Source of the DNA: Candidatus Moraniibacteriota bacterium
GTDB taxonomy: Bacteria; Patescibacteriota; Minisyncoccia; Moranbacterales; GCA-2747515
Assembly: GCA_023133275.1 (NCBI GenBank)
Contig: JAGLWU010000021.1
Location: 1,341-65,340, forward strand
Length of the DNA stretch: 64,000 bases
Direction: 5' to 3'
In this document: piece by piece, positions 1-64,000 of the stretch
How the letters are laid out: every line of letters starts with the position of its first letter
How positions within the stretch are numbered: the stretch's first letter is position 1
Position numbers and translations under genes: made by a program
The notes under the pieces: generated by a model
The model's input: only the letters and a program-made list of their open reading frames with translations
What the model was told of the DNA's origin: nothing
Databases searched by the model: none

Positions 1-1683
1 TGACTATTATCAAATTCACCTCGCCCACGATTCACCGCACTTAATTCAAAAGTCGTTAAAATTCCCGTCGCATCAATTTTATTCTTTTCATAAAAATTCA
101 TTAATTTTGGTTGAATTGCCATCACACCATCACTTTCATATTTTTGAATAGCTGTTCGCATTTCTTTTATATAATTTTCATCCGCCTTTACATCGTTGTT
201 CAAAGTTATGATATATTTTATATTTGGATTTAAAAACGCCATTCTCATTCCAATATTATTAGGATTTGCGAAACCAGTATTTTTTTTCAAACGAATAATT
301 GAAACTTGCGGAAAATTATTTTTTATAAAATTAACTGAGTCATCCGTCGATCCGTTGTCCACTAAAATGATTTGAAAATTTTGATCCGTCTGACTTTGCA
401 ATGACTGAAAACAAGTTTCCAAATATTTCTTACCGTTCCAATTTGCAATCACAACTACCGTATCAATTTCTAAATTTTCTGATTTAACTAAATTAATTTC
501 CTGAATTTCATCAATTGCATTTTTCAAAAAGTTATAATATTCATTTTTATTTTTAGAAGAAGTAGTGTATTTTTGCAAAGCAGTTTCAAAAGCCTGTCTT
601 CCCATTTTTTCACGCAAATTTTTATTTTGAATTAAAGTGATTAATTTTTTATACCATTCATTTAAATCACTTGCAATAAAACCATCCTTTCCATCTTGAA
701 TAGATTCTTGAAATGTTTGTGTACCACTCACCACCACAGGATTTTTCACAATCGCTGACTCAAAAAACTTCAACTCAGATTTTGACTCACAAAACGGATC
801 ACCAACCTCCAACGGTGCAATCGTAACATCACATTTTGCTAATTCATGAAAATATTTTTCTCGCCTAATTAAAGATTTCCGAGTAATTTGATTCTCATAT
901 TTTTCAAATTTCTTACTTATTTCCAAAGCTCCCACGAGATAAAGTTGCACATTTTTATTTTCTTTCAAAATTCGCAAAAGCACATCCGACACCACAGCAA
1001 AATCTCGATCATGCGATTTGGAGCCGCTAAAATATCCAATAGTTATTTTTTCATTATTTTTTTTAACATTCCTTCTCGCAAATTTAGCATCTGATAAATC
1101 TTTTTCGGAAAGTTTATTTGGAATTACAAAAACTTTTTTATTGTATTTTTTTAATCGCTCTGCCAAATAAGTAGTCGTAGTAGTCGCAAATTTAACTGCT
1201 GAATTTTCTAACAAAAAATTATTTTCTTCATATTGTTTTTTTTCTAACTCTGTTAAATTTTTATAAGCGTTTGTTTTTTGAAATATTTGTTTTTCAAAAG
1301 TTAAATCATCAGTTTCAAAAATTATTGTTTTTTTATTTTTTTCTAATTTTGAAATAAATTTTTCTAACTTTTCTGTTTTTGTTGCATGATGAAAAATGAA
1401 GACTTGAAATCGTTTTGCTTGTTTTTGTAAAAGCGGACTGGATTGATGAATTATAGAAACTTTAAATTTTTGGTTTTTTAATTCTTCGGCAATGTGAAAG
1501 ACTCTGTGTAATGTACTTGCTCCAGAGGCGCCAGAGGCTACAAATAAAATTTCGCCTCGTCGCACCACCATCATTTTGGAAATTTGAAAAAGTCCTCGCA
1601 GAAACATGGATAATCCTGAGATCAAGCCTTCGTTTTTTACAATTCCAACAACTTTTCCAAATAGTATTGATATTATTTTCATG
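1..1683 (-). CDS. Bifunctional glycosyltransferase fusion: N-terminal GT4-like (glycosyl transferase group 1) half and C-terminal GT2 half. The 3' end runs off the window edge.
   Basis: ATG at 1681-1683 on the minus strand opens a reading frame that is still open at position 1. It translates as MKIISILFGKVVG...FVASGASGASTLHRVFHIAEELK, then a GT4-like segment (GYFSGSKSHDRDFAVV...). It ends with a GT2 signature, NFQIILVDNGSTDDSVNFIKNNFPQVSIIRLKKNTGFANPNNIGM (DxD and nucleotide-binding region). Confidence 0.7.
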
Positions 1684-1691
1684 ATTTTATT

Positions 1692-2234
1692 TTAATATTC
1701 TATTTTCAAATTTTTATAAAAACCCCAACTAGCCAAAACATGAACATGAATAATTTCACCACTTTTAATCTTTTTATCAATAATATTCTCCTGAACCCAA
1801 TGATTCAACAAATCCTCTTCAGTAGCATCTCGATTCCCTTTCAAATCAGCCACTTCCAAATCTTCCGCCAAAAATACATACATAAAAGATTTTGAACGTC
1901 GATTATTCATCAAATACTTACCAATTTGAGTCAATTTATTGCTCTTATAACCCAATTCCTCCATCAACTCCCTATTAGCACCGTCTTCAATATTTTCACC
2001 ACAAGGAACAAACCCACCAGGAAATTGATAAAGACTTTTTCTTATTGGATAAGAAAATTCTTTTTGCAAATTAATTTTGCCCTCTTCATTTCTACAAATA
2101 ATCGTTACACAATCACCTTTATCTTCAAATAATAAATATTTACTTTTCGTTCCATTAGGTAACTGAATATCATCCTCGATCAAAGTTAATCGAGAATGTT
2201 CAAATATCTTTTTAGAATTTAAAGTTTTCCACAT
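1692..2234 (-). CDS. NUDIX hydrolase
   Basis: Canonical Nudix box GGFVPCGENIEDGANRELMEELGY (GX5EX7REUXEEXGU). Compact 180 aa size. Confidence 0.85.
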   Translation of the reverse strand: MWKTLNSKKIFEHSRLTLIEDDIQLPNGTKSKYLLFEDKGDCVTIICRNEEGKINLQKEFSYPIRKSLYQFPGGFVPCGENIEDGANRELMEELGYKSNKLTQIGKYLMNNRRSKSFMYVFLAEDLEVADLKGNRDATEEDLLNHWVQENIIDKKIKSGEIIHVHVLASWGFYKNLKIEY

Positions 2235-2255
2235 ATTTTTTTAATTAAAAATTCA

Positions 2256-4220
2256 CTACTCAAAAATCTGTCTCCACAAATATCTAACTTGAGCACTCGA
2301 GCTAAATTTTGGATCACGATCTTTCGGTTTAAAAACTTTTCTATCATCCGTAATAAATTCCCCTTTCGGCTTCAATTCATACAAAGTCAAAGTCCCAAAA
2401 ACTTTTTTCTCCACGACATCCATCCCCACAACAAATTTCTCCAAATAATTTTTCGCATTAGATTGCGTACGAATAATAATAAAATAATTCCCCTCACGAT
2501 ATAAAGGCTTCAAATCACCTGAAATATGATCACGTGGAATATCACGCACATCAATCCGCTCCCAAAACGCCCGTTTAAATTCCGCCTGTGCATCCAAAAA
2601 AATCGGGTAATTATTTTCTTCATACTTACTGACCATATACTCAACAATTTCTTCCATCTGTTCCAAAGTCATTCGATTCTTCTCCTTCAAAATATGATCA
2701 GTTTTAATTCTCAAATCTGGATTACTTTTTGCCTGCGACAATTCATTGAAATACAAAAATACAAAAATTAAATTAGAAATTATAAAACCAGCAGTAATTA
2801 ACCAAATAATAATTCGCAAATATTTATTTTTACTTTGCGAAACAACTTTCAAAACCATTCCCCACAAAACTAAAACTAACGGACCGCTGAGCAAAAAAAA
2901 TCTCGGTGCTAAATCATAAGACAACGGAATGTATGCCATAAAATTAATCCCCAGCCATAAAAGAATTATTATTAAAAAGTTTTTTCTCTCATCTTTTTTT
3001 TCTTTCCAATAAAGATAAACCCCTGAAATTAAACCTAACAATAATATCACAAAAGAAATGATTCCTCTAAAAAATCCGTCTTTACAATCTTGATCACATT
3101 TAATATCCTTATCGCTAATTTGAGGCAATTCCGCTCGCTGATCGCCTGTTAAAATTAACCAATTATATTGTGTGTGTTCTCCACCATTTCGCACAAATTT
3201 TTCAAAAAGAGAGTGTTTATTAATTTCTTTTCCAGTTTCTGGATCAAGTATTTTTTTATCAGATTTTTTTAAAACAGCTGAAATAAAAGCCTTGTAATTT
3301 TCACCGTCAGTTTTAATATCGTTAATAATCAAAGGAATATTCAGAAAAATAAAAATCGCAATTGCTCCCAGCCAATATTTCAAAGCAATTTGTGGTCGTG
3401 TCCAAATAAGATAAACAACTGCTACAACTGGTGCAATCGTAAAAGCTAAAAAGTGCATATTACTCAAAAACGCCAAAGAAATACTTACCACCATCAACCA
3501 CCAACCATTTTGTTTTTTAGGATTATTTTGAAAATGATTAGAAACACTTTCAACTTTTTTTTCAATAATGTTTAAACTTTTTGCGACAAACCTTGTAAAT
3601 TTATTTTTGCAACAATCACTTTCTACAATAATTTTAAATTGCCTGAAAAAATTTAAAGTTCTACCTAAACAATTTTTATTCTTACTTGTAGCTTGCAATA
3701 AACTATACACAAAAGCTAGCATGAAAAAAGGCATTAAATTTGGATTCCACCCAAAGCGACTGTAAGTTACGAAAAAAATTGAGACTGAAAAAATTGTCAT
3801 CAATGCTAAAGAAATTTTTTGATTGAAAAATTCTCGCACAAAAATATAAAAAAGTGGAATGGTCAAAAATGAAAAAATTAAAATTAAGACAATGCTGCCC
3901 ACTGGAGTGTCGCCAAAAATTAATGCACTAACATATTCCATGTAATAAAAAAGCGGTCCTAAACGTAATGTTGTTTTGTCATCAGCAATGTCAGATCCTT
4001 TTGATTTAATCATTACATTCCCCGCTGCTTTTGGTCCTTGTAACGGAAGTTCGCCAACACCGTATTTTATCGCAGAATGGATAATTCGAAAATCTCGTGC
4101 TTGATCTAGCTGATAATGCATCCAGTCATTGAATTTGAATGCTCGCAAAAAAAATCCTAAACTTAAAATTACGATAAAAATTATAGCGATTTTATTTTTT
4201 TTGAATGTATTTTTTTTCAT
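2256..4220 (-). CDS. PMT/ArnT-type GT-C membrane glycosyltransferase (GT39/GT83-like), paralog 1
   Basis: Polytopic N-terminal half with the loop-1 acidic motif YQLDQARD. Basic Cys-containing insert (ESDCCKNKFTRF) and a C-terminal soluble domain. Clearly paralogous to 11723..13843 and 14626..16488. Confidence 0.65.
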   Translation of the reverse strand: MKKNTFKKNKIAIIFIVILSLGFFLRAFKFNDWMHYQLDQARDFRIIHSAIKYGVGELPLQGPKAAGNVMIKSKGSDIADDKTTLRLGPLFYYMEYVSALIFGDTPVGSIVLILIFSFLTIPLFYIFVREFFNQKISLALMTIFSVSIFFVTYSRFGWNPNLMPFFMLAFVYSLLQATSKNKNCLGRTLNFFRQFKIIVESDCCKNKFTRFVAKSLNIIEKKVESVSNHFQNNPKKQNGWWLMVVSISLAFLSNMHFLAFTIAPVVAVVYLIWTRPQIALKYWLGAIAIFIFLNIPLIINDIKTDGENYKAFISAVLKKSDKKILDPETGKEINKHSLFEKFVRNGGEHTQYNWLILTGDQRAELPQISDKDIKCDQDCKDGFFRGIISFVILLLGLISGVYLYWKEKKDERKNFLIIILLWLGINFMAYIPLSYDLAPRFFLLSGPLVLVLWGMVLKVVSQSKNKYLRIIIWLITAGFIISNLIFVFLYFNELSQAKSNPDLRIKTDHILKEKNRMTLEQMEEIVEYMVSKYEENNYPIFLDAQAEFKRAFWERIDVRDIPRDHISGDLKPLYREGNYFIIIRTQSNAKNYLEKFVVGMDVVEKKVFGTLTLYELKPKGEFITDDRKVFKPKDRDPKFSSSAQVRYLWRQIFE

Positions 4221-4255
4221 AGAAAATTTTAGTAAATTAATCTAATTATCTTCAA

Positions 4256-5833
4256 TTAGAAAAACTTTTTTATAAACCAATTATCACAGTCAACATCCAC
4301 TCTTGAATTTTCTTGAGTAACTTTAGGACAATCATTATCATTTATAATTTTGATGTCTAATGAATTCTCTATCTCAAAAAAAGGAATACTTACATTTTTA
4401 AAATTAATATTATTTATATCCTTTAATTTTACAAAAATTTTCTCTCCTTCAACCTGAATATTTTTAAATAATACACCATTAACTTTATTTTTAAATCCCT
4501 TAAATCTAATAATCGTCTTTTTCCCATTATTAATAATTTTAATATCACAAAACTCAATATTTCTCATTTCAGGCTCCTTAGTTGTTTCAGAGTCTTCACC
4601 ACCATAACGAAAATTTATTTTTATAGCTTCTTTATCAGAATTTTTAATAAGAATATTTCTAAATACTACATTTTCTATTATACCACTTCTACCAGCTTTA
4701 GTTTTTATTCTTAAACCGTTATTAGATTTTTCAACTATCAAATCTTCAACAAATACATTTCTAACATCACCAGACATTTCACTTCCAATCGTAACTGCTC
4801 CATGACTTTCTTCAACGATATTATTTCTAATCACAATATTTTCGGATGACTTGCCTACTCTCCAACCATCTTTATCCCTTCCAGATTTTATTACAATTGC
4901 ATCATCCCCGCTTCTAATATTGTTATTTTCAATTAATACATTTTTTGATGAATCTATTGCAATCCCATCAGTATTTGGAGCACTCGTTTCTATATTTACA
5001 TTCCGTATAATCAAATTTTCTGTATACAAAGAATGAATTGTCCACATAGGACCATCCTTAACAGTAACATTTTCAATTAATACATTTTTTGAATTATAAG
5101 GCTGTATGAAAGAAGTTCTTATATAATCATCAACTTTACCAAAAATTCTATTTTCTACTGCGACATCTTCCAAAAACATATTGTATAATCTTCTTTTTGC
5201 CTCAGTTTCCTTTTCTTTAAAATCATTCCAACCATTAGGATTATTATTTTTTTGAATAATTCCTTTTCCTGTAATAGCTACATTCACACAATCAGGTATA
5301 TATATCATGAGCGAAAAATTCATTAATTCCATCCCTTCATAACGAGTTTTTACAACTGGAATATAATCGGTTGGCTCTGAAGAAAAAGTAATTATTGACC
5401 CTTCTTCTAAAAATAAGTTAATATTACTTTTAAAGTGAATTGGACCATTAAGCAGCCATTCACCAACTGGAACTTTTACTGTCCCACCCCCTTTATTTGA
5501 ACAATCTTCAATGGCTTTTTTAAAAGATTCTACATTGTGATTTTCAACTTCACTGTTAATTTTTATAGCACCGTAATCAGAAATATTACAAATATTATTT
5601 GGAAATATTGGAGAACTAATATTTTCAACAAAATCAACGAAAGTTAAATCTATTTCAACATATTTACTGCTTAAGTCACTATTTAAATCAATATCTTCTT
5701 TTGTAAACTTATTCTTAGTATTATTTATAAAAATAAAACAAAGTAAGCTAATTAATACAATTATAAAGTAAACTAAATAATTGGAATTTAAAAATTTTTT
5801 AATTTTTTCTTTTAGCATAAAAAATTTAATCAT
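4256..5833 (-). CDS. Membrane-anchored GH28-like (polygalacturonase family) beta-helix glycoside hydrolase, paralog 1
   Basis: N-terminal TM anchor. All four GH28 signature segments are present: NTDGIAIDSS, SGDDAIVIKSG, ESHGAVTIGSEMSGDVRNV and RIKT. Also the CSNKGGGTVKVPVGEW N-cap typical of pectate-lyase-fold enzymes. Confidence 0.75.
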   Translation of the reverse strand: MIKFFMLKEKIKKFLNSNYLVYFIIVLISLLCFIFINNTKNKFTKEDIDLNSDLSSKYVEIDLTFVDFVENISSPIFPNNICNISDYGAIKINSEVENHNVESFKKAIEDCSNKGGGTVKVPVGEWLLNGPIHFKSNINLFLEEGSIITFSSEPTDYIPVVKTRYEGMELMNFSLMIYIPDCVNVAITGKGIIQKNNNPNGWNDFKEKETEAKRRLYNMFLEDVAVENRIFGKVDDYIRTSFIQPYNSKNVLIENVTVKDGPMWTIHSLYTENLIIRNVNIETSAPNTDGIAIDSSKNVLIENNNIRSGDDAIVIKSGRDKDGWRVGKSSENIVIRNNIVEESHGAVTIGSEMSGDVRNVFVEDLIVEKSNNGLRIKTKAGRSGIIENVVFRNILIKNSDKEAIKINFRYGGEDSETTKEPEMRNIEFCDIKIINNGKKTIIRFKGFKNKVNGVLFKNIQVEGEKIFVKLKDINNINFKNVSIPFFEIENSLDIKIINDNDCPKVTQENSRVDVDCDNWFIKKFF

Positions 5834-5845
5834 TTTAAAAATTAA

Positions 5846-7144
5846 CTACAAAAACACATTAATATCCTTATTTACAAAAATAACATAAGAAATAATTAAA
5901 GAAAGAACACCTCCGTAAACAATTTGATAATTCAACGATTTAGTCTTATGTCTCACAGTAATAAAAGTCAAAATCAAAGGAATAATATAATACCTAAATT
6001 CAAATAACCAATGCAATGAAAGAAATAAAAAGGAAAAAGGAATAATTAAAGAATATTTATTCTTAATAAATGGCTTAGTAAAAAAATATCCAATTGCTAA
6101 AACAAAGAGTGAATATCCAAATATTGAAAAAAATAAATTCTCCTGCAAATAATACAACACCCAATTGTGCATAAATCTAAGTTTCACATTATAAACATGC
6201 GGTTCCAAAACTAAAGTTCTAACAAAAACAAAATACCCAGTGAACATCAAAACTAAAGTAATTATTGATCTTTTTAAATCTCTAAAATAAAAGTTATAAA
6301 TCTTTTTAATATTAGAAATAACGACTGGAAAAAACATAAATGAAAATAATATTAGAAATCCATAAATATTCCCAAAATGAAGACTCATCGATGGATGTCT
6401 GGATTTATCACCTGTCGCTATCCCCTCATTGAAAACATAAAACATAACAAATAAAAACATAACCACAAAATATGATGCACTTTTAGAAATAAAATCCACA
6501 AGAAGACTCTTATTTATTTTTTTATCATTTTCAACAAAAATATCTAATGCCAATAAAGTCATTAACAAGCCTAACCACAATATATTATCCTGACGTACTA
6601 ATAAAGATAATAATAAAAATAAAGCCGACGCATCATAACGCTTATATAAATAAAATACAAAAGCAGAACTAACGAGAACTAATGACCAAACATCCGTATA
6701 AACCAAAAAAAACAACGGTGCTAAAGTTGGCACTGATAAAATAGCTAATATTGTTCGTTGATTTTGCTTAAGTTTTTTATTAGCAAAGAATAAAACAATT
6801 GGCAAAAGTAAAGCTAAAATAACTTGAAAAACTCGAAGCCATTGATCGCTTGGATGTCCTTTTTTTGTTTTATAATCAATAAAAGGATCTGCAATCTTTC
6901 CTATAAAAGCTAGTGTATAATGATAACCTGGTATTGTTGTTAGCTGTTTAACGGGTCTATTAGTTTCTCCTCTGAAAATTCTTTTAACTTGCAAAGTGTG
7001 AGAATTTTCATCTGTAAATCTACCAGGTGCTAATTTGTAAACATACATTGCCCCACCTGTAATTAAAATTAGTGCAATCACTAAAATTATTTTTTCTAAA
7101 TCATCTCTCATTATAAACTTTTTGATTTGCTCTATTTTTTGCAT
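5846..7144 (-). CDS. Polytopic GT-C membrane protein, ALG10/DIE2-like (GT59-like) candidate
   Basis: More than 10 predicted TM segments. The first luminal loop FTDENSHTLQVKRIFRGE...KQLTTIPGYHY matches the ALG10 pattern DEIFHxPQAQ...ITTxPGLY. Confidence 0.45.
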   Translation of the reverse strand: MQKIEQIKKFIMRDDLEKIILVIALILITGGAMYVYKLAPGRFTDENSHTLQVKRIFRGETNRPVKQLTTIPGYHYTLAFIGKIADPFIDYKTKKGHPSDQWLRVFQVILALLLPIVLFFANKKLKQNQRTILAILSVPTLAPLFFLVYTDVWSLVLVSSAFVFYLYKRYDASALFLLLSLLVRQDNILWLGLLMTLLALDIFVENDKKINKSLLVDFISKSASYFVVMFLFVMFYVFNEGIATGDKSRHPSMSLHFGNIYGFLILFSFMFFPVVISNIKKIYNFYFRDLKRSIITLVLMFTGYFVFVRTLVLEPHVYNVKLRFMHNWVLYYLQENLFFSIFGYSLFVLAIGYFFTKPFIKNKYSLIIPFSFLFLSLHWLFEFRYYIIPLILTFITVRHKTKSLNYQIVYGGVLSLIISYVIFVNKDINVFL

Positions 7145-7278
7145 GTTTTTAACTTTATTAATTATTTTTTCTAATTTTAAATTATTTTTCTATTTTATCA
7201 CATTCTGACATATTAACTACCTTACACGTTCTTATAACAAATTTTTTTACAAAAATGATTATTCTATAAAATTAGGTG

Positions 7279-8913
7279 TTAAATTTCTAATTTTTTATCC
7301 ATATTATTCTGTATCCACCTATAAACACTAATCCGTCCTCGAACTAATGATGAATCCGTAACTTTCTCAAAATTATCATCAAAATATTCTCTCGCTTCTT
7401 TTGTAATAAAATCCCTATCATTATCAGAAAAAACCACCCAACCGCTCGGATTTTCACTAACGATTTCTTTAACATATTCAAGAGTAATTTTATGAACTTT
7501 CCCCTCTTTCTCAATATCCTCCACGCTCCGCTCAGAACCAAAATCAAAAACAGGAATATCCAACTTATTATAATAATAATTCCGAAAATTACGAGTAATC
7601 ATTACGTCGCCCTTCTGATAATTTCTTTTCACATAATCAAAAACTTTCCTGTAATTTGGCGTGTCTGACGAAGAAGTTAAATGGTAAGTATTATTTTCTT
7701 GAAAAAAATAACTAACATTCAAAGTTAAAATTAAAAATATTCCAACAATAATTGACATCCATTGTTTTTCATTCAGTTTAATCTTTTTACTGAAAATTTT
7801 AATTGAACGAGAAGAAATTGTTTCAACAATAAATTTAGCTAAAACGAAAATTCCACTTGCTGTTAAAATTAAACCGAAACTTTGAATAAAGAAAATATAT
7901 TGAGGTCCAACATTTCTCGCCCAGACAAAAACTGCTGCTAACAATATTGCCATAAAATTTAAAAATATCCACAATCCACTTTTCGAGATTTCTTTTTTAC
8001 GCATTAAATACCACGATCCCATAAACATTAAAAACCACCCAACTACAGCATTCCCATAATTTAAACCAATATGATTAAAATAATTCCAATGATCCTCAAA
8101 GAAAACTAAAGTTTTTTTAAGCCATTCGAATTGTGTTTTCGCCGCTATAGAAAAAATCACAATAACAAAAATCATTCCCGTAACATAAAAAATGTAACGA
8201 TTTAATTTATTCTTTTTTCTGTATTCAACAAAAAATCTAATCAAACAATAGACAAAAATCGCCAAAGTAATATTTCCAGTCAATTGATGTAAATGTGCAG
8301 CTAATAATCCAAAAAATAAAACTGGCAACAAATAAACCCACCTGAAATTAAAAAAAGACTTAAATAAAGTTTTTGTTTTCTGTTTACTTATTTCTATAAA
8401 TTGAAAAATTGTCCAAGATAATATTAAAAATATCGGTGCAAACATTGAGTACATTCTGATTTTTCGATTTATTTCAATGGCTGGCACGCTCGTCGCCCAG
8501 AGAAATGCTGAAATTAGTGCGATCCAACGATTTTTTGTGAAACTTAATGTTACAAAATATAAAATTGCAATGGTAAAAATTCCCCACAACGCACTGACCA
8601 AACGAATTGTAAATTCTGTTGGTGGAAAATACTTAAATTTGTACAATTGACTAACTTGCCATCGGTAAACCCACGCTCTTTTGTCGCTTAATTTATTATC
8701 ACGGACGCTTTCTTGATTGTGATTGAAATCCCATGCTTGCCACTCTCCTAGTTTGTGATAACCGTAAGTTGCGTTTACGTCTAAAAATTCATCAGCGACA
8801 AATGAGTTTTCTCCTAAATTATATAATCGTAAAAATGATCCTAATATTATTACTGTTAATAAAGCAACGTAAATATATTTGTAATTTTTTAATTCGTTTA
8901 AGATTTTGTTCAT
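7279..8913 (-). CDS. GT-C membrane glycosyltransferase (PMT/ArnT-like) with C-terminal soluble domain
   Basis: N-terminal TM followed by an acidic loop FVADEFLD (the DE motif of GT39/GT83). Polytopic core of about 380 aa. C-terminal roughly 150 aa hydrophilic domain. Confidence 0.55.
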   Translation of the reverse strand: MNKILNELKNYKYIYVALLTVIILGSFLRLYNLGENSFVADEFLDVNATYGYHKLGEWQAWDFNHNQESVRDNKLSDKRAWVYRWQVSQLYKFKYFPPTEFTIRLVSALWGIFTIAILYFVTLSFTKNRWIALISAFLWATSVPAIEINRKIRMYSMFAPIFLILSWTIFQFIEISKQKTKTLFKSFFNFRWVYLLPVLFFGLLAAHLHQLTGNITLAIFVYCLIRFFVEYRKKNKLNRYIFYVTGMIFVIVIFSIAAKTQFEWLKKTLVFFEDHWNYFNHIGLNYGNAVVGWFLMFMGSWYLMRKKEISKSGLWIFLNFMAILLAAVFVWARNVGPQYIFFIQSFGLILTASGIFVLAKFIVETISSRSIKIFSKKIKLNEKQWMSIIVGIFLILTLNVSYFFQENNTYHLTSSSDTPNYRKVFDYVKRNYQKGDVMITRNFRNYYYNKLDIPVFDFGSERSVEDIEKEGKVHKITLEYVKEIVSENPSGWVVFSDNDRDFITKEAREYFDDNFEKVTDSSLVRGRISVYRWIQNNMDKKLEI

Positions 8914-8931
8914 AAGTTTAAAAATTAATTT

Positions 8932-9585
8932 TTATAATTTTCCTTCCCATTCTTTATAAAACTCATCTAAATATTGTTTCATAAATTCATGTCTGTGTTC
9001 AGCAATTTTTCTACCAGTCTCTGTATTCATTCGATCTTTTAATAATAAAAGCTTTTCATAAAAATGATTAACAGTTGTAGAGTTTCCTTTTTTATATTCT
9101 TCTTTATTCATATTGAGATTCGACTTTATACTTGGATCATGAAGAGGACTATTTATATATCCTCCATAATTAAAAGTTCTTGCAATTCCCATTGCGCCCA
9201 TCGCATCTAGTCTATCTGCATCTTGAACAACACCTAATTCAAGAGATTTAAAATTTTGAACATAACTACCTCCTTTGAAAGAGATATTATCAATAATCTT
9301 TCCAATATGATCAATAATCTCTTCATCAACATTAAGCGACTGCAAAAAATTTCTTGCTTTTTTTGGACCAATTGTCTCATCTCCATCATGAAATTTTGAA
9401 TCTGCAATGTCGTGAAGTAACGCACCTAATTCAACAATAAATAAATTAACTTTTTCATCTTTAGCGATGTGTTTTGATAATTTCCAAACACGATAAATAT
9501 GCCACCAATCATGACCGCTTTCAGCATTTTTCAATTCTTCTTTTACAAATTCTATCGTTTTATCTATTACTTTAGCTTTATCCAT
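8932..9585 (-). CDS. HD-domain phosphohydrolase
   Basis: Shows the H...HD...D metal-binding pattern: HDWWHIYRVWKLSKHIAKDE...LHDIADSKF...DADRLDAMGA. Confidence 0.8.
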   Translation of the reverse strand: MDKAKVIDKTIEFVKEELKNAESGHDWWHIYRVWKLSKHIAKDEKVNLFIVELGALLHDIADSKFHDGDETIGPKKARNFLQSLNVDEEIIDHIGKIIDNISFKGGSYVQNFKSLELGVVQDADRLDAMGAMGIARTFNYGGYINSPLHDPSIKSNLNMNKEEYKKGNSTTVNHFYEKLLLLKDRMNTETGRKIAEHRHEFMKQYLDEFYKEWEGKL

Positions 9586-9630
9586 TTTTTTAATAACTTT
9601 TTAATTTAATTAAAATAAATTTCTAAAAAT

Positions 9631-10614
9631 TTACTCAAATTCATTCTCAAAATCAATCTCTATTTTACCACCATTTTCCAAATCAGTGTAGAACATCTTA
9701 ACATCCATTTCTCCATCCTCAATAATTAATTCGTAAAAAGATCCTGGATATTCTAAACTTTTTTTAGTTCCTGTAAAAGAATAATATTTAACATCATTTT
9801 TTTCTCTGAAATAATTAAATTCAATATGTCCACTAAATATTGCCTTGACATTATACTTTTCAAGCAACTCTATTAAATGTTCTCCATTCCCCACAACTCT
9901 ATCAATTCCCTCACCTCTCCCCAAAGCAGGCTGATGTGTAAAAACAAAAACCTGTTTATCAGTTTGCAAATACGGTTCTAACCAAGTGAAAATATGATCA
10001 GGGATATGTCCACCAATCGAAGAATGTCCCGGCTCTGAAGTACTTTCATCAGGAAAAAAATTTGTATCCATAATTATAAAACGATAATCACCTTGATCAA
10101 TAATTTGATTTTCACTTTCTAAATTTAACGTTTCTCGAAATTGCGTTTTAGTAACACTTCTCAAATCATGATTTCCCACCACAAGATAAACTGGTGAACC
10201 AACTCTGCTCAATTCTTTCTTTACTAATTGTATTCCCATAATGCTGACAAAATCTTTATCATTAGTTCCCTCAACAATATCGCCTAAATGAAAAATTAAA
10301 TCTGGCTGGAATATTTTCATTTGTTCGTTAAATTCATTCAAAGGTTTTATGTTTTTTTCTGAAAGGTAACGAGGTGCGTCATCTGCTTTATTTTCTCGAA
10401 CGATTCTTTTGGCGTGAACGTGGGTGTCGGTTATTATTCCGATTTTTATGTCTTGTTGGGTTTTGATTTTTCGTTCCCAAATTGGTTTTAGTTTTGGTAA
10501 TGGGAAAAATCCTCGATGTTCGTAGTCGGGCGTGTCGTATTTATTGAAGTACCAAAGACTTGCTCCGCCAACTGGTATTAGGAATATGAATAATGTTAGG
10601 ATTATTTTTTTCAT
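9631..10614 (-). CDS. Secreted or anchored metallophosphoesterase (calcineurin-like)
   Basis: Signal/TM N-terminus. MPE motifs GIITDTHVH, HLGDIVEG, GNHD and GHIEF, in the order D-x-H, GD, GNH, GH. Confidence 0.8.
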   Translation of the reverse strand: MKKIILTLFIFLIPVGGASLWYFNKYDTPDYEHRGFFPLPKLKPIWERKIKTQQDIKIGIITDTHVHAKRIVRENKADDAPRYLSEKNIKPLNEFNEQMKIFQPDLIFHLGDIVEGTNDKDFVSIMGIQLVKKELSRVGSPVYLVVGNHDLRSVTKTQFRETLNLESENQIIDQGDYRFIIMDTNFFPDESTSEPGHSSIGGHIPDHIFTWLEPYLQTDKQVFVFTHQPALGRGEGIDRVVGNGEHLIELLEKYNVKAIFSGHIEFNYFREKNDVKYYSFTGTKKSLEYPGSFYELIIEDGEMDVKMFYTDLENGGKIEIDFENEFE

Positions 10615-10683
10615 GTTTTTTTGGTAATGTTTAATGTGTTTATTATATCATAGTTATGTTTTTTGTTTTTTTGGATAAAAAAA

Positions 10684-10720
10684 GTAGGCACTCAGAAATC
10701 TAAGTGCCTACATTATTCTT
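10684..10720 (-). terminator. Rho-independent terminator overlapping the end of ORF 10700..11266
   Basis: On the minus strand: GTAGGCAC-ttagatttctga-GTGCCTAC then TTTTTTTATCC. Confidence 0.5.
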
Positions 10721-11266
10721 CCTCCTTTTCCTCAGCTTTACACACCAAGGAATAAAAACGAAAAAATAAATCAATAAACTGCCAATAATTTTATACTCTA
10801 TGCTAAGAGCAATAAAAAACAACAGCCTCCCTTTATAAATCCAATAAAGAATCTTCCCTAACAATAGGAAAACGTTCTTCATTGTTGTTTTGACGTAAAT
10901 CACGCCGCTCCAGAATTTCTTCCAAACCTTCCTAACTTTCTCAAAAAAATCTGAAATCTTCTTTCGGATTTTTCTTATAATTAGAATTAAGGCTTTTATT
11001 TTTTTCTTAACTCTTTTCAAAAAATCAAAAATTTCACTCCAAAATTTTTTTATCATTAAAACTAAAATAATAAAAAAAATGAATGCAAAAAAATAAATAA
11101 ATATTTCTCTTTTAAAAAAGAAGATTAATACTCCTATCCCCCAAATAATAAAAAATATATTAGAATATTTTTTATGAAGATCTTCTTTCATTACATTTTC
11201 TCCTTCATTCAAGAGATTATCAATTAAAGCTGTCCCAAACCGATATTTTTTGATTTCCTGATTCAT
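10700..11266 (-). CDS. Hypothetical Lys-rich membrane protein
   Basis: ORF only. Low-complexity, hydrophobic segments. Overlaps the next ORF by 47 nt. Ends inside a terminator hairpin. Confidence 0.3.
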   Translation of the reverse strand: MNQEIKKYRFGTALIDNLLNEGENVMKEDLHKKYSNIFFIIWGIGVLIFFFKREIFIYFFAFIFFIILVLMIKKFWSEIFDFLKRVKKKIKALILIIRKIRKKISDFFEKVRKVWKKFWSGVIYVKTTMKNVFLLLGKILYWIYKGRLLFFIALSIEYKIIGSLLIYFFVFIPWCVKLRKRRKNNVGT

Positions 11267-11639
11267 AAGAAGAATCTACATAACATCCAGCGAAAAGAAG
11301 AGCTATAACGATAATAACCGCAATGACATAACGGATGTTTTCAAACATAAATACAATAGCCCTGAAAAAAAATTTAATGATTTTTCCAATGCCAACAAAT
11401 ATGGAAATTATCACATTTATCGTACCGATTATTATAGGCCAAATTTGAACAATAGCCCAAATAATTCCAATAAGCAAGGCAAATAATAATGCTTCTGGTA
11501 AAAAAATACCAAGTGAACATACTATAAACAACCCTATCAGAACAATATAAATCATTCCGCTATTATTGTCTACAAAGTCTTTATTTTTTGCCAATGCTTT
11601 ATTCATAGGCGGACCAAGTTGCAATTTATTGTTTTTCAA
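11220..11639 (-). CDS. Hypothetical small polytopic membrane protein
   Basis: ORF with 3-4 hydrophobic helices. No recognisable motif. Confidence 0.3.
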   Translation of the reverse strand: MKNNKLQLGPPMNKALAKNKDFVDNNSGMIYIVLIGLFIVCSLGIFLPEALLFALLIGIIWAIVQIWPIIIGTINVIISIFVGIGKIIKFFFRAIVFMFENIRYVIAVIIVIALLFAGCYVDSSYESGNQKISVWDSFN

Positions 11640-11722
11640 AATATTTCTCCTATAAATATTTTTAATTTAAAAGAACACAACAATTAATAATATATCCAAA
11701 CCCAAAAAAAGTCAATAGCGAA

Positions 11723-13843
11723 TCACCTCACAAAACACCCCTGCAAATTCCCACCACCCACATCACCAGCCCCAACAACATCATCCCCCAACATCAACAC
11801 ATACAATTTCAAAGTCCCAAAAGACCTCTCATCCACAATCATATGATTCACCAACATCTCATCATTAACATGCACCCCCGTCTTCTCCCGAACCAGCAAA
11901 TAAAAATTCCCACCCGAAACAATCTCTTTTTCAAAACCGCCCCGCTTTACATAACACAACAACCCCTCACCCTCACTTTTAGAATTAACCAAATAAAAAA
12001 TCGCCCGAGCATACCGATTATCACCCACCACAATTTTACCAACATCATTATTTCCGCTTTTATTTTCCGATTCCAAAATATAATCCGCCACATCCCGCAA
12101 CTGACTTAAAATAATTCTGTCCGACCTTTTTAAAACAAGATCCCGACTAGATTCAATATTTTCCGTTCTCGATAAATGCAATTCCGTAAAACCAATTTTA
12201 ATATTAAACAAATTTATCACTATAAAAATAATTGTTAATCCTATCGTAATAAATTTTCCAAATCTCCGAAAAACTTTTTCAATAAAATAAAAAACAGATC
12301 CCAGTAAAATCAAAAATGGCGGATACATAAAAAGAAAAAATCGTGGAGAAATTTGATAAGCTACCAAAATTAAAAACAAACCGCCCATCACTAACCACGG
12401 CAAAATTAAAAATATCGCCGAATGTTTTTTTCTGAACAAAGAGTTGCAATTCCTTGTTAAGTTTTTACAAAATTTCCTACTTCTTCTGAACAAGAGGTCA
12501 TGACCCCTTGTTGAAATTCTGAAATATTCCTTCACACGAGAGAATGAAAAGTTTTTTAAATAAATTCTCACAGCAAATAAAGTTCGCCGAAAAAATAATT
12601 TGATCGATTTTCTATCTCTGCGCAAACCACTTTTTTTATAAACAACATAAAAATTCCTTTTAAAAATATAAAAGAAAAAAGTCGCCAAAGAAATTAAAAA
12701 TAAAATTATTGCCAAAATTAAATAAAGTAATCTCTCCTTGCAAGTCTTATCACAAATCAAAGGAAAATAACCCTGTGTTTGTTTTTTAGTAATTAATAAA
12801 TCCCGACCATGCTGATCGCCCGTAAAAATCGTGAAGAAAAAAGTACTACTTTCTTGAAAAGCTCGAAAAGTTTTTTCCGCTAAATCATGTTTATCATTTT
12901 TATCTTCCGTAACTGAAGCAATTAAACCTTTCGTATTCTTCCCGCCAGTTTTGTACTCGTTAACAATGACTGGAAAAAATAAAAGGATAATTAAACTTAA
13001 TGAAATTAAAATCGTTTGCCAAGAAATTCGTATTTTTGAAAAGATAAAATAAATTATAAAAACCACAGGAAAACATAAAAACGCAATAAAATGAAGTTGT
13101 AATAAAATTGCTGTTGAAAAAATTGCGAGAATAAACCACCGAGATATTTTTTTATTTGCAAAAAATTTATTTACAAACCAATTCTTAAAATTTATTAAAA
13201 ATTTATTAAAAAAATTGTGCTTGCCGCACGGGCAAAATACCTTTTCACAATCGTTCACTGATTTTCCATCAGCTTTTTTAAAATTAAAAAATAGTTTTTG
13301 ATTGTAAAAACGTTTTGGCAAAATATCTTTACCTAAAAAATTTCCACACCGCAACAAAGAATACGCCGCCAACATTAACCAAAAAGGCATTGAATTTGGA
13401 TTCCATGCAAATCGCCCGTAAATAATTAAAAAATAAGAAAAAGATGTTATCGTGAAAAGTAAAAAACTAATTCTTCTAGAAAAAAATTGTCGTGCGAAAA
13501 AATAGGATAACGGAATTGTTAAAATTGAAAATAGTAAATCTGGAAATGCAACAGCAACTGGCAAAGAAGTATTTTGCCAAAACATATTTCTTGCAAAAAT
13601 CTTCGCAGAAAAAAATTGGAAGTAATAAAAAATAGGACCAAGTTGTAATTCTCGCCCTCGTGCTTGTGGACCGAGTAATGGCAAATCTCTCGTTCCATCG
13701 ATCGCATCTGAAATTATGAAAACGTCTCGTGCCTGATCCAATTCAAAATGCAACCAATCTGTAAAATGATAAGTTCGTAAAAATATTCCGACAATGAATA
13801 TCGCAATTGCTAAATATATTATTTTGTTTTTTGTGTTAAACAT
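11723..13843 (-). CDS. PMT/ArnT-type GT-C membrane glycosyltransferase, paralog 2. Carries in-frame repeat-element insertions.
   Basis: N-terminus FELDQARD...PLLGPQARG is paralogous to 2256..4220. At 706 aa it is longer than its paralogs. Two stretches match the intergenic repeat family. Bases 13219-13235 encode CPCGKHNFF, and 12431-12524 encode HDLLFRRSRKFCKNLTRNCNSLFRKKHS. Confidence 0.65.
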   Translation of the reverse strand: MFNTKNKIIYLAIAIFIVGIFLRTYHFTDWLHFELDQARDVFIISDAIDGTRDLPLLGPQARGRELQLGPIFYYFQFFSAKIFARNMFWQNTSLPVAVAFPDLLFSILTIPLSYFFARQFFSRRISFLLFTITSFSYFLIIYGRFAWNPNSMPFWLMLAAYSLLRCGNFLGKDILPKRFYNQKLFFNFKKADGKSVNDCEKVFCPCGKHNFFNKFLINFKNWFVNKFFANKKISRWFILAIFSTAILLQLHFIAFLCFPVVFIIYFIFSKIRISWQTILISLSLIILLFFPVIVNEYKTGGKNTKGLIASVTEDKNDKHDLAEKTFRAFQESSTFFFTIFTGDQHGRDLLITKKQTQGYFPLICDKTCKERLLYLILAIILFLISLATFFFYIFKRNFYVVYKKSGLRRDRKSIKLFFRRTLFAVRIYLKNFSFSRVKEYFRISTRGHDLLFRRSRKFCKNLTRNCNSLFRKKHSAIFLILPWLVMGGLFLILVAYQISPRFFLFMYPPFLILLGSVFYFIEKVFRRFGKFITIGLTIIFIVINLFNIKIGFTELHLSRTENIESSRDLVLKRSDRIILSQLRDVADYILESENKSGNNDVGKIVVGDNRYARAIFYLVNSKSEGEGLLCYVKRGGFEKEIVSGGNFYLLVREKTGVHVNDEMLVNHMIVDERSFGTLKLYVLMLGDDVVGAGDVGGGNLQGCFVR

Positions 13844-13887
13844 TTTTAAAATACAGAACCTTTAATTTTTTTATTAATTTAACAATT

Positions 13888-14619
13888 TCAAATTTTATAA
13901 CTCTCAGGAACACAAGAATTTATAAAGAGTTTCCCAAAAGAAGTTACTTTTATGTCACTATTTATAAAGACTCCTACTTGCGTTTTACCATCATCGCTAC
14001 TAATAATTTCCTGATTTCCATTTTGCCACACGCCTGCAATATTCAAACTATACAAGTGATCCATATAAATAAAAAAGTTCTCTGGAAATTGCAATTTATC
14101 AATGGGAAATTCATTTTTAATAATTTTTTTATTAAAAAACAAATGCTTATTATGATCAAACTCTGACTGTTGCCTTAATTTATATAATTGTTTCTTTTTC
14201 AAAAAATACAGGATTACAGCTTCATCATGAGATAATTGTTGTATAATTTTTGGAAATGCTGGATGAACTAATCCTTGTTTTGTTTTATCTACTGAATTAG
14301 CTAATAAATTTACAAACATATCACACAACAAAGTATTTTCATAAGAAAGTGCTAATCCTTCTAGTACTGGAACAACAATTTGAGGATGCCCCTTAATAAG
14401 ATTTTTTTCTTCTACTTTTTCTGCAATATTTTTCAAATATCTCTCCCACCTACTACGATAAGCTGCAACATATTCAACTGGTGCCAACAAAAAACGCCCA
14501 GCTTTTACAGTATTACCTAAAGCCTTCCCTATTTCCTTCATGGCAGGACTCAGTCCATCATCATAGATTTTTTCTACAGGAGCTTCTTCAAGTATTTTTT
14601 TAGTAATTTCTTCTTCCAT
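13888..14619 (-). CDS. Hypothetical soluble protein (weak resemblance to DUF4393/Abi-alpha-type helical proteins; unverified)
   Basis: 243 aa ORF between two GT39 paralogs. No TM and no catalytic motif recognised. Confidence 0.35.
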   Translation of the reverse strand: MEEEITKKILEEAPVEKIYDDGLSPAMKEIGKALGNTVKAGRFLLAPVEYVAAYRSRWERYLKNIAEKVEEKNLIKGHPQIVVPVLEGLALSYENTLLCDMFVNLLANSVDKTKQGLVHPAFPKIIQQLSHDEAVILYFLKKKQLYKLRQQSEFDHNKHLFFNKKIIKNEFPIDKLQFPENFFIYMDHLYSLNIAGVWQNGNQEIISSDDGKTQVGVFINSDIKVTSFGKLFINSCVPESYKI

Positions 14620-14625
14620 AAAAAT

Positions 14626-16488
14626 TTATTTAAAAATAAACTTCAAATCCCGCAACGAACATTTTGCCCTTTCCTCTATTCCCAATTCTAACATAAAACA
14701 CCTATTTACACTTACTTCATAACCATTATTATTCAACCTATTTTTTTCAACAAAGTTATCCTTATTTTTCAAATCTAACTCAATCAAAATCACAGTTCCA
14801 AAATCAATCTCCTCAACAATTTCAAATTTATCTTTTAAATCTTTCGGCAATTTCACTTTATTTTTAAATTTATCAGCCTCTCGCAAAAGAAAATATAAAC
14901 CCTTTCTATCCAAATTTTCAACATTAATTTCAGTAACTGGCAATTCCTTTTCAATTTGCAAAAGATATAAAAGTGAACGAATATGATACGGGGAAGAATG
15001 TACATAGATATTCGAAAATTCATTTTCATCAAATCTATTTTCAATCACATCAGTAATTTTTTTCCACTGCTTATTTGTAACTAAATAATACGGCTCCAAA
15101 ATAAATTCATTTATTTCAACATCTTTTTTATCATCATTATCAATCATTTTGAGCCAACTGAAAGATTGCCAAAAATTCAAAATTATTAAAAACAACATTC
15201 CCACAAAAATTATCTTTTTACCATATTTTGGAAAATACTTTTCAAATAAAATTATCGCAAAACCCAATAAAATAAACGGTACAAATAAAACAACCAGAAA
15301 ATAACGCGAATCAACATCCAGCGACAACGGATAAAATAAAAATAAATAAACTACCTGCCAAATTAACATTAATAAAACAAAACGATTTTTCTGAATATTA
15401 ATTTTAGAAAAATTATCTTTTAATTTAGAGAAATAATTTCTCGCAAAAAAGTAAAAACTTATCATTAAAAAGATAAAAATTAAAATTGCTTTAAAAATAT
15501 TATTTTGTAAAACGCTGTTAGAAAAATTCTTTGTCATCAAATCATTTAAACCATCACTACTCTCAACTCTAATCGGATCACTGATAAAATTTTTCGACAC
15601 TAAAATATTTGTATAAAATCTGGTGAAATTGTAAACATTCATGAAAGATTTTTTTGGCATCGTCGCTTGTTCATCTGAAGCATTTCTTCTGATAGTTGCC
15701 TTTAGAAATTCCTGTGTATTTTCTCCTTTGGTTAAAATGTCATTACAAATCAGAGGAAAAAATAAAAAAATACTCACTGATCCAAAAATCGCAAAATGTT
15801 TTAAAGAAATTTTTACTCTAGTAATTATAAAATATAGAAATAATATTATTGGCAATCCGATCAGTGCGACTGTGTGAAGTTGCATCGCCCAAGCTGTTGA
15901 AAAAGCGAATGGAATAATCCAAAAAGTTTTATTGTCTAAGTTTTTTAGAAGATTTTTAATTTTTAGGAACAAAAAATTATGACTTTTTATTATTTTAATT
16001 TTTTTATTTTCTGCTCGAGAATAACGTAAAAGAGAGTAGAAAGATAATACTAAAAAAAACGGAATTGAATTTGGATTCCAAGAAAAATATGTATATTCCA
16101 CTACAAAAAGTGAAACTGAAAATAAGGCAATGAGATATAAAGAAATTCTTTTTGAAAAAAATTCTTTGAGTAAAAAGTAAAATGCTGGGATTGTTAAAAT
16201 TGAAAAAATCAATTCTGGTAAAACCATTGAAAAAACACTCAAACCGAAAATTTTACTACTGATTAAAGCTGGTAAATAAAATAATGATCCTAAACGAAAA
16301 AATGTTCCGCCTGCTTTTGGACCGACTAGTGGAAATTCGCCGATGCCGTTAGTTAAAACTTTATCGATGATTCTGTAATCTCGAGCTTGATCGATTTCGA
16401 AAAAGATGTTGTTGCTAAAATTATAGGTTCGTAAAAATATTCCTACGCAACAAATTGCTATTAAAATTATTATTGTTTTATTTTTCAT
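14626..16488 (-). CDS. PMT/ArnT-type GT-C membrane glycosyltransferase, paralog 3
   Basis: N-terminus FEIDQARDYRI...PLVGPKAGG is paralogous to the other two. Polytopic. C-terminal soluble domain. Confidence 0.65.
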   Translation of the reverse strand: MKNKTIIILIAICCVGIFLRTYNFSNNIFFEIDQARDYRIIDKVLTNGIGEFPLVGPKAGGTFFRLGSLFYLPALISSKIFGLSVFSMVLPELIFSILTIPAFYFLLKEFFSKRISLYLIALFSVSLFVVEYTYFSWNPNSIPFFLVLSFYSLLRYSRAENKKIKIIKSHNFLFLKIKNLLKNLDNKTFWIIPFAFSTAWAMQLHTVALIGLPIILFLYFIITRVKISLKHFAIFGSVSIFLFFPLICNDILTKGENTQEFLKATIRRNASDEQATMPKKSFMNVYNFTRFYTNILVSKNFISDPIRVESSDGLNDLMTKNFSNSVLQNNIFKAILIFIFLMISFYFFARNYFSKLKDNFSKINIQKNRFVLLMLIWQVVYLFLFYPLSLDVDSRYFLVVLFVPFILLGFAIILFEKYFPKYGKKIIFVGMLFLIILNFWQSFSWLKMIDNDDKKDVEINEFILEPYYLVTNKQWKKITDVIENRFDENEFSNIYVHSSPYHIRSLLYLLQIEKELPVTEINVENLDRKGLYFLLREADKFKNKVKLPKDLKDKFEIVEEIDFGTVILIELDLKNKDNFVEKNRLNNNGYEVSVNRCFMLELGIEERAKCSLRDLKFIFK

Positions 16489-17113
16489 TCAATTCCCTTT
16501 CTATTTTGTGTTTCTCTACATCTTCACATTTTAACATGTCAACAATATCACCATATTCATAACAATTATTTTTATCTTTTGCATAATTAAGTTCATCATA
16601 ATAATCTTCAACAAGCTGAAAAGTTTTTGGATCAGCTCCTTCTATTATGCTAGTTACAGCGTAAACGTTATTTTTATCTATTGAGTAAAAATAATTCAAA
16701 GATTCAAAAGTGTTTGAATCTGCATTTTTTATAATTTTATCTTCATGGTAAACAAAATTTTTATCTATTGAATAATTATATTTTAAAGGTTTAAAAGTCT
16801 TTGCATCAGCTTCTTTTATTTTTTGCATAAAATAAGAATCTAATTTATTATAGTCTCTTACATAAACATTGCTTTTATCAACTGCATAATATTTATGTAT
16901 TTTCCTAAAAGTCAAAGAATCAGCTCCTTCTACTATTTTTTCATTATAATAAACACTACCATTTTTATACCCTACAAATTCTCTTCCAATAGAATAAGTA
17001 ATATTGTTTTTTATATTAATAATTTCTCTCAAATTATAATAAGCCAGTAAAATAAAAATAAGCCAAACTACAATTAAAACTATATATTTATACTTTTTTA
17101 AAAATTTTTTCAT
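16478..17113 (-). CDS. DKNYY-family repeat protein, N-terminally membrane anchored
   Basis: N-terminal TM. Four repeats of the form GADxxTF...(Y/L)xxDKNxVY: DKSNVYVRD, DKNFVYHED, DKNNVYAVT, DKNNCYEYG. Confidence 0.7.
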   Translation of the reverse strand: MKKFLKKYKYIVLIVVWLIFILLAYYNLREIINIKNNITYSIGREFVGYKNGSVYYNEKIVEGADSLTFRKIHKYYAVDKSNVYVRDYNKLDSYFMQKIKEADAKTFKPLKYNYSIDKNFVYHEDKIIKNADSNTFESLNYFYSIDKNNVYAVTSIIEGADPKTFQLVEDYYDELNYAKDKNNCYEYGDIVDMLKCEDVEKHKIERELNEK

Positions 17114-17162
17114 AAAATTACTCTAAATAATTATTTCAATCACTATACCCCGAAACACAAAA

Positions 17163-18188
17163 TCAATCAAACAACCACCCAAACAAACTAAATTTATTTT
17201 TCTCTTTCAAAACAAACTTATCAATATTTTCATTTAACTCTTTAATTTCTTTTTTATCTTCATTCAACAACTCAATCGAACCCTGATTTTCAGTCTGTCG
17301 CAACAACTCATCCAATTCATCAATATGATTTTTATAACTCTCAATTTTCCCATCCAATTCATTCAGTTTATCATAATCAGAACCAATCAAAAAAGTCTTC
17401 AACTTCGAACGATTTTGCACCGCTGTCTGAATAATTTGCCTATCGACCTCGTCCACTAAAAATTCATAATAGCCCTTTTCAATTTTATCCTCTAACGTTT
17501 CAGTTCTCAAAGCATTAAATTTCATCTCATCAGAAAATTTACAGGAGCTATGAAAATTACCCAGCTCATTGCCACGAATCAAATTTGCATTCATTTCCTC
17601 AATTGAGTCCGACCAATATTTTCCACCCGGCGATCCACCTCTCGGTCGAGTACAATTTATTCCATTTCTCTGATTATTTAAAATCGTATTATTGTTTATT
17701 TTAAATTCACCTGTCGCATCCGCATCTTTATAATATTGAAAAAGAATTCCGTTCGCCACATTGTTAGAAATAATATTATTAGAAATATCTATTTTAGTAA
17801 AACCCATCACAACTTCAATCCCACTTAAATCATTATTTTCAATTTTATTATTTGAAATTACGCCTCTTACATCATCTCTAATATCAATCCCTTCCTCAAA
17901 ATTATCAGAAATATTTGAATTGGCGATATTAAAATCCCTACCTTTTTTAATATAAACTGCTTTAGCTGTTTTCGTAACTTTAGAATCTTCCAAATTAAAC
18001 TGACCTTTTCCATCCGTCTCAATGCCAATTTTTCCCCCAGACACAATTATATTTTTGATCGTAACATTAGACCCATTACCAACCCATATATTTACCTCGT
18101 TTTTCAAATACGAATTTAAATACCATTCATCTCCTGATTTCTTTTCCAGAATTGACGAAATATTTTCTAATCGTGAATTACCCGCCAT
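17163..18188 (-). CDS. Right-handed parallel beta-helix repeat protein (NosD/pectin-lyase fold) with C-terminal coiled coil. The 5' end appears truncated.
   Basis: PbH1-type repeats (ISDNFEEGIDIRDD, ISNNKIENNDLSGIEV, ISNNVANGILF, ILNNQRNGINC). Lacks a signal peptide. Upstream, in frame but behind a TGA, lies a typical beta-helix N-cap (see findings). Confidence 0.6.
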   Translation of the reverse strand: MAGNSRLENISSILEKKSGDEWYLNSYLKNEVNIWVGNGSNVTIKNIIVSGGKIGIETDGKGQFNLEDSKVTKTAKAVYIKKGRDFNIANSNISDNFEEGIDIRDDVRGVISNNKIENNDLSGIEVVMGFTKIDISNNIISNNVANGILFQYYKDADATGEFKINNNTILNNQRNGINCTRPRGGSPGGKYWSDSIEEMNANLIRGNELGNFHSSCKFSDEMKFNALRTETLEDKIEKGYYEFLVDEVDRQIIQTAVQNRSKLKTFLIGSDYDKLNELDGKIESYKNHIDELDELLRQTENQGSIELLNEDKKEIKELNENIDKFVLKEKNKFSLFGWLFD

Positions 18189-18581
18189 TATTATTTTACC
18201 TTTAATAATTGTTTTTTCTCGATCTTCACCAATTAAATTAGCATCTGAAAAAATTATATCATCTTCATAAACACCGTTGGCAACATGAATATTTTTCGCT
18301 CCACCTCAACAGCCTGTGAAATTTTTTTAAAAGGTCATTCTTTACTTCCATCACCTTGATAAAAATAATTAATGTCTACATAACAACCCTCTCCATTCAA
18401 AAAACAACAACATTGATTTGCTAAAATTGTTTTTGGAAAAATATAAAATAAGCTAAAAAAAATTACAAAACACAAAACTATTTTTTTTATTCATAAAAAA
18501 TTATTAAATCATTTACTATTTACTCTAAATATACTAAGATTCATATAAAGACATTATCATTATATTAGAACAATAAATTTT

Positions 18582-20825
18582 ATGCAAACAATTCTATTAA
18601 AAGTTAAACCACTTTGGCTAAACATTTCTCTAACATTATCAATCACAATAATTTTAATCCACAAAATCGATTTATTAAATAATTTAAGATTTTTAAACTC
18701 ATTGAAAATATTTTATCTATTATTTTTAATTTCACTTTTTGGAATAATATTTTTAAAATTGTTGAAAGTTATAAATAATAAATCACTAATTTTACACACG
18801 CTTCCCACTCAAATTATTTTATTCATCGGAATTCATTCAACTGAAAATTTACATTATATTTTTAATTTACTCGTTGGCATATGGCTAATCTTCGGCGGAA
18901 TTTTAATTGTAAAAAAAATTACAAAACAAAATAATCACCAAAAATCATACTCAAAAAGTTTCACCAAACAAAGTGTATTTTTTTTAATTTTAATAATTTC
19001 TTGCCAACTATTTTTTGCACTTTATCAAGTTGACAAAGCACTTTACATCGATGAAAAACTCTGGACTTACAGCAAAGAAAAACGAATTGAAAAATATTGG
19101 AATAACATTTTTGAACAAGATTGGAAAAATACCCGACCCAGCGACAAACCTGGAGTAACTTTAGCCATCATTTCTGGAATTGGATTATTTTGGGAAACAC
19201 CTTCAGATTTTTTAAATATTGAAGAAAATAATTATTCAAAAGACGAATTTTTAAAAATGCTTTTCAGAATGAGATTGCCAGTAATTCTTTTTGCCTCACT
19301 AAATTTAATCATTTTTTATTTTCTGTTTTCAAAATTATTTAATAATAAAACTGGATTACTTACCACTACACTGATTGGACTTTCCCCGCTGTTGATTGGA
19401 ATAAGTCGAGTGATAAATCCAGACGCTTTCAGTTGGATTTTAATGTCGCTCACAATAATCACTTATTTCATTTATCAAAAAAACAACAAACCAAAATATC
19501 TCTATGCAACAGGAATTTTACTCGGATTATCTTTACTCACAAAATATATTGCCAATTTGTTAATTCCATTTTTTCTAGCAGAAATTTTCATTCAAACAAT
19601 TTTATTTAACGTAAACGAAAAAGATTTACCAAAAATTTTAAAGAAAAAATTTCTCAATTTTATTGAAATTATTATTTTAGCGTTAATCACTTTTTACATT
19701 CTTTACCCTGGAACGTGGGTCGCCCTAGACAGATTGTTAAAAGGAACATTGTGGAGTCAAGCTTTCGAACCATTTTGGAAACCGTTTATTACTTTCATAT
19801 TTTTATTTACAGTCGATTTATTCTGGCTCAACTCAAAATTTTTCTCTTCAATTATTCTAAAGCTCCAAAAATTTAAAAAAGTTTTATTTTTTTCTGTGCC
19901 AACAATTTTTACTTTTTCAATATTATTCACTCTATTAAATGTTTACACTCAAATGAGTTTTATCAATTTTGAATATTTTATAGCATCACCAAAAAGTGCA
20001 GGTGGCGAAAGTTTAATTTCCGTTTTTTTCTCAGGATTTTATAGTTTAATTTTCGGCATCACACCTTTAGTTTTCTTCGGACTTTTGCTAACTTTATTTT
20101 TTGTTTTAAGAAAAATTAAGAAAAATAAAAACACTCTAAAAATTAATTTCCAAAATTATTTCATCTGGCAAATATTGTTCTTCATTTTTATTTTTTATCT
20201 ATCTTCTGCATTCAGTGAAGTAGTTCCCATGGTTCGTTACCAAATTATAATTTATCCACTCACAATAATTTTAGCAACTTTAGGCTACACACAATTATTT
20301 GAAATGGAAAAACTAAAAAACTTTTCTAAAAAAATATTTCCAATCTTTTTACTTTTTGTTATTTTTACAAACTGTTTTATTTTATGGAATTTAAAACCTA
20401 ACTTTTTTAGTTACAATAGTTTTCTACTCCCGAAAAAATATATTATTAATCCAAAAGATATTGGCGATGGAAATTATGAAGTCGCTCAATTTTTAAATAA
20501 ATTGCCAAATGCAAAAAATTTAAAAATCTGGTCTGACAAAAATGGTATTTGTAATTTATTTATTGGAAAATGTTATTCTGTTGAACATCCTGAGGATTTT
20601 GAATTTCACGGTCCCGATTATGATTATTTTGTTATTTCTCGTGGGCGAAAAAGTAAGATTGTGAGATTGACTAATCAAAGACTTGACGGTAATCCTGATT
20701 ATGAATTGCGATTGGATAGACTTTATTTTACCGACAAAATTTTAAAAGAGTTTAACCCAGGTAATCGTAAGGTTAATTTTATTCGTGTAATTGAGAGTGA
20801 TGATGTGAAAGTTTGGGAAAAGTAA
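18582..20825 (+). CDS. Large polytopic GT-C-like membrane glycosyltransferase candidate with C-terminal soluble domain
   Basis: 747 aa with more than 12 TM. Acidic loop ALYIDEKLWTYSKEKRIE after the first TM cluster (a DE-type motif). C-terminal roughly 150 aa hydrophilic. Confidence 0.45.
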   Translation: MQTILLKVKPLWLNISLTLSITIILIHKIDLLNNLRFLNSLKIFYLLFLISLFGIIFLKLLKVINNKSLILHTLPTQIILFIGIHSTENLHYIFNLLVGIWLIFGGILIVKKITKQNNHQKSYSKSFTKQSVFFLILIISCQLFFALYQVDKALYIDEKLWTYSKEKRIEKYWNNIFEQDWKNTRPSDKPGVTLAIISGIGLFWETPSDFLNIEENNYSKDEFLKMLFRMRLPVILFASLNLIIFYFLFSKLFNNKTGLLTTTLIGLSPLLIGISRVINPDAFSWILMSLTIITYFIYQKNNKPKYLYATGILLGLSLLTKYIANLLIPFFLAEIFIQTILFNVNEKDLPKILKKKFLNFIEIIILALITFYILYPGTWVALDRLLKGTLWSQAFEPFWKPFITFIFLFTVDLFWLNSKFFSSIILKLQKFKKVLFFSVPTIFTFSILFTLLNVYTQMSFINFEYFIASPKSAGGESLISVFFSGFYSLIFGITPLVFFGLLLTLFFVLRKIKKNKNTLKINFQNYFIWQILFFIFIFYLSSAFSEVVPMVRYQIIIYPLTIILATLGYTQLFEMEKLKNFSKKIFPIFLLFVIFTNCFILWNLKPNFFSYNSFLLPKKYIINPKDIGDGNYEVAQFLNKLPNAKNLKIWSDKNGICNLFIGKCYSVEHPEDFEFHGPDYDYFVISRGRKSKIVRLTNQRLDGNPDYELRLDRLYFTDKILKEFNPGNRKVNFIRVIESDDVKVWEK

Positions 20826-20902
20826 AAAATTACGTTAGAAGAAGCTATAAACTTATTTAAATGGTATAATAAAAAAGATAAAAAATTTAAATCTAAAAAA
20901 TC

Positions 20903-22483
20903 ATGGAAAAACCTAATTTCAAAAAAATGAGCAAATCAAAAATCACTAAAGTAATCGCAATAAGTTTCACTATAATTTTAGCAACTTCAATCATTTGGAA
21001 AATCCTAAATAAAAAAACCACCGAAACAAATATTGATTTATCTTTTGTCCAAAAAGTAGAAAATATCACGCCCCCAACTTTTCCAGATAATGTTTGTAAT
21101 GTTGTTGATTATGAAGCAGTTCCAAATCTTACAAAAACATTAGAAACGGCACAATATTTGTCATCAAAAGAACAATTTGAAAAAATGATAAAAGGAGCTA
21201 AAGAAGGAGAAAAGCAAAATTTTCAAGCATTTCAAAAAGCCGTAGAAGACTGCTCAAATAAAGGTGGCGGGACAGTAAAGATTCCGGCTGGTGAATGGAA
21301 AGTCGGCGGACCAATTCATTTGAAAAGCAATATTAATTTACATTTAGAAGAAAACGCCGTAATTTCATTTTCAAGCAATCCCGATGACTTTTTACCAGTT
21401 GTGAAAACTCGATATGCAGGTTTAGAGCTGTACAACTATTCCCCGATGATTTACGCACTAGATTGTGAAAATATTGCCATCACCGGAAAAGGAACGATCC
21501 GCGGAATTACTGAACCAAATAATTGGAAACCTTTTATAAAAAATAAAAAGAAGGCTGAAAAACGACTTTACAAAATGGCAAATAATAATATTCCGCTTGA
21601 AGAAAGGATTTTTGGAACTGTGGAAGATTCACTGCGACCATCAATGATTCAACCTTACAATTGCAATAATATTTTGATCGAAGGAATAAAAATTGAAGAA
21701 GGTCCGATGTGGACACTCCATGTACTTTACACAAATAATTTAATTATTCGTGATTTAAATATTGAAACAAGAAGCACAAACAACGACGGAATTGTTATAG
21801 ATTCCTCAACAAATGTTTTGATTGAAAATAATAATTTAGCGACTGGCGATGATGCGATTGCCATAAAATCTGGAAAAGATAGAGACGGCTGGCGAGTTGG
21901 AAAACCGTCAGAAAATATTGTAATCAGAAATAATAAAGTTACCGAAGCTCATGCTGGTGTAGCGATTGGTAGCGAGATGTCTGGTGATGTACGAAATGTT
22001 TTGATTGAAAATTTGAATGTTGAACAGGCTGATCGTGGCATTAGAATTAAAAGTCGAGTTGGGCGTGGTGGCACTGTAGAAAATATTCTTGTTCAAAATA
22101 GTATTATTAAAAATTCCGGAAGAAAAGAACCCCTTCAAATTAATTTTGATTACGGATCAAAATCTACCCAACCAAAAACTAAGAAAAAACCTGAAATTCG
22201 AAATGTCGAATTTAGAAATATTGAAATTGATAGTGATGCAGAAAATGCTATTGAAATTGTTGGACTTAAAAATCAAATGTCTTCTATTTTATTTAAAGAT
22301 ATTGAAATTAAAAATACTAATCAATTTGTAAGAGTTGATAATGCTGAATTTATTAAATTTGAAAATATTACTGGCGTTTTTTTCAAAATGAAGAATTCTG
22401 CCAATCTTGAAATTGTGAATGATGCTTGTCCAAAAGTTGAACAGGGAAAATCTGAAAATATTATTATTGACTGTAAAAAATAA
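20903..22483 (+). CDS. Membrane-anchored GH28-like beta-helix glycoside hydrolase, paralog 2
   Basis: Colinear with 4256..5833 (CSNKGGGTVKIPAGEW; NNDGIVIDSS; TGDDAIAIKSG; AHAGVAIGSEMSGDVRNV; RIKS). N-terminal TM. Confidence 0.75.
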   Translation: MEKPNFKKMSKSKITKVIAISFTIILATSIIWKILNKKTTETNIDLSFVQKVENITPPTFPDNVCNVVDYEAVPNLTKTLETAQYLSSKEQFEKMIKGAKEGEKQNFQAFQKAVEDCSNKGGGTVKIPAGEWKVGGPIHLKSNINLHLEENAVISFSSNPDDFLPVVKTRYAGLELYNYSPMIYALDCENIAITGKGTIRGITEPNNWKPFIKNKKKAEKRLYKMANNNIPLEERIFGTVEDSLRPSMIQPYNCNNILIEGIKIEEGPMWTLHVLYTNNLIIRDLNIETRSTNNDGIVIDSSTNVLIENNNLATGDDAIAIKSGKDRDGWRVGKPSENIVIRNNKVTEAHAGVAIGSEMSGDVRNVLIENLNVEQADRGIRIKSRVGRGGTVENILVQNSIIKNSGRKEPLQINFDYGSKSTQPKTKKKPEIRNVEFRNIEIDSDAENAIEIVGLKNQMSSILFKDIEIKNTNQFVRVDNAEFIKFENITGVFFKMKNSANLEIVNDACPKVEQGKSENIIIDCKK

Positions 22484-22637
22484 AGTTTAATTAAAATTTT
22501 AAAAATATAGATTTTAACAAAAAGTCTGAAACTAAAAAAATTATAAACTTATCAAAAAAGTTTTTAAATAAACTAATATTCCCCATCAAATTATCTTATT
22601 GATTGCAGAAAAATTTATTGGATTTTCTAAATTAAAT

Positions 22638-24443
22638 TTATTCAACTTTGTAAATCAAAAAAGAAGTTCCAACTTGAGCAATCGGTTTATACTTTAAAGT
22701 CCAACGATAAGAATTATCATCTGACAGTTCCGAATTATAAATAGAGCCTTGAAGATGATTCACAGAAATAGCATAGTAACCTTTTTCAATCGGACGTTTA
22801 GAATCCCACCACTCAATAAATCTATCCTCGCCTAATCTATTACTTGGTCGATCACCACCAAAATAATGCACATGAATTTTATCAATTTCAGGATGTTCAT
22901 TTAAATATTTTTCAAGTCGTTTCAAGTCTTGCCCCCAATCAGCATTCGAATCAGTCATAATTTTATAACCATTTTTCGGACCGCCAACTGTTTGATTAAA
23001 ATAAGAAATATAATAAGGATAAGCCCAAATCACCTCAGTAATCATTAGCGAAATCATAGCAATAAAAACATAACGAATAGCAATAATTCCCTTTCCATTG
23101 ATTAACTTACTATAAATATTTACACAAACTCTGGCGGTAATTAAATAAATTAAAGGCATTATCGGAAATAAATGACGAAAACCAATATTTAAATTTCCCG
23201 TGATTGAAATGTAAAGATAAAAAATAATAAATAAAATAAGAGAAATTTCGGTAAAATTATGTAAGATATATTTTCGTCCGCCACTCAATGATTTTGTAAT
23301 TTTTTGCGAAAAAAGTTTTAAAATATCTTGATAAATTAAAATCAAGAAAGTGCTAATGGCAAAAACATAAAAGAAAAGATGAAATAATGTCTGTTTTGTT
23401 ATAAAAGCAACAGGAAAATAAGTAGGAAAAGATTGGTTAGCAACTTGTCCCATAAAATATGCACCATTGCCTCCAGCTACTCTATTTTTTACATACATAA
23501 CGCCGTACACATAAGTTCCCAACGATCGAGTAAGTGAATTTTTGTTTGTTAAAATTATAAAATTAAATGCTTGTTGATCAATAATTCCATCATCAGGATT
23601 TATTTTTGCGGGTGTGAGAGTGGAGAGAACTTCCGTCGGCATATTGTAAGTAAATGGAATATAAGTAAGCCAAATTACAAAAAATATAGTAAATCCTATC
23701 AAAATACTTTTCTTAAAATAATTCAAAATAAAACGAAATTTGTGATTTTCTATTTCAAATAATTTAAAAATTATAAAAGTAATCAGTAATAATACAAAAA
23801 ATATAACAAGAAGTATTGCTGAAAATTTTGTAATTTGGGCGATTCCTAGAGTGAGTCCAGTCAAGAAAGCATTTTTCCAGCTAGGATGCCGAACGAAAGA
23901 TAAAAAGAAATAAAAAGCAAAAACCATTGCAGCTGCAATTCCGATGTCAGTGGTAACTAAATGATTATGTCCTAAAATATTTGGATCGAAAACACAAAGC
24001 AAAAGTGCAAAAATCCCTGTGGCTGTTCCGCCAATTTTTTTACCCCATTGAAAAAGTAGAAGAGCAAGTCCGATTGAAATTAAAATAATTGGCAAACGAG
24101 CGAAAAAAGTAATTTGATCGACATTATTTCCTACTTCGTGAAGGAGGTGATGTCCGGCTTGCCATTGTTTGTATTCTCCCCACTGATTAGTTTCGTTCCA
24201 TAAATTTTGGCTAGTTTCAAAGTTTAAATTTAAAAATAATAATGGAATTCCTGAAAGAACTTTGACTAATGGTGGATGTTCAGGATTTAATCGGTAGTCG
24301 AATTCTGAAACGTAACTGTATCCAGCGGGAATGTGAGCGACTTCATCAAAAGTTAGTGAATCGTCGTTGGCTAATTTTACTGAAACGATTGTTAAAAAAA
24401 GTATTGCGAGAGTGATAATTATTTTATAATGCTTAGTGAACAT
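22638..24443 (-). CDS. GT39-type (protein O-mannosyltransferase-like) GT-C membrane glycosyltransferase
   Basis: Loop-1 motif TFDEVAHIPAGYSY matches the PMT FDEVH signature. Polytopic, with a C-terminal soluble domain. Start moved to the internal ATG (MFTKHYKIII...). The longer extension would overlap the neighbouring gene and its terminator. Confidence 0.7.
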   Translation of the reverse strand: MFTKHYKIIITLAILFLTIVSVKLANDDSLTFDEVAHIPAGYSYVSEFDYRLNPEHPPLVKVLSGIPLLFLNLNFETSQNLWNETNQWGEYKQWQAGHHLLHEVGNNVDQITFFARLPIILISIGLALLLFQWGKKIGGTATGIFALLLCVFDPNILGHNHLVTTDIGIAAAMVFAFYFFLSFVRHPSWKNAFLTGLTLGIAQITKFSAILLVIFFVLLLITFIIFKLFEIENHKFRFILNYFKKSILIGFTIFFVIWLTYIPFTYNMPTEVLSTLTPAKINPDDGIIDQQAFNFIILTNKNSLTRSLGTYVYGVMYVKNRVAGGNGAYFMGQVANQSFPTYFPVAFITKQTLFHLFFYVFAISTFLILIYQDILKLFSQKITKSLSGGRKYILHNFTEISLILFIIFYLYISITGNLNIGFRHLFPIMPLIYLITARVCVNIYSKLINGKGIIAIRYVFIAMISLMITEVIWAYPYYISYFNQTVGGPKNGYKIMTDSNADWGQDLKRLEKYLNEHPEIDKIHVHYFGGDRPSNRLGEDRFIEWWDSKRPIEKGYYAISVNHLQGSIYNSELSDDNSYRWTLKYKPIAQVGTSFLIYKVE

Positions 24444-24507
24444 ATTTTTGTTATTTTTTATTTTGTTAGTTTTAATTTGTAATTTAATTATAACATTGTT
24501 TTTTGTA

Positions 24508-24552
24508 AAAATAAAAATCCGTGCCAGCGATGGTTCCGCCAGCACAGATTTT
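24508..24552 (-). terminator. Rho-independent terminator of the zinc-ribbon gene
   Basis: On the minus-strand RNA the stem is CUGUGCUGGCGG-AACCAU-CGCUGGCACGG (with G-U pairs), followed by AUUUUUAUUUUU. Confidence 0.5.
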
Positions 24553-24747
24553 TTACCATATTTCTTCATTCCCATCTTCTGCGTTTACGCTACGTTTACG
24601 TTCATAACATACAGGACATATTTTTGTTTGAGGGATTTCTCCTCCCAAAAATATTCCCTCACATTTAGGACAAGTATAACTCGTAGCAGGTAACTCCTGA
24701 AAATACCCCCACCAAGTTACAGTCTCGCCTTTTTTATTTTTATACAA
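24553..24747 (-). CDS. Small zinc-ribbon protein
   Basis: CPKC...x17...CPVC. TTG start preceded by AGGAGA 8 nt upstream. Own terminator downstream. Confidence 0.5.
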   Translation of the reverse strand: MYKNKKGETVTWWGYFQELPATSYTCPKCEGIFLGGEIPQTKICPVCYERKRSVNAEDGNEEIW

Positions 24748-25051
24748 AATTTTATCTCCTATAATTTATAAATAAAAAAACATAAACAAAAAAACCGATC
24801 GATATCGGCTTATATTTACTAACAAGAAGTTTTAAAAAAGTATTTTTACAAACAAAAACAAGCCGACCTCTGATATGATCGCCACCACCAAACTTGTTTA
24901 TCAATTGTCTGTTTATTCAAATTCATAATACCATCATACACAACAAAAAAAATCTCGTCAACCCAACATAAACAAAAAAAGACTGATCTCCCGCTTGAGA
25001 CCAGCCTATTTTTACCAATAAAAAACAATAATCATTTTTTACAAACAACCT

Positions 25052-25378
25052 CTAGCCCCTACTAAAAACTAATCTCTCCAATTTAATCATTCTTTTTTCA
25101 AGAGCATTAAACTCATCTCGATCAACCTTTTCCGACAATTTATGTTTAATCTCAGTAACATCTTCCTGCAAAACATCAACCTTCTCTTCAACATTACCCA
25201 ATCTATCTTTTACTTCCACCATATCAGTTTTTAAAATTGAAACATCTTTTTCAATATTATTCAAATGTCTATTAGTTATATCATTCTGATCAAAAGCAAG
25301 CTGAACTGTGCTAGTTAAAGCTTCAATCATAGATCCAACTTCATCAATATTATAAGTTTTTTTATTTTCTTTTTTCAT
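25052..25378 (-). CDS. Small coiled-coil protein, hypothetical
   Basis: 108 aa. Heptad-rich with charged residues. No motif. Confidence 0.4.
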   Translation of the reverse strand: MKKENKKTYNIDEVGSMIEALTSTVQLAFDQNDITNRHLNNIEKDVSILKTDMVEVKDRLGNVEEKVDVLQEDVTEIKHKLSEKVDRDEFNALEKRMIKLERLVFSRG

Positions 25379-25527
25379 ATCTTTATTATAAAATATCTTA
25401 TAACTTATTTTATTTTCTCTTATGCTTATAATATACCTCTAATTAAAATAAAAGTCAAAAAAATAAAAGTAAATTTTAAAAATCTACTTTTATTTTCACA
25501 TTTCAATTGTATCTTTTTTACAAAAAA

Positions 25528-26559
25528 CTAAATTAAATGAGCTTTAATCATCAAACGCCTATCATTCGTACCAAGTGGCCAACAAGTCGTCAACGTCAAA
25601 ACCTGCAATTGAGTATTAGCAAAGATACGCGGATCATCATCATTAACTTCAAGCTTTTCACTCACCTCATATTCATAATTAAAAGTCTTTCCATTTTTTT
25701 GCGTAACCGTAAGCGTAATTTTATCACCAACATTTAAATTATTTAAATTTTGAAAAATAAAATTATAACTTCCTGCTGACCAAGAATAATTACTACTGTG
25801 CCCTGCAATGTAAGTATTTCCACGTTGACCCGGCATCGCTGTTTTCGGATAATGAACAACGCCACCCTCCAAATCTTTTTGCAAAGCATCCTCTGAACCA
25901 TCATTCGATAAAATCACAGGAGCATCAATACCAATTTTTTTAATTTTAATTTCCACTTTTGGACGTACAGTACCCAAAGCCACTGGATCATAACCATTTT
26001 CAATTTCAGTTAAATCATCGTAACCATCACCGTCTGTATCAGCTTTATTTGGATCAGTGCCATGAGCTTTTTCCAAATCATTACTCAAACCATCATTATC
26101 AAAATCATCTTCATTACGATTTTCGTCATCCAATTTTACAGTTAAACTTTCACTAGATTTTTCATCTTTAACTATTTGAGCATCATCTAATTTTCCATCT
26201 CCAGTTGGAGAATTTCCATTAACAATTTCTTCGCCATCTTTATACCCATCGCCGTCAGTGTCGTCGCTAAATGGATTGGTTAAATATAAATATTCTTGTT
26301 CCAAAGTTAATCCATCATTATCTGCATCAGCCTGTGCGTCTTCCATTGAACTAATTGAAATTTGATAACGATCTAACCAATACGGTGAAATACCAAAATT
26401 TTGTTCAGCTAATTTATCCATCAGTTGAGTTGTCGTTATAGTTGTTTTTTTGTCTGTTTTCATCAAATTCTGCATCCGAGTGATTCCGCCTCCGAAAATA
26501 AAATACATTAAACTGAATACTATGATGAAAATTATAATTGTTGGTAAATATTTTTTCAT
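25528..26559 (-). CDS. Sortase-family transpeptidase with N-terminal TM and thrombospondin-type-3-like Ca-binding repeats
   Basis: C-terminal sortase fold with His (YIAGHSS), Cys (LTLTTCWP) and Arg (RRLMIKA). Upstream region carries DADNDGLTLEQEY, DDTDGDGYKDGEEI and DFDNDGLSNDLE...DTDGDGYDDLTEIENGYDP repeats. Confidence 0.75.
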   Translation of the reverse strand: MKKYLPTIIIFIIVFSLMYFIFGGGITRMQNLMKTDKKTTITTTQLMDKLAEQNFGISPYWLDRYQISISSMEDAQADADNDGLTLEQEYLYLTNPFSDDTDGDGYKDGEEIVNGNSPTGDGKLDDAQIVKDEKSSESLTVKLDDENRNEDDFDNDGLSNDLEKAHGTDPNKADTDGDGYDDLTEIENGYDPVALGTVRPKVEIKIKKIGIDAPVILSNDGSEDALQKDLEGGVVHYPKTAMPGQRGNTYIAGHSSNYSWSAGSYNFIFQNLNNLNVGDKITLTVTQKNGKTFNYEYEVSEKLEVNDDDPRIFANTQLQVLTLTTCWPLGTNDRRLMIKAHLI

Positions 26560-26748
26560 TTAAAATAGTTATTGGTTTTTTAATACTAACCGTAAACTAT
26601 AGCATTTTAAATGTTGTTTGTCAATAGGTGTATAATTTTAGTTTCATCTCGCTATCATTATGCTCGAAATACTAATATAAAAAGTTTTTAAGAAATCTGC
26701 TTAACTAAATTACAATTTTTTTGTCAAAGAAAATTTTTAGATTTTTTT

Positions 26749-26930
26749 GTGCTCGTCGCACGGGCTTTTGAGGTTTGCCAATGGCAAACCACTACAGATT
26801 TTTAAACTCCCTCAGACATATCATTCCAGAAAATAACTTTATAATAAAATGGAAAAATTATTTATCCGAAATCTATATTTTAAGATTTAAGAAAATTTAA
26901 AGCATAACATTCTTTCAGAATAACACACTA
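26749..26930. repeat. Mosaic palindromic intergenic repeat element (modules A+F+C+D), copy R1
   Basis: GTGCTCGTCGCACGGGC (26749-26765). Palindrome GGTTTGCCAATGGCAAACC (26772-26790). ATTTATCCGAAATCTATATTTTAAGATTTAAGAAAATTTAAA (a near-identical copy is at 45568-45609). CATTCTTTCAGAATAACAC. Confidence 0.8.
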
Positions 26931-27008
26931 AAAAAATTTTGAAAAATCACAATCACTACCAAATATCTCAAATAAAGAAATTGAAAATAGTTAAGTCAAT
27001 GATCAAAT

Positions 27009-28157
27009 TTATTCCTCTTTTTTAAAAGTCAAAAGAAAAAGCCCAACAATTATTGCTCCCACGAAAATAATCAAAGTCATTGGCAACCAAGAATGTCTTG
27101 CAAAAAATCGATTTTCTTCTTCATCGCAAACATCTCCAATGCCGTCGACATCTTCATCTTTCTGATAACGATTTGGATTATTTGGACAATTGTCATCAGG
27201 ATTCAAAACCCCATCACGATCAAAATCATCACACGCATCTCCCCGATCATTTCCATCAATATCCTTCTGATTTTCATTAGCAATTAAAACGCAATTATCA
27301 ATTTCATCTGAAATACCATCCTCGTCAGAATCCGCTTTTTTGTAAATAGAATTTAAATTAATGGTAACATTATTAATTTTCAAAATATCTTTATTACTTC
27401 GCAAATTTGGCATTTCACCAGTTTCAACTTTTGTATAAATATCCGCATTGTAATAAATACTGTAAGACTTTTCAGAATAAGCTAAAAACCTAACAGATTT
27501 ATTAACTTGCTGTAAATCAGTCGGATTAAAACTTATTTCTCTAATTCGCAAAGGTTGCGAGTACTCTAATTCAATCTTAAAATCTTTTGCAAATACTTTT
27601 GGAAAATTAATTGTACTAGATTTCATCGGAGATTTAGCAAAAATAATTTTTTCAGCTTGACTTTCCTTGTCGTAAATAGAAATTTTAATCGTCTTTGGTA
27701 AAGCAACATATTTGTCAAAATTAAAAGTCAATGAAAAAGTTGAGACATTCTTGTCCGCAGAAATATTTATAGAAACTTTACTAATTTGTCCATCATCAGA
27801 AACAGAATATTCTTCAAAAGTATCTTTATTCTCATCCACTAATTGTGAATCATATTTACTTTTAAAATTAACTTTTTTAACTTCGCTTTTGGAAATAACT
27901 AAACTTGGCACAAATGAATTATCTGAATCATCCACTGTTGCCACGCTATTTAAAATTTCTTTTTCAAAATTTATCGGAACTTCTACCACTGTTGGCACTT
28001 TGATATTTTGTTTTGAAACACTTATTACAGATTGAAAAGATTCTAACGAATTTTCCTCCACTTTTTTATCATTAACATCACTTTTTTTATTTTCAGCTAA
28101 AACCAATGAACTGAAACTAAAAAATATCAACAAAAAACCTAAAAAAATTTTATTCAT
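27009..28157 (-). CDS. Secreted thrombospondin type 3 repeat (Ca-binding) protein with C-terminal LPMTL + hydrophobic + KKEE anchor
   Basis: Signal peptide. C-terminal DSDEDGISDEIDNC...DIDGNDRGDACDDFDRDGVLNPDDNCPNNPNRYQKDEDVDGIGDVCD (TSP3 DxDxDGxxDxxDNC repeats). Ends WLPMTLIIFVGAIIVGLFLLTFKKEE. Confidence 0.65.
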   Translation of the reverse strand: MNKIFLGFLLIFFSFSSLVLAENKKSDVNDKKVEENSLESFQSVISVSKQNIKVPTVVEVPINFEKEILNSVATVDDSDNSFVPSLVISKSEVKKVNFKSKYDSQLVDENKDTFEEYSVSDDGQISKVSINISADKNVSTFSLTFNFDKYVALPKTIKISIYDKESQAEKIIFAKSPMKSSTINFPKVFAKDFKIELEYSQPLRIREISFNPTDLQQVNKSVRFLAYSEKSYSIYYNADIYTKVETGEMPNLRSNKDILKINNVTINLNSIYKKADSDEDGISDEIDNCVLIANENQKDIDGNDRGDACDDFDRDGVLNPDDNCPNNPNRYQKDEDVDGIGDVCDEEENRFFARHSWLPMTLIIFVGAIIVGLFLLTFKKEE

Positions 28158-28198
28158 AAAAACGTAAATTTAAATTTTATAGCTACACAAATTTTTAT

Positions 28199-30076
28199 TT
28201 ATTTCTTTTTTCTCTCCAAAAAAACTGTGCTAATCAATAATCCACCGACAATAAATAATGTGATAATTCTCTGCACAATATCCATCTCCCAAAATTCCAC
28301 AAAGAATACTCGGGCAATCACAATTGCAAACAATAAATCTCCCACAATTCTCAAAGCCATATTACCACCTGTCTTTCCAACAACATAAAAATAAATTCCA
28401 ACTAAAGTATAAATAATCAAAGAAATCATTATGGCGATTTCAGTATTTATGTTAAAAGATAGACAAATTAAATGTGCCACGATCCAAACTAAAACAGTCG
28501 CATACATTCCTCCAATCGCCAAAAATGTTCGCAAAACAAATCTTTGTTCGATAGAAATTGACTTATTTTTTCTGGCTGAAAAATATAATATACTAATTCC
28601 AATTAAAAACGTTGCCAAACAAATATAAAATACTACAAATAAATTTTCAGAATTATTTAAATGACTACTTACAGTAGGTGTTGGTTCTTTAATTACAGCT
28701 ATATATTCAAACAATTCTGCAACATTGATTAAAGACATCACCGCTGGAATTCCAAAAATTAAAACGCTGGAAAAATTAATTGAAGGCAACTTTTTACTAA
28801 ATGATAAAGCTATCCAAAAGATAATTACTAACGTAAATTCTGTAATCAAAGCAATAGTTAATGCAAAACCTTCTAATTCAATTGCTGTTGCCGTTGCTAA
28901 TAAAGTTAACGAAACAACTGAATACATTGAAACAGGATGACGTGAAGCGGAAAATTTGTATAAAACGAAAGAACCAACTGCGAAAATAAATGCTCCCAGC
29001 AAAACAAACATACTTATCAAATCTTTAGGAGCTACCATGCCCATCCACATCAAGAATAATAAACCCGTCCCAGCTGAAACAAATAAGTCAGCAAAAGTAA
29101 TTTTTTTGGATGACATTAAAGCAACTACGTTTGCAAAATAGAAAACTGCTGTAAATATAAAAGAAAAAACTAAATTGATAGTATCCCTGTCAAATCCTTT
29201 AACTACATAAAAAATCAAAGAATAAATAGTTACTACAAAAAGTGAAATCACTGTTAAAGTTCGCCACTTAGTTTTATAAACTGTCCATAAAGTTCCTGAA
29301 GTCAAAACGAAAAGATAAAGAAAAAATGTATTTATTTCAATCTTACCTAAAACAAAAACCGGAACGATTGCCCCTAAAAGATAAGTTACCACGCCGAAAG
29401 AAAGATTTTTTTGTTTCATCGACATAGCTGCTAAAAATGTCACCACTAAAAGTGAAACTACAAGTGCCGCCTCCACAGGAAAAAGCTCATAAATTACTAC
29501 ACCTGAAATATTTGCCACTAAAACAGAAATGCCTCCGACAATCATTAATACATTTCCTTGGACTTTACTTTTGAACGAACGAAATGCTCCGATAATTAAA
29601 AGTACAATTCCAAAAAGCAATCCTAGAAAAATCCTTCCCTCTGGACTAATCCAATCATTTCGAAAAGTGTAAGACACAAACCAACCGATTGCCGAAATTA
29701 CCAAAAAAGCCCCGACTTTCATTGGCCAATCTTTCGCCAGCCAAATGAAAAACTTTGTGATAAAATCTTCTTCATATTTTTTCTCCACAAAATTATTTTC
29801 AGTTTCAAGACTCTTTTTAAGATTTTGTTGGATTTCGTGATATTCATCTTTTCCCTCATTAAATCCATCGCTAGAAATTGGTCGAGAAAGAAAACCTTTT
29901 TCAATATTAACGGGCTTCGTGAAATCTGAAATATTTTTAGTAGACATTTTACTTTCCGCAAAATTTTTTGCTTGTTTTTTAATTAAACTTTCTAGCTTAT
30001 CTATTCTGTTATTTAAATTAGTATAAATTATGATTATCATTACACTAACCATAATTACCAATATTACTCCAATCAT
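28199..30076 (-). CDS. Large polytopic membrane protein with N-terminal coiled coil (DUF2339-like?)
   Basis: 625 aa. TM1, then a coiled coil (NRIDKLESLIKKQAKN), then about 16 TM helices. Family assignment from memory only. Confidence 0.35.
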   Translation of the reverse strand: MIGVILVIMVSVMIIIIYTNLNNRIDKLESLIKKQAKNFAESKMSTKNISDFTKPVNIEKGFLSRPISSDGFNEGKDEYHEIQQNLKKSLETENNFVEKKYEEDFITKFFIWLAKDWPMKVGAFLVISAIGWFVSYTFRNDWISPEGRIFLGLLFGIVLLIIGAFRSFKSKVQGNVLMIVGGISVLVANISGVVIYELFPVEAALVVSLLVVTFLAAMSMKQKNLSFGVVTYLLGAIVPVFVLGKIEINTFFLYLFVLTSGTLWTVYKTKWRTLTVISLFVVTIYSLIFYVVKGFDRDTINLVFSFIFTAVFYFANVVALMSSKKITFADLFVSAGTGLLFLMWMGMVAPKDLISMFVLLGAFIFAVGSFVLYKFSASRHPVSMYSVVSLTLLATATAIELEGFALTIALITEFTLVIIFWIALSFSKKLPSINFSSVLIFGIPAVMSLINVAELFEYIAVIKEPTPTVSSHLNNSENLFVVFYICLATFLIGISILYFSARKNKSISIEQRFVLRTFLAIGGMYATVLVWIVAHLICLSFNINTEIAIMISLIIYTLVGIYFYVVGKTGGNMALRIVGDLLFAIVIARVFFVEFWEMDIVQRIITLFIVGGLLISTVFLERKKK

Positions 30077-30168
30077 ATTTTGTTATTTATTATAATTAAA
30101 TTTTTTTATACTGTTCATCACACACTTAAAATGATTTAAAAAAACATACAAAAATAAAATTTAAAAAA

Positions 30169-31128
30169 TTATTTTGTTAATTCTTTTTTTATTCTAACAA
30201 GTTCCATCGGTTCTGTAAAATTCAAATTTTCCTCGTCAAAAACTAATTCTTCATGTTCCGCACCTTGCTCAGCGAAATATTTAACAATCTCCTGAACACG
30301 ATATTCCGGAGCACTCGCACCCGAAGTCAATCCTAAAATCTTTTTATTTTTAAACCAATTTTCATCAATCTCCCCCACTTCATCAATCAAATAAGTATTC
30401 ACCCCATCATCTCGAGCCAACTCCGCCAAACGATTTGAATTAGAAGAAGTCTTTGAACCCACTACTAAAACTACATCCACATGTTTAACTAATTCTTTAA
30501 CTGCATTTTGCCGATTAGTCGTCGCATAACAAATATCTTCCGCTGGCGGCTCAATAACATTTTTATATTTTTGCTTAATCGCTTCAATAATTTTTTTAGT
30601 TTTATTTATATTTAAAGTTGTTTGAGTTAATATTGCAATTTTTTCATCAGTAGAATATTTTAAATTTTCCACTTCATCAATATTATCTATCACTGGAATT
30701 TGAACATTCATTTTTTCCGCCTCACCCAAAACACCCAAGCCCTCCACATGACCATGATGTCCAATGTAAATAATTTTAAAACCTTCCTTAATATATCGAA
30801 TTATTTCAATGTGAACTTTTGTAACCAATGGACAAGTTGCATCAATCACTTGAATATTTCTTTTTCTCGCTTTTATAAAATGTTCTGGCGGAGATCCGTG
30901 AGCACTAAAAATCGCCACTGTTTCTTCAGGAATTTCCGAAACTTTTTCTACTGTAATCATTCCTTTTTTTTCTAAATCTGAAACGACTGTTTTGTTGTGT
31001 ACAATTTCGTGCTTGACATAAATTGGCGATCCGAAAATTTTCAGGCAATCTTCTACTACTTTTATAGATCGAGTTACTCCTGCACAAAATCCTCGAGGCT
31101 TAACTGTAATTATTTTTTCTATGTTCAT
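30169..31128 (-). CDS. ispH: 4-hydroxy-3-methylbut-2-enyl diphosphate reductase (IspH/LytB)
   Basis: GFCAGVTRSIKVVE, HEIVHNKTVV, ATCPLVTKVH and the three conserved Cys positions of IspH. 319 aa. Confidence 0.9.
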   Translation of the reverse strand: MNIEKIITVKPRGFCAGVTRSIKVVEDCLKIFGSPIYVKHEIVHNKTVVSDLEKKGMITVEKVSEIPEETVAIFSAHGSPPEHFIKARKRNIQVIDATCPLVTKVHIEIIRYIKEGFKIIYIGHHGHVEGLGVLGEAEKMNVQIPVIDNIDEVENLKYSTDEKIAILTQTTLNINKTKKIIEAIKQKYKNVIEPPAEDICYATTNRQNAVKELVKHVDVVLVVGSKTSSNSNRLAELARDDGVNTYLIDEVGEIDENWFKNKKILGLTSGASAPEYRVQEIVKYFAEQGAEHEELVFDEENLNFTEPMELVRIKKELTK

Positions 31129-31295
31129 AAAATTATATTTTTTAAAATTTAACCTTTTTTATTATACTACATAATTTTACTGAATAAATTTATTTCACTT
31201 AATTTAAGTGATCAAAAGAAGAAGTCAAACGAAAAATTTTAAATTTAACTATGATATAATAAAATCAATCTAAAAAATCCTAAACAAAAAAACCA

Positions 31296-32117
31296 ATGAA
31301 AACCAATGAAAAAAATCTCCTCATCGTTGCCTTATTTGGAATAAGTTTTATCTTTATTTGGACATTTTCCAATTACCGAGAAATGAAACAAGAAAAAACC
31401 AAAATCGAAAACCAAAAGATCGAGAAAGAATTTATAAAAACCGAAAAAGAAACTGAAGCAGAATCACTCCCATCAATAACCCCAGCGAAACTAAAAATTA
31501 AAATGTTTAAAGAAAACCCCCCTCTGATTGTCGATACGAGAAGTAACATTCTTTACCAAAAAAGTCACATTCTTAACAGTATTCAATTAAACGATTTAAA
31601 TCCTACTCAAAATAATAAAAATATCGTTTTAGTTACCAATAATGAAAATGATTCCACTCTCGTTTCACTTCACAAATCCTTGACCAGTGCTGGTAATCAA
31701 GTTCACATACTCACTGGCGGACTCGATGCATGGAAAAATTCTGGCGGAACAATAATTTCTTTTGGAGATCCCGAATCATTCATCGATCAATCTAAAGTGA
31801 AATTAGTAGAACCTCGTGATGTCAACAAAGTTCGTACTGAAAATCCTGAAAATATACTTATCATAGATGTTCGCCGAGAAGGAAATTTCAAGAAAAGTCA
31901 TATCCCCAACGCAATAAATATCCCCCTTTTAGAATTAGAAAAAAAACATCGTGATATTTCCATGAAAAAAAATATTTATGTTTACGGAGCTGATGAATTA
32001 ACGAGTTTTAGTGCAGGCGTTATACTTTATGATCTCGGTTTTTTTAATGTAAAAACTATTAACGGTGGTTTTATCGCTTGGGAAAAATATGAGTATCCCG
32101 TTGAAGCTAACAAATAA
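31296..32117 (+). CDS. Tandem rhodanese-like domain protein with N-terminal TM
   Basis: Two rhodanese-fold segments (PLIVDTRSNILYQKSHILNSIQL; ILIIDVRREGNFKKSHIPNAINIP). No catalytic Cys in the active-site loop position (YVYGADELTS), so likely non-catalytic. Confidence 0.6.
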   Translation: MKTNEKNLLIVALFGISFIFIWTFSNYREMKQEKTKIENQKIEKEFIKTEKETEAESLPSITPAKLKIKMFKENPPLIVDTRSNILYQKSHILNSIQLNDLNPTQNNKNIVLVTNNENDSTLVSLHKSLTSAGNQVHILTGGLDAWKNSGGTIISFGDPESFIDQSKVKLVEPRDVNKVRTENPENILIIDVRREGNFKKSHIPNAINIPLLELEKKHRDISMKKNIYVYGADELTSFSAGVILYDLGFFNVKTINGGFIAWEKYEYPVEANK

Positions 32118-32150
32118 GAAGAATTAAAACTTTTTTGTAAAAAATAAAAA

Positions 32151-32325
32151 GTGCTCGCCGCACGGGCTTTTCTGAACAAGAGATTACAACTCCTTGTTGA
32201 AATTCTAAAATATTTTTGTTATCTAAATTTTCCGTTATTTAAGTTTACTGTCATTCTGAACGGATTTAATTCTTCACTACATAATTTTTATTTCATAAAA
32301 ATTACTTCATTCAGAATGACAAATT
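32151..32325. repeat. Mosaic palindromic intergenic repeat element (modules A+B2+C/C' inverted pair), copy R2
   Basis: GTGCTCGCCGCACGGGC at 32151-32167. TTCTGAACAAGAGATTACAACTCCTTGTTGAAATTCTAAAA. CTGTCATTCTGAACGG (32249) and its inverse CATTCAGAATGACA (32308). Confidence 0.8.
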
Positions 32326-32402
32326 AAAATACCAAAAAACAAAAAGAACTAGTTATAAAACTAGTTCCTGCAAAATCATAAAACCACTTATTTCAAAAGA
32401 TA

Positions 32403-32603
32403 CTATTCATCCTTTTCACTTGAATCATTTTTTATTTTAAGATGAGGATGTGTACTTTGAATAATTCTTTTATTCATCTTTCCAAATCTATAAGAAATTC
32501 TACCAGAAGTAATATCTCCTTCCCCAGATCGCTCATCATCAGCTCTCTGCAATTCCTCAGCATCACCTTTTAACTTTGACCAATAATTTTCAAAACTGCT
32601 CAT
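32403..32603 (-). CDS. Small hypothetical protein, translationally coupled to the upstream phosphatase gene
   Basis: 66 aa ORF starting 1 nt after the stop of 32605..35115. Charged, no motif. Confidence 0.3.
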   Translation of the reverse strand: MSSFENYWSKLKGDAEELQRADDERSGEGDITSGRISYRFGKMNKRIIQSTHPHLKIKNDSSEKDE

Positions 32604-32604
32604 A

Positions 32605-35115
32605 CTATTTTTTCTCTAATTTAAATTTTAAAACTTGTTTAGAAGTGTTAACAATAGCCGTTTTAGTTTTTTCATCTATCACAAAAGAAACAGCATTTTT
32701 AATATCATCATGAGTAAACTTATCCATCAATTTTCCCGTACTCTTATTAAATTTATAAATAGTAGCCTCTTCCTTATTCACCAACCACAAATAATTCATC
32801 CTCCCTCTAATATAAACTAAATCACCAACCTGATCATTTTCCAATTTAAAATTATTCTTTTTATACTTAAAAAAAGCCTCAATCTTTTTATTATTAGAAA
32901 CATAAATAGTTCCATTGATAGCAATATTTTTAATATTCGATGTGTCATACTCCTCCTTGAGCCAATTATTTCCCTCGCTAAAACCACCAACTTTTCGAGT
33001 ATGTCGAATAATACCATCATCAGTTACAACATAAAGATTCGTCGTATATGCACCGACAGTTTTAACATTTTTATTATCAATATTTAAACTTTGACTTTCA
33101 AACTTTTTAGAAACTGGACTGAAAGAAAATAATTTATCTTTATCTGTAAGCAAAAAAACTAAATTCAAATCATCCATTACAGTCGCATGTTTTATCGCTC
33201 CAGAATCAGTCGGGAGAGAATATTTAATATTTTCATCATCCAAAATAATTACACTATCTTTCGTAATCGCCACATCATATTTATTCACTTTATCCGCATA
33301 AATCAAAGCCACTCCCTTGTAAATCTCCTCAGGATCATTTATATTCCCCTCAATTTTAGGCTCCTCAACAACATCAACAGCTGGTGCATTTTCATTATTT
33401 TCTTGATTACTATTATCATTTTCAGTTTGAATATTTTCACTTTCTTCGGTTGTTAAATTTTGATCTTTATTTTCCGTATCATTTCCTTTATTATTTATAA
33501 AAATCAATGGAACAGCCAAAATTAGAGCCAACAAAGTTAAACCAATAATTTTATTTTTTCCACTCACTTTTTTCCAAGATTGTTTTGAAACAGTAAAAAA
33601 GCTAAAAGATTTTTTATCAACTGACGGCTTATTTTTTTCTTGTCTCGATTTTGAATGCACATTTTTCACTTTTGTAAAAAACTTATTTGAAATTCCTGTA
33701 AATACTTTTTTCAAAGAAATGGAAGTTTTTCCAAAAAAATTAATTATTCTACCTTGAGAAGATTGTGAACTATTTTTATCTTTAGTTAAAACTGAATTAT
33801 TTTTTTCACTTCGCCTAATTACGTCCAAACTAAATTTACCATCTTCACTATCATTAAACAGTTTTTCTTTTTTATTTTGAACAACATTTATTTTGATTGA
33901 TTTTGAATTACGCTCAATTCCATCTCGCACGCCTATCTCCTTTTTCAATTTGACAATTTCATCATTAACATTAGCTGGCATTACTGAATCAATTTGAGTT
34001 TTATTTTCCTCTTTCCGAGATTCTATAAATTTTTTAATTTTTTTCCTTACCCTTCTAAATTTCTTTTTAGTACCTTCCTTAATATTACGAGTCAAATCTT
34101 TAAAACCATCAGAAATTGATGACCATAATCGATTAGTCCCCTCTTCATCTTCTTCACCCTGCAAATAAATATGCCCTGTTCTCTTGTCAACATATTCACC
34201 CGCCTCCTCATCTTCCATAGCAGATTCAGTTTCATCGTTAATTTTTTTGTCATTTAAATTTTCTTCTTTTTGTTGTTGCTCTTCAATTTCACCCTCAAAA
34301 ACCTGAGCACTAAAAACATTATCAGGAATAGGCATTTCCTCTACTTTTTCCTCATTTGCTTCTTGAATAATATTTCTATTAATATTAACCTCGGCAACTG
34401 GGCTTATTTTTTCATTAATGTCGATTATAGAAGTAACTGCCATTTTACATTCATTGGTAAGAACAGTATTTATAAATTGAACAAAATTATCTCTCCCCAA
34501 TCGCAAAGCATTTCTCTGTAATTCATCAAAAGAAATTAAATCTAACAGCTCAGGTGAAGTAATAATAATTTTATCACCAGCCATCAACTGACCACTTGAA
34601 ATATCTATAAAAGTTTTCAATGGATGTTGTTTAGCTTCATCAGACGTTAACCCTTCGCTAATATCCATTATATTTTCTCCTCGCATCAGTAAAACTGCAG
34701 CTCCACCCGTAACACTAAAATACATATCCGTTTCATCAACTGCACAAACAGCACCATCAATTGATCCTAACCAATCAACATTTCCCACATTAGCAACTTC
34801 CGCTAAAGCTCGGTTGACTCTGTGAAGAGCTGTCTCAAAACTCTCAGCGATCCCTCGTTTCGGAAAAGCAAAATATTCTTTTTTAATTTCGGCGGTTAAA
34901 AAGTTTACTATATTTGCTGAAGATGCTGATGAATCACGAACGATAAAAAAACCTAAAAATGTTCCTAATTTTTTTTGAGTGAAATTAACGCCTTTATGTT
35001 TGAATTGTTCTACGTATGCTCTTCGTTTGGAATTTTGCACAACAAAAACATCGGATACTTCTGCATCTAATAAAGTGTTTTTTTTCTTTTGTGTTATTTG
35101 TTCATCTTTTTTCAT
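32605..35115 (-). CDS. Transmembrane PP2C/SpoIIE-like Ser/Thr phosphatase with acidic linker and extracellular beta-propeller-like domain
   Basis: N-terminal PPM-like core (DGAVCAVDETDMYFSVTGGAAVLLMRG...AGDKIIITSPELLDLISFDELQ). Long charged low-complexity linker. Single TM (KIIGLTLLALILAVPLIF). C-terminal roughly 300 aa beta-rich repeats. Confidence 0.55.
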   Translation of the reverse strand: MKKDEQITQKKKNTLLDAEVSDVFVVQNSKRRAYVEQFKHKGVNFTQKKLGTFLGFFIVRDSSASSANIVNFLTAEIKKEYFAFPKRGIAESFETALHRVNRALAEVANVGNVDWLGSIDGAVCAVDETDMYFSVTGGAAVLLMRGENIMDISEGLTSDEAKQHPLKTFIDISSGQLMAGDKIIITSPELLDLISFDELQRNALRLGRDNFVQFINTVLTNECKMAVTSIIDINEKISPVAEVNINRNIIQEANEEKVEEMPIPDNVFSAQVFEGEIEEQQQKEENLNDKKINDETESAMEDEEAGEYVDKRTGHIYLQGEEDEEGTNRLWSSISDGFKDLTRNIKEGTKKKFRRVRKKIKKFIESRKEENKTQIDSVMPANVNDEIVKLKKEIGVRDGIERNSKSIKINVVQNKKEKLFNDSEDGKFSLDVIRRSEKNNSVLTKDKNSSQSSQGRIINFFGKTSISLKKVFTGISNKFFTKVKNVHSKSRQEKNKPSVDKKSFSFFTVSKQSWKKVSGKNKIIGLTLLALILAVPLIFINNKGNDTENKDQNLTTEESENIQTENDNSNQENNENAPAVDVVEEPKIEGNINDPEEIYKGVALIYADKVNKYDVAITKDSVIILDDENIKYSLPTDSGAIKHATVMDDLNLVFLLTDKDKLFSFSPVSKKFESQSLNIDNKNVKTVGAYTTNLYVVTDDGIIRHTRKVGGFSEGNNWLKEEYDTSNIKNIAINGTIYVSNNKKIEAFFKYKKNNFKLENDQVGDLVYIRGRMNYLWLVNKEEATIYKFNKSTGKLMDKFTHDDIKNAVSFVIDEKTKTAIVNTSKQVLKFKLEKK

Positions 35116-35221
35116 TTTGTATTAGTCTACTTTAAATTATACAGAATTTTTTTGATCTTGACAAAGCCTGTTAATTATTTGAATGTTAAAAAATATAATA
35201 ATTAAATTGTAACATAAAAAA

Positions 35222-35256
35222 TTGACTTGACATAATAATAATAATATAAATTTACA
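35222..35256 (+). promoter_or_regulatory. Promoter cassette copy a: TTGACtTGACA + (AAT)4 + TATAAAT
   Basis: cTTGACAtaataataataatataaat. Same cassette at 44122, 52582, 57121 and 62421. Confidence 0.55.
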
Positions 35257-35300
35257 CTGGAGCTTTAGTTATCATACTAACTTTTACCAAAGAGGATGTT

Positions 35301-35645
35301 ATGAAAACATTTACTAAAACTGAATATTTCTTTCAGCAAGTTCTTTTGAGTATCAAAGAGTTAAAAAAAAGAACTTTTAGCCCAGGTATTAAAGTGACGC
35401 GTTTTTATGAAAAAAATAAATGTACAGGGATCTCGATGAATTTCATCGAGATAAATGGGAGGCATGAGGAAATAAAAGAAATTGAAGAAAGTATTGAAAT
35501 AAACTGTCCAATGAAATATTGGGAATGCAACAACGCATTTTTCAATTATCAAGGTTTTCATAATTCTCCAAATCGAAGTTATCCAAAATTTGGAAAAACC
35601 GAGGATGGAAGAAGTTGGGAATCACAACTTCAAGTTCCTATGTAG
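35301..35645 (+). CDS. Hypothetical small Cys-containing protein (cassette-driven ORF a)
   Basis: 114 aa. AGAGGA RBS-like sequence. Followed by the terminator at 35666-35707. Confidence 0.45.
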   Translation: MKTFTKTEYFFQQVLLSIKELKKRTFSPGIKVTRFYEKNKCTGISMNFIEINGRHEEIKEIEESIEINCPMKYWECNNAFFNYQGFHNSPNRSYPKFGKTEDGRSWESQLQVPM

Positions 35646-35665
35646 CTGACTACAACCAGCAAAAA

Positions 35666-35707
35666 GCCCGCAAACCTCGAAAGGAATGCGGGCATCTTTT
35701 ATTTTTG
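35666..35707 (+). terminator. Rho-independent terminator
   Basis: GCCCGCA-aacctcgaaaggaa-TGCGGGC followed by ATCTTTTATTTTTG. Confidence 0.7.
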
Positions 35708-35736
35708 AATCTTAAAAACTTTTTACTTTAAATTTC

Positions 35737-36924
35737 CTAACTAATTATAATCTTCCGAAAAAACTTTTTCCCAACTTTCAAAACTTTTTCATTGTCATTT
35801 TCAGAAATAATATATTTTACATCAGAAACTTTTTCACCATCAATAGAAACACCACCTTGTTCAATCTTCCGCCTCGCATCACCTTTACTATTTGCTCCAC
35901 CAGAATTAACCAAAAAATCTAAAATACTTTCACCATTTTTAACTTTAAATTTCTCAACATCATCAACAACATTCTTTTCAATAAATTTCTTTCGCAAAAA
36001 TTCCGTTTCGCCACCTGCAATTTTCTCATCATAATAAATAGAAATAATAGCTTGAGCCAATTTAATTTTCTGCTTCCGTTTATCCTCTATTTTTAAAATT
36101 TCCGCAACTTCGCCCAAATCAATCCGTGTACAATGCACAAAATAATCCTCAATAACATCATCAGGCATGTTCATAATTTTCTCACCCATCTCCCTCGCAG
36201 GATCCGTAAGATTAATCGTATTTCCCCAACTACTACTCATCTTCCGACCATCCATCCCAGAAATAATATTAGTCATTATAATATCTTGTGGCTCTTGATC
36301 AAATTTACCCTGCAAAGTTCGCCCCGCCAAAAGATTGAAACGCTGATCAGTTCCACCCAATTCAACATCCGCCCGCACAGCTACACTGTCATAGCCCTGC
36401 ATTAACGGATATAAAACTTCACGCAAAGAAACTCGCTTCCCCGCGTCTAAACGCTTCTTAATATTATCTCGAGAAATAAATTCATGCACAGAAAAACAAT
36501 CAGCATGTTCACCAATTTCTTTGTAACTCAATTTATCTAACCAATCTGCATTATAAACAACTTCAACTTTTTTAATGTCTAAAATTTTTGCCGCCTGTTC
36601 TTTATAGCTTTTCATATTTTCTTCAACCATTTCATGAGTTAACATTGGTCGCTCCGAATCTTTATCAGAAGTATCACCAATCACACCCGTCGCATTTCCA
36701 ACAAGTAAAACAATTTGATGACCAAGTTTTTGAAAGTCTAAAAGCTTAAGTAAAGGCACAGCTCTTCCCAAATGCAAATTTGAACTTGTCGGATCAATTC
36801 CAAATTTAATTCTCAATTTTTCTCCAGACAAAAGTTTTTTTCGTAAATTTTCTTTTCCAATAATCTCATCCGCTCCCCGCTCTAAAATTTCATCAACTTT
36901 TTTTTCCAATTCTTTTTTATCCAT
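35737..36924 (-). CDS. tyrS: Tyrosyl-tRNA synthetase with C-terminal S4 domain
   Basis: Class I HIGH-type motif (SSNLHLGRAV). KMSKS variant (KMSSS). GTDQ. C-terminal S4-like RRKIEQGGVSIDGEKV. Confidence 0.9.
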   Translation of the reverse strand: MDKKELEKKVDEILERGADEIIGKENLRKKLLSGEKLRIKFGIDPTSSNLHLGRAVPLLKLLDFQKLGHQIVLLVGNATGVIGDTSDKDSERPMLTHEMVEENMKSYKEQAAKILDIKKVEVVYNADWLDKLSYKEIGEHADCFSVHEFISRDNIKKRLDAGKRVSLREVLYPLMQGYDSVAVRADVELGGTDQRFNLLAGRTLQGKFDQEPQDIIMTNIISGMDGRKMSSSWGNTINLTDPAREMGEKIMNMPDDVIEDYFVHCTRIDLGEVAEILKIEDKRKQKIKLAQAIISIYYDEKIAGGETEFLRKKFIEKNVVDDVEKFKVKNGESILDFLVNSGGANSKGDARRKIEQGGVSIDGEKVSDVKYIISENDNEKVLKVGKKFFRKIIIS

Positions 36925-37008
36925 ACAATATCAATTAACTTATTTTCTAATTCGTAGAGACAAGGCATGCCTTGTCTCTACAGTCAAAAAACAATTCGAA
37001 TTACCAAT

Positions 37009-37584
37009 CTAATAATTTTCCACAAAAAGTTCAAAGTGAGCCTGCGAATGAGCACATGACGGGCATTCCTCTAAAGCATCAGTTCCCTCATGTAAATAAC
37101 CACAATTTTGACATTTCCAAATAACTTTCTCCTCCCGTTTAAAAACCTTTCCGTTCTCAACATTTGCCAACAACTTCAAATAACGAGTTTCATGAGCCTT
37201 TTCAACTTTCGCGATATTTCGCCAAACCATCGCAATATCCACAAAACCCTCTTCCTCCGCAATATCCGCAAAAGCTGGATACAATTCCGTCCATTCTTCA
37301 TTTTCACCTTCAACCGACGCTTTCAAATTTTCCGCAGTCGTTCCAATTTTTCCCGCTGGATAAGTTGCTGTAATTTCCACCATTCGCCCTTCTAAAAACT
37401 TAAAAAAACGTTTTGCATGTTCTTTTTCATTTAAAGCTGTTTCTGCAAAAAATACTGAGATTTGTTCAAAGCCGTCTTTTTTCGCCTGCTTTGAAAAATA
37501 GTCATAACGCATCCGAGCTTGTGATTCTCCTGCAAATGATTTTAATAAATTTTGCTCCGTCTGTGTTCCTTTTAAACTTTCCAT
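37009..37584 (-). CDS. rbr: Rubrerythrin
   Basis: Ferritin-like diiron four-helix region (EKEHAKRF...EGENEEWTELY...EKAHETRY). C-terminal rubredoxin-like CQNCGY...CPSC. Confidence 0.85.
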   Translation of the reverse strand: MESLKGTQTEQNLLKSFAGESQARMRYDYFSKQAKKDGFEQISVFFAETALNEKEHAKRFFKFLEGRMVEITATYPAGKIGTTAENLKASVEGENEEWTELYPAFADIAEEEGFVDIAMVWRNIAKVEKAHETRYLKLLANVENGKVFKREEKVIWKCQNCGYLHEGTDALEECPSCAHSQAHFELFVENY

Positions 37585-37663
37585 AGTTTTATTTTTTAAT
37601 AATTATTTTACTGTAATTAATAGTATCATCTCTTGAAAAATAAATAAAGAGAGAAAATTTCAT

Positions 37664-37692
37664 TTGACTTATTTTAAAAATTTAGTTATATT
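37664..37692 (+). promoter_or_regulatory. Canonical sigma70-type promoter for the 28-aa peptide gene
   Basis: TTGACT (37664-37669), a 17-nt spacer, then TATATT (37687-37692). SD AAGGAGG lies 6 nt before the ATG. Confidence 0.6.
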
Positions 37693-37726
37693 TACTTATC
37701 ATCAAAAAAATAAAAGGAGGCACATT

Positions 37727-37813
37727 ATGGATTTTGGAGAATGGATCCTGCTCACTGTTGCAACACCAATAATAGCGTACACACTGTATCGTGTTTTCAC
37801 TCTTAAAGGGTGA
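37727..37813 (+). CDS. 28-aa hydrophobic peptide (type I toxin-like small membrane protein)
   Basis: MDFGEWILLTVATPIIAYTLYRVFTLKG. Perfect SD. Noticeably higher GC than its surroundings. An antisense ORF-like frame on the minus strand. Confidence 0.5.
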   Translation: MDFGEWILLTVATPIIAYTLYRVFTLKG

Positions 37814-37916
37814 ACTCCTGATGAATGTTCCTCAGGTGAAGAACAAAAAGACAATAACGCATGAGTTGCCAGCAGTTTGTAACACATGCATTTTTTAATT
37901 TATTTTCAAAAAAAGT

Positions 37917-37960
37917 GCTCGCCACACAGGTTTTTAAAACTACAAGCCCAATTTAAACAA
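37917..37960. repeat. Repeat module A2 (GTGCTCGCCACAnnnnTTTTnAAAAnTACAAGnC), copy R3
   Basis: About 80% identical to 56090-56135. Confidence 0.6.
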
Positions 37961-38398
37961 ACTTAAGTCACCACTTAATTCACTCTTTATCAAACTTTCA
38001 ATATTAATATTATCAGCTAATTTTATATTAAAATTAAAAGTAAAATTATCTTTAGCCTCTTTATCATCTCTTTCAATACCTTCTATTATATCTACACCAT
38101 GAGCTATAACATGAATATTATAAAATATTTCTCTACCATCTTTTGAAAAAAAATTATAAGAAATAAATCCTTTTTCCTCAAGATATTGTAAAGAATTATA
38201 AAGATTATAGAAGTTATTATCAGATATAATTAATAAATCCTTTTCTTCATCTTTCAATGGCTCAAATTTTAATTCATCTTTATCATTTATGAATTCAAGA
38301 TCAAAATTTAAACTAATATCATTTTCAATCCCTCTTCTACGTTTACGTTCATAAAAATACAAAAGTAAATCACCCGAAATTTTCTTAATCGTTTTCAT
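37940..38398 (-). CDS. Hypothetical protein
   Basis: 152 aa ORF. No motif recognised. Confidence 0.4.
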   Translation of the reverse strand: MKTIKKISGDLLLYFYERKRRRGIENDISLNFDLEFINDKDELKFEPLKDEEKDLLIISDNNFYNLYNSLQYLEEKGFISYNFFSKDGREIFYNIHVIAHGVDIIEGIERDDKEAKDNFTFNFNIKLADNINIESLIKSELSGDLSLFKLGL

Positions 38399-38423
38399 AA
38401 AATCTAAATTATTAATTACAAAT

Positions 38424-39473
38424 TTATTTAATCACTAACTTTTCAATCCCCAGCATCTCTTCCCCAATCAAAAAACTCAACATCGCACCACCACCAGTCG
38501 ACACAAAAGAAATATCCTCCCAATAACCACTCTCCGCCAAAGCCTGCACACTCTCCCCACCACCAATCAAACTAAAAGCATCTTTATTCCCCGCTACAAA
38601 CTTAACCAATTCCCGAGTTCCAATATCATAAGGCTTTTCCTCAAATTTACCCATCGGACCATTCCACACAATCGTTTTCGCCTGCTCAATTTTTTCCCGA
38701 AAAAGCTCAATCGTTTTTGGACCAATATCCAAAGTTTCGCCCGTAAAATCCACTGGCAAAATAACCTTTTCCGAAAAATTAATCCCCTGTTCAATTGCTT
38801 CAACCGCCACTCGTCCACCAACCAAAACATAATTATAACTTTTTTCAAACATCTTAATCAAAGGTAATTTAGTCGCAATTTTTGACCCACCAATAATCGC
38901 CACCGCTGGACGTTTTTGTAAATTTTTAACTTTTTCTAAATTTTCAATTTCCTTTTGTAACCAAATTCCACCAAATGATGGAAGAATATCAGTAATTACA
39001 TAAAGAGACGCATGTCCACGATGATCAACGCCAAAAGAATCATTCACATAAATATCAAATGGTTCAGCCAACTTTTTTGCAAATTTAACATCACCTTTTT
39101 TCTCGCCAGAATAAAAACGAACATTTTCCAAAAGAATAATTTGATTTTCACCATTTTCAATTTCACCTTTCACTTTTTCACCAATACAATCATTCGCAAA
39201 AAAAACTTTTCTTTTCAAAATTCTTTCAACATCGTCAGCAATTTGTTTTACCGAAAATTCTGGTTTAATCTCACCATCCGGACGACCAAAATGAGTCAAC
39301 AAAGCAATTTTTCTCGCTCCATTTTCAATTAACCATTCTAAACTTTCTTTGGCAGCAAGAATTTTATGCGACTCAATCACATCACCTTTTTCATCAAGCG
39401 AAACATTAAAATCAACTCTCAATAAAACATTTTTTCCATTCACATCAGCGTTTTGTATTTTTTTAATATTCAT
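38424..39473 (-). CDS. pgk: Phosphoglycerate kinase
   Basis: N-terminal LLRVDFNVSL. Substrate-binding and hinge motifs. C-terminal IGGGESVQA...GGGAML. Start set at the internal ATG (MNIKKIQ...). The longer ORF would overlap dfx. Confidence 0.85.
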   Translation of the reverse strand: MNIKKIQNADVNGKNVLLRVDFNVSLDEKGDVIESHKILAAKESLEWLIENGARKIALLTHFGRPDGEIKPEFSVKQIADDVERILKRKVFFANDCIGEKVKGEIENGENQIILLENVRFYSGEKKGDVKFAKKLAEPFDIYVNDSFGVDHRGHASLYVITDILPSFGGIWLQKEIENLEKVKNLQKRPAVAIIGGSKIATKLPLIKMFEKSYNYVLVGGRVAVEAIEQGINFSEKVILPVDFTGETLDIGPKTIELFREKIEQAKTIVWNGPMGKFEEKPYDIGTRELVKFVAGNKDAFSLIGGGESVQALAESGYWEDISFVSTGGGAMLSFLIGEEMLGIEKLVIK

Positions 39474-39508
39474 AAATATTCTAAATTTAAAAAATTTATC
39501 ATTAAAAA

Positions 39509-39889
39509 TTATTTTATCGCTTTCCATAAACCATGCAAATTACAATACGCTCGAACTACAAAATCATCTGATTTGATAGCGAAAAATACCTCTGGCTGAT
39601 CACCAACTTTCAAAAAAACTTTCTGATTTTCACCACCAGCAATAATTTCAATCCACTCAATAAAATGATCCTCTTCCATCGGATGTGCCACTTCACCAAC
39701 TTTAATTTTAATTCCCCCCTTAATTTTTTCAACAACTGGAACATGCTTTTCAATCGTTGCATCTTCAATATTTTCAATCTGCAAATTCATCAGTTGATTG
39801 CAACAAACCAATTCCCCCACTCCAACATGATTAATTTGAACAATATTTCCACAAATTAAACATTTATAAACCTGATGTTTCTCAGTCAT
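39509..39889 (-). CDS. dfx: Desulfoferrodoxin (2Fe superoxide reductase)
   Basis: N-terminal desulforedoxin-like CxxC...CC (CLICGN...VCCN). SOR centre EKHVP...HPMEEDH...CNLHG. Confidence 0.85.
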   Translation of the reverse strand: MTEKHQVYKCLICGNIVQINHVGVGELVCCNQLMNLQIENIEDATIEKHVPVVEKIKGGIKIKVGEVAHPMEEDHFIEWIEIIAGGENQKVFLKVGDQPEVFFAIKSDDFVVRAYCNLHGLWKAIK

Positions 39890-39964
39890 ATTTTTATATT
39901 TTGAAAAATTACCATTTTATTATAACACAAACTTTTTACAAAAATTTTTAAATTATTTCCAATT

Positions 39965-40125
39965 GTGCTCGCCGCACGGACTTTTCACCATTTAACTTTT
40001 TTCGAAATTCTGAAACATTTCCGTAATATCTCTTGTCATTCAAATTACCTGTCATTCTGAACGTAGTAAATTTATTGCAGATAAATTTATGTAGTGAAGA
40101 ATCCCCCACAGAGAATCATAAAACT
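39965..40125. repeat. Mosaic repeat element (modules A+C+E), copy R4
   Basis: GTGCTCGCCGCACGGAC. CCTGTCATTCTGAACG. TTATGTAGTGAAGAATCCCCCACAGAGAATCATAAAAC (module E, also at 55949-55985). Confidence 0.75.
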
Positions 40126-40148
40126 TTAAAATTAAACAAAAAGTGAAT

Positions 40149-40865
40149 TTACTTCATCACCTGATTTTTCCAATCCTTCGGCATTTTCTCAATCGCATAA
40201 CGCAGAGCCGTTCGAGGCATAATTTTCTTATTTTTCAAAACAAAATCAAAAACTTCCTGAGAATAAATATTAGCTGCTTCTTTCAAAGTCCAACCATAAC
40301 CTTTTTGAACAAGATCGTCTTCATCTTGAATATCAATAAAATATTGCGAAACTTCAAAAATATTTTTTAAATAAATTTTTTCTTTTTGCTTTATGGAATG
40401 AATAAAAATAATACTCGCCGCCCGTCTCACCCAACGATTTTTTGACCTTCTCCATTTTTCAGTTTTCAATAAAAGTTCTGGAAAGGTAAAAATTAATTCG
40501 CCAAAAGCGTGCGTGCAAAAATCATCACATTTACTCCAAGTGTTTACATATTTTTTCAACCAATTTTCAAAAATAATAAAATCTGACTTTTTAAATTCGT
40601 CTTTTTTCTTTCTCGCCCAAGTAAAAGTGATTGTTGATTCTTCTAAATAATTTGATTTTAAAAGTTCTTCGCAAAGATTAAAAATTTCTTTTTTATTTAA
40701 ATCTTTTATTTTTTTCCAATGTTTGCTGGCAATTTTCCGCACAATTCCAGCACGCACACCATAAAGTTCAATCGGTTCTTTGAAAAATCTTTCTAAACCT
40801 TTCTTGTATTCTAAATCAATATTTTCTTTTAATTCTTTCCGAACTTTTTGTAAGTTTTTTTTCAT
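40149..40865 (-). CDS. DNA alkylation repair (AlkC/AlkD-like HEAT-repeat) protein
   Basis: Length and helical-repeat character. Motif region WVRRAASIIF...VQKGYGWTLKEAA is typical of the DNA_alkylation family. Confidence 0.55.
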   Translation of the reverse strand: MKKNLQKVRKELKENIDLEYKKGLERFFKEPIELYGVRAGIVRKIASKHWKKIKDLNKKEIFNLCEELLKSNYLEESTITFTWARKKKDEFKKSDFIIFENWLKKYVNTWSKCDDFCTHAFGELIFTFPELLLKTEKWRRSKNRWVRRAASIIFIHSIKQKEKIYLKNIFEVSQYFIDIQDEDDLVQKGYGWTLKEAANIYSQEVFDFVLKNKKIMPRTALRYAIEKMPKDWKNQVMK

Positions 40866-41127
40866 TTTACCTAAAATAATTTAGTTTATTTTAAACTTAG
40901 GACGCTTTTTTCTTTTAAAATAAACTTCTTCATCTAATTTTGGCAATTCAACAATACCTTTCTCTAACTCTACATTATTTTTCTCCTCATTATTATCAAC
41001 ATCAAATATCTTTCTTTGAATAAAATCTAATCTTTTTAAATCTAAAGTATTTGAAGACTTAATTGCAGCCACCATACTTTCACACAAATCTTCATTTGGA
41101 CTTATTTTAGCATAATCACTTATACGT

Positions 41128-41790
41128 CTATCGGAATCTTGACATTCGTAAATTTGTCTCGCCCCCCCCTTCTAATAATATTGGAACTTCTAGTTCTTTC
41201 CATCCAAAAGCATCTTTCCAATCATTTATTAATTGTTTGGAAAAATTATGCGATAGCTCATGAATCAAAGTTCCCTCAAAATTAGAAGCCTCTGGAATTC
41301 TATGAGGTTCAAAACTTTTTCCTGCTGGATAAATTTTTAATGAATTACACTTTTCCCAATTTTGCCCATTCATATCACTGCCAATATTTGGATTTATCTG
41401 CTGAATATTATCTAATAATATATATTTAATTTTTGACAAAGGATTTTCATCTTTCATTCTTGCAAATGCTTCGATTATATCTTCCAACTCTTGAATATGT
41501 CTACTTTCTAAAGTATTAGAAAAATTATATAATTCAATAGTACCAAAACTAGTTTTAATAATTATTTTTTCTCTTGGCTCACCTTTTTCTTTCCAGTAAT
41601 CTTGTAACCACCAGTTGTTTTCTTTTAATTTTTCAATAACTTTTTTCTCTATAATTTTTCTAGGATCATCTGCGTCAGAAAAAATTTCAATAACATTTAA
41701 ATCATCTTTGTCTTCAAAAACTTCCACTAGTTCTGGTTTGTATTTTTCTATAACTACATTTTCCATGCGTCTTTCTAAAATTTCATTCAT
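41128..41790 (-). CDS. Hypothetical protein with C-terminal HExxH (putative metallopeptidase-like)
   Basis: TLIHELSHNF near the C-terminus. A G8 homopolymer encodes GGG nine codons before the stop. Confidence 0.4.
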   Translation of the reverse strand: MNEILERRMENVVIEKYKPELVEVFEDKDDLNVIEIFSDADDPRKIIEKKVIEKLKENNWWLQDYWKEKGEPREKIIIKTSFGTIELYNFSNTLESRHIQELEDIIEAFARMKDENPLSKIKYILLDNIQQINPNIGSDMNGQNWEKCNSLKIYPAGKSFEPHRIPEASNFEGTLIHELSHNFSKQLINDWKDAFGWKELEVPILLEGGGETNLRMSRFR

Positions 41791-41804
41791 AAATCAAAAA
41801 TTAT

Positions 41805-44012
41805 TCATTTCCCCACAACCACAATCACATCAACCCCATACTTCTTCGCAACATCATCAGACTCCTCCAACCTAACCTCGCCATACCCACTCGAAATATT
41901 TTTAGCCAGCACCATAACCTCTTTATCCAAACCACTTTTATAATAAACCACCACACCCGCAACATTATTATTAGCATTAGCAGCAGTCTTAATTTGATAA
42001 TTTTTATTCTTAAAAATATTCGTCAAATCACCAGCAATACCAGATTTAGCACCACCATTTAAAACCTGAACTGAAATTTCAGATGGAATCACCAAATCAT
42101 TCGCATCACTCTCAGCTTTATCATTATCATCTTCAACACTTTCACTATCTGGATTGTTAGAATCAACATTCGATTGATCGTCATTTTCATTCGTCTTTTC
42201 ATTCTCATCAACTTCCTTTTCAACCTCATTATCAGTTTCATTATCTGTTTCCTCTTGATTATCTGACGCTAACAAATCATTAATGGAAGACTTATTCGTT
42301 GACAACTCATTACTCATTCCATACTGATAAAACCACCAAGCAACCAAACCCAACAACCCAATTATAACTACAATGAAAATTTTAATTTTAAAATTGATCG
42401 CTCGCACTTCATCTTGCATAGCATCATCAAAAGCATCATCGTCTTCATGCATCCACCTAATATCCATACCTCTCTTCGGTACACCACCATTCACAGATTG
42501 CTGTTGATTTCTCAAATCAATGTTGCGAGAAGATTTTTCTCTATTTAAATTTTCCGTTGATCTAACTGTTGAAGATTTTGTAGAATCACGAAAATTAGAC
42601 TCCCTATTATTCACACTCTTTCTTTCAGAAATATTTTGTTCAGCCATTTGCGAAACATTTTTACCATCTTCACCTTTTACATTAACTTTTATTTGATTTA
42701 AAAATGATTTTTTTTGAACACTTTTTTTACCCTGATTCTCGAAATAATTTTTGTTTTGCATAAACGTATTTTTAAAAACTTTTTTAGGTCTTGGTGGTAC
42801 CATTATAACATTTCCCGAGATTAATGTATACGGCGGATTTATTTTATTTTTATAAATCAACTCTTTCCAAGAAATTCCGTATCGGTAAGACACACTCATT
42901 ATATTATCGTTCTGTTTAATTTTATATTTAACCCAAGAAATTCCACCCACCACATTACTCAAATCCTCTTTTTTTCTCCACATCATAATTAAAGCAAAAG
43001 ACAAAATTAAAAGAACTGCAATAATTTCTCTCACAGGAATTATAAAATATGTAATTTTTTCACTAACAAACTCTTGAACTTTTTCTCCTTCACCCATTTT
43101 AATTCCACCTAATATCTCAACTTTACCAAACCACGGCATCAACACCTTAATATTATAAATATTACTTTCACCCGCTTTAGTTATCACATCCAGTTTGTAA
43201 AATTTTTCTTTATCAGAAGATTTTACTTTTACAAAAGTCTGATGACTTACTTCTAAATTATCATCACCGTCAACAACAAATTCAGCCAAATGTTCTTCTC
43301 TCCTACCCGCCTTCCACCAAGGAATAATATTAAACAAAGAAAAAGATCTTTTAAATGTAAAAGATTCAAATTTTACTTCACCAACTTCAACTTTTTCCAC
43401 TGGAATTTGATAAATTAATTTTTCTTGAGCTAAAACTTTATCATCATATTTATCTTCTAAAACTGCCGTAACGTATGCTTGATGATTTTGTGCATCCTGA
43501 GAAATTTTAATAGTGAAAGGAATGTGTTCTGACGTACCTGCTTTTACAGTTAACGTTGTACTTCGATCGCCCTCGCACCATTTTTTTAAAGCTTTGTCAT
43601 CAAAAGCCTTATCATTATTCGCTTTATTTTCATCGCATAGAATAGTAATATTACCACCATTATCTTTTAATAAATTTTGGTATTTTTCTGGCGGTGCATC
43701 GAAATAAAAAAGTGTATTAAAAAATAAATCATTACCTTCTTTCGCTTTCATTGTTTCGACTAAAGTGGTTTTTTCATCTGGAGCAATAAATAAGACAATG
43801 TCAATGTCGTCTTCGCTTTTATTGTGAACAATTAATTCTCCTGTGTGCTGACTGTCTGGCGAAACGGAAAAAATTAAATCTTTGAATTTATTGGTTCCTG
43901 ATTTTATTTCTATTTTTTCGTTTTCTGCGAGTGCAAAATTGTTATTTAGTAAACAGAAAATGAAAAGAAAAATGATGAAAGTATTTGAAAGATATTTTTG
44001 AATTTTAAACAT
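41805..44012 (-). CDS. Envelope protein with signal peptide, LysM domain, second TM, acidic linker and C-terminal LytR_C domain
   Basis: LysM (YKIKQNDNIMSVSYRYGISWKELIYKNKINPPYTLISGNVIMVP). C-terminal VQVLNGGAKSGIAGDL...VVVYYKSG...DVIVVVGK (LytR_C pattern). Confidence 0.6.
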   Translation of the reverse strand: MFKIQKYLSNTFIIFLFIFCLLNNNFALAENEKIEIKSGTNKFKDLIFSVSPDSQHTGELIVHNKSEDDIDIVLFIAPDEKTTLVETMKAKEGNDLFFNTLFYFDAPPEKYQNLLKDNGGNITILCDENKANNDKAFDDKALKKWCEGDRSTTLTVKAGTSEHIPFTIKISQDAQNHQAYVTAVLEDKYDDKVLAQEKLIYQIPVEKVEVGEVKFESFTFKRSFSLFNIIPWWKAGRREEHLAEFVVDGDDNLEVSHQTFVKVKSSDKEKFYKLDVITKAGESNIYNIKVLMPWFGKVEILGGIKMGEGEKVQEFVSEKITYFIIPVREIIAVLLILSFALIMMWRKKEDLSNVVGGISWVKYKIKQNDNIMSVSYRYGISWKELIYKNKINPPYTLISGNVIMVPPRPKKVFKNTFMQNKNYFENQGKKSVQKKSFLNQIKVNVKGEDGKNVSQMAEQNISERKSVNNRESNFRDSTKSSTVRSTENLNREKSSRNIDLRNQQQSVNGGVPKRGMDIRWMHEDDDAFDDAMQDEVRAINFKIKIFIVVIIGLLGLVAWWFYQYGMSNELSTNKSSINDLLASDNQEETDNETDNEVEKEVDENEKTNENDDQSNVDSNNPDSESVEDDNDKAESDANDLVIPSEISVQVLNGGAKSGIAGDLTNIFKNKNYQIKTAANANNNVAGVVVYYKSGLDKEVMVLAKNISSGYGEVRLEESDDVAKKYGVDVIVVVGK

Positions 44013-44121
44013 ATTTAAATAAGTTTATTTTGATAAAAAAATTTTAAACGACTTATTTAAATAATAGTTTATAAATTGCCTTTTGTAAATTTATTTAAAG
44101 TTTTAAATCAAAAAATTCTAC

Positions 44122-44150
44122 TTGACATAATAATAATAATAATAATAATG
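44122..44150 (+). promoter_or_regulatory. Promoter cassette copy b: TTGACA + (AAT)7 + GTAAAC
   Basis: cTTGACAtaataataataataataataatgtaaac. Longest microsatellite of the five copies. Confidence 0.55.
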
Positions 44151-44235
44151 TAAACTTAATTGTTAGTTTCTGATTAAATAATCAGAGTAAAAAAATTCTA
44201 ACTTTATTATTCTCTTTAAATAAATTGGAGAAAGT

Positions 44236-44373
44236 CATGAGAATGAAAGAAATGAGAGAATTAATCATTGTATTGCTTTGTCTATCAATACTATTCTTTT
44301 ATAAGGAAAACGATACTAATCCACCTAATACTACAACAAAAAAAATATTCAACTCTCGCACATCAAATAAGTA
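44236..44373 (+). CDS. 45-aa small secreted/membrane peptide (cassette-driven ORF b)
   Basis: MRMKEMRELIIVLLCLSILFFYKENDTNPPNTTTKKIFNSRTSNK. GGAGAAAG RBS. Terminator hairpin CCTAAAGCATA...TGCTTTAGG + T-run at 44380-44420. Confidence 0.5.
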
Positions 44374-44437
44374 AAACAAGCCTAAAGCATATAGATATTA
44401 TGCTTTAGGTTCTTTTTTATTAAAAAAGAAAAATTAT

Positions 44438-45400
44438 TTAACCTCTCAAAACTGCAAAAAGAATATAAGCCACATAAAGCAAAACAAAAAATATACCTTG
44501 CGATTTCTCCAAAACTTTCTTTTTCCCAATAAACATAAAAACAAAAAGAATAACGCTAACCAAAACTAAAAACAACGCATCAATAATATTATCCCCAGTA
44601 AACGCCAAATCCCCCACTGTTGCCGTAACACCCAAAGCAAAAAGAGCATTAAAAATACAACTACCCACAATTCCACCAACTACCAAATCAACATGACCTT
44701 TCCTCGCACCTATCGCTGACATAACAATTTCTGGCAAAGATGTTCCAATCGCCACAATCGTTAAACCAATTAAATTTTCAGAAATATTCAAAGAAACCGC
44801 GATCTCTGTCGCAGCTGAAACAACAAAATTTCCACCCAAAACTAACGCAAAAATTCCACCAATTGTATAAAAAATTGATTTAACTAAACTGATATTTTCT
44901 ATTTCATCACCATTCTCACCAGATTTTTCCACGCTTGCTAAACCAAAAGTATAAACAATAAACAAAATAAAAAATCCCAGCAGAGCCAAACCATCAATTC
45001 TAGTAATTACATTTTCTCCCACACCCTCAATAAATCGATCACTTCCAAAAATAAAAATCATTATCGCCGCCAATAAAGAAAAAGGAATCTCCTTCCAAAC
45101 CGTTCGCTTTTCAATCGATAACGGAACAATAATTGCCGAAATCCCAAGTCCCAACAAAATATTAATAACATTACTTCCCAAAATATTTCCAATAGAAAGT
45201 TCTGTCGATCCTTTCAAAACCGCACTAACATTTACAAATAATTCCGGTGCCGAAGTCCCAATCGCCACGATCGTCAATCCAACCACAAAAGCCGACATCC
45301 CCAATTTTACCGCAATCGACGCCGCTCCTTTAACAAAATAATCCGCTCCTTTAATTAAAATTCCAAAAGAAATTAAAACTATAATAATATTCAACAACAT
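44438..45400 (-). CDS. CaCA-family Na+/Ca2+ (K+-dependent) exchanger, YrbG-like
   Basis: Two alpha-repeats with GTSAPELFVN and GTSLPEIVMS. About 10 TM. Confidence 0.8.
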   Translation of the reverse strand: MLLNIIIVLISFGILIKGADYFVKGAASIAVKLGMSAFVVGLTIVAIGTSAPELFVNVSAVLKGSTELSIGNILGSNVINILLGLGISAIIVPLSIEKRTVWKEIPFSLLAAIMIFIFGSDRFIEGVGENVITRIDGLALLGFFILFIVYTFGLASVEKSGENGDEIENISLVKSIFYTIGGIFALVLGGNFVVSAATEIAVSLNISENLIGLTIVAIGTSLPEIVMSAIGARKGHVDLVVGGIVGSCIFNALFALGVTATVGDLAFTGDNIIDALFLVLVSVILFVFMFIGKKKVLEKSQGIFFVLLYVAYILFAVLRG

Positions 45401-45429
45401 ATTTTATTTTATAAATTAAAAATTAAATT

Positions 45430-45640
45430 GTGCTCGCCGCACGGGCTTTTCTGAACAAGGGGTCATAACCCCTTGTTTAACCCCTACAAAATTATACGAC
45501 CCCCCGACCTGTCATTCCGAAAAATATATTTTCTTTCAGAGCGTAGTGATGAACTAGAAAATAATTTATCCGGAATCTATACTTTAAGATTAAAGAAAAT
45601 TTAAAATACAATACACTTCCTAAATTCCGGATAATTTTTT
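45430..45640. repeat. Mosaic repeat element (modules A+B1+C+D), copy R5
   Basis: GTGCTCGCCGCACGGGC. TTCTGAACAAGGGGTCATAACCCCTTGTTTAACC. CCTGTCATTCCGAAAAATA. ATTTATCCGGAATCTATACTTTAAGATTAAAGAAAATTTAAA. ATTCCGGATAA is the inverse of TTATCCGGAAT. Confidence 0.8.
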
Positions 45641-45879
45641 AAGTTTTTCGTAGAAAAATTTAAAAAATTTCCAAAGTGACAAGAGGGAAAGCATCAGAAA
45701 AACTTATTAGGATTTCTGTCTGCCTGTTGCAATAGGTAGACTTCACTTCTTTATTTTTTCTTACGAAAAAATAAATCCGCCTATCTGCCAACAAAGGCAA
45801 GTTTAGAATGACATGAAGTTTCAAAGTTTTAAATAAAATTTAACAAAATCAATAACAAAAAACAACCTTTCCAAAAAAT

Positions 45880-47790
45880 CTACTCCTTTTCAACTTGCTT
45901 AATCATATCACGAACCCCTGCAAAATCAATTTCCTTTTTAGAATTAGAAAACTTTTTCGGCTCCATGTGTTGCATCTGAGAAAAATTCAAAGGCTTATCT
46001 TTTGAAACATAAACATTTTCCTTAACTTCCTCATTTTGATTCAAATTATCGCCAGTATTTTCCCCTTGCCCTTTTCTTGAATCACCTTTTTTAACATCAT
46101 CATTCTGATCTTGATTTTTAGTTTCTTTAACTTTAGCAACTGCCCTTTGATAATCTTTCAAACAATCCTTACAAAAAACTGGACGCTTTCCATCTGGTTT
46201 AAACGGAATTTCAATTGCCTCATCACAAGTATCACAATTAACTGGATAAAATTGTCGTTTAGGTTTTTGGACTTCAGTTTTTCTCTCTTCTCGAAGATCT
46301 CTTCGCTTTTCTGAAAAATTAGAATTTGAATTATCATTTGGAGTTTGTCGCGAAACCACTTTAGGCTTTTCATAAACTTTTCGTTCTGAAACTTGAGGCT
46401 TTGAAAATTTTGGAGTAAATTTCTTTGGTTTTGAATTTCTGGAAAAATCTCTGGTCTCTTTTACTCTTGAGCTTGAATATTGTCGATCTTCTCGTGAACT
46501 CGCCAAATCATCTTCTGATAACATCCCACTACTACGAGCAATTTTTTCCTCGACTTCTTTTCTAGGAGTTGCATATTTTTCTCGAGAAAGTTGAATAATC
46601 TGTTCCGTGCTATCTGATTCCAATCTTTCAATTGGTGGCAAAGTCGTCGCACTGAAAGCATCTCCAGCAATTCCATCAATCATCAATTTAAGATAAATAT
46701 TATACTTCGGCAAATTCACAATATCATTCATCATAAAAACTGGTTCAAATTCTTTTTCTAAAAATTCTGCATCAAACGCTCCGACCCGAAAAGAAACAAT
46801 CGTTCCCGCATTACCAAAAATAGCATCTCGAACCGTTTCATCCAACTGAGTAATATACTGATTCGCTAAAATTAAATTCAAGCGATATTTACGAGCCTCT
46901 GAAAGAATGTTCGCAAAAGATTCTGTCGCAAAGTTTTGAAACTCATCAACGTAAAGATAAAAATCTTTTCGATCTTCCTCAGGAGTGTCTACCCGACCCA
47001 TCGCTGCCAACTGAATTTTAGTAATAATCATCGCTCCAATCAACGCACTGTTATCCTCCCCAATCCGTCCTTTTGACAAATTCATAATGAGAATTTTTTT
47101 GTCATCCATTATTGTTCGCAAATCAAAAGCTGATTTATTCTGACCAACAACATTTCGAATTACTGGACTGGTCAAAAACTGTCCAACTTTATTTTGAATT
47201 GGAGAAATAACTTCTTGTAAAACACGCTCATTCCATTGCGGAAATTCGTCTACCCAAAAAGAACGTACTACTGGATCAGTGATTTTACTCGATACTCTTT
47301 TCCGATAATTTTTATCTACTAAAATACGCATCACTCCCAATAAATTACTTCCAGGATATTCTAAAAGTGCTAAAAGTGCATTTCGTAAAATATATTCCAA
47401 ACGAGGACCCCATGAATCTGCCCACAATTTTTGAAAAACTCCAATTAAGCCTGATGCAACTAATGGACGAAATTCTGGAGCGACTTTTTCCATCACGTTA
47501 AAAGCTAGTGGAAAATCTTGATCAGCGGGATTGAAATAAATTACATCATCTAATCGATCGCTCGGAATCATACTGATTAATTTTTCTGCTGTATCTCCAT
47601 GTGGATCGACAAAAGCTACTCCGTGTCCGTTGCGAATATCTTGAATTGCCATGTTTTCTAAAAGGTTGGTTTTACCCATACCTGTTTTTCCGATTGCGTA
47701 AAAATGTCGACGTCGATCATCGGTTTTTATTCCAAAGGTTGCTTCTTTGTTTCTAAAATTTGTTTTTGCAAATGCGATTACTTCTGACAT
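45880..47790 (-). CDS. VirD4/TraG/TraD-like (T4CP-like) P-loop ATPase lacking an N-terminal TM, with charged tail and C-terminal zinc ribbon
   Basis: Walker A AIGKTGMGKT. Walker B LYVDEFQNF. T4CP-type ANQYITQLDETVRDAIFGNAGTIVSFRVGAFD (cf. VirD4 AQSxxQLxxxYG...FLRxxD). C-terminal CDTC...x17...CKDC. Confidence 0.6.
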   Translation of the reverse strand: MSEVIAFAKTNFRNKEATFGIKTDDRRRHFYAIGKTGMGKTNLLENMAIQDIRNGHGVAFVDPHGDTAEKLISMIPSDRLDDVIYFNPADQDFPLAFNVMEKVAPEFRPLVASGLIGVFQKLWADSWGPRLEYILRNALLALLEYPGSNLLGVMRILVDKNYRKRVSSKITDPVVRSFWVDEFPQWNERVLQEVISPIQNKVGQFLTSPVIRNVVGQNKSAFDLRTIMDDKKILIMNLSKGRIGEDNSALIGAMIITKIQLAAMGRVDTPEEDRKDFYLYVDEFQNFATESFANILSEARKYRLNLILANQYITQLDETVRDAIFGNAGTIVSFRVGAFDAEFLEKEFEPVFMMNDIVNLPKYNIYLKLMIDGIAGDAFSATTLPPIERLESDSTEQIIQLSREKYATPRKEVEEKIARSSGMLSEDDLASSREDRQYSSSRVKETRDFSRNSKPKKFTPKFSKPQVSERKVYEKPKVVSRQTPNDNSNSNFSEKRRDLREERKTEVQKPKRQFYPVNCDTCDEAIEIPFKPDGKRPVFCKDCLKDYQRAVAKVKETKNQDQNDDVKKGDSRKGQGENTGDNLNQNEEVKENVYVSKDKPLNFSQMQHMEPKKFSNSKKEIDFAGVRDMIKQVEKE

Positions 47791-47799
47791 ATTTTTGTT

Positions 47800-48231
47800 T
47801 TAACTAAGGATAAAATTATTTAATAAATAAATTTCTAATTGTTTTATTAAAAACCCCAAACAAATCATTAAAGACAAAATAAAAGAATAAAAATAAGATT
47901 TACAGAAAAAATGTTTTAAATTTTTATCTTTATAGTCAACAAATAATAAAGATAGTGAACCAAACAAAACAATAGGAGATAAATAAAAAAATATTACAAA
48001 AAATATAAGCCCTAAATCCAAATAATTTATGAATTTTTCAATTGCAAAATTATTACAATACATATAATTACTATCGCTTCCAAATTCTAAATAACATCTT
48101 CCTTTTTCAAATGCAAAATTAAAAATAAATAAACTACCTAATGATAAAAGTAATCCTGTAGTATAAAAAATACTAATTATATTTAAAAGTCTCTTGGTAT
48201 TTTTTTTCTTAAGTCTTTCTTTAAATTTCAT
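47800..48231 (-). CDS. Small polytopic membrane protein (partner of the ATPase)
   Basis: 143 aa, 4 TM. Gene ends 9 nt before the ATPase start. Confidence 0.45.
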   Translation of the reverse strand: MKFKERLKKKNTKRLLNIISIFYTTGLLLSLGSLFIFNFAFEKGRCYLEFGSDSNYMYCNNFAIEKFINYLDLGLIFFVIFFYLSPIVLFGSLSLLFVDYKDKNLKHFFCKSYFYSFILSLMICLGFLIKQLEIYLLNNFILS

Positions 48232-48274
48232 AAAACAAAAATTTTAAAATTAATCAAGTAATTATACCCCAAAA

Positions 48275-49546
48275 TTAAGTCGTCGGCAAGTTAGTCGGGG
48301 CACCACCACGGCGAGCAGAAGAAAACTGAACACTCGGCGACACAATCGACATATCTGGCAAATGAAAAACCGTCGCCAACTCAGTCGTACTCAAATGAAA
48401 AGTTACCCCCGAATCATCCCGATCACGATACCGCTCCAAAATCCGCCTCATTCGAGAACCTTTCCGAGCATCAACATTCACATAATCCGCATAAGTCTTA
48501 CTTCTATCTACAGGAATAAATTGATTAGTATGATTATCTGAAAATTCTTTAAGCATCGCACTTGCTCCTGCCACATTAATCATTGAAAAATTTTCCTTAC
48601 GTCCAATGCAAAGTATTCTTGCCTTTACTGAAAACATCGACTTCGCAATATTTTCCTCCAAAGACGCAAGAGTTTGTTTTTCACCCGGAGTCAATCTAAA
48701 TTCAAGAGGTTGTTCATCAGTCGCTGGAGATTCTAAAGAAGAAAATTCCACTGGACCAAAAAGAGCTGGGAAAATATTTTTAACAATTTCCTTAACGTCA
48801 TAAAAAAAACGATCAAAAAAACCAAACTTTTCATTATTCTTTCCAAGAAATTCATCAACTGTTGTTTTCCCCCATTCATCAAACCATTGTGGTCTATCTG
48901 GCTGAACTACGTATTGTAACCAAAGATGCTGATTCGGTCCTAAAGTACTAATAATTTCCATATAATTTGCCAAAGGATCAATCATTTTCCCCGTAACATC
49001 CTCATCAAAATATTTATAAGTTTTAATTGGATAAGCATCATCTTTTAATAACGTCCAATCTGCTCCCCAAAGTGTCCACTCATCATTCGGAATTAAAGCA
49101 GGAATATTACCAGTATAATCATCCACCTGAAAAATTTCAACTCCTTGATATTGAGCGTACAAAGCACTTTCCACTAAATCCCGAAAAAAAGCTGGCGTAC
49201 GAATATAAAAATGAGCCGCTCCTTCAGACCCCACAAGTTCCAAACTAAAATAAGGATTCATTTTTCCTAAAGCATATTGAGCAAATTTATTCATTCCAGC
49301 ATCAGTCGCCGCCAATGCGTTAAAAAAACCTTCCATTATTTTTGGACTTTTTTCGACATCTTGAGGCGGAATAATTTCTAAAAGAATATCATTCTGCGTC
49401 ATCAACCAACCAATCGCTGCATGTCGTCCCCACAAATTTTTAAAAAGAAACCATGAAAACGTTGGTAAAATTAAAAACCAAACTTTTCCAAAAATTAAAA
49501 ATATTCGAATAAAAAAATCAAAAAATGACGATAGCTCGCTAAACAT
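48275..49546 (-). CDS. Membrane-anchored hypothetical protein (first gene of the ATPase trio)
   Basis: 423 aa. Two N-terminal TM, then a soluble domain. Same strand and tight spacing with the next two genes. Confidence 0.45.
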   Translation of the reverse strand: MFSELSSFFDFFIRIFLIFGKVWFLILPTFSWFLFKNLWGRHAAIGWLMTQNDILLEIIPPQDVEKSPKIMEGFFNALAATDAGMNKFAQYALGKMNPYFSLELVGSEGAAHFYIRTPAFFRDLVESALYAQYQGVEIFQVDDYTGNIPALIPNDEWTLWGADWTLLKDDAYPIKTYKYFDEDVTGKMIDPLANYMEIISTLGPNQHLWLQYVVQPDRPQWFDEWGKTTVDEFLGKNNEKFGFFDRFFYDVKEIVKNIFPALFGPVEFSSLESPATDEQPLEFRLTPGEKQTLASLEENIAKSMFSVKARILCIGRKENFSMINVAGASAMLKEFSDNHTNQFIPVDRSKTYADYVNVDARKGSRMRRILERYRDRDDSGVTFHLSTTELATVFHLPDMSIVSPSVQFSSARRGGAPTNLPTT

Positions 49547-49751
49547 CTATTTTTATTTTAATTTAACTTAAATCTAAATTTATTATACAACATTTTTAAC
49601 AATTAGTAGAGCCACAATTTGTAAAAACGTTTTACCAAAATGTTTCTACTTGTCTATTTTCAAAAAAACCTTATAATTAAATTATTCGTAATTTATATAA
49701 ATTTAAAAGTTACGAATTTAAAAGTTATAAAATAATTATTTTAAAAAAATT

Positions 49752-51050
49752 ATGAAAAAAAATAATCCAAGTCAGAAAGAAAAAGAAACAGTTTGCGTTG
49801 TAGGTTTAGGATATGTTGGTTTGCCACTAGCAGTTCGAACAAAAGAAAAAGGATATAATGTAATCGGTTTAGAATTAGATAAAAAAAAGATTGAATTAAT
49901 AAATAAAAAACAATCGCCGATCGAAGAAGTGTATCTTTATGAAAATCTTCCTAAACATCCGATTCGAGCAACAGACAATGCAAAGGAAATAAAAAAAGCA
50001 GATATCGTTTTAATCTGCGTACCAACGCCAGTTGATGAATATTATAATCCTGATTTAACACTGGTTCAAAAATCTTGCGAAATGGTAGCTAAAAATTTAA
50101 AAAAAGGAGCCTTGGTAGTCTTAGAGTCAACAGTAAATCCGGGAGTTTCCGAGGAAGTTGTTCATCCAATTTTTGAAAGTTTCGGACATAAAATTGGTTC
50201 TGATGTTTTTATCGCCCATTGCCCCGAAAGAATTAATCCCGGTGATTCAAAATGGAATGTAACAAATATTCCACGTGTCGTCGGAGCTTTCACGCAAAAA
50301 GGATTGAAAAAATCTGTTGAATTTTACGAGGACATAATTGATGGAGAAATTCGTCCGATGAAACATATCCGTGAAGCCGAAGCTTGCAAAGTTGTAGAAA
50401 ATTCTTTTCGTGATGTAAACATTGCCTTTGTCAATGAGTTGGCAAAATCTTTTGACGCCCTTGATATTGATATTAAAGATGTGATTGATGGAGCGAGTAC
50501 GAAACCTTTTGCGTTTATGCCTCACTATCCATCTTGCGGAATTGGCGGGCATTGTATTCCAGTTGATCCTTATTATTTAATTGAGAGAGCTAAACGTGCT
50601 GGTTTTGATCATAAATTTTTGCGAACTTCTCGAGCGATTAACAACTCTATGCCAGCTTACACCGTTGAACTTTTACAGGATAAATTAAATGAAGTGAAAA
50701 TGCCTTTAAATGGAACGAACGTTGGAATTTTAGGAATTGCTTATAAGCCCAATGTAGATGATGACCGAGAATCGCCTTATTATGACATTGTAAATGCTTT
50801 GGAAAAACATGGTGCAAAAATTCATTCTTTCGACCCGCACATTAAAGAAAAATCTTCAGTGAAAACTTTAGCAACATTATTAAAAAAATCTGATGCAATA
50901 ATTCTTGTTACTAATCATAAAGAGTTTGATGAGATCAATGGAAAGTTGTTAAAGAAAAATAAGATAAAAGTTATTATTGACGGTAAAAATACTTTGAATA
51001 AAAAAGATATAGAAAAAAATGGTGTTGTTTATAAGGGGATTGGGAGATAA
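49752..51050 (+). CDS. Nucleotide-sugar dehydrogenase (UDP-glucose/UDP-ManNAc/GDP-mannose dehydrogenase family)
   Basis: N-terminal Rossmann VCVVGLGYVGLPLAV. Catalytic Cys region (PHYPSCGIGGHCIP). Central and C-terminal UDPG_MGDP_dh domains. Confidence 0.85.
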   Translation: MKKNNPSQKEKETVCVVGLGYVGLPLAVRTKEKGYNVIGLELDKKKIELINKKQSPIEEVYLYENLPKHPIRATDNAKEIKKADIVLICVPTPVDEYYNPDLTLVQKSCEMVAKNLKKGALVVLESTVNPGVSEEVVHPIFESFGHKIGSDVFIAHCPERINPGDSKWNVTNIPRVVGAFTQKGLKKSVEFYEDIIDGEIRPMKHIREAEACKVVENSFRDVNIAFVNELAKSFDALDIDIKDVIDGASTKPFAFMPHYPSCGIGGHCIPVDPYYLIERAKRAGFDHKFLRTSRAINNSMPAYTVELLQDKLNEVKMPLNGTNVGILGIAYKPNVDDDRESPYYDIVNALEKHGAKIHSFDPHIKEKSSVKTLATLLKKSDAIILVTNHKEFDEINGKLLKKNKIKVIIDGKNTLNKKDIEKNGVVYKGIGR

Positions 51051-51070
51051 GCAAAGGAAATAATATCATA

Positions 51071-51101
51071 AGAGCAGGTTTTACAACCTGCTCTTTTTTT
51101 A
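51071..51101 (+). terminator. Rho-independent terminator
   Basis: AGAGCAGGTT-ttac-AACCTGCTCT + TTTTTTT. Confidence 0.75.
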
Positions 51102-51213
51102 ATATTTTTAAGATAAAATTATTTATTTATAAAAGCAATTCAACTTTCTATTTATAAAAATAAAATTAAGTTTATTAGCTTCTCAAAATATTGATTTTTA
51201 AATTTTATTTAAA

Positions 51214-52515
51214 CTATAATTTATCTTTATAATTTTTTGACCAATACATAACGTCATTTGCATAATCCACACATACCTTACGAGAAAGACGTGACCCACA
51301 ATAATATTTTCGTGCTGCATCGTATTCTCCACTTTTACTTGTAGCTCCATCATTTGCTAATTTTATTGCCATCGCCATTACACCATCAGTAAGACTCCAA
51401 GGATCTGCTGGGGAATGACCTGTGTATTTTTCAATTTTTAATTCATACCCTTGCCATGTTGTTGGTATAAATTGAGCCACTCCCATTGCTCCCCCATAAT
51501 ATTTTCCCTCTACACCACAAGAAACTTTTTTTTCTTTTGATTTATAATCTAAATCAGACATAATTCTTTTAAAAACAGGTATATCATAAGAATGCATATT
51601 AGCTTTTTTATAAGTACATCCACCAGTATAACGTCCCAGATCTGTTTCCTGAATTAATTCACCAAAAAGAAAAGCTTTGCGAACACCTGTTTTTTTACTA
51701 GCTATTTCAACTGCCTCCACAATATCCCCCGCTTCAACTGACTCACCCAACAAACCAGAAAGATCTGATTCAACAGCCGCCAATTTTGCATTCAATTCTG
51801 AAATTGTAGCATTTTTAGAAATTATTTGAGCTTGCGTTTGATTTTTTTCAGACACTAAAGAATTTTCTTGTTGCTTTTGAGACAATAAAAGTGTCTCTTT
51901 CTCTTTTTTTACATCTTCAATAGATTCCTTTTTATCTTGTGTAACACGCTTCGTTTCATTTATTTCATCAACTAAATTTAAAACTTCATTCCTCAAATTA
52001 TCAAAACTATCAGAAGAACCTAAAAACTTAGAATTTCCTTCATTCTTAAAAGCTAAATAAACTGCCGATTCATTCTGTTGATAATAAAAATTTCTCAGCG
52101 CCGAAGCTAATGCCTCTTGATAAAGTTTATTTTTTTGATTAAGTAATTCAATTTGTTTGTTGTGTCGATTAATTTCGTGTTCTTTATTTTTAATTTCATC
52201 TTTGGTCTGTTCTAAAGATTGTTGAGTAGAATTTAAAGATTGTTGAACGATGTTTAAATCTTTTTGTAAGTTATTTTTTTGATTTTCTTCTTTTTCAATT
52301 TTATCTTCAATTTTATCTTTTTTTTCTTCAAGCTCTTCTTCTTTTTCTTCCTCCTCTTCTTTTTTCTTCTCAAGTTCTTCTTTTTGTTCTTCAGTCAATT
52401 CTGTTTCTTCGTCATCATTTCCAGCTAATGAAAAATGACTTACATTCAAAAAAGTGATTGAAAATATCAAAAGTAAAAATAAAATATATTTTGTTTTTTT
52501 GTTTAAGTTTTTCAT
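51214..52515 (-). CDS. Secreted coiled-coil protein with C-terminal lytic transglycosylase (SLT_2/MltB-like) domain
   Basis: Signal peptide. About 250 aa E/K/Q-rich coiled coil. C-terminal GGAMGVAQFIPTTW (MltB AMGxxQFMPxT signature). Confidence 0.6.
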   Translation of the reverse strand: MKNLNKKTKYILFLLLIFSITFLNVSHFSLAGNDDEETELTEEQKEELEKKKEEEEEKEEELEEKKDKIEDKIEKEENQKNNLQKDLNIVQQSLNSTQQSLEQTKDEIKNKEHEINRHNKQIELLNQKNKLYQEALASALRNFYYQQNESAVYLAFKNEGNSKFLGSSDSFDNLRNEVLNLVDEINETKRVTQDKKESIEDVKKEKETLLLSQKQQENSLVSEKNQTQAQIISKNATISELNAKLAAVESDLSGLLGESVEAGDIVEAVEIASKKTGVRKAFLFGELIQETDLGRYTGGCTYKKANMHSYDIPVFKRIMSDLDYKSKEKKVSCGVEGKYYGGAMGVAQFIPTTWQGYELKIEKYTGHSPADPWSLTDGVMAMAIKLANDGATSKSGEYDAARKYYCGSRLSRKVCVDYANDVMYWSKNYKDKL

Positions 52516-52581
52516 TGATAAAAAAATTTTAATATTCTTAACTAAGTTCTATAATAACATGAATTTTAAATGAAAAAAAGC

Positions 52582-52606
52582 TTGACATAATAATAATAAT
52601 AATATA
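52582..52606 (+). promoter_or_regulatory. Promoter cassette copy c: TTGACA + (AAT)5 + ATAAAA
   Basis: gcTTGACAtaataataataataatataaaatg. Confidence 0.55.
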
Positions 52607-52722
52607 AAATGAAATATTACGATTTCTTAAATTAGCGATCGTAAATAGTTTCTTAAAAATAAGAAATAAAGTTTTTCAACGATTGATTTATTTTTCATAA
52701 ACAAATTCAATAGGAGTAAAAG

Positions 52723-53001
52723 ATGAGTGAAATAAAAAGAGTACTCGGAAATCCAGACATTATTTTCAGAAAAATGATAAAAGAAAAAGGACATGAGAGG
52801 CTTATAAAACTCGCCATTGTAACTTGGTGTCCTAATGAAGCTGCAAAACCAGTAGAATTTCAATACCAAATTGTAGGTGTCGCCGATGAAGAAAGAAATA
52901 GCATCTCTCTTAAAGGACGACTTGTTGATAATTATGATTTGGCAGAACATCAAGGAACCAAAGCCTTTAAGGCAATAGAATTAGCTCTGATCAATTCATA
53001 A
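52723..53001 (+). CDS. Hypothetical small protein (cassette-driven ORF c)
   Basis: 92 aa. AGGAG RBS 7 nt upstream. Two downstream hairpins. Preferred over the antisense ORF 52627..52953. Confidence 0.45.
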   Translation: MSEIKRVLGNPDIIFRKMIKEKGHERLIKLAIVTWCPNEAAKPVEFQYQIVGVADEERNSISLKGRLVDNYDLAEHQGTKAFKAIELALINS

Positions 53002-53093
53002 TGTGATTTGATTAGATTGAGAAGTCAGACCTCAAAAATCTGACTTCAGTAATTAAGCATTTCAAATTAATTTTTGGAATATTTATAGCTAAT

Positions 53094-53126
53094 AAAAAAC
53101 CACCAAATTTACTCGGTGGTTTTTTA
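53094..53126. terminator. Bidirectional rho-independent terminator between ORF c (+) and rplY (-)
   Basis: AAAAAACCACC-aaatttactc-GGTGGTTTTTT. U-runs on both strands. Confidence 0.7.
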
Positions 53127-53150
53127 TTTTTAAGAAGTTTTCAAAAAAGA

Positions 53151-53828
53151 TTATTTTTTCTCTTCTTTCTTTTCACCATTTTCATCTCCCTCAGGCACAT
53201 CTTCCGCAGCACCCTCAACTTTAGAAACATCAGCATCAACTTCCTCATCAAGAGATTCCATTTCAGCATCCGTTCGAGGCGGAGTTACCGAAGCAATCGT
53301 ATTTTTCTCATCAAGTAATAATTTAACTTTATCACCAACTTTAATATCACTAACAACAATATGATCTTCAAAATCAACAATTTTACTCAAATCAACCTCA
53401 ATTTCACTCGGCAAATCATCTGGCAAAGCCTCAACAACAACATGATCAAAACTCTTCACCAAAGTTCCACCTTTTTCCTTAACTGCTGGAGACTCCCCAA
53501 CAAAAACCAAAGGCACTTCAGCTTCTGTAGCTTCATTCATATTCACCTGAAGAAAATCAACATGCCTAATTTCATCAGAAACTGGTTCAGCCTGAAAATC
53601 ATGAATTAAAACATTCAACGCTTTTTCTTTACCAATTTTAAGTTCTACCACCGTATTTTTACCAGCTTCACCGAAAACTTGTATAAAATCATTTTTATCA
53701 ACCCAAACAACATTAGATTCCATTCCGACACCATAAACAATTGCAGGAATACGCTCTCCTACTAATTTACGCATAGGTCTTCCTGTTTCCTCACGTTTTT
53801 CTGCATTAAGCACTATTTTTTTACTCAT
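53151..53828 (-). CDS. rplY: 50S ribosomal protein L25 / general stress protein Ctc, with acidic C-terminal tail
   Basis: N-terminal LNAEKREETGRPMRKLVGERIPAIVYG. bL25 beta-barrel plus Ctc-type C-domain. Confidence 0.8.
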   Translation of the reverse strand: MSKKIVLNAEKREETGRPMRKLVGERIPAIVYGVGMESNVVWVDKNDFIQVFGEAGKNTVVELKIGKEKALNVLIHDFQAEPVSDEIRHVDFLQVNMNEATEAEVPLVFVGESPAVKEKGGTLVKSFDHVVVEALPDDLPSEIEVDLSKIVDFEDHIVVSDIKVGDKVKLLLDEKNTIASVTPPRTDAEMESLDEEVDADVSKVEGAAEDVPEGDENGEKKEEKK

Positions 53829-53877
53829 AATATTTTTTTAAAAAATTTACAACTGATTATTTATTCTACTTATTTTA

Positions 53878-54210
53878 TTATTTTAAATTACAAATATCGC
53901 CAGTAGCCCCGCTAAAATCATTAAGATATTCATACATATCGATAATGTCGTCATCTGACACAGGAGTAGCTCCAAAAAAGTTTTTTGCTTCTCTGGCATT
54001 GACATCGGTTAAAACACCCATGGTTATGATCCCCATTTCATTTTGGGTGATAAAAAATACTATGGACGCTAGACATTTTTCACACGACACATAAATAGCT
54101 GTACGAGTTTTGTCTCTGCCGACTGGTTCGTAAGTTAAATTGTCTCGTTGTGATCCGCACACGGGACATTTTTTTGGTATTATGCGATCGTATTCTCGTG
54201 AAATATTCAT
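53878..54210 (-). CDS. Zinc-ribbon-containing hypothetical protein
   Basis: CPVCGS...x24...CEKC. Confidence 0.4.
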   Translation of the reverse strand: MNISREYDRIIPKKCPVCGSQRDNLTYEPVGRDKTRTAIYVSCEKCLASIVFFITQNEMGIITMGVLTDVNAREAKNFFGATPVSDDDIIDMYEYLNDFSGATGDICNLK

Positions 54211-54282
54211 AAGATTATTTTAATATATTTACAGAAAAAAAGCAAATTGGAAACTAAAGAATTACGATTTAAGATTTATGAA

Positions 54283-54516
54283 TTATTTACTATTTTCATC
54301 ATTTTTTATTTTTGACTGCAAAATTTTAAAAACTTTTTTATTATAAAACAAACCTGGAAGAACAGTTAAAACACTCTCCGAATTTTCATCAGTGTATTTA
54401 ATCTTAATTCCAAAATGTGGAAGCTTATTTCTAGAAATATCTTTTATATCCTCGTACTTCAAAATTAAATTTTTAAAAGAAGATTTAATAATAATAAAAT
54501 CATCATAAATCGACAA
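54283..54516 (-). CDS. Hypothetical small protein
   Basis: ORF only. Confidence 0.25.
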   Translation of the reverse strand: MSIYDDFIIIKSSFKNLILKYEDIKDISRNKLPHFGIKIKYTDENSESVLTVLPGLFYNKKVFKILQSKIKNDENSK

Positions 54517-54712
54517 TTCTGCAAAAGAATCTTGAACCGAAGCCCAATTTCCAAAAATACAATTAACCCTATCCTTAAATAATGGTATTTTACCTTCTTC
54601 TATTTCTAAAAGTTTTTTTCTTCTAGAAATAAATTTATAAATAAAAAAATACTCCTATAATAACTAAAGATAATAATTCAAATAAAATTTCCATAAATAT
54701 CATTTTTAAAAT

Positions 54713-55798
54713 TTATTCCTCAATCTCCCGCAACTTCTCAATCAATTTCTTTTCCTTTCGAGAAAGTTTAGTCGGCACATCAACAATAACCTTAACCAAA
54801 TGATCACCTCGCCCAAACCCACGCAACTTCGGCACACCCTTCGAACGAATACGGTAAATCTCACCAGATTGAGTCCCTGCCGGCACTTTCATCTTCACCG
54901 AACCCTCAACCGTCTCCACATCAATCTTATCCCCCAAAGCTGCCTGAGCAAAACTCACATGAACCGTACTATTAATATCATCACCATCCCGTTCAAACCT
55001 CTCATCTCGAACAACAGAAATCGTAACCAATAAATCACCCGCAGGAGCACCATTTTCACCCGCCTCACCCTTACCGCCAACCGCCAATGTTTGACCAGAA
55101 TTAATCCCGGCTGGCACTTCTATTTTTTCAGCAACTTCTTCCTTATGTCGACCATCACCACCACACTGACTACATTTTTTATCAAAAGTTTTTCCTTTGC
55201 CTTTACAATCATGACACACAACATTTTGAGCAAAATTTCCCAACATTGTTCGCATCATTTTTTTAATTTTTCCACTACCTTTACAAGTTTTACAATTTTC
55301 TTCTTTACTCCCAACCTCACCACCATTCCCGCCACATTTTTTACAAACAATTGCCTTATAAAGTTTAATTTCTTTCTGAACACCAGAAATCATTTCCGCA
55401 AAAGTAATCTCCACCTCAACCTGAATATCTCGTCCTCGCGACTGTCTCCCACCGCTTCCACCACCACCGAAAATATCTGAGAAAATATCACCAAACCCCT
55501 CTCCGCCACCAAAATTAAATTCAAAACCACCATCTTGACCTCTAAATTGATTAGGATCAAAACCGCCACCCTGACCACCACCAGCACCGTTGAAAGTTTG
55601 ACCGAACTGATCATATTGCGATCTTTTTTGCTTGTCCGACAAAACTTGATATGCTGAATTAATTTCCTTAAATTTAGCCTCATCACCGCCCTTTTTGTCA
55701 GGATGATGTTTATGAGCCAATTTCCGATACGCCTTTTTAATTTCATCATCAGACGCTCCCCGATCAACTCCTAAAATTTTATAATAATCTTCTGCCAT
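54713..55798 (-). CDS. dnaJ: Chaperone DnaJ
   Basis: J domain with HPD ([14 protein letters not shown]). G/F-rich region. Four CxxCxGxG zinc-finger repeats. Start placed at [11 protein letters not shown]. The upstream extension contains repeat module A. Confidence 0.9.
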
Positions 55799-55828
55799 AT
55801 TGTTTATTTTAAAGTTTAAAAAATAATT

Positions 55829-55985
55829 GTGCTCGCCGCACGGGCTTTTCTGAAACAATGGATCATGACCCCTTGTTGAAATTCTAAAAATTTTCTGTCA
55901 TTTTTACTGTCATTCTGAACGGAATAATTTTTATAAAATAAAAATTATGTAGTGAAAAATCCCCCACAGAACACCACGAAACATT
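55829..55985. repeat. Mosaic repeat element (modules A+B1+C+E), copy R6
   Basis: GTGCTCGCCGCACGGGC. TTCTGAAACAATGGATCATGACCCCTTGTTGAAATTCTAAAA. TGTCATTCTGAACGG. TTATGTAGTGAAAAATCCCCCACAGAACACCACGAAAC. Confidence 0.8.
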
Positions 55986-56089
55986 CACTTTCCTCTTCAC
56001 AAGTTTACTACCAATCTATCATAAATAAAAAAAATTAGCAATCTCTATGTTCGAGTGCCAATTTATAGTCTATTTAAAAAATCAAAAAA

Positions 56090-56135
56090 GTGCTCGCCAC
56101 AGAAACTTTTGAAAATACAAGTCAATTTCATGATT
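56090..56135. repeat. Repeat module A2, copy R7
   Basis: GTGCTCGCCACAGAAACTTTTGAAAATACAAGTCAATTT. Compare 37917-37960. Confidence 0.6.
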
Positions 56136-56167
56136 TCAAAATATTTAAAAATTATATCTTCCTAATT

Positions 56168-57127
56168 TTAATTTTTAACATCCAAATAAGCCCTCCTAAC
56201 CGCCAAATTAATTTTTGTCGGTCGAAATTTAACATCCAAATAATTCTTAAGCTTTCGCAAAAATAAATAAATATTCAAATAAATTTTCCAAAAACCCTTA
56301 CCGTGTTTACGAAAAAATAAAATACCTGATAAAACTAACCAATAAATTTTCTGCGACTGATTTTCCTCGCTTTGCTCTTGATGATAAACTTTTGCACTCG
56401 GAACAATCAAATTTTTCAATTCAGCTTTTTTCACTCGCAAAGATAAATCTGCATCCTCATAATAAAGAAAAAAAAATTCATCAAATAATCCAACTTTCTC
56501 AAAAACTTTTTTACTAATCAACATCGCACAACCTGTTACATATTCTGTTTCTTCTACATCTGTGTAGGGAACGGTTTGAAACCGTTCCCTACCAAACACG
56601 ACTTGAAACCATTTCCTACCAAACAATGATATACAATCAAAATGTTCCGCCCTCATTTTCCACCAATTTATTTTTCCACCACAGAACCAAATATTTTTAT
56701 ATTTTAAATCTGAATAAATCACAGGACTTACTAATCCAATTTCACTTTCATCTTTAATAGAATCAATCAATTTTGAAATTGTGTTTTTTCGCACCAATGC
56801 ATCATTGTTCAAAAGAAAAACATAATCTGCGCTATTTTCAAAAGCAAATTTTATACCAACATTATTTCCCGCTCCGAATCCGAGATTTTTTTTGTTTTTA
56901 ATAAAATAAATTTTTGAAAAGTTTTTTTCACTTGAACAATGGGTTGCAACCCATTGTTCAGCTAGATTTAAAGAATTGTCAGTAGAATTATTATCCACTA
57001 AAATTATTTCTAAATTTTGATAATTTGAATCAACTACACTTTTAATAGTTTTTAGTAAATCTGTTCCGCCATTGTAATTTAGAATTATGACAAATATTTT
57101 TGGTTTTTTTGGAATTGTACTTGACAT
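56168..57127 (-). CDS. GT2-family glycosyltransferase carrying an in-frame palindrome/tandem-repeat insert
   Basis: KIFVIILNYNGGTDLLKTIKSVVDSNYQNLEIILVDNNSTDNS (GT2 N-terminus). DxD YYEDAD. N-terminus MSSTIPKKPK shared with 61255..62427. Confidence 0.8.
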   Translation of the reverse strand: MSSTIPKKPKIFVIILNYNGGTDLLKTIKSVVDSNYQNLEIILVDNNSTDNSLNLAEQWVATHCSSEKNFSKIYFIKNKKNLGFGAGNNVGIKFAFENSADYVFLLNNDALVRKNTISKLIDSIKDESEIGLVSPVIYSDLKYKNIWFCGGKINWWKMRAEHFDCISLFGRKWFQVVFGRERFQTVPYTDVEETEYVTGCAMLISKKVFEKVGLFDEFFFLYYEDADLSLRVKKAELKNLIVPSAKVYHQEQSEENQSQKIYWLVLSGILFFRKHGKGFWKIYLNIYLFLRKLKNYLDVKFRPTKINLAVRRAYLDVKN

Positions 57128-57145
57128 AATAATAATAATTTAAAC
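57101..57145 (+). promoter_or_regulatory. Promoter cassette copy d (TTGACA + (AAT)4 + TTTAAAC), overlapping the divergent GT2 start codon
   Basis: tggtttttttggaattgtacTTGACAtaataataataatttaaac. The GT2 ATG is the reverse complement of the CAT inside TTGACAT. Confidence 0.55.
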
Positions 57146-57197
57146 TTACTTATTGGTGATAAACTGAACATTAACAAAAACATTAACGGAGGTCATC

Positions 57198-57596
57198 ATG
57201 TCATCTGATTATCCAGAAATTAATCATAATCTCGGAGAAAACGGCTACGTCATCTACGGAGAAACATACTCCTCTTTCATTAAATATGAATATCAGCTAA
57301 TACTAGGTATGATATTTACTTGCTTTGTAAGAGAGGGTTCATGGTCATTGAAGGTGAAATGGTCAGATAAAATTATAGAACCTGGCCACATCTTAAATAC
57401 CACAGAAATCCCATTTATTGATGTATTATTTGATTATCCAGTTATTAATGATTTTCTTGGATCCCAACCTTATGTGCTTCATTGTTTTAAAAGTTATGGA
57501 TACAAAAAAATACTCAAAGAGATGGATAAATATCGATTGATCTCATATACTAACAAACCAACAATTATGACTATATATATATATCTCCTCACGTAG
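57198..57596 (+). CDS. Hypothetical protein (cassette-driven ORF d)
   Basis: 132 aa. GGAGG RBS 7 nt upstream. Confidence 0.45.
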   Translation: MSSDYPEINHNLGENGYVIYGETYSSFIKYEYQLILGMIFTCFVREGSWSLKVKWSDKIIEPGHILNTTEIPFIDVLFDYPVINDFLGSQPYVLHCFKSYGYKKILKEMDKYRLISYTNKPTIMTIYIYLLT

Positions 57597-57741
57597 CCCG
57601 ACTCTATTTTGAGAATTTCTTCAAAAGACCTGTAGATAAGAATCTCATTTTGGAACCTATCAGAGTCTAAACCTGCACAATGTTCACGCCACCAACAAAA
57701 ACAGGTCTTGCAAAATCATGCGGAACCCGTTTTTAAATTTC

Positions 57742-58116
57742 CTAACTCTTAATCCCCAACCTCTTTTTCGCAATTTTATATTGTTTAGAATTCAACTGAC
57801 CTGCCTCACGCATTTCCTCGATTTGCTTCAACATTTTTTCCTTGTCTTCCCCACCTTTCTGACCCATCTTCCCAAACGCCTGAGCAAAAACTTCTTTCCG
57901 TTTTTCAGGACTCATTTTTTTCAAACCTTTAATTGCCATTTTTTGCATCATTCCCAATTTTGGCATTCCAGGCATTTCTCCTGCCAAAATCTGATCAATC
58001 ATTTCATCTGAAATTTCTGGAAGTTGTCCTCCCATAAAATCTTCTGCCTGTTTTTTAACCTGCACTGGATCAATATTTTGATCTTTTTTCTTCTTAAACA
58101 AATCTGTTATTCCCAT
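57742..58116 (-). CDS. Small Met/Lys-rich hypothetical protein downstream of secDF
   Basis: 124 aa. GMPKLGMMQKMAIKGLKKM low-complexity. No confident family. Confidence 0.35.
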   Translation of the reverse strand: MGITDLFKKKKDQNIDPVQVKKQAEDFMGGQLPEISDEMIDQILAGEMPGMPKLGMMQKMAIKGLKKMSPEKRKEVFAQAFGKMGQKGGEDKEKMLKQIEEMREAGQLNSKQYKIAKKRLGIKS

Positions 58117-58148
58117 ATTTTTAATGTTAAATTATTAATTCTTAGTTA

Positions 58149-60770
58149 CTATTTCTTATCTTTCTTATATCTAAAAATGCTAGCAATAAAAGCTGTTGCC
58201 ACGAACATTGATGAATAAGTCCCTGCAATCACACCAACTAACATTGCAATCGCAAAACTCTGCAATGACTCACCACCGAACAAAATAACTGATACCAACA
58301 CAACAACCACCGTAAGCGAAGTATTCATTGATCTCGCCAAAGATTCATTCAACGAACGATTCAACAACTTCTCAAATTTTCCAGTCTCTCGTGTACGAAT
58401 AACATTTTCCCGAATACGATCATAAACCACAATCGTATCATTCACAGAATAACCTAAAATTGTCAGCAAAGCCGCAACAAATGGAATTCCAATTTCAATA
58501 TTGTAAAAATAACCCAAAAATGCAAATACTCCCAACACAATAATTATATCATGAGTCAACGCCAATACCGCTCCAATACCATAATTCCAAGATGAAACAG
58601 GAAAAGAAACTTTACGAAAAGCTATAGCAATGTAAATCAGAATAGCTATCACCGAAAGAATAATCGCTTTGAACGCCCCGCTTTTTAATTGTTCAGAAAT
58701 AGTCGCTCCGATAAAATCAGTTCGTAATTGCTCAGCCTGAGGATCGATTTCTCTCACTGCCGTTAAAACTCTTTGATTAAATTCTTCACTCGCTTGTTTG
58801 TATCGAATAATAATGTGATTATTATCACTCTCTTGCAAAGTAAAACTTTCATTGCAACCATCTTCACCTATGATTTGACAAACTTTTTCCGTATCTGGCA
58901 TTCCAATACCATCTGAAATTTTAAACTCAGTCAAAGTTCCACCAACAAAATCAATTCCTAATTTTAAGCCGAAATTTGAAAGTGCAAAAATACTTATTCC
59001 AATCAAACCAGCTGAAAAAATGTAAGTAAACTTTCTCTTATTAATAATTTGCAAAAACTTTTTTTCTTTAGCATTTTCAATTTCAACCTTTTTCTTAAAA
59101 CCAAAAATTAACCAAGTATTATTTTCTAACCAATCTCGAGAAATAAATTTAACAATAATTTTCACTAAAACAATCGCCGTGAACATTGAAATCAACACAC
59201 CAATAATCAAAATTAAAGCAAAGCCTTTCACAAAACCAGCGCCGATCATCATCAAGATGAAAGATGTAATAATCGTAGAATAATTACCATCACGAATAGA
59301 TGACCACGCACGTTCAAAACCTTCGTTCACTGAATATTTCAAAGATTTTCCTTTTTTCAATTCTTCCTTGATTCTTTCAAAAATGAGAATATTTGCATCC
59401 ACCGCCATACCAACGGATAAAATAAGTCCCGCAATTCCTGCTAAAGTTAAAGTAATTGCCATTCCTTGAGGCATCGTTCCTGAAATTTTAAAAATTGAAA
59501 CAATGGTCGTTGCATAAATCATCAAAGCTACTGCCGCCACAACACCAAATACTCGATAATAAAAAATCATGTAAATCATCGTCAAAATCAAACCGATCAA
59601 TCCAGCTTTCAGTCCCATAGCCAAGGATTCCATTCCCAATGATGCTCCAATACTCTGCTGTGAAACTAATTTAATTGGCACTGGCAATGCACCCTCATTC
59701 ATTCTTTTCACTAAATTTTTTGCCTCTTCAACCGTAAAATTTCCACTAATCACCGCTTGACCTGTTGTAATTTCATCGTTGACAACTGGTGCACTTATTA
59801 CTTCATTATCAAGAAAAATAGCTACCGTTTTTTCTAAATTTCGTTTTGTAATTTCTGCAAAAAGTTTTGTACCCTCATCATTAAATTCTAAACTAACACT
59901 TGGAGTACCTAATCCAACTCCGCCACCAGAAAAACTAACATCCGCTCGCTCCAAGTGTTTTCCATCCAAATCAGTCGCTTTATATTTTTCTGGAACTTTT
60001 TTAAAAAAATCTAAAGAATATAAAATTTTTGCTTTAATTTTTTTTTCTTCTCCCTCACCTTGAGTCTCTAATTTCTTAACAAGCAAATAACTTTCGTCTG
60101 TTTCAAGTATTCCATTGTACACAGAACCATTATTTAAATCATCTGAAAAAATAACATCATCAATAGAACTTGATAATTGTCCTTTTTCAAAAAATTGCAA
60201 ATCCTCATCAGAAATATTTAAACCAATCTTTGTATTTTCTTCATTGTAAATATCATCAAAATTCTCACCATTATTAATTCTATCCAAAACTGCTTGAGCA
60301 TTCTTTTTTACAAATTGCTCATTCACAGAAACATAAATTTTCTTTTCTTCCTCCAATTCTTCCTCAGTTTTTTCCTCTCTAAATTGTAAAAATGGAGTTT
60401 TATCAATCACATTTTTCACATCTGCAACATCCTCCGCTCCAGGAAATTCTACAATAAGAAAATTCTGATCACCACGTTTTGCATGCTGAACAACTGGCTC
60501 ACCAACACCATAAGCATTTACTCGCCGCTCAACAACCGCTTGCACAGAATCAATCGCTTCACCTTTTTTATCATCAGGAACTTGCGACAAATCCATTTCA
60601 TATTCAAGGTGTAATCCTCCCTGTAAATCAAGTCCCAAATTAATTTGAAATTTATCTAAACTCTCTTGAGCTTTCGCGGGTAAGTATGGTATTTTCGGCA
60701 CTGCAATTCCGCCCACCAATATTGCGAAAAGTACCACTAAAATAAACTTTTGTCTAATTTTCTTATTCAT
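58149..60770 (-). CDS. secDF: Protein translocase subunit SecDF (fused)
   Basis: SecD N-terminus (LGLDLQGGLHLEYEMD). Large periplasmic domain. Two 6-TM bundles. SecF start region GIDFVGGTLTEF. 873 aa. Confidence 0.9.
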   Translation of the reverse strand: MNKKIRQKFILVVLFAILVGGIAVPKIPYLPAKAQESLDKFQINLGLDLQGGLHLEYEMDLSQVPDDKKGEAIDSVQAVVERRVNAYGVGEPVVQHAKRGDQNFLIVEFPGAEDVADVKNVIDKTPFLQFREEKTEEELEEEKKIYVSVNEQFVKKNAQAVLDRINNGENFDDIYNEENTKIGLNISDEDLQFFEKGQLSSSIDDVIFSDDLNNGSVYNGILETDESYLLVKKLETQGEGEEKKIKAKILYSLDFFKKVPEKYKATDLDGKHLERADVSFSGGGVGLGTPSVSLEFNDEGTKLFAEITKRNLEKTVAIFLDNEVISAPVVNDEITTGQAVISGNFTVEEAKNLVKRMNEGALPVPIKLVSQQSIGASLGMESLAMGLKAGLIGLILTMIYMIFYYRVFGVVAAVALMIYATTIVSIFKISGTMPQGMAITLTLAGIAGLILSVGMAVDANILIFERIKEELKKGKSLKYSVNEGFERAWSSIRDGNYSTIITSFILMMIGAGFVKGFALILIIGVLISMFTAIVLVKIIVKFISRDWLENNTWLIFGFKKKVEIENAKEKKFLQIINKRKFTYIFSAGLIGISIFALSNFGLKLGIDFVGGTLTEFKISDGIGMPDTEKVCQIIGEDGCNESFTLQESDNNHIIIRYKQASEEFNQRVLTAVREIDPQAEQLRTDFIGATISEQLKSGAFKAIILSVIAILIYIAIAFRKVSFPVSSWNYGIGAVLALTHDIIIVLGVFAFLGYFYNIEIGIPFVAALLTILGYSVNDTIVVYDRIRENVIRTRETGKFEKLLNRSLNESLARSMNTSLTVVVVLVSVILFGGESLQSFAIAMLVGVIAGTYSSMFVATAFIASIFRYKKDKK

Positions 60771-60955
60771 ATTGTTTGTAATTTATTAAATTTCTTTGAA
60801 AAAAATTCTGCTTTATCATAAAACATTTTCGCAAACTATCTTTTGTAATTTTAACTAAGATGAATTTAAAAATATTTATCACACGATAAAAACAAAACTC
60901 GATAATTTCAAGCTTTTTTTATTCTACTATAAAAACTTAAGATTGTCATATTTTG

Positions 60956-61262
60956 TGCTCGCCGCACGGGCTTTTCAACAAAAGGTCATGGTCCCTTGTT
61001 GAAATTCTAAAACATTTTTGTTATCAAAATTTTAGGTTTGCCACTGGCAAACCCCTACAATTTTTTATCATTTAAGTTTCTTGTCATTCTAAACGGATTT
61101 ATTTTTTCTTTAGAAAAAATAAAGGAATGAAGATTCCCTCACGAAAAATCATTAAACTTTAAATTTACTAAAAGTATCAGAAAAACTTATCTAGATTCTT
61201 CACTTCATAAATTTTTTTACAAAAAATTTATTTCGTTCAGAATGACAGGAAATTTTAAAATT
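60956..61262. repeat. Mosaic repeat element (modules A+B1+F+C/C' inverted pair), copy R8
   Basis: GTGCTCGCCGCACGGGC. TTTTCAACAAAAGGTCATGGTCCCTTGTTGAAATTCTAAAA. GGTTTGCCACTGGCAAACC. TGTCATTCTAAACGG (61092) and inverse CGTTCAGAATGACAGG (61237). Confidence 0.8.
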
Positions 61263-62427
61263 TAATCTTCTCCTCCACAAACTCCAAAATTCTATCTTTA
61301 AAAACATCTTTATCAAACTTCTCCGCAGATTTTTTAATAATATTTTTATCATAAAAATTCTCATTATCCAAAAATCGTCGCACACCATCCGCCAAAACCT
61401 CAACCGTCGGAGCATTAAAAAACTCTCCCGTAACACCTTCCTGAACAATCTCCCTCGCTCCACCTTTCCGCAAAGCAATCACTGGCAATCTAGCATTCAA
61501 CGCCTCCACGCACACAATTCCAAAATCATCCTCAGACGGAAAAATAAACGCCCGAGAATTATTTAAAATTTTCTGTTTTACCTTTTCATCCACCCAACCT
61601 AAAATTTGAATATTTTTACCAGCAATTTTTTCTAAATGTTTTCTCTCCTCACCATCACCAATCACAATCAACGGCAAATTTAATTTATTAAAAGCTTTCA
61701 CAGTCAACACCACATTTTTATAAGTAGAAAGCCGAGAGATAATCATGAAAGGTTTTTTTGAGTTTTTTCCGCATCCTCCCTTTTCTGAACAAGGGGTCAT
61801 GACCCCTTGTTCATCAAAATAATTTTCTACAAATTCAACTGGTGGATAGATAATTTCTGAATCACGTCGATAATATTTAGAAATTCTCGCTTGAGTGTAT
61901 TTTGAATTTGCAATTAAAAAATCTGGTCGCTTACTCGCCTGTGCATCCCAAATCCGCAAATAACTTAAAATTTGTCGCACAATAAAATTACTTTTAAAAT
62001 TTTTATTTCGCTTTAGATATTTTTCATTTTCATCCCAAATAAAACGCATTGGCGAATGAATGTAAGCGATGTGTTTCGTGTCAACTCGAGTTACAATTCC
62101 CTTACTCCACGCTCCCGAACTGGAAATCACCAAATCAAAATCTCGCAAATTGTAAGTTTCCACTGCCGAAGCGTAAAAAGGTAAAAGCCACCGATGATGT
62201 TTTCGAATAAACTTTGGAAATTTTTGTAAAAAAGAAGTATGGATTTTTTTGTCTTCAAACATTTTCTTCATGTTTTTTTCGTCATAAAGCAAAGTGTAAA
62301 TCGGTGCTTCGGGAAATATTTCGCAAAGTGTTTCTAATACTTTTTCCGCCCCTCCTTGATAAATTAAAAAATCATGAACAAGAGCAATTTTTAAGTTTTT
62401 AGTTTTTTTTGGATTTGTACTTGACAT
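61255..62427 (-). CDS. GT4-family (glycosyl transferase group 1) glycosyltransferase with in-frame B1-repeat insertion
   Basis: Start at MSSTNPKKTKNLKIALVHDF (internal to the longer ORF). GT4 C-domain (AFIFPSEDDFGIVCVEAL). Bases 61779-61813 match repeat module B1 and encode EQGVMTPCSEKGGCG. Confidence 0.75.
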   Translation of the reverse strand: MSSTNPKKTKNLKIALVHDFLIYQGGAEKVLETLCEIFPEAPIYTLLYDEKNMKKMFEDKKIHTSFLQKFPKFIRKHHRWLLPFYASAVETYNLRDFDLVISSSGAWSKGIVTRVDTKHIAYIHSPMRFIWDENEKYLKRNKNFKSNFIVRQILSYLRIWDAQASKRPDFLIANSKYTQARISKYYRRDSEIIYPPVEFVENYFDEQGVMTPCSEKGGCGKNSKKPFMIISRLSTYKNVVLTVKAFNKLNLPLIVIGDGEERKHLEKIAGKNIQILGWVDEKVKQKILNNSRAFIFPSEDDFGIVCVEALNARLPVIALRKGGAREIVQEGVTGEFFNAPTVEVLADGVRRFLDNENFYDKNIIKKSAEKFDKDVFKDRILEFVEEKIKF

Positions 62428-62446
62428 AATAATAATATAAAATTCA
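62401..62446 (+). promoter_or_regulatory. Promoter cassette copy e (TTGACA + (AAT)3 + ATAAAA), overlapping the divergent GT4 start codon
   Basis: agtttttttttggatttgtacTTGACAtaataataatataaaattc. Confidence 0.55.
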
Positions 62447-62512
62447 ATATTAGCTAACTCCTCACAAAATTGAGGAAAATTGTTCATTTAAAGAAAGAGG
62501 GAGATATAAAAA

Positions 62513-62749
62513 ATGGAATTATTAAAAGAAACTATAACTAATACCTATTGGGAATCAGGAAAAAAGGGATTTATCGCTTATTTGTTCACATCTTTCAGCA
62601 TTATATTTCCGATTGTAATATGGTTAATTTCTTCTGAAATTTCTTCTGCAGAATCCTGTGGTATAGCGGGAATATCACTTGGCATTGGTTTGCTTTTATC
62701 CGCAACAATTATAGAGCAAAATATGTACAAAAAAGCGAAAGCTGACTGA
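62513..62749 (+). CDS. Small 2-TM membrane protein (cassette-driven ORF e)
   Basis: 78 aa. GAGGGAG RBS. Terminator GGCTATCTT-cctgc-AAGATAGCC + GTTTTTATTTTT at 62797-62831. Confidence 0.5.
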   Translation: MELLKETITNTYWESGKKGFIAYLFTSFSIIFPIVIWLISSEISSAESCGIAGISLGIGLLLSATIIEQNMYKKAKAD

Positions 62750-62796
62750 AAAAAAGTGTCATTCAATCAATCAACATCCTCGAAAGTATACTCCAA

Positions 62797-62831
62797 GGCT
62801 ATCTTCCTGCAAGATAGCCGTTTTTATTTTT
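62797..62831 (+). terminator. Rho-independent terminator
   Basis: 9-bp stem, 5-nt loop, then a T-run. Confidence 0.7.
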
Positions 62832-62859
62832 AAAAGTCTGTTTATCTAAAACAATCTAT

Positions 62860-63963
62860 CTATCCCATCCGCAAAACTTTTGCCATTAACTTCGCACAAC
62901 GATCCCAACTAAATCTCTTAATATTCTCATAGCCCCTATTAATAACATCATTCCGCTTTTCCTGATCACTAATCAAAACATGAATCTTCTCCGCAATTTC
63001 CGCTGGCACGTGAGGATCCGCCATCAAAGCACTTTCCAGAGCCGTCTCCTTCAACGAAGAATGATCAGAAGTAACCACTGGCACACCAACTTGCTGAGCT
63101 TCTAAAATCGGTAAACCAAAGCCTTCGTACAAAGTCGGAAAAACAAAAACCGAAGCATTTCGTAAAAAAGCCCACTTCTCTTGATCAGTCACAAAACCAG
63201 TCAAAAGAATATCATCCTTATATTCATGTTCTTCCAATTCCTCTTCAATATATTTCCAACCAAAACCAGTCTTTCCCGCTAAAACCAATTTATGAGGCAT
63301 ACGAAAATGAGTCTTTAAAATCTCAAACGCTTTTAAAATATTCACAATATTCTTCCGCTCCTCTAAACGCCCTACAAAAAATAAATACTTTTTTCTTTCC
63401 AATCCATTTCTTTGTAGTAAAATTGTATCGTAATGTTCCTCACTTTCGCAAACAGGATTCACACCTTCATAAATTACCCGCATTTTAGTTTCAGGTACTT
63501 TGTAATAATCAACCAAATCCTTTTTCGTATTATTCGAAACACAAATAATTCGTTTTGCCCACTTACAAGAATTTCGAATTCCTCGCCGCATTGTTCGATA
63601 CTCTTTTTTAGAATAAGCCTCAGGATAAATTTCATATTCAATTCCGTGAATAACCGTTGTTGTATTTTTTGGATGAATTGGCGGAACAATATGACTAGAA
63701 ATCAAAAGTCGATCTGGCCAATGAAAAAGAATTTCCCAAGAAAGTCGCCAATAAGTCCAAAACCGTCTCGCCGCCAATTCCTTAACCTCCCAATTCGGTG
63801 GTAAATTAAAATCAATATTCTCCTCAGTCCCTTTTCGCAAATACAAAATGACCTGTTCATCCAATAAATACTTTCTCAAATGTTTAATAAGTTGATAAGA
63901 ATATTCCTCAATCCCAGTTCGCTCATGAAGAAAAGCTTTCGAAGCATCAATCGCAATACGCAT
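62860..63963 (-). CDS. GT4-family glycosyltransferase
   Basis: EX7E-type motif region FFVGRLEERKNIVNILKAF...FPTLYEGFGLPILEAQQVGVPVV. Confidence 0.8.
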   Translation of the reverse strand: MRIAIDASKAFLHERTGIEEYSYQLIKHLRKYLLDEQVILYLRKGTEENIDFNLPPNWEVKELAARRFWTYWRLSWEILFHWPDRLLISSHIVPPIHPKNTTTVIHGIEYEIYPEAYSKKEYRTMRRGIRNSCKWAKRIICVSNNTKKDLVDYYKVPETKMRVIYEGVNPVCESEEHYDTILLQRNGLERKKYLFFVGRLEERKNIVNILKAFEILKTHFRMPHKLVLAGKTGFGWKYIEEELEEHEYKDDILLTGFVTDQEKWAFLRNASVFVFPTLYEGFGLPILEAQQVGVPVVTSDHSSLKETALESALMADPHVPAEIAEKIHVLISDQEKRNDVINRGYENIKRFSWDRCAKLMAKVLRMG

Positions 63964-64000
63964 ATTTTATTTTTATTATTTAGATTTATATATTATAGCA

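What the first reader, a model, noticed from the sequence alone, without database searches (positions are those of the whole stretch)
45880..49546. VirD4/TraG-like ATPase with C-terminal zinc ribbon in a three-gene module with two membrane proteins
The 636-aa protein has Walker A/B and the T4CP-type Q..QL...FR..D segment (ANQYITQLDETVRDAIFGNAGTIVSFRVGAFD). It lacks the N-terminal TM anchor of true coupling proteins. It ends in a long charged tail and a CxxC-x17-CxxC zinc ribbon. It is tightly linked on the same strand to a 423-aa membrane-anchored protein and a 143-aa 4-TM protein. No relaxase, VirB4 or pilin is present in the window. This could be a minimal DNA or protein translocation device, or a divergent conjugation or competence remnant. 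That would be of interest in an episymbiotic lineage.
Basis: partly seen in the sequence, partly recalled or inferred. Interest (0 to 1): 0.55.

Follow-up and report, generated by a model that had tools for sequence, protein, structure and literature searches.

The report
Split coupling-protein ATPase of Patescibacteria
This is a chromosomal, very strongly conserved two-gene version of a conjugation-type "coupling" motor protein found across the ultra-small Patescibacteria; its membrane-anchored half folds like the front part of a different secretion ATPase (VirB4), and its function is still unknown.

Summary
The three ORFs and the sequence features are all present as described. The 636-aa protein is a TrwB/VirD4-type (T4CP-like) P-loop ATPase with a CxxC-x17-CxxC zinc ribbon in a charged tail. 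It has no TM segment.

DUF8128 and the ATPase form one evolutionary unit:
- They are fused in a single protein in Bacillus phages G and SPO1 and in actinobacterial and haloarchaeal plasmids.
- In Patescibacteria they are adjacent on the same strand, in 65/80 genomes searched from the ATPase side and about 70/75 metagenome contigs searched from the DUF8128 side.

The 143-aa membrane ORF is not part of the conserved unit. Among 5.8 billion proteins it has one homologue.

The third gene that is actually conserved elsewhere encodes a sigma-region-4/HARE-HTH DNA-binding protein, found upstream in about 95% of loci. It is absent from this window.

No VirB4, relaxase or pilin gene lies nearby, either here or in 160 related loci.

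The ATPase core is at least 59% identical across candidate phyla. That makes it a core gene, not a remnant.

VirD4-like homologues in Patescibacteria are already published; the split architecture and the synteny were not found in the literature searched.

The parts
48275..49546 (-). 423-aa DUF8128 (PF26449) protein. It is the membrane-anchored subunit, with a cytoplasmic domain that has a VirB4-N-terminal-domain-like fold.
49442..49528 (-). N-terminal hydrophobic helix of the DUF8128 protein (aa about 7-35). Predicted single TM anchor with N-out/C-in topology, judged from the basic residues that follow it.
   Evidence: Kyte-Doolittle maximum 1.96. The model shows a continuous helix over aa 2-50. 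A WW..P motif is conserved in the family consensus. The topology is inferred.
47800..48231 (-). 143-aa ORF with 3-4 TM segments, inserted between the two conserved genes. It is a lineage-specific gene and not part of the conserved module.
   Evidence: ORF and hydrophobic segments. No Pfam, PHROG or PADLOC hit and only a sub-threshold NCBIfam one. Two hits among 5.8e9 proteins: itself and P0390 at 63% identity. P0390 occupies the same slot in L093. dN/dS 0.45. Zero homologues in 80 related loci.
45880..47790 (-). 636-aa TrwB/VirD4-type (T4CP-like) P-loop ATPase. It has an all-alpha insertion, a disordered charged tail, a zinc ribbon and a conserved C-terminal motif.
47668..47691 (-). Walker A motif GKTGMGKT (aa 34-41).
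   Evidence: Invariant in 49 homologues.
46939..46962 (-). Walker B motif FYLYVDEF (aa 277-284).
   Evidence: D282 and E283 are invariant. Aligns with the Walker B region of TrwB.
46264..46476 (-). Charged, low-complexity linker (aa about 439-509), predicted disordered.
   Evidence: pLDDT below 50. Composition. Length and sequence vary among homologues.
46153..46257 (-). CxxC-x17-CxxC zinc ribbon (aa 512-546; PF23477 and TIGR04272).
   Evidence: pLDDT 86-92, with a beta-hairpin followed by a helix. The four Cys are invariant in the 49-sequence alignment. The motif is present in 60 of 75 complete homologues in the 80 loci. Zinc binding by this domain type has been shown for Methanosarcina small proteins (PMC12704099).
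45883..45993 (-). Conserved extreme C-terminal motif (aa about 600-636; consensus ..PxSLSQxQHxxPKKF....VDLxxVRxLI).
   Evidence: Alignment consensus. A helix at aa 623-635 in the model. Function unknown.
49547..49751 (.). 205-nt AT-rich divergent intergenic region between the DUF8128 gene (-) and the UDP-glucose dehydrogenase gene (+). It presumably carries the operon promoter. In most relatives a sigma-r4/HARE-HTH gene sits here instead.
   Evidence: Promoter-like sites in the region are not more frequent than in shuffled sequence. Synteny comparison.

Best explanation
The locus encodes the Patescibacteria-wide chromosomal form of a split type-IV-coupling-protein-like ATPase.

Shown:
- Gene 1 (DUF8128) provides a single N-terminal TM helix and a cytoplasmic domain with the fold of the VirB4 N-terminal domain.
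- Gene 3 provides a TrwB/VirD4-type motor (Walker A and B, all-alpha insertion) and a long tail carrying a zinc ribbon.
- The two genes are halves of one ancestral protein. They are fused in phage and plasmid homologues. One of these fusions sits at the coupling-protein position of a Gram-positive-type conjugation cluster.

Inferred:
- DUF8128 docks onto the conserved but, on its own, disordered N-terminus of the ATPase and tethers a hexameric ring to the cytoplasmic face of the membrane. This would resemble the two tiers of VirB4.
- The ring uses ATP to receive and move a substrate, most likely DNA or another nucleic acid or nucleoprotein.
- The zinc-ribbon tail selects the substrate. In most relatives the co-transcribed sigma-region-4/HARE-HTH DNA-binding protein may help, in an arrangement that recalls the accessory DNA-binding gene trwA next to trwB in R388.
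- Output most plausibly goes to the orphan Patescibacteria T4SS, whose own gene cluster lacks a coupling protein.

The 143-aa membrane ORF is a recent, lineage-specific insertion in a slot that also takes other small membrane ORFs.

I put confidence in the identity and architecture at about 0.9. I put confidence in the role as a nucleic-acid-handling coupling motor that feeds the T4SS at about 0.45.
For: T4CP-like motor:
- Pfam TrwB_AAD_bind and TraG-D_C above cut-off.
- phmmer against the PDB finds TrwB and DotL.
- hhalign against TrwB gives probability 96% over TrwB residues 119-394, against only the P-loop for VirB4/TrwK.
- The model has an all-helical insertion at aa about 105-230 with pLDDT 79-94.

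DUF8128 as a VirB4 N-terminal domain:
- Model pLDDT 89.9.
- The top 14 Foldseek hits are all TrwK chains.

One evolutionary unit:
- phrog_5156 covers both proteins.
- The DUF8128 HMM hits the N-terminal halves of ATPase-containing fusion proteins: phage G gp156 (2.8e-22), SPO1 gp27.4, the Embleya 812-aa protein and the Haladaptatus 1193-aa protein.
- The Embleya fusion lies between a 643-aa gene annotated only as an ATP-binding protein and a replication-relaxation gene, alongside PrgI and NlpC/P60 genes.

Co-conservation:
- DUF8128 lies immediately upstream in 65/80 genomes, with a median gap of about 10 nt.
- In the reciprocal search, the ATPase lies downstream of DUF8128 in 69/75 metagenome loci, plus one more with an inserted ORF.

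Core-gene status:
- The homologue search saturated at 8000 hits.
- At least 593 species genomes carry a relative.
- ATPase core identity is 59% or more across the 81 genomes.
- dN/dS is 0.11-0.15 for the two genes.

Link to the T4SS:
- The Southlakia T4SS cluster lacks a recognisable coupling protein and relaxase (PMC10633639).
- VirD4-like homologues occur in 2,918 of 3,035 Patescibacteria genomes (PMC12102498).

DNA-binding partner: a sigma-r4/HARE-HTH gene lies upstream in 61/63 and 69/73 loci, with domain assignments.
Against: - No T4SS gene lies within this 64-kb window or within about 8 kb of the gene in 160 related loci.
- The literature finds only 148 of 5,713 homologues near virB4. 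Homologues occur in more genomes (2,918) than VirB4 does (2,417). The Southlakia homologue is reported as non-essential although the T4SS is essential (PMC12102498). I did not show that the Southlakia gene is orthologous to this family.
- No relaxase is present.
- The extreme conservation is unlike typical T4SS parts.
- The interaction between DUF8128 and the ATPase, hexamer formation, the substrate and the direction of transport are all inferred and not tested.
- The ATPase model is mediocre: mean pLDDT 64, with aa 1-38 and 311-383 below 50.
- The similarity of DUF8128 to VirB4 is structural only. hhalign against TrwK and against TrsD finds nothing.
- The sigma-like partner is absent from this window.
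Confidence: 0.5

Rival explanations
1. Exapted housekeeping motor that works independently of any T4SS. In this reading the membrane-tethered T4CP-like hexamer acts on the cell's own chromosome or on transcription complexes. Possible roles are DNA segregation or clearance at division (as FtsK or SpoIIIE do), or membrane tethering and remodelling of RNA polymerase-DNA complexes through the sigma-r4/delta-like partner and the zinc ribbon.
For: - The gene is near-universal and extremely conserved.
- Only 148 of 5,713 homologues lie near virB4, and homologues are found in more genomes than VirB4 (96% against 80%). The authors themselves raise exaptation (PMC12102498).
- The conserved partner carries two RNA-polymerase-type domains: sigma region 4 and a delta-subunit-like HARE-HTH.
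- Chromosomal housekeeping neighbours include dcw-cluster genes and DivIC a few kb away in L090 and L091.
Against: - FtsK is mentioned for the saccharibacterium TM7x in the literature (titles and hits; not read in detail). A replacement role is therefore not needed, at least in that organism.
- The proximity to division genes is not consistent across loci.
- The fused homologue with the clearest gene context sits in a conjugation-type cluster.
Confidence: 0.28
2. One reading: a self-sufficient minimal three-gene translocation device, in which the ATPase, the 423-aa anchor and the 143-aa 4-TM protein together form their own membrane channel.
For: - The three genes are tightly packed on one strand.
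- Small membrane ORFs recur in the same slot: a 160-aa ORF in L082, a 143-aa ORF in L093 and a 262-aa 2-TM ORF in L114.
- A separate clade of 13 loci pairs the ATPase with a conserved 1-TM protein of about 90-115 aa.
Against: - The 143-aa protein has one homologue in 5.8e9 sequences and none in 80 related genomes.
- It shows no detectable similarity to the L082 ORF in the same slot.
- Its dN/dS is 0.45.
- In most genomes the two conserved genes abut with gaps of 0-30 nt, which leaves no room for a third gene.
Confidence: 0.05
3. A decaying remnant of a conjugative or mobile element, or of a competence system.
For: - Relatives of the fused form are carried by plasmids and phages.
- There is no relaxase or T4SS nearby.
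Against: - The reading frames are intact and the catalytic motifs are invariant.
- dN/dS is 0.11-0.15.
- ATPase core identity is 59% or more across candidate phyla.
- The flanking genes are housekeeping genes, with no integrase, transposase or tRNA gene nearby.
- Base composition is the same as in the rest of the window.
Confidence: 0.02
4. The ATPase component of an anti-phage defence system of the MADS (mad8) or Dnd/Dpt (DptH) type.
For: - PADLOC mad8 hit with E 2.3e-17.
- A core-only homologue at 44.6% identity on a Sulfitobacter plasmid sits among transposase and recombinase genes.
Against: - There are no other mad or dnd genes, methyltransferases or nucleases next to it, either here or in related loci.
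- Defence genes are patchy and fast-evolving. This gene is near-universal and among the most conserved.
- The partners, DUF8128 and the sigma-like protein, are not known defence components (no PADLOC hit for DUF8128).
Confidence: 0.03

Closest known systems
Type IV coupling proteins of the VirD4/TrwB/TraD/DotL family (T4CP)
   Same: The motor is homologous. The alignment with TrwB runs through Walker A, the all-alpha insertion, Walker B and the Q..QL motif. The best structural matches are DotL, TrwB and Cagbeta. There is a long C-terminal extension, as in TraD and DotL. A DNA-binding-protein gene lies upstream in relatives, which recalls trwA-trwB in R388 (one search shows that gene order; the TrwA identity is from my own knowledge).
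   Different: - There is no N-terminal TM domain in the same polypeptide.
- The membrane part is a separate DUF8128 protein with a VirB4-like N-terminal-domain fold and one TM helix.
- The tail is a zinc ribbon.
- No relaxase or T4SS genes are linked.
- The gene is chromosomal, near-universal in a phylum and extremely conserved.
VirB4 (TrwK, R388), and its naturally split form TrsD + TrsE in pSK41/pGO1
   Different: - The ATPase half is T4CP-like and not VirB4-like by sequence.
- DUF8128 shows no sequence-level similarity to TrwK or TrsD.
- There are no adjacent VirB3, VirB6 or VirB8 genes.
Fused DUF8128-ATPase proteins: phage G gp156, SPO1 gp27.4, the Embleya plasmid 812-aa 'type IV secretory system conjugative DNA transfer family protein', the Haladaptatus plasmid 1193-aa protein (phrog_5156)
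   Same: The same two modules occur in the same order. The Embleya protein sits in a PrgI / ATP-binding-protein / replication-relaxation / NlpC-P60 conjugation-type cluster.
   Different: - These are single polypeptides and are carried by mobile elements.
- Identity is only 24-33%.
- No zinc ribbon was detected in those scanned with Pfam (phage G gp156 and SPO1 gp27.4).
- None has a characterised function.
The 'T4CP homologues to VirD4' reported in Patescibacteria by Quinonero-Coronel et al. 2025 (PMC12102498)
   Same: This is very probably the same gene family. The paper reports 5,713 homologues in 2,918 of 3,035 genomes, mostly far from virB4, and raises exaptation as a possibility.
   Different: The main-text passages I retrieved from that paper by keyword (coupling protein, TrsD, zinc, CxxC) do not describe the DUF8128 partner, the split or VirB4-like architecture, the zinc ribbon or the sigma-r4/HARE-HTH synteny. 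I did not check its supplementary tables.
FtsK/SpoIIIE and HerA translocases
   Same: All belong to the same FtsK-HerA P-loop superfamily of hexameric translocases. Like FtsK, this protein is tethered to the membrane.

Membership tests
Type IV coupling protein (VirD4/TrwB/TraG/TraD) | P-loop nucleotide-binding domain homologous to TrwB, with Walker A and Walker B | tested here: met
   TrwB_AAD_bind 33.3 bits (cut-off 20.5) and TraG-D_C 26.5 bits (cut-off 22). hhalign against TrwB: probability 96%, E 2.8e-9. Motifs invariant.
Type IV coupling protein (VirD4/TrwB/TraG/TraD) | All-alpha domain inserted in the nucleotide-binding domain | tested here: met
   The AF2 model shows eight helices and no strands over aa 105-229, with pLDDT 79-94. 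The hhalign alignment runs through TrwB 119-394, which contains its all-alpha domain (the domain limits are from my own knowledge). This is model-level evidence only.
Type IV coupling protein (VirD4/TrwB/TraG/TraD) | N-terminal transmembrane domain in the same polypeptide | tested here: not met
   No hydrophobic segment in the 636-aa protein. A TM helix is present on the separate DUF8128 protein, which is fused to the ATPase in other lineages.
Type IV coupling protein (VirD4/TrwB/TraG/TraD) | Genetic association with a T4SS (VirB4 etc.) and/or a relaxase | tested here: not met
   None found in the 64-kb window, in the 80 genome loci searched for VirB4-like proteins, or among the Pfam-annotated neighbours of three further loci. 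The rest of the genome could not be examined.
Type IV coupling protein (VirD4/TrwB/TraG/TraD) | Couples a substrate to a T4SS channel (the function) | not testable with these tools
   This needs genetics or biochemistry.
VirB4 ATPase | VirB4-type N-terminal domain | tested here: met
VirB4 ATPase | VirB4-type C-terminal ATPase by sequence (CagE_TrbE_VirB / AAA_10 / P-loop_TraG) | tested here: not met
VirB4 ATPase | Encoded with VirB3, VirB6 or VirB8-type membrane components | tested here: not met
   The neighbours are a Na/Ca exchanger, UDP-glucose dehydrogenase and LysM/LytR_C genes, among others. The 143-aa ORF has no PrgI or VirB3 hit.
DUF8128 (PF26449) | Match to the family profile | tested here: met
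   The precomputed Pfam assignment for the identical protein P0121 and for all 120 listed homologues is PF26449. It is named DUF8128. The model is not in the local Pfam copy, which explains the empty result.
CxxC-x17-CxxC zinc ribbon (TIGR04272 / PF23477 zf_Tbcl_2) | Four Cys in the spacing CxxC-x17-CxxC, and a profile match above cut-off | tested here: met
   45.8 bits (cut-off 36) and 44 bits (cut-off 27). The Cys are invariant. Zinc binding by this protein was not tested.
FtsK/SpoIIIE | FtsK alpha/beta motor, gamma (KOPS-binding) domain and a multi-pass N-terminal domain | tested here: not met
HerA-type helicase/translocase | HerA central domain above threshold, and a NurA or other nuclease partner | tested here: not met
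MADS / Dnd-Dpt defence systems | The ATPase is accompanied by the other system genes (methyltransferase, nuclease, other mad/dpt genes) | tested here: not met
   Only the mad8 profile hits, with E 2.3e-17. The two partner proteins have no PADLOC hit, and the neighbours are housekeeping genes.

The most novel reading that the evidence does not exclude
The pair, together with the sigma-region-4/HARE-HTH protein that accompanies it in about 95% of relatives, could be a core nucleic-acid translocase of Patescibacteria that works independently of the T4SS. In this reading a coupling-protein motor retains a VirB4-like N-terminal domain, which would make it an evolutionary intermediate between VirB4 and VirD4. 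The motor would be guided by polymerase- or DNA-binding modules, namely sigma region 4, a delta-like HTH and a TFIIB-like zinc ribbon. It would take up, hand over or membrane-tether DNA or RNA. That could tie into the nucleotide-scavenging or RNA-feeding lifestyle recently proposed for this phylum (bioRxiv 10.64898/2026.06.21.733656).
Probability: 0.12. Interest if true: 0.9.

Novelty: new variant of a known kind. Interest (0 to 1): 0.6.

Why it matters
Patescibacteria make up a large share of bacterial diversity. They depend on hosts for nucleotides and carry an essential but unexplained T4SS whose gene cluster lacks a coupling protein.

A coupling-protein-like motor that is near-universal and among the best-conserved proteins of the phylum is an obvious candidate for a central, lineage-defining process. 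That process could be substrate delivery to the T4SS, nucleic-acid acquisition, or a new chromosome- or transcription-linked role.

Three findings here give concrete, testable handles:
- The membrane anchor is a separate protein with a VirB4-like N-terminal domain.
- The same two modules are fused in phage and plasmid homologues.
- A sigma-r4/HARE-HTH protein is co-conserved with the pair.

These suggest the complex to reconstitute, the partners to test and the domains to mutate.

The chimeric architecture also bears on how coupling proteins and VirB4 diverged from a common ancestor.

For this particular window the locus is an atypical copy. The sigma-like gene is missing and an orphan membrane ORF is inserted.

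Tried and rejected
- **DUF8128 in local profile libraries.** Pfam, NCBIfam and PADLOC scans of the 423-aa and 143-aa proteins gave nothing significant; the only PHROG hit was phrog_5156 for the 423-aa protein. The identity of the 423-aa protein came from precomputed Pfam hits.
- **Sequence search of the PDB with the 423-aa protein.** No hit.
- **Sequence-level link of DUF8128 to VirB4 or TrsD.** hhalign against TrwK and against pSK41 TrsD was negative. The VirB4 similarity therefore rests on predicted structure only.
- **Literature.** No paper mentions DUF8128. The CxxC-x17-CxxC literature shows only zinc binding in archaeal small proteins.
- **afdb50 fold search.** Not available.
- **R388 under BR000038.** Not found. 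NC_028464 was used instead.
- **143-aa ORF against the 160-aa ORF in the same slot of L082.** Not significant, E 0.04.
- **Sigma-like gene in the window.** hmmsearch and tblastn found nothing better than E 0.12.
- **Zinc-ribbon motif in other proteins of the loci.** None found.
- **Promoter and terminator scan.** Promoter-like sites were no more frequent than in shuffled sequence, and no clear terminator was found.
- **Rfam and tRNA scans of the window.** Empty.
- **One script timed out** and was rerun.
- **Readings considered and rejected:** defence system, mobile-element remnant, FtsK or HerA membership. The reasons are given under the rival explanations and the membership test.

Full report
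**1. Observation**

The minus strand carries three consecutive ORFs at the coordinates given:
- 423 aa at 48275-49546
- 143 aa at 47800-48231
- 636 aa at 45880-47790

They are separated by 43 nt and 9 nt.

The 636-aa protein has these features:
- Walker A GKTGMGKT at aa 34-41
- Walker B FYLYVDEF at aa 277-284
- the quoted Q..QL...FR..D segment at aa 309-340
- no hydrophobic segment
- a 206-aa tail rich in K, E, S, D and R
- CDTC-x17-CKDC at aa 519-543

TrwB_AAD_bind, TraG-D_C and zf_Tbcl_2 (Pfam) and TIGR04272, the CxxC-x17-CxxC model, all score above their cut-offs.

The 423-aa protein has a single N-terminal hydrophobic helix. The 143-aa protein has 3-4 hydrophobic segments.

The window is ordinary chromosome at about 30% GC. 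Its genes include SecDF, TyrRS, PGK, DnaJ, L25, glycosyltransferases and a Na/Ca exchanger. There is no tRNA, no Rfam hit, no integrase, no relaxase, no VirB4 and no pilin gene. The identical ATPase sequence is on record from a Candidatus Moranbacteria MAG.

**2. The ATPase**

By sequence the ATPase is a coupling-protein (T4CP) relative and not a VirB4.
- phmmer against the PDB finds TrwB and DotL.
- A profile of the family aligns with R388 TrwB over 264 columns (TrwB residues 119-394), with probability 96% and E 2.8e-9.
- Against R388 TrwK/VirB4 and pSK41 TrsE, only the P-loop aligns.

The AF2 model is mediocre overall, with mean pLDDT 64. The N-terminal 38 residues and aa 311-383 fall below 50. 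The alignment was shallow, which probably explains this. The core from aa 40 to 300 is confident and contains an all-helical insertion at aa about 105-230, in the position of the all-alpha domain of TrwB. The zinc ribbon is also confident.

**3. The 423-aa protein**

The identical protein and all listed homologues carry Pfam PF26449, which is DUF8128. No paper in the searchable library mentions this family.

An AF2 model built on 63 diverse homologues is confident, with pLDDT 89.9 and pTM 0.84. It shows one long N-terminal helix (aa 2-50, which includes the TM segment) followed by alpha/beta domains.

Foldseek independently ranks 14 TrwK chains first, with probability 0.94-1.00.

At the sequence level nothing links DUF8128 to TrwK or to TrsD. 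The homology claim therefore rests on predicted structure.

**4. The two genes are one unit**

Fusion evidence:
- PHROG family phrog_5156 (824 positions) matches the 423-aa protein with its N-terminal part and the ATPase with its C-terminal part.
- An HMM of DUF8128 hits the N-terminal halves of proteins whose C-terminal halves match the ATPase profile. The E-values are 2.8e-22 for phage G gp156 (825 aa), 4e-9 for SPO1 gp27.4 (906 aa), 1.7e-8 for an 812-aa protein on an Embleya plasmid and 4.6e-8 for a 1193-aa Haladaptatus plasmid protein.
- In small B. subtilis plasmids the split falls elsewhere, inside DUF8128.
- The Embleya fusion sits in a cluster with the order PrgI, XF1762, ATP-binding protein, the fusion, replication-relaxation protein, NlpC/P60. 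That is a Gram-positive-type conjugation cluster, and the fusion occupies the coupling-protein position.

Synteny evidence:
In the best 80, all of them Patescibacteria from several candidate phyla, a DUF8128 gene lies immediately upstream on the same strand in 65. The median gap is about 10 nt and the genes often overlap.
- The 13 exceptions that have sequence upstream form a monophyletic clade. There the ATPase follows NrdD, NrdG and a conserved protein of about 90-115 aa with one TM segment.
- Starting from DUF8128 in independent metagenome contigs (29-50% identity), the ATPase follows in 69 of 75 loci with room downstream. In one further locus it follows after an inserted 262-aa 2-TM ORF.

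**5. The 143-aa ORF is not part of the conserved unit**

- It has two hits among 5.8 billion proteins: itself and a 63%-identical 143-aa protein. That second protein occupies the same slot in a close relative.
- It has no homologue in the 80 genomes.
- A further relative, L082, has a 160-aa hydrophobic ORF in the slot with no significant similarity to it. Others, L081 and L083, have none.
- Its dN/dS against its only homologue is 0.45. The flanking genes give 0.11 and 0.15.

It is probably a real gene, but it is lineage-specific.

**6. The gene that is conserved as a third partner is missing here**

In 61 of 63 genome loci and 69 of 73 metagenome loci with room upstream, a protein of about 350 aa lies directly upstream of DUF8128 on the same strand. 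It has an N-terminal sigma-70 region 4 and a HARE-HTH resembling the N-terminal domain of the RNA polymerase delta subunit.

Neither an HMM of this protein nor tblastn finds it in the 64-kb window, and tblastn finds none in the close relatives L081-L083. In this lineage a UDP-glucose dehydrogenase gene on the opposite strand lies upstream instead.

**7. Conservation and what is already published**

The homologue search saturated, with 8000 of 8000 scored candidates significant and the top 120 at 55-100% identity. Pairwise identity of the ATPase core never falls below 59% among the 81 genomes. DUF8128 is less conserved, at 30-66% identity.

Quinonero-Coronel et al. 2025 (PMC12102498) report the following:
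- 5,713 VirD4-like homologues in 2,918 of 3,035 Patescibacteria genomes
- only 148 of them near virB4
- VirB4 in 2,417 genomes
- the Southlakia homologue reported as non-essential, and exaptation raised as a possibility

Wang et al. 2023 note that the essential Southlakia T4SS cluster lacks a recognisable coupling protein and relaxase.

The existence of orphan T4CP-like genes in this phylum is therefore known. I did not find the DUF8128 partner, the VirB4-like fold, the fusions, the zinc ribbon or the sigma-like synteny described. I did not check the paper's supplementary tables.

**8. Mechanism**

Shown:
- a T4CP-type motor
- a VirB4-NTD-like, single-pass membrane partner that is the other half of the same ancestral protein
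- a zinc-ribbon tail
- tight operonic coupling
- strong purifying selection

Inferred:
- DUF8128 has N-out/C-in topology, judged from the basic residues after the helix.
- It binds the highly conserved N-terminus of the ATPase, which is disordered in isolation, and tethers a hexameric ring under the membrane in a two-tier arrangement like VirB4.
- ATP hydrolysis drives receipt or translocation of a substrate chosen by the tail and, in most species, by the sigma-r4/HARE-HTH protein.

I consider DNA or another nucleic acid or nucleoprotein the most likely substrate. The reasons are the family's known function, the DNA-binding partner (an arrangement that recalls trwA-trwB in R388) and the zinc ribbon. 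I consider the orphan Patescibacteria T4SS the most likely exit or entry route, with a probability of about 0.45.

A T4SS-independent housekeeping role is a serious rival at about 0.28. It is favoured by the lack of linkage to virB4, the wider distribution than VirB4, the reported non-essentiality in Southlakia and the polymerase-type domains of the partner.

The remaining readings have little support. These are the remnant, the defence system and the self-sufficient three-gene device.

**9. Verdict**

The locus is a new variant of a known kind: a split, chromosomally fixed coupling-protein-like ATPase with a VirB4-like membrane subunit. It is a member of a gene family already noticed in Patescibacteria.

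This window holds an atypical copy, because the sigma-like gene is lost from the operon and an orphan membrane ORF has been inserted.

I score interest at 0.6. The family is likely central to patescibacterial biology, and its architecture is unexpected. Its presence was already published, however, and its function is still inferred.

Noticed in passing
L001:185-1231, L090:7615-8676, L091:7380-8423, L092:7635-8693 (absent from the window): A protein of about 350 aa with sigma-70 region 4 and a HARE-HTH resembling the RNA polymerase delta subunit. It lies directly upstream of DUF8128 in about 95% of related loci (61/63 and 69/73). It is missing from this window and from its closest relatives.
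   Followed up: yes
L030, L031, L036, L041, L044, L048, L052, L054, L058, L061, L066, L069, L074 (e.g. L054:4670-9914): A monophyletic clade of 13 ATPases with no adjacent DUF8128. Where enough upstream sequence is present, they follow NrdD (anaerobic ribonucleotide reductase) and NrdG, and in 12 of the 13 also a conserved protein of about 90-115 aa with one TM segment (motif ..IKKYIxWQ...IPIILxFIYLPP..). The linkage to nucleotide-reduction genes is unexplained.
   Followed up: partly
L084:1196-5338 (Bacillus phage G gp155-gp156); L085:2744-5464 (SPO1 gp27.4): Large Bacillus phages encode the fused DUF8128-ATPase protein. In phage G it lies directly after a VirB4-like ATPase (P-loop_TraG/AAA_10). 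In SPO1 it lies about 3 kb from the gene for the middle-gene sigma factor gp28. Its function in phages is unknown.
   Followed up: partly
L086:5935-7122 (Sulfitobacter mediterraneus plasmid NZ_CP081110.1): A 395-aa core-only homologue (no DUF8128, no tail). At 44.6% identity it is far closer to the patescibacterial ATPase than any other plasmid hit. It sits among transposase and recombinase genes, so transfer between lineages is possible.
   Followed up: no
L087:4991-7626 (B. subtilis 24.7-kb plasmid CP025942.1): Here the same unit is split at a different point. A 171-aa ORF carries the first part of DUF8128. The following 696-aa 'ATPase' carries the rest of DUF8128 plus the motor.
   Followed up: partly
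L114:6077-6865; L082:5515-5997; L093:5001-5432; window 47800-48231: The junction between the DUF8128 gene and the ATPase gene repeatedly holds unrelated small membrane-protein ORFs (262 aa with 2 TM, 160 aa, 143 aa), each in a different lineage.
   Followed up: partly
window 45401-45879: A 479-nt stretch without a convincing ORF between the ATPase stop and the Na/Ca-exchanger start. It contains two GC-rich hairpins at about 45428-45480, including a perfect 9-bp stem (AACAAGGGG...CCCCTTGTT). Relatives carry a NUDIX gene or a 177-aa gene at this position (L082, L093).
   Followed up: no
window 51214-52515 (-): A 433-aa protein with an N-terminal hydrophobic segment, a long E/K-rich coiled-coil-like region and a C-terminal part containing GVAQFIPTTW. 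To my eye that motif resembles a lytic-transglycosylase motif. There was no Pfam hit at E up to 0.001, and this was not checked further.
   Followed up: no
window 2256-24575: A cluster of five PMT_2-type (dolichyl-phosphate-mannose-type) glycosyltransferase-like membrane proteins, interleaved with GH28 and beta-helix proteins. A local strand switch and GC-skew reversal occur at about 18.5-22.5 kb.
   Followed up: no
window 25528-28157 (-): A sortase fused to bacterial TSP3 repeats lies next to a thrombospondin-type-3-repeat protein. This may be a surface-protein anchoring pair.
   Followed up: no

What the first reader, a model, noticed from the sequence alone, without database searches (positions are those of the whole stretch)
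56564..56629. GC-rich perfect 29-bp palindrome plus 27-bp tandem duplication translated inside a GT2 gene
GTAGGGAACGGTTTGAAACCGTTCCCTAC is a perfect palindrome. The right arm is tandemly duplicated: TTGAAACCGTTCCCTACCAAACACGAC, then TTGAAACCATTTCCTACCAAACAATGA. The whole block is read in frame as LFGRKWFQVVFGRERFQTVPYTDV within the GT2 catalytic region (56168..57127). Local GC is far above the surrounding coding sequence. It looks like a third type of in-frame mini-element insertion.
Basis: seen in the sequence. Interest (0 to 1): 0.6.

Follow-up and report, generated by a model that had tools for sequence, protein, structure and literature searches.

The report
REP hairpin element inside glycosyltransferase gene
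The GC-rich palindrome in this glycosyltransferase gene is a copy of a known small mobile DNA hairpin (a "double-foot" REP element served by a RAYT transposase) that landed in frame in a tolerant protein loop, so it is real but of an already described kind.

Summary
56564-56592 is a perfect 29-nt palindrome, 52% GC in a ~30% GC Candidatus Moranbacteria contig. A diverged 27-nt tandem copy follows it. Both are translated inside an intact GT2 gene, as residues 167-188.

It is an insertion. The loop is 36 residues here against a mode of 16 in 120 homologs. AlphaFold gives pLDDT below 50 only for residues 167-187.

It is a repeated element. The same 29-mer, GTAGGGAACGGTTTnAAACCGTTCCCTAC, occurs with unrelated flanks in more than 120 loci from many phyla, mostly between genes.

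In 13 of those loci it lies next to or inside a RAYT-like Y1 (HUH) transposase gene. There it is read in frame as VGNGLKPFPT, between the HuH and Tyr motifs. A RAYT gene carrying the identical 29-mer is very probably in the same MAG: protein accessions 307 apart, same sequencing run, same GC.

This matches the "double-foot" REPs of TnpA_REP subclass 2.4 (Quentin et al. 2018). REPs inside genes were already catalogued by Di Nocera et al. 2013.

Four orthologs carry different GTAG...CTAC palindromes at the same loop, and another carries an unrelated palindrome family there. The loop is a recurrent landing site.

Verdict: real, correctly read as an in-frame mini-element, and a new member of a known kind.

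The parts
56564..56592 (.). Perfect 29-nt 'double-foot' REP palindrome GTAG-GGAACGGTTT-G-AAACCGTTCC-CTAC. It is read on the minus strand as G179-RERFQTVP-Y188.
   Evidence: The identical 29-mer occurs in 85 exact copies among loci L007-L126 and inside RAYT gene P0147 (L127 3049-3077).
56603..56629 (.). Diverged 27-nt tandem copy. It carries a half REP (one arm, AAACCATTTCCTAC at 56606-56619) plus 6-7 nt of flank. It is read as S167-LFGRKWFQ-V176.
   Evidence: 23/27 identity to 56570-56596 in the best register. It is the only such adjacent repeat in the window, and shuffles gave none. It has 4 substitutions against the intact copy, 3 of them GC-to-AT (sequence).
56549..56641 (-). Variable loop of the GT2 protein (residues 163-193) that holds the insert.
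   Evidence: Loop length is 36 against a mode of 16 in 120 homologs. pLDDT is below 50 for residues 167-187 only. Orthologs carry other palindromes at this place.
56168..57127 (-). Host gene: intact family-2 glycosyltransferase (319 aa) with a GT-A fold.
   Evidence: Pfam PF00535 81.5 bits, PF13641 48.1 bits. All invariant family residues are kept. Model mean pLDDT is 88. Foldseek hits ppGalNAc-T and GlfT2, E about 1e-15.
56933..56960 (.). Second in-frame palindrome in the same gene, of a different family: TGAACAATGGGTTGCAACCCATTGTTCA, read as EQWVATHCS. It is a 10-aa insert.
   Evidence: The insert is present only in the query and P0002-P0005 (segment length 25 against a mode of 15). The identical 28-mer sits in a GT4 gene of another genome (L002 402-429).

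Best explanation
The palindrome is a copy of a REP (repetitive extragenic palindrome) of the 'double-foot' type. It has a GTAG tetranucleotide at one end, its complement CTAC at the other, three G-C pairs at the stem base, and an A/T-rich apex. Such hairpins form on single-stranded DNA. They are bound and cut by REP-associated tyrosine (HUH/Y1) transposases, called RAYT or TnpA_REP, which are thought to spread them without target-site duplication.

One copy entered, or replaced an older REP in, a variable loop of a glycosyltransferase gene. It survived because two of its three reading frames are open and the loop tolerates extra residues. It is therefore translated as a disordered 20-residue extension.

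The adjacent 27-nt unit is an older, decaying partial duplication of one arm plus flank.

Shown: the identity of the sequence family, its association with RAYT genes, its insertion status, and its loop location. Inferred: that RAYT moved it, that the RAYT gene is in the same genome, and that the insert is neutral for the enzyme.
For: 94 of 128 pattern matches carry both GTA/TAC feet, 85 are exact 29-mers, and there is no target-site duplication.

The copies are mostly intergenic. 35 of 128 lie in stop-free stretches of at least 150 aa, against 79% of random positions.

13 palindrome-selected loci encode a Y1 transposase, with PF01797 above cut-off. The closest curated model is NF047646, REP-associated tyrosine transposase.

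The palindrome sits in frame in that gene between the HuH and Tyr motifs. 96 of the 120 best homologs carry xxNG[LFY]KPFPT there. Others carry variants that covary as a palindrome must: VGTGLKPVPT, VGEGLKPSPT, VGAGLKPAPT.

Moranbacteria RAYT P0147 (MCK4635355.1) has the exact 29-mer in its ORF and a variant copy 24 nt upstream. The GT2 is MCK4635662.1, and both are found in run SRR13892601.

Insertion status and loop location rest.

The same REP lies in frame inside real genes elsewhere: NadE, a GT4, and a response-regulator protein.

The literature describes exactly this class. PMC6006769 describes double-foot REPs and REPs in frame inside subclass 2.4 tnpA_REP genes. PMC3733652 describes intragenic GTAG REPs, with dimers encoding 20-30 aa.
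Against: There is only one full copy and one half copy in the 64-kb window, and no RAYT gene in the window. High copy number in this genome is therefore not shown.

The same-genome link to the RAYT rests on accession proximity, shared run, taxon label and GC content. It does not rest on a shared contig.

29 nt is not a multiple of three, so extra changes were needed to keep the frame. The exact insertion event cannot be reconstructed.

Four orthologs have a GTAG palindrome at the same place. The query copy may therefore have arisen by conversion or replacement of a resident REP rather than by a fresh insertion.

P0147 scores 61 bits on NF047646, below the 80-bit cut-off.
Confidence: 0.78

Rival explanations
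1. A resident REP at this loop was overwritten by gene conversion or template switching from another REP copy, for example the one inside the RAYT gene. No transposition event occurred in this lineage.
For: Orthologs P0002, P0004, P0005 and P0006 already have 28-nt GTAG...CTAC palindromes at the same codon position. The query and P0005 share the outer arms GTAG[G/T]GAAC and differ in the apex. The intact copy shows 0/29 changes from the family consensus, while the adjacent duplicate shows 4/27 (and sequence).
Against: Flanks next to the 29-mer show no similarity to the RAYT gene. No conversion tract is visible. This rival cannot be separated from RAYT-mediated replacement with the present data. 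It also leaves the identity of the element unchanged.
Confidence: 0.12
2. The hairpin is a selected cis-acting RNA or DNA structure of the GT2 gene, such as a translational pause, an RNase site or an attenuator, kept by compensatory evolution. It would not be a mobile element.
For: Palindromy is preserved in orthologs while the stems differ (GATT/AATC, GGTT/AACC, TGAA/TTCA). Decayed copies break mostly to G:T pairs on the sense strand. The RNA hairpin is strong, at -20.6 kcal/mol.
Against: The exact 29-mer is shared with more than 120 unrelated loci and with RAYT genes. The stem variants seen in orthologs also occur as repeats elsewhere (L002 402-429; L061). P0003 has a different palindrome family at the site and P0007 has none. 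There is no Rfam family and no terminator-like T-run.
Confidence: 0.06
3. It is an assembly or amplification artefact, that is, a chimeric inverted repeat.
For: Perfect palindromes can arise from MDA or assembly chimeras.
Against: The CDS is identical in three independent assemblies. Orthologs from other samples carry palindromes at the same site. The reading frame is intact and all family-invariant residues are kept.
Confidence: 0.01

Closest known systems
'Double-foot' REP sequences of TnpA_REP subclass 2.4 (RAYT group 4), Quentin, Siguier, Chandler & Fichant 2018 (PMC6006769)
   Same: It has a 5' GTAG and a 3' CTAC foot, three G-C pairs at the stem base, and a long stem. The cognate transposase gene carries the REP in frame between the HuH and Tyr motifs. 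The distribution is patchy across phyla.
   Different: The host is a Candidatus Moranbacteria (CPR/Patescibacteria) genome. My searches found no paper linking RAYT/REP with CPR. Placement of the local RAYT in subclass 2.4 is inferred from its features, not from a phylogeny. Its HuH-to-Tyr distance is 67 aa against a reported median of 88.
Intragenic GTAG REPs (Di Nocera, De Gregorio & Rocco 2013, PMC3733652)
   Same: A GTAG-tagged stem-loop lies entirely inside an ORF and is translated. Grouped or dimeric copies encode about 20-30 aa. Two inserts in one gene, and different REPs at the same site in orthologous genes (their recB example), are also described there.
   Different: Their cases are mainly in Proteobacteria, Opitutus and Rickettsia, and often in DNA repair genes. 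Here the hosts are envelope glycosyltransferases of an ultra-small genome. Here the GTAG is paired with CTAC rather than unpaired.
Rickettsia palindromic elements (RPE), selfish DNA in protein-coding genes
   Same: A palindromic repeat is inserted in frame in genes and tolerated in surface-exposed segments. This comparison rests on general knowledge and on the mention.
   Different: RPE-1 type elements are about 100-150 bp and encode about 30-50 aa, with no demonstrated dedicated transposase. This element is 29 nt and is tied to a RAYT.
REPINs (Bertels & Rainey 2011)
   Same: They are non-autonomous hairpin repeats thought to be moved by a single-copy RAYT.
   Different: A REPIN is two inverted REPs with a spacer. 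Here there is one symmetric hairpin plus a direct half copy.

Membership tests
GTAG-tagged REP (Di Nocera 2013) | Palindromic stem-loop of 20-40 bp | tested here: met
   29 nt with a 13-bp stem; DNA folding energy -13.6 kcal/mol, z = -7.7.
GTAG-tagged REP (Di Nocera 2013) | GTAG (GT[AG]G) tetranucleotide at the foot | tested here: met
   GTAG is at 56564-56567 and its complement CTAC at 56589-56592. 94 of 128 related copies keep both feet.
GTAG-tagged REP (Di Nocera 2013) | Many copies dispersed in the same genome | tested here: inconclusive
   The 64-kb window holds one full and one half copy. One identical copy and one variant lie on the probable same-genome RAYT contig. The element is multi-copy in other genomes, for example at least 6 copies in OY821638.1. 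The whole MAG was not available.
GTAG-tagged REP (Di Nocera 2013) | Predominantly extragenic | tested here: met
   35 of 128 copies lie in long stop-free stretches, against 79% of random positions. Several of those 35 lie upstream of the real gene start.
Double-foot REP / TnpA_REP subclass 2.4 (Quentin 2018) | 5' GT[AG]G plus 3' C[TC]AC, with three G-C pairs at the stem base | tested here: met
   GTAG-GGG...CCC-CTAC, compared with the description read.
Double-foot REP / TnpA_REP subclass 2.4 (Quentin 2018) | Cognate tnpA_REP gene flanked by the REP and carrying it in frame between HuH and Tyr | tested here: met
   Seen in L071, L095, L075, L068, L045, L009 and L127. 96 of 120 homologs have the encoded peptide.
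Double-foot REP / TnpA_REP subclass 2.4 (Quentin 2018) | Transposase falls in subclass 2.4 by phylogeny or profile | not tested
   No reference sequences of the subclass were available. NF047646 scores 61-73 bits, below the 80-bit cut-off. PF01797 scores 31-34 bits, above its 23-bit cut-off.
RAYT / Y1 HUH transposase (for P0147) | HuH motif and catalytic Tyr | tested here: met
   HMH at residue 76 and SFYDH with Tyr at residue 143.
RAYT-mediated mobilisation | The enzyme binds, cleaves and rejoins this REP as single-stranded DNA | not testable with these tools
   Known in vitro for the E. coli enzyme only, as cited in PMC3733652 and PMC6006769.
REPIN | [quoted passage not shown] | tested here: not met
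   One symmetric hairpin and one direct half copy.
MITE | Terminal inverted repeats with a target-site duplication | tested here: not met
   Flanking direct repeats of 2-4 nt occur in at most 4 of 85 copies.
Intrinsic terminator | GC-rich hairpin followed by a T-run | tested here: not met
   No terminator-like site on either strand in 56100-57200.
Known RNA family (Rfam 15) | Match at gathering score | tested here: not met
   No match in the window at gathering threshold. Only sub-threshold generic hairpin hits were found.

The most novel reading that the evidence does not exclude
An active RAYT-REP system in an ultra-small CPR genome repeatedly rewrites one permissive loop of envelope glycosyltransferases. 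Four orthologs carry different GTAG palindromes at the same codon position and another carries an unrelated palindrome family. Every intragenic palindrome in this 64-kb window lies in a confirmed or apparent glycosyltransferase gene. On this reading, REP turnover would act as a loop-diversifying or switchable mechanism for surface-glycan enzymes, not as neutral junk. The 29-mer would also be spreading horizontally among co-resident groundwater phyla.
Probability: 0.08. Interest if true: 0.6.

Novelty: new member of a known kind. Interest (0 to 1): 0.3.

Why it matters
It explains a strange-looking GC-rich translated palindrome as an ordinary, already described class of selfish or domesticated DNA. 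That prevents over-interpretation of the odd peptide.

There is modest added value:
- It documents a RAYT/double-foot REP system in a Candidate Phyla Radiation genome.
- It shows that one exact 29-nt REP is shared across many phyla.
- It identifies one GT-A loop as a recurrent landing pad. This is useful for annotation, because REP-derived peptides such as GRERFQTVPY and VGNGLKPFPT should be masked in homology and structure work.
- It marks a practical insertion-tolerant site in this enzyme family.

Tried and rejected
- Tandem Repeats Finder reported nothing for the 27-nt duplication. A direct period scan was needed.
- Searching papers for the sequence string returned only unrelated primers.
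- Searching for RAYT or REPIN together with CPR or Omnitrophica terms found no paper linking them.
- Rfam gave no family, and the terminator scan gave none.
- tblastn with RAYT proteins found no RAYT gene in the window or in the ortholog loci L001-L006.
- A PDB sequence search with the local RAYT found nothing at E <= 0.01.
- I first read the covarying stems at both sites as in-place compensatory evolution. I dropped this as the main explanation when the same stem variants turned up at unrelated loci (L002 402-429; L061).
- A CRISPR repeat was considered and rejected, because copies are single or irregularly spaced.
- A transferred RAYT gene fragment was rejected, because only the 29 nt match.

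Full report
**Observation.**
The sequence is as described. GTAGGGAACGGTTTGAAACCGTTCCCTAC occupies 56564-56592 and is a perfect 14+1+14 palindrome. It is 52% GC in a contig of about 30% GC. It folds as a 13-bp hairpin far better than shuffled controls: -13.6 kcal/mol as DNA (z = -7.7) and -20.6 kcal/mol as RNA (z = -7.2).

The adjacent 27-nt tandem unit is real but diverged, at 23/27 in the best register. It is the only adjacent repeat of period 24-60 at that identity in the 64 kb, and 50 shuffles gave none. Tandem Repeats Finder misses it. The second unit holds only one arm of the palindrome.

The block is read on the minus strand as SLFGRKWFQVVFGRERFQTVPY. This is residues 167-188 of a 319-aa ORF, 56168..57127. 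The ORF is a family-2 glycosyltransferase (Pfam PF00535, PF13641). The same CDS occurs in three independent assemblies, so the palindrome is not an assembly artefact.

**Host and insertion status.**
The protein is annotated in NCBI as coming from a Candidatus Moranbacteria MAG. Most of its 120 best homologs are 277-300 aa long.

Between the invariant H162 and G199, 80 of 120 homologs have 16 residues. The query has 36, a net gain of 20 aa or 60 nt. All family-invariant residues are kept.

An AlphaFold model built on the alignment has mean pLDDT 88. Its only segment below 50 is residues 167-187, which is exactly the insert, and it lies between confident strands. The fold is GT-A, with Foldseek hits to ppGalNAc-T and GlfT2.

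The same loop is lengthened by other odd or repetitive sequences in several other family members. It is therefore a permissive site.

**Orthologs.**
Six syntenic orthologs, each next to SecDF, were fetched and aligned by codon. On the coding strand the same loop position carries:

| Ortholog | Sequence at the loop | State |
|---|---|---|
| P0006 | GTAGGATTCAGGCATGCCTGAATCCTAC | perfect |
| P0004 | GTAGGGTTCAGGCATGTCTGAACCCTAT | near-perfect |
| P0005 | GTAGTGAACAGACATGCCTGTTCACTAC | one mismatch |
| P0002 | GTAGTGAGCAGGTATGTCTGTTAACTAC | decayed |
| P0003 | TGAACAAGGGGTCATGACCCCTTGTTCA | different palindrome family |
| P0007 | none | no palindrome |

A second, 10-aa insert in the same gene (56933-56960, EQWVATHCS) belongs to the P0003-type family. 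It is present only in the query and P0002-P0005.

I first read the covarying stems as compensatory evolution in place. However, the exact site-1 variant TGAACAATGGGTTGCAACCCATTGTTCA also sits in a GT4 gene of another genome (L002 402-429). Close relatives of the site-2 variants occur elsewhere too, for example GTAGGGAACAGGCATGCCTGTTCCCTAC in L061. The variants are therefore subfamilies of dispersed repeats.

**A dispersed element.**
I scanned one genome per species with the core pattern GGRAAYGGTTTNAAACCRTTYCC.

- 94 of 128 matches have both GTA and TAC feet, and 85 are the exact 29-mer.
- All four central bases occur.
- Flanks are unrelated and there is no target-site duplication.
- There is a T preference at position -1 and an A preference at +1.

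The hosts include Omnitrophota, Smithella/Syntrophaceae and other Desulfobacterota, Goldiibacteriota, Desantisbacteria, Planctomycetales, Spirochaetaceae, Bacteroidetes, and several Patescibacteria. Some genomes hold many copies.

The copies are mainly intergenic. 35 of 128 lie in stop-free stretches of at least 150 aa, against 79% of random positions. Some lie in frame inside real genes: NadE in L014, a GT4 in L094, and a response-regulator protein in L102. Only two of the three frames are open, giving VGNGLKPFPT and GRERFQTVPY. These are the frames seen in all but one of the in-ORF copies.

**Link to a transposase.**
Thirteen of the palindrome-selected loci encode a Y1/HUH transposase. PF01797 is above its cut-off. 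The closest curated model is NF047646, 'REP-associated tyrosine transposase', at 61-73 bits, below its 80-bit cut-off.

In these genes the palindrome lies in frame between the HuH motif (MPNHVHGI) and the helix GLSEIIRGFKTFSSR. There is often a second copy at the stop codon.

Of the 120 best of 995 homologs, 96 carry xxNG[LFY]KPFPT at that place. Others carry variants that covary as a DNA palindrome must: VGTGLKPVPT, VGEGLKPSPT, VGAGLKPAPT. Some carry two or three tandem or split copies.

One homolog, P0147 (MCK4635355.1, 'transposase [Candidatus Moranbacteria bacterium]'), has the exact 29-mer in its ORF at L127 3049-3077. It also has the variant GTAGTGAACGGTTTCAAACCGTTCACTAC 24 nt upstream of its start codon.

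The GT2 protein is MCK4635662.1, 307 accession numbers away. Both proteins are found in the assembly of run SRR13892601, and both contigs are about 29-31% GC. I infer that the two genes belong to one MAG. This is not proven.

**Comparison with the literature.**
Quentin, Siguier, Chandler and Fichant (2018, PMC6006769) describe TnpA_REP subclass 2.4, equal to RAYT group 4. For it they describe:

- 'double foot' REPs with 5' GT[AG]G and 3' C[TC]AC;
- three G-C pairs at the stem base;
- REPs inserted in frame inside the tnpA_REP gene between HuH and Tyr;
- a patchy distribution across phyla.

Di Nocera et al. (2013, PMC3733652) define the GTAG REP super-family. They catalogue REPs lying inside ORFs, including dimers that encode 20-30 aa, two inserts in one gene, and different REPs at the same site of orthologous genes.

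Every feature of the finding fits these descriptions. My searches found no paper that links RAYT/REP with CPR bacteria and none that quotes this sequence.

**Mechanism.**
What is shown:
- the element's family;
- its association with RAYT genes;
- its status as an insert;
- its position in a disordered loop.

What is inferred from the established properties of RAYT and IS200/IS605-type enzymes:
- the hairpin forms on single-stranded DNA;
- it is recognised through the GTAG foot;
- it is cut and rejoined without target duplication.

The intact copy shows 0/29 differences from the family consensus. The adjacent 27-nt duplicate has 4 substitutions, 3 of them GC-to-AT. The nearest ortholog, P0002, has a decayed different variant at the site. 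This suggests a recent arrival or overwriting of a resident REP, next to an older partial duplication. Transposition and conversion cannot be told apart here.

29 nt is not a multiple of three, so additional changes must have restored the frame. The exact event cannot be reconstructed.

**Rivals.**
- A selected RNA or DNA structure of the GT2 gene is unlikely, given the sharing with unrelated loci, the presence/absence pattern, the lack of an Rfam match and the lack of a terminator-like site.
- An artefact is excluded by the independent assemblies.

**Verdict.**
The element is a new member, in a new host lineage and a new host gene, of a known kind.

Noticed in passing
window 12487-12514, 45452-45479, 55854-55877, 60977-61000, 61786-61813 (and 56933-56960): A second palindrome family, TGAACAAGGGGTCATGACCCCTTGTTCA, has one open frame (EQGVMTPCS). 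It is in frame in an apparent group-1/GT4 glycosyltransferase ORF (61255..62487; judged by eye, no domain search) and, in a mutated form, in a 706-aa membrane protein (11723..13843). It is intergenic elsewhere. The intergenic copy at 45452 has a GTAG foot and a GGG/CCC base on the minus strand, like a canonical long REP.
   Followed up: partly
window 26749-26900, 32151-32340, 39965-40120, 45430-45580, 55829-55960, 60955-61260 (also 13217-13233): A composite intergenic module of about 130-300 nt is repeated six times in one orientation. It consists of GTGCTCGCCGCACGGGCTTTTC, then in most copies a recognisable palindrome (family B or GGTTTGCCAnTGGCAAACC+CTAC), then GAAATTCTAAAA, then TGTCATTCTGAACG with a hairpin. 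Part of it is read in frame in the N-terminal extension of the DnaJ ORF ([10 protein letters not shown]) and in ORF 11723..13843 (CPCGKHNFF). There is no Rfam match.
   Followed up: partly
window 36954-36981 and 10684-10711; L001 13664-13692: Other double-foot GTAG...CTAC palindromes lie between genes (GTAGAGACAAGGCATGCCTTGTCTCTAC; GTAGGCACTCAGAAATCTAAGTGCCTAC). All three GTAG-N18-28-CTAC strings in the window are hairpins.
   Followed up: partly
L045 6362-6883: A second RAYT paralog in a Parcubacteria contig carries a different double-foot REP in frame at the equivalent position: GTAGAGACGCGGTTAACCGCGTCTCTAC, read as GRDAVNRVST. Each paralog seems to hold its own REP type.
   Followed up: partly
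window GT2 (two sites), ORF 61255..62487, ORF 11723..13843; L002 360-429; L001 3358-3378; L094 4536-4564: The intragenic palindromes seen in the window lie in the GT2 (Pfam-confirmed) and in two ORFs that I judged by eye to be a GT4 (61255..62487) and a glycosyltransferase-like membrane protein (11723..13843). Intragenic palindromes also lie in called GT4 genes in L001, L002 and L094. This may reflect tolerant loops or the local gene content, and no enrichment test was done.
   Followed up: no
L006 516-545 (P0007); P0008, P0081, P0085, P0019 loop between H162 and G199: Other GT2 family members carry large inserts. P0007 has a ~30-aa insert elsewhere with a decayed GTAGAGAC-type palindrome (ESRDVINHVS). 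Several homologs have 40-67-residue repetitive inserts in the same loop as the finding.
   Followed up: partly
L047 1071-1099: One copy of the 29-nt REP lies in frame inside a region matching the intein splicing domain (PF14890), a mobile element within a mobile element.
   Followed up: no

What the first reader, a model, noticed from the sequence alone, without database searches (positions are those of the whole stretch)
57101..57145. Divergent GT2 and GT4 genes share an identical 5' module (MSST.PKK.K) that overlaps the promoter cassette
Two roughly 45-bp blocks are near-identical: 57101-57145 and 62401-62446 (tttttttgga(a/t)ttgtacTTGACAtaataataat). On the minus strand they encode the first 10 residues of two otherwise different glycosyltransferases (MSSTIPKKPK of GT2, MSSTNPKKTK of GT4). 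The start codon is the reverse complement of the CAT inside TTGACAT. On the plus strand the same bases form the -35 box of the small-ORF cassette. A portable bidirectional 5' module fused onto different genes suggests cassette-mediated promoter/5' exchange. Both ORF-finder N-terminal extensions are therefore artefacts.
Basis: seen in the sequence. Interest (0 to 1): 0.65.

Follow-up and report, generated by a model that had tools for sequence, protein, structure and literature searches.

The report
Shared promoter-plus-start-codon block, two glycosyltransferases
Two unrelated sugar-transferase genes in an uncultured Moranbacteria (CPR) genome begin inside the -35 box of a repeated outward-facing promoter, and their first ten codons look alike because a roughly 20-base patch was copied from one gene head to the other; this is a tidy case of genome compaction plus short-tract gene conversion, not a mobile 5' module.

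Summary
Window 57097-57137 and 62397-62437 match at 38 of 41 bases. The complement encodes MSSTIPKKPK (GT2) and MSSTNPKKTK (GT4), and each ATG is the complement of CAT in TTGACAT.

The block has two layers. The first is a 17-nt core, CTTGACATAATAATAAT. It occurs five times in the window, always on the + strand, each time heading a small opposite-strand ORF with a Shine-Dalgarno (SD) motif. Orthologous loci keep the TTGACA and mostly show canonical TTGACA-N17-TATAAT/TAAAAT, so it is the -35 box of a sigma70-type promoter.

The second layer is about 20 further bases shared only by the two GT copies. Each gene's Lys-rich N-terminal tail and divergent promoter is ancestral at its own locus. In the source genome, all seven derived substitutions in GT2 codons 3-8 match GT4, while the flanks stay GT2-like. 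That points to short-tract gene conversion from GT4 to GT2, not a portable cassette or a segmental duplication.

The MSST start of GT4 is supported. Its 20-codon extension is an artefact. GT2 has no extension.

In the source genome both GT-linked promoters have off-optimal spacers (N14, N11) made of (TAA)n. Interest is modest.

The parts
57097..57137 (+). Shared block, GT2 copy. It comprises the promoter-upstream bases (complement of GT2 codons 1-10), the -35 hexamer and the first (TAA) units.
   Evidence: D15
62397..62437 (+). Shared block, GT4 copy. It matches the GT2 copy at 38 of 41 bases.
   Evidence: D15
57121..57126 (+). TTGACA, the -35 hexamer of the promoter facing small ORF 57198. 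CAT at 57125-57127 is the complement of the GT2 start codon.
   Evidence: TTGACA is kept at this locus in 6 genomes, including L006, where the ATG has moved.
62421..62426 (+). TTGACA, the -35 hexamer of the promoter facing small ORF 62513. CAT at 62425-62427 is the complement of the GT4 start codon.
57127..57146 (+). (TAA)4-T spacer of 14 nt, then TAAACT, the best -10 candidate. The spacing is sub-optimal. The same N14 is found in L005 and L007.
62427..62443 (+). Spacer of 11 nt, (TAA)3-TA, then TAAAAT. This is a 6-nt deletion relative to L008, which has N17. The alternative reading TTGTAC(62415-62420)-N17-TAAAAT scores 7.9.
57104..57121 (-). Inferred conversion tract, GT2 codons 3-8 (AGT ACA ATT CCA AAA AAA). 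It differs at 7-9 of 18 positions from GT2 orthologues and at 1 of 18 from the source GT4.
56168..57127 (-). GT2-family glycosyltransferase gene, 319 aa, starting MSSTIPKKPK. It has no SD.
61255..62427 (-). GT4-family glycosyltransferase gene, 390 aa, starting MSSTNPKKTK. It has no SD.
62428..62487 (-). Spurious 20-codon N-terminal extension of GT4 (the 410-aa call). It lies antisense to the 5' leader of the small ORF.
   Evidence: in-frame TAA in L008
57198..57596 (+). Small divergent ORF of 132 aa with SD GGAGGT at 57188-57193. It is an ORFan, and NCBI calls it 95 aa.
62513..62749 (+). Small divergent ORF of 78 aa, a hydrophobic protein, with SD GAGGGAG at 62497-62503 and a terminator hairpin at 62797-62819. 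Its only homologue is the L008 orthologue (71% identity).
35226..35242 (+). Promoter core copy heading the 114-aa ORF 35301-35645.
44121..44137 (+). Promoter core copy with (TAA)7, heading the 45-aa ORF 44237-44374.
52581..52597 (+). Promoter core copy with canonical TTGACA-N17-TAAAAT, heading the 92-aa ORF 52723-53001.

Best explanation
The block is the overlap of two things. The first is a sigma70-type promoter of a small family. Its core, CTTGACA(TAA)n, has five exact copies in 64 kb. All are on the + strand, and each faces a small SD-led ORF of no known family that runs opposite to its neighbours. The second is the 5' end of the neighbouring core gene on the other strand.

At the GT2 and GT4 loci the intergenic space is so short that the gene's ATG is the complement of CAT in TTGACAT, so codons 2-3 (TCA AGT) are the -35 hexamer read backwards. 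This arrangement is ancestral at each locus and recurs at unrelated genes in relatives. The Lys-rich N-terminal tails are also ancestral to each family.

What is special to the source genome is that about 18-25 nt just beyond the -35 box (GT2 codons 3-8) were overwritten with the GT4 sequence. The likely cause is a non-reciprocal transfer, either short-tract gene conversion or template switching, seeded by the identical 17-nt promoter core. That transfer produced the 38/41 identity.

Shown: the repeat, the start codons, conservation of TTGACA, canonical N17 promoters in relatives, and the cluster of donor-matching substitutions. Inferred: promoter activity, the conversion mechanism and its direction.
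For: The core 17-mer is found 5 times exactly and is otherwise at chance level. Each copy lies between a minus-strand gene head and a small plus-strand ORF with an SD.

TTGACA is retained at the GT2 locus in 6 genomes. In L006 the ATG is lost there, yet TTGACA-N17-TATAGT remains. Eight of 15 copies score 12.4 or more as TTGACA-N17/18-TAAAAT/TATAAT. No comparable promoter exists in the GT direction.

Orthologue N-termini show each tail is inherited. GT4: MSSTNLKKSK, MKTTNSKKTK, MSNINSKKIK. GT2: MSSDNLQNPK, MSSVIFKNPK, MSSFLKPKNKK.

For conversion, consider CDS nt 7-24. The source GT2 differs from L007/L005 GT2 at 9 and 7 of 18 sites but from the source GT4 at 1 of 18. All 7 sites that differ from L005 equal GT4, which has probability about (1/3)^7 = 5e-4 if the substitutions were independent. 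The flanks differ from orthologues at only 3-5 sites of 36-51. In relatives, GT2 and GT4 of the same genome differ at 7-8 of 18 in this tract.

The GT4 tract is inherited within the GT4 lineage (1/18 from L008; by my reading of the sequences, 3/18 from L005/L006/L126), which gives the direction GT4 to GT2. The same sequence appears in four independent assemblies.
Against: The tract is very short, and homology on its far side is only an A-run. One internal mismatch (A/T at 57114) needs a later mutation or a mosaic tract. Polarity rests on few orthologues, and on the assumption that L007 and L008 (same sample) are one genome. A-rich codons after ATG are general in this genome, so part of the identity (AAAAAAA) is compositional. 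In the source genome both GT-linked promoters have non-canonical spacers (N14, N11), so their activity is doubtful. No transcription data exist. A third copy outside the window could have been the donor.
Confidence: 0.68

Rival explanations
1. Portable bidirectional 5' module: a mobile promoter/5'-CDS cassette is grafted onto different genes, supplying both their start codon and a divergent promoter.
For: The promoter core is dispersed at five sites. A copy sits between atpH and atpA in a relative (L057). The ORFs in the slots are unrelated between genomes. The two GT heads are nearly identical.
Against: The N-terminal tails and the TTGACA/ATG overlap are ancestral at each locus. The extra 20 nt are absent from the other three copies. 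No terminal repeats, target duplications or consistent boundaries were found. No recombinase gene was seen near the two GT loci; only the ORFs next to the motif copies were scanned against Pfam. The extended pattern has no other hit. No promoter was found in the GT direction.
Confidence: 0.08
2. Convergence under selection: the two heads became alike independently. The selected feature would be either the peptide MSSTxPKKxK, an unstructured A-rich 5' CDS for SD-less initiation, or the promoter-upstream (UP-like) bases.
For: Both families ancestrally have Lys-rich tails. Many genes here start ATGAAAAAA, and core genes lack an SD.
Against: Seven of seven derived changes match the paralogue exactly, including synonymous-type positions (AGC to AGT). 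Relatives under the same constraints keep dissimilar heads (7-8 of 18 differences). The other three promoter copies have A-rich, not T-rich, upstream bases.
Confidence: 0.1
3. Repeat-tuned overlapping divergent promoters: the (TAA)n tract is a slippage-prone spacer. Its length would switch or tune the small-ORF promoter and possibly, on the other strand, GT expression, as with TA repeats at Haemophilus hifA/hifB. This reading is compatible with the conversion event.
For: Spacers from TTGACA to the TAAAAT-like hexamer are 11, 14, 14, 17 and 23 in the source, and 14, 14, 17 (L005, L007, L057) and 20 (L125) in relatives, all equal to 2 mod 3. The source GT4 copy differs from L008 by a 6-nt indel. 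L125 has (GAT)5 at the same place. (TAA) runs of 4 or more number 5, against 0.12 expected, and 4 of the 5 lie in these promoters.
Against: The repeats are short (3-7 units). The GT2-locus N14 is identical in three diverged genomes and in four assemblies of the source population. L127 has N18 at the GT2 locus, which does not fit the 2 mod 3 pattern. No read-level polymorphism was examined, and no expression data exist.
Confidence: 0.12
4. Chance similarity, or a segmental duplication that includes the flanks.
For: The genome is AT-rich (30% GC). The two copies are exactly 5300 nt apart.
Against: Zero of 100 shuffles give such a match. The flanks do not align. The genes belong to different Pfam families.
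Confidence: 0.01

Closest known systems
Compact divergent gene pairs in which a promoter element overlaps the neighbour's coding start
   Same: A -35 hexamer of one transcription unit lies on top of the start codon of the divergent gene. The intergenic space is about 70-85 nt between the two ATGs.
   Different: Here the overlap is exact and recurrent: ATGTCAA is the complement of TTGACAT at GT2, GT4, a U32 peptidase and another GT4 in relatives. The overlapped genes have no SD and no recognisable promoter of their own.
Ectopic short-tract gene conversion between dispersed repeats (concerted evolution of repeated promoter or intergenic elements in bacteria)
   Same: There is a cluster of substitutions that all match a paralogous donor. 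The flanks are unaffected, and an identical core serves as the homology anchor.
   Different: The tract is only about 18-25 nt and crosses from a promoter into the coding sequence of two non-homologous genes, giving them the same first ten residues.
Simple-sequence-repeat promoters: Haemophilus influenzae hifA/hifB (TA)n between -35 and -10 of overlapping divergent promoters; Mycoplasma gallisepticum vlhA (GAA)n upstream repeats, active at 12 units (PMC6258824)
   Same: A short tandem repeat occupies the promoter, and the repeat number differs between copies. Only some copies have the canonical spacing.
   Different: The repeat is a trinucleotide inside the spacer with only 3-7 units. No within-population variation was seen at the one locus that could be checked, and the downstream genes are unrelated ORFans rather than a surface-antigen family. 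Phase variation was not demonstrated. The hif comparison is from my own knowledge.
Phage 'morons' (autonomous promoter-ORF-terminator units inserted between genes)
   Same: Each small ORF has its own strong promoter, its own SD and often a terminator hairpin. It sits in the opposite orientation between conserved genes, and in one relative between atpH and atpA.
   Different: The units are chromosomal in a CPR bacterium. There are no PHROG or PADLOC hits, and the promoter rather than the ORF is the conserved part at orthologous slots.

Membership tests
Sigma70-type promoter | -35 hexamer close to TTGACA | tested here: met
   A perfect TTGACA is present in all 5 window copies and in 10 related copies.
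Sigma70-type promoter | -10 hexamer (TATAAT-like) 17 +/- 1 nt downstream of the -35 | tested here: inconclusive
   Met in 8 of 15 copies (52582, L006 x2, L008, L057, L124, L126, L127). Not met at the two copies of the finding (N14 to TAAACT; N11 to TAAAAT, with the alternative TTGTAC-N17-TAAAAT).
Sigma70-type promoter | Transcription start about 7 nt after the -10 hexamer | not testable with these tools
   No transcript data are available.
Ectopic gene conversion | Clustered derived substitutions that all match a paralogous donor, with orthologue-like flanks | tested here: met
   Seven of 7 derived sites in CDS nt 7-24 equal GT4, and the flanks differ at 3-5 sites of 36-51.
Ectopic gene conversion | The donor state is ancestral in the donor lineage and absent from the recipient's orthologues | tested here: met
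   GT4 orthologues L008, L005, L006 and L126 carry ACAAAT(T/C)(C/T)AAAAAAA. GT2 orthologues L005, L007, L125 and L127 do not.
Mobile cassette (IS, MITE or integron-like) | Common boundaries, terminal repeats or target-site duplication, and an associated recombinase | tested here: not met
   The copies share only the 17-25 nt core. No flanking inverted or direct repeats were found. No recombinase turned up among the ORFs scanned next to the motif copies.
SSR-mediated phase-variable promoter | Tandem repeat between -35 and -10 | tested here: met
   (TAA)3-7 lies directly after TTGACA.
SSR-mediated phase-variable promoter | Repeat-number polymorphism within a population or between close strains at the same locus | tested here: inconclusive
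   At the GT2 locus the count is identical in 4 assemblies and 3 genomes. At the GT4 locus there is a 6-nt indel against L008. Reads were not examined.
Glycosyltransferase family 2 / family 4 | Pfam domain above the gathering score | tested here: met
   PF00535 scored 81.5 bits for GT2. PF00534 scored 94.5 bits and PF13439 37.4 bits for GT4.

The most novel reading that the evidence does not exclude
In this SD-poor CPR lineage the core genes are expressed without SD leaders, while a separate class of tiny, fast-turning-over ORFs carries canonical TTGACA-N17-TATAAT promoters and strong SDs. On this reading, the promoters of that class overlap the starts (and presumably the unseen promoters) of core genes such as GT2 and GT4. 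Their (TAA)n spacers change in 3-nt steps, and copies homogenise one another by conversion. The five loci would then form a repeat-tuned, mutually exclusive divergent-promoter system that couples expression of cell-envelope glycosyltransferases to that of variable small proteins.
Probability: 0.12. Interest if true: 0.65.

Novelty: new member of a known kind. Interest (0 to 1): 0.33.

Why it matters
It corrects a gene start: GT4 is 390 aa, not 410 aa. It shows that in a compact CPR genome a promoter hexamer can dictate the second and third codons of the neighbouring gene (Met-Ser-Ser/Asn/Arg). It also documents a very short conversion tract that gave two non-homologous enzymes the same first ten residues, which is a caution against reading shared N-termini as shared signals or mobile modules. 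The surrounding pattern may deserve its own study, because almost nothing is known experimentally about transcription and translation signals in Patescibacteria. That pattern is SD-led ORFan cassettes with canonical promoters in a genome whose core genes lack an SD, with (TAA)n spacers of varying length.

Tried and rejected
1. A genome-contig scan for the 17-mer gave 115 or more scattered hits in unrelated AT-rich taxa. It was therefore not useful for a genome-wide census.

2. A metagenome scan for the extended module (ATTATGTCAAGTACAAWTCYAAAAAAA) gave 0 hits. A second scan, with a conserved GT2 5' CDS word, gave 73 unrelated hits and no orthologue.

3. Rfam on the whole window gave no family, so there is no known riboswitch or sRNA here.

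4. Pfam, PHROGs and PADLOC on the small ORFs gave nothing. The homologue searches showed they are ORFans.

5. A search for a promoter in the GT direction gave only weak, non-conserved candidates. Reading the (TTA)n tract as a -10 for leaderless GT mRNAs does not fit the distances (1 or 4 nt to the ATG in the source).

6. Reading TGACATAAT as an extended -10 box was considered and dropped. Relatives place a canonical -10 box 17 nt downstream of TTGACA.

7. Looking up alternative assemblies of the GT4 locus, to see repeat-length variation, failed.

Full report
**Source and setting.** The window is part of a 77.7-kb metagenomic scaffold (ENA ERZ23498525, scaffold_107) of a Candidatus Moranbacteria (Patescibacteria/CPR) population. 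It has about 30% GC, and most genes are on the minus strand. ORF 56168-57127 is a GT2-family glycosyltransferase. ORF 61255-62427/62487 is a GT4-family enzyme.

**Observation.** The two blocks are real.
- 57105-57136 and 62405-62436 differ at one base. No shuffle of the window gives such a pair.
- The repeat finder extends the pair to 57097-57137 / 62397-62437, 41 nt at 93% identity (D15). Beyond that the flanks do not align, so this is not a segmental duplication.
- On the minus strand the blocks encode MSSTIPKKPK and MSSTNPKKTK. Each ATG is the complement of CAT in TTGACAT.
- The GT2 block is identical in four independent assemblies.
- Only GT4 has an ORF-finder extension (62487 start, 410 aa). 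The GT2 ORF already begins at the MSST codon.

**Two layers in the block.**
- The right-hand 17 nt, CTTGACATAATAATAAT, occur five times exactly in the window (35226, 44121, 52581, 57120, 62420), all on the + strand. Looser matches are at chance level.
- Each copy lies in a short divergent intergenic region. To the left is the head of a minus-strand core gene. To the right is a small + strand ORF (114, 45, 92, 132 and 78 aa) with a clear SD. Three are followed by an evident hairpin, and the promoter/terminator scan confirmed the one after 62513.
- The left-hand ~20 nt (TTTTTTTGGAWTTGTA) are shared only by the two GT copies. The other three copies have A-rich sequence there.

**What the core is.** I fetched orthologous loci from related Moranbacteria (L005-L008 and L124-L127).
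- At the GT2 locus TTGACA is present in all six genomes. In L006 the ATG inside it has mutated and the gene starts three codons later (MSKSK). TTGACA is still there, followed by a 17-nt spacer and TATAGT.
- At the GT4 locus, L008, L124, L126 and L006 have TTGACA-N17-TAAAAT/TATAAT/TATACT. In L006 and L126 the hexamer lies 8 nt upstream of the ATG instead of overlapping it.
- With a simple sigma70 weight-matrix score, 8 of 15 copies reach 12.4 or more with TTGACA as the -35 box. No comparable or conserved promoter is found in the GT direction in any of the 12 loci.

The core is therefore best read as the -35 hexamer plus the start of the spacer of a promoter that fires towards the small ORF. The same start-codon-inside-TTGACAT arrangement, with a perfect N17 TATAAT, occurs at a U32 peptidase gene (L125:888) and at another GT4 gene (L124:147) in relatives. 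It is a recurrent way of packing divergent genes in this clade, not a property of one module.

**Start codons.** GT4 orthologues begin MSSTNLKKSK, MKTTNSKKTK/IK, MSNINSKKIK or MKKTKNLK, then the conserved KIALVHDF. NCBI annotates the source protein as 390 aa. In L008 the upstream reading frame is closed by an in-frame TAA. The 410-aa start lies 25 nt from the small ORF's ATG. GT2 orthologues begin MSSDNLQNPK, MSSVIFKNPK, MSSFLKPKNKK or MSRVLNSKTKK, then the IFVIILNYNGG strand. There is no alternative start codon between MSST and that strand. The MSST starts are therefore well supported. Both Lys-rich tails are inherited within each family rather than grafted on.

**Why the two heads are nearly identical here.** I compared CDS nucleotides 7-24.

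| Comparison | Differences in nt 7-24 |
|---|---|
| Source GT2 vs L007 GT2 | 9 of 18 |
| Source GT2 vs L005 GT2 | 7 of 18 |
| Source GT2 vs source GT4 | 1 of 18 |
| GT2 vs GT4 within the same relative genome | 7-8 of 18 |

- The source GT2 tract is AGT ACA ATT CCA AAA AAA.
- All seven sites that differ from L005 carry the GT4 base. The probability is roughly (1/3)^7, about 5e-4, if they arose independently.
- The flanks are orthologue-like. Upstream, the GT2-specific TTTAAA plus four TTA units are kept. Downstream, there are only 3-4 differences in 51 nt.
- The GT4 tract is inherited in the GT4 lineage: 1/18 from L008 and, by my count on the sequences, 3/18 from L005/L006/L126.

The simplest account is a non-reciprocal transfer of about 18-25 nt from the GT4 head to the GT2 head in the source lineage, anchored by the identical promoter core. 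Caveats:
- The tract is very short.
- The far-side homology is only an A-run.
- One internal A/T mismatch remains (57114).
- Few orthologues polarise the change.
- A-rich codons after ATG are common in this genome, so some of the identity is compositional.

**Promoter state in the source genome.** The spacer after TTGACA is made of TAA units whose number differs between copies: 4, 7, 5, 4 and 3.
- The distance to the TAAAAT-like hexamer is 14, 23, 17, 14 and 11 nt. In relatives it is 14, 14, 17 (L005, L007, L057) and 20 (L125). All of these equal 2 mod 3. L127, at the GT2 locus, is the exception with N18.
- The source GT4 copy has lost 6 nt relative to L008. L125 has (GAT)5 in the same place.
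- (TAA) runs of four or more units number 5 in the window, against 0.12 expected. Four of the five are in these promoters.

This looks like slippage in 3-nt steps. It resembles repeat-tuned promoters: Haemophilus hif, from my own knowledge, and Mycoplasma gallisepticum vlhA with GAA repeats (PMC6258824). Against frequent switching, N14 at the GT2 locus is identical in three diverged genomes and four assemblies. I therefore treat phase variation as an unproven minority reading. By sigma70 rules both GT-linked promoters of the source look weak (best scores 5.1 and about 8).

**Context noticed on the way.**
- None of about 45 core genes in the window has an SD, whereas all five small ORFs behind the promoter core do. 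The same split holds in relatives.
- The small ORFs are unrelated to each other and between genomes at the same slot, except 62513 and its L008 orthologue.
- They have no Pfam, PHROG or PADLOC match and essentially no homologues.
- Together they look like autonomous, moron-like promoter-SD-ORF-terminator units.
- A separate palindromic repeat (GAACAAGGGGTCATGACCCCTTGTTC) is found in intergenic DNA and, in frame, inside both GT genes (peptides QGVMTPCS / QWVATHCS).

**Verdict.** It is wrong on mechanism: there is no portable cassette, no evidence of bidirectionality, and no GT2 extension. The case combines a known kind of genome compaction with a known kind of event, ectopic short-tract conversion, in a poorly studied phylum. 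Interest is modest. The SD-led ORFan cassettes and their (TAA)n spacers are the more promising lead.

Noticed in passing
window 45446-45477, 55846-55877, 60969-61000 (intergenic); 56927-56958 (inside GT2); 61780-61811 (inside GT4): The perfect palindrome GAACAAGGGGTCATGACCCCTTGTTC is dispersed in intergenic DNA and also inserted in frame in both glycosyltransferase genes, where it encodes ..EQGVMTPCS.. / ..EQWVATHCS... Orthologues carry it at variable positions and copy numbers (P0003 has two). It resembles Rickettsia palindromic elements inserted in protein-coding genes.
   Followed up: partly
whole window; small ORFs at 35301, 44237, 52723, 57198, 62513: Core genes (about 45, including L25, DnaJ, SecDF, GT2 and GT4) have no Shine-Dalgarno motif. 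All five small ORFs behind the CTTGACA(TAA)n promoter have a strong one. The same split is seen in relatives (L005, L006, L124, L125, L127), including a 4-gene SD-led island at L005:4081-6056.
   Followed up: partly
window 35233, 44128, 52588, 57127, 62427: The (TAA)n tracts (n = 4, 7, 5, 4, 3) form the promoter spacer, and only the 52582 copy has the canonical 17-nt spacing. Spacers in the source are all 2 mod 3. (TAA) runs of 4 or more are about 40-fold enriched in the window and sit almost only in these promoters.
   Followed up: partly
L057:3888-4176 (GCA_942490825.1, contig CALNYG010000015.1): In a relative, a copy of the promoter core (TTGACA-N17-TAAAAT) with an SD-led 68-aa ORF sits in reverse orientation between atpH and atpA of the ATP synthase operon.
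   Followed up: no
L125:888 and L124:147: Unrelated genes (a U32 peptidase and another GT4) also start with ATGTCAA, whose complement is the -35 box of a perfect TTGACA-N17-TATAAT divergent promoter. The start-codon/-35 overlap is therefore a recurrent architecture in the clade.
   Followed up: partly
window 39943-39990, 45408-45455, 55807-55854, 60933-60980; 40033-40127, 55891-55985, inverted at 61194-61258: There are further dispersed intergenic repeat families: TTGTGCTCGCCGCACGGGCTTTTC next to the palindrome, and a 60-95-nt CTGTCATTCTGAACG...GTAGTGAAGAATCCCCCACAGA element. One copy of the latter overlaps the 3' end of GT4.
   Followed up: no
window 57203-57236 and 57428-57461: There is an internal 34-nt direct repeat (79% identity) inside the 132-aa ORFan next to GT2 (SDYPEINHNLGE / FDYPVINDFLGS). 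NCBI annotates this ORF as only 95 aa.
   Followed up: no
window 35222-35232: The 35227 promoter copy has a 5-nt duplication, TTGACTTGACA. The upstream TTGACT restores a 17-nt spacing to TATAAA, which may compensate for the short (TAA)4 spacer.
   Followed up: no
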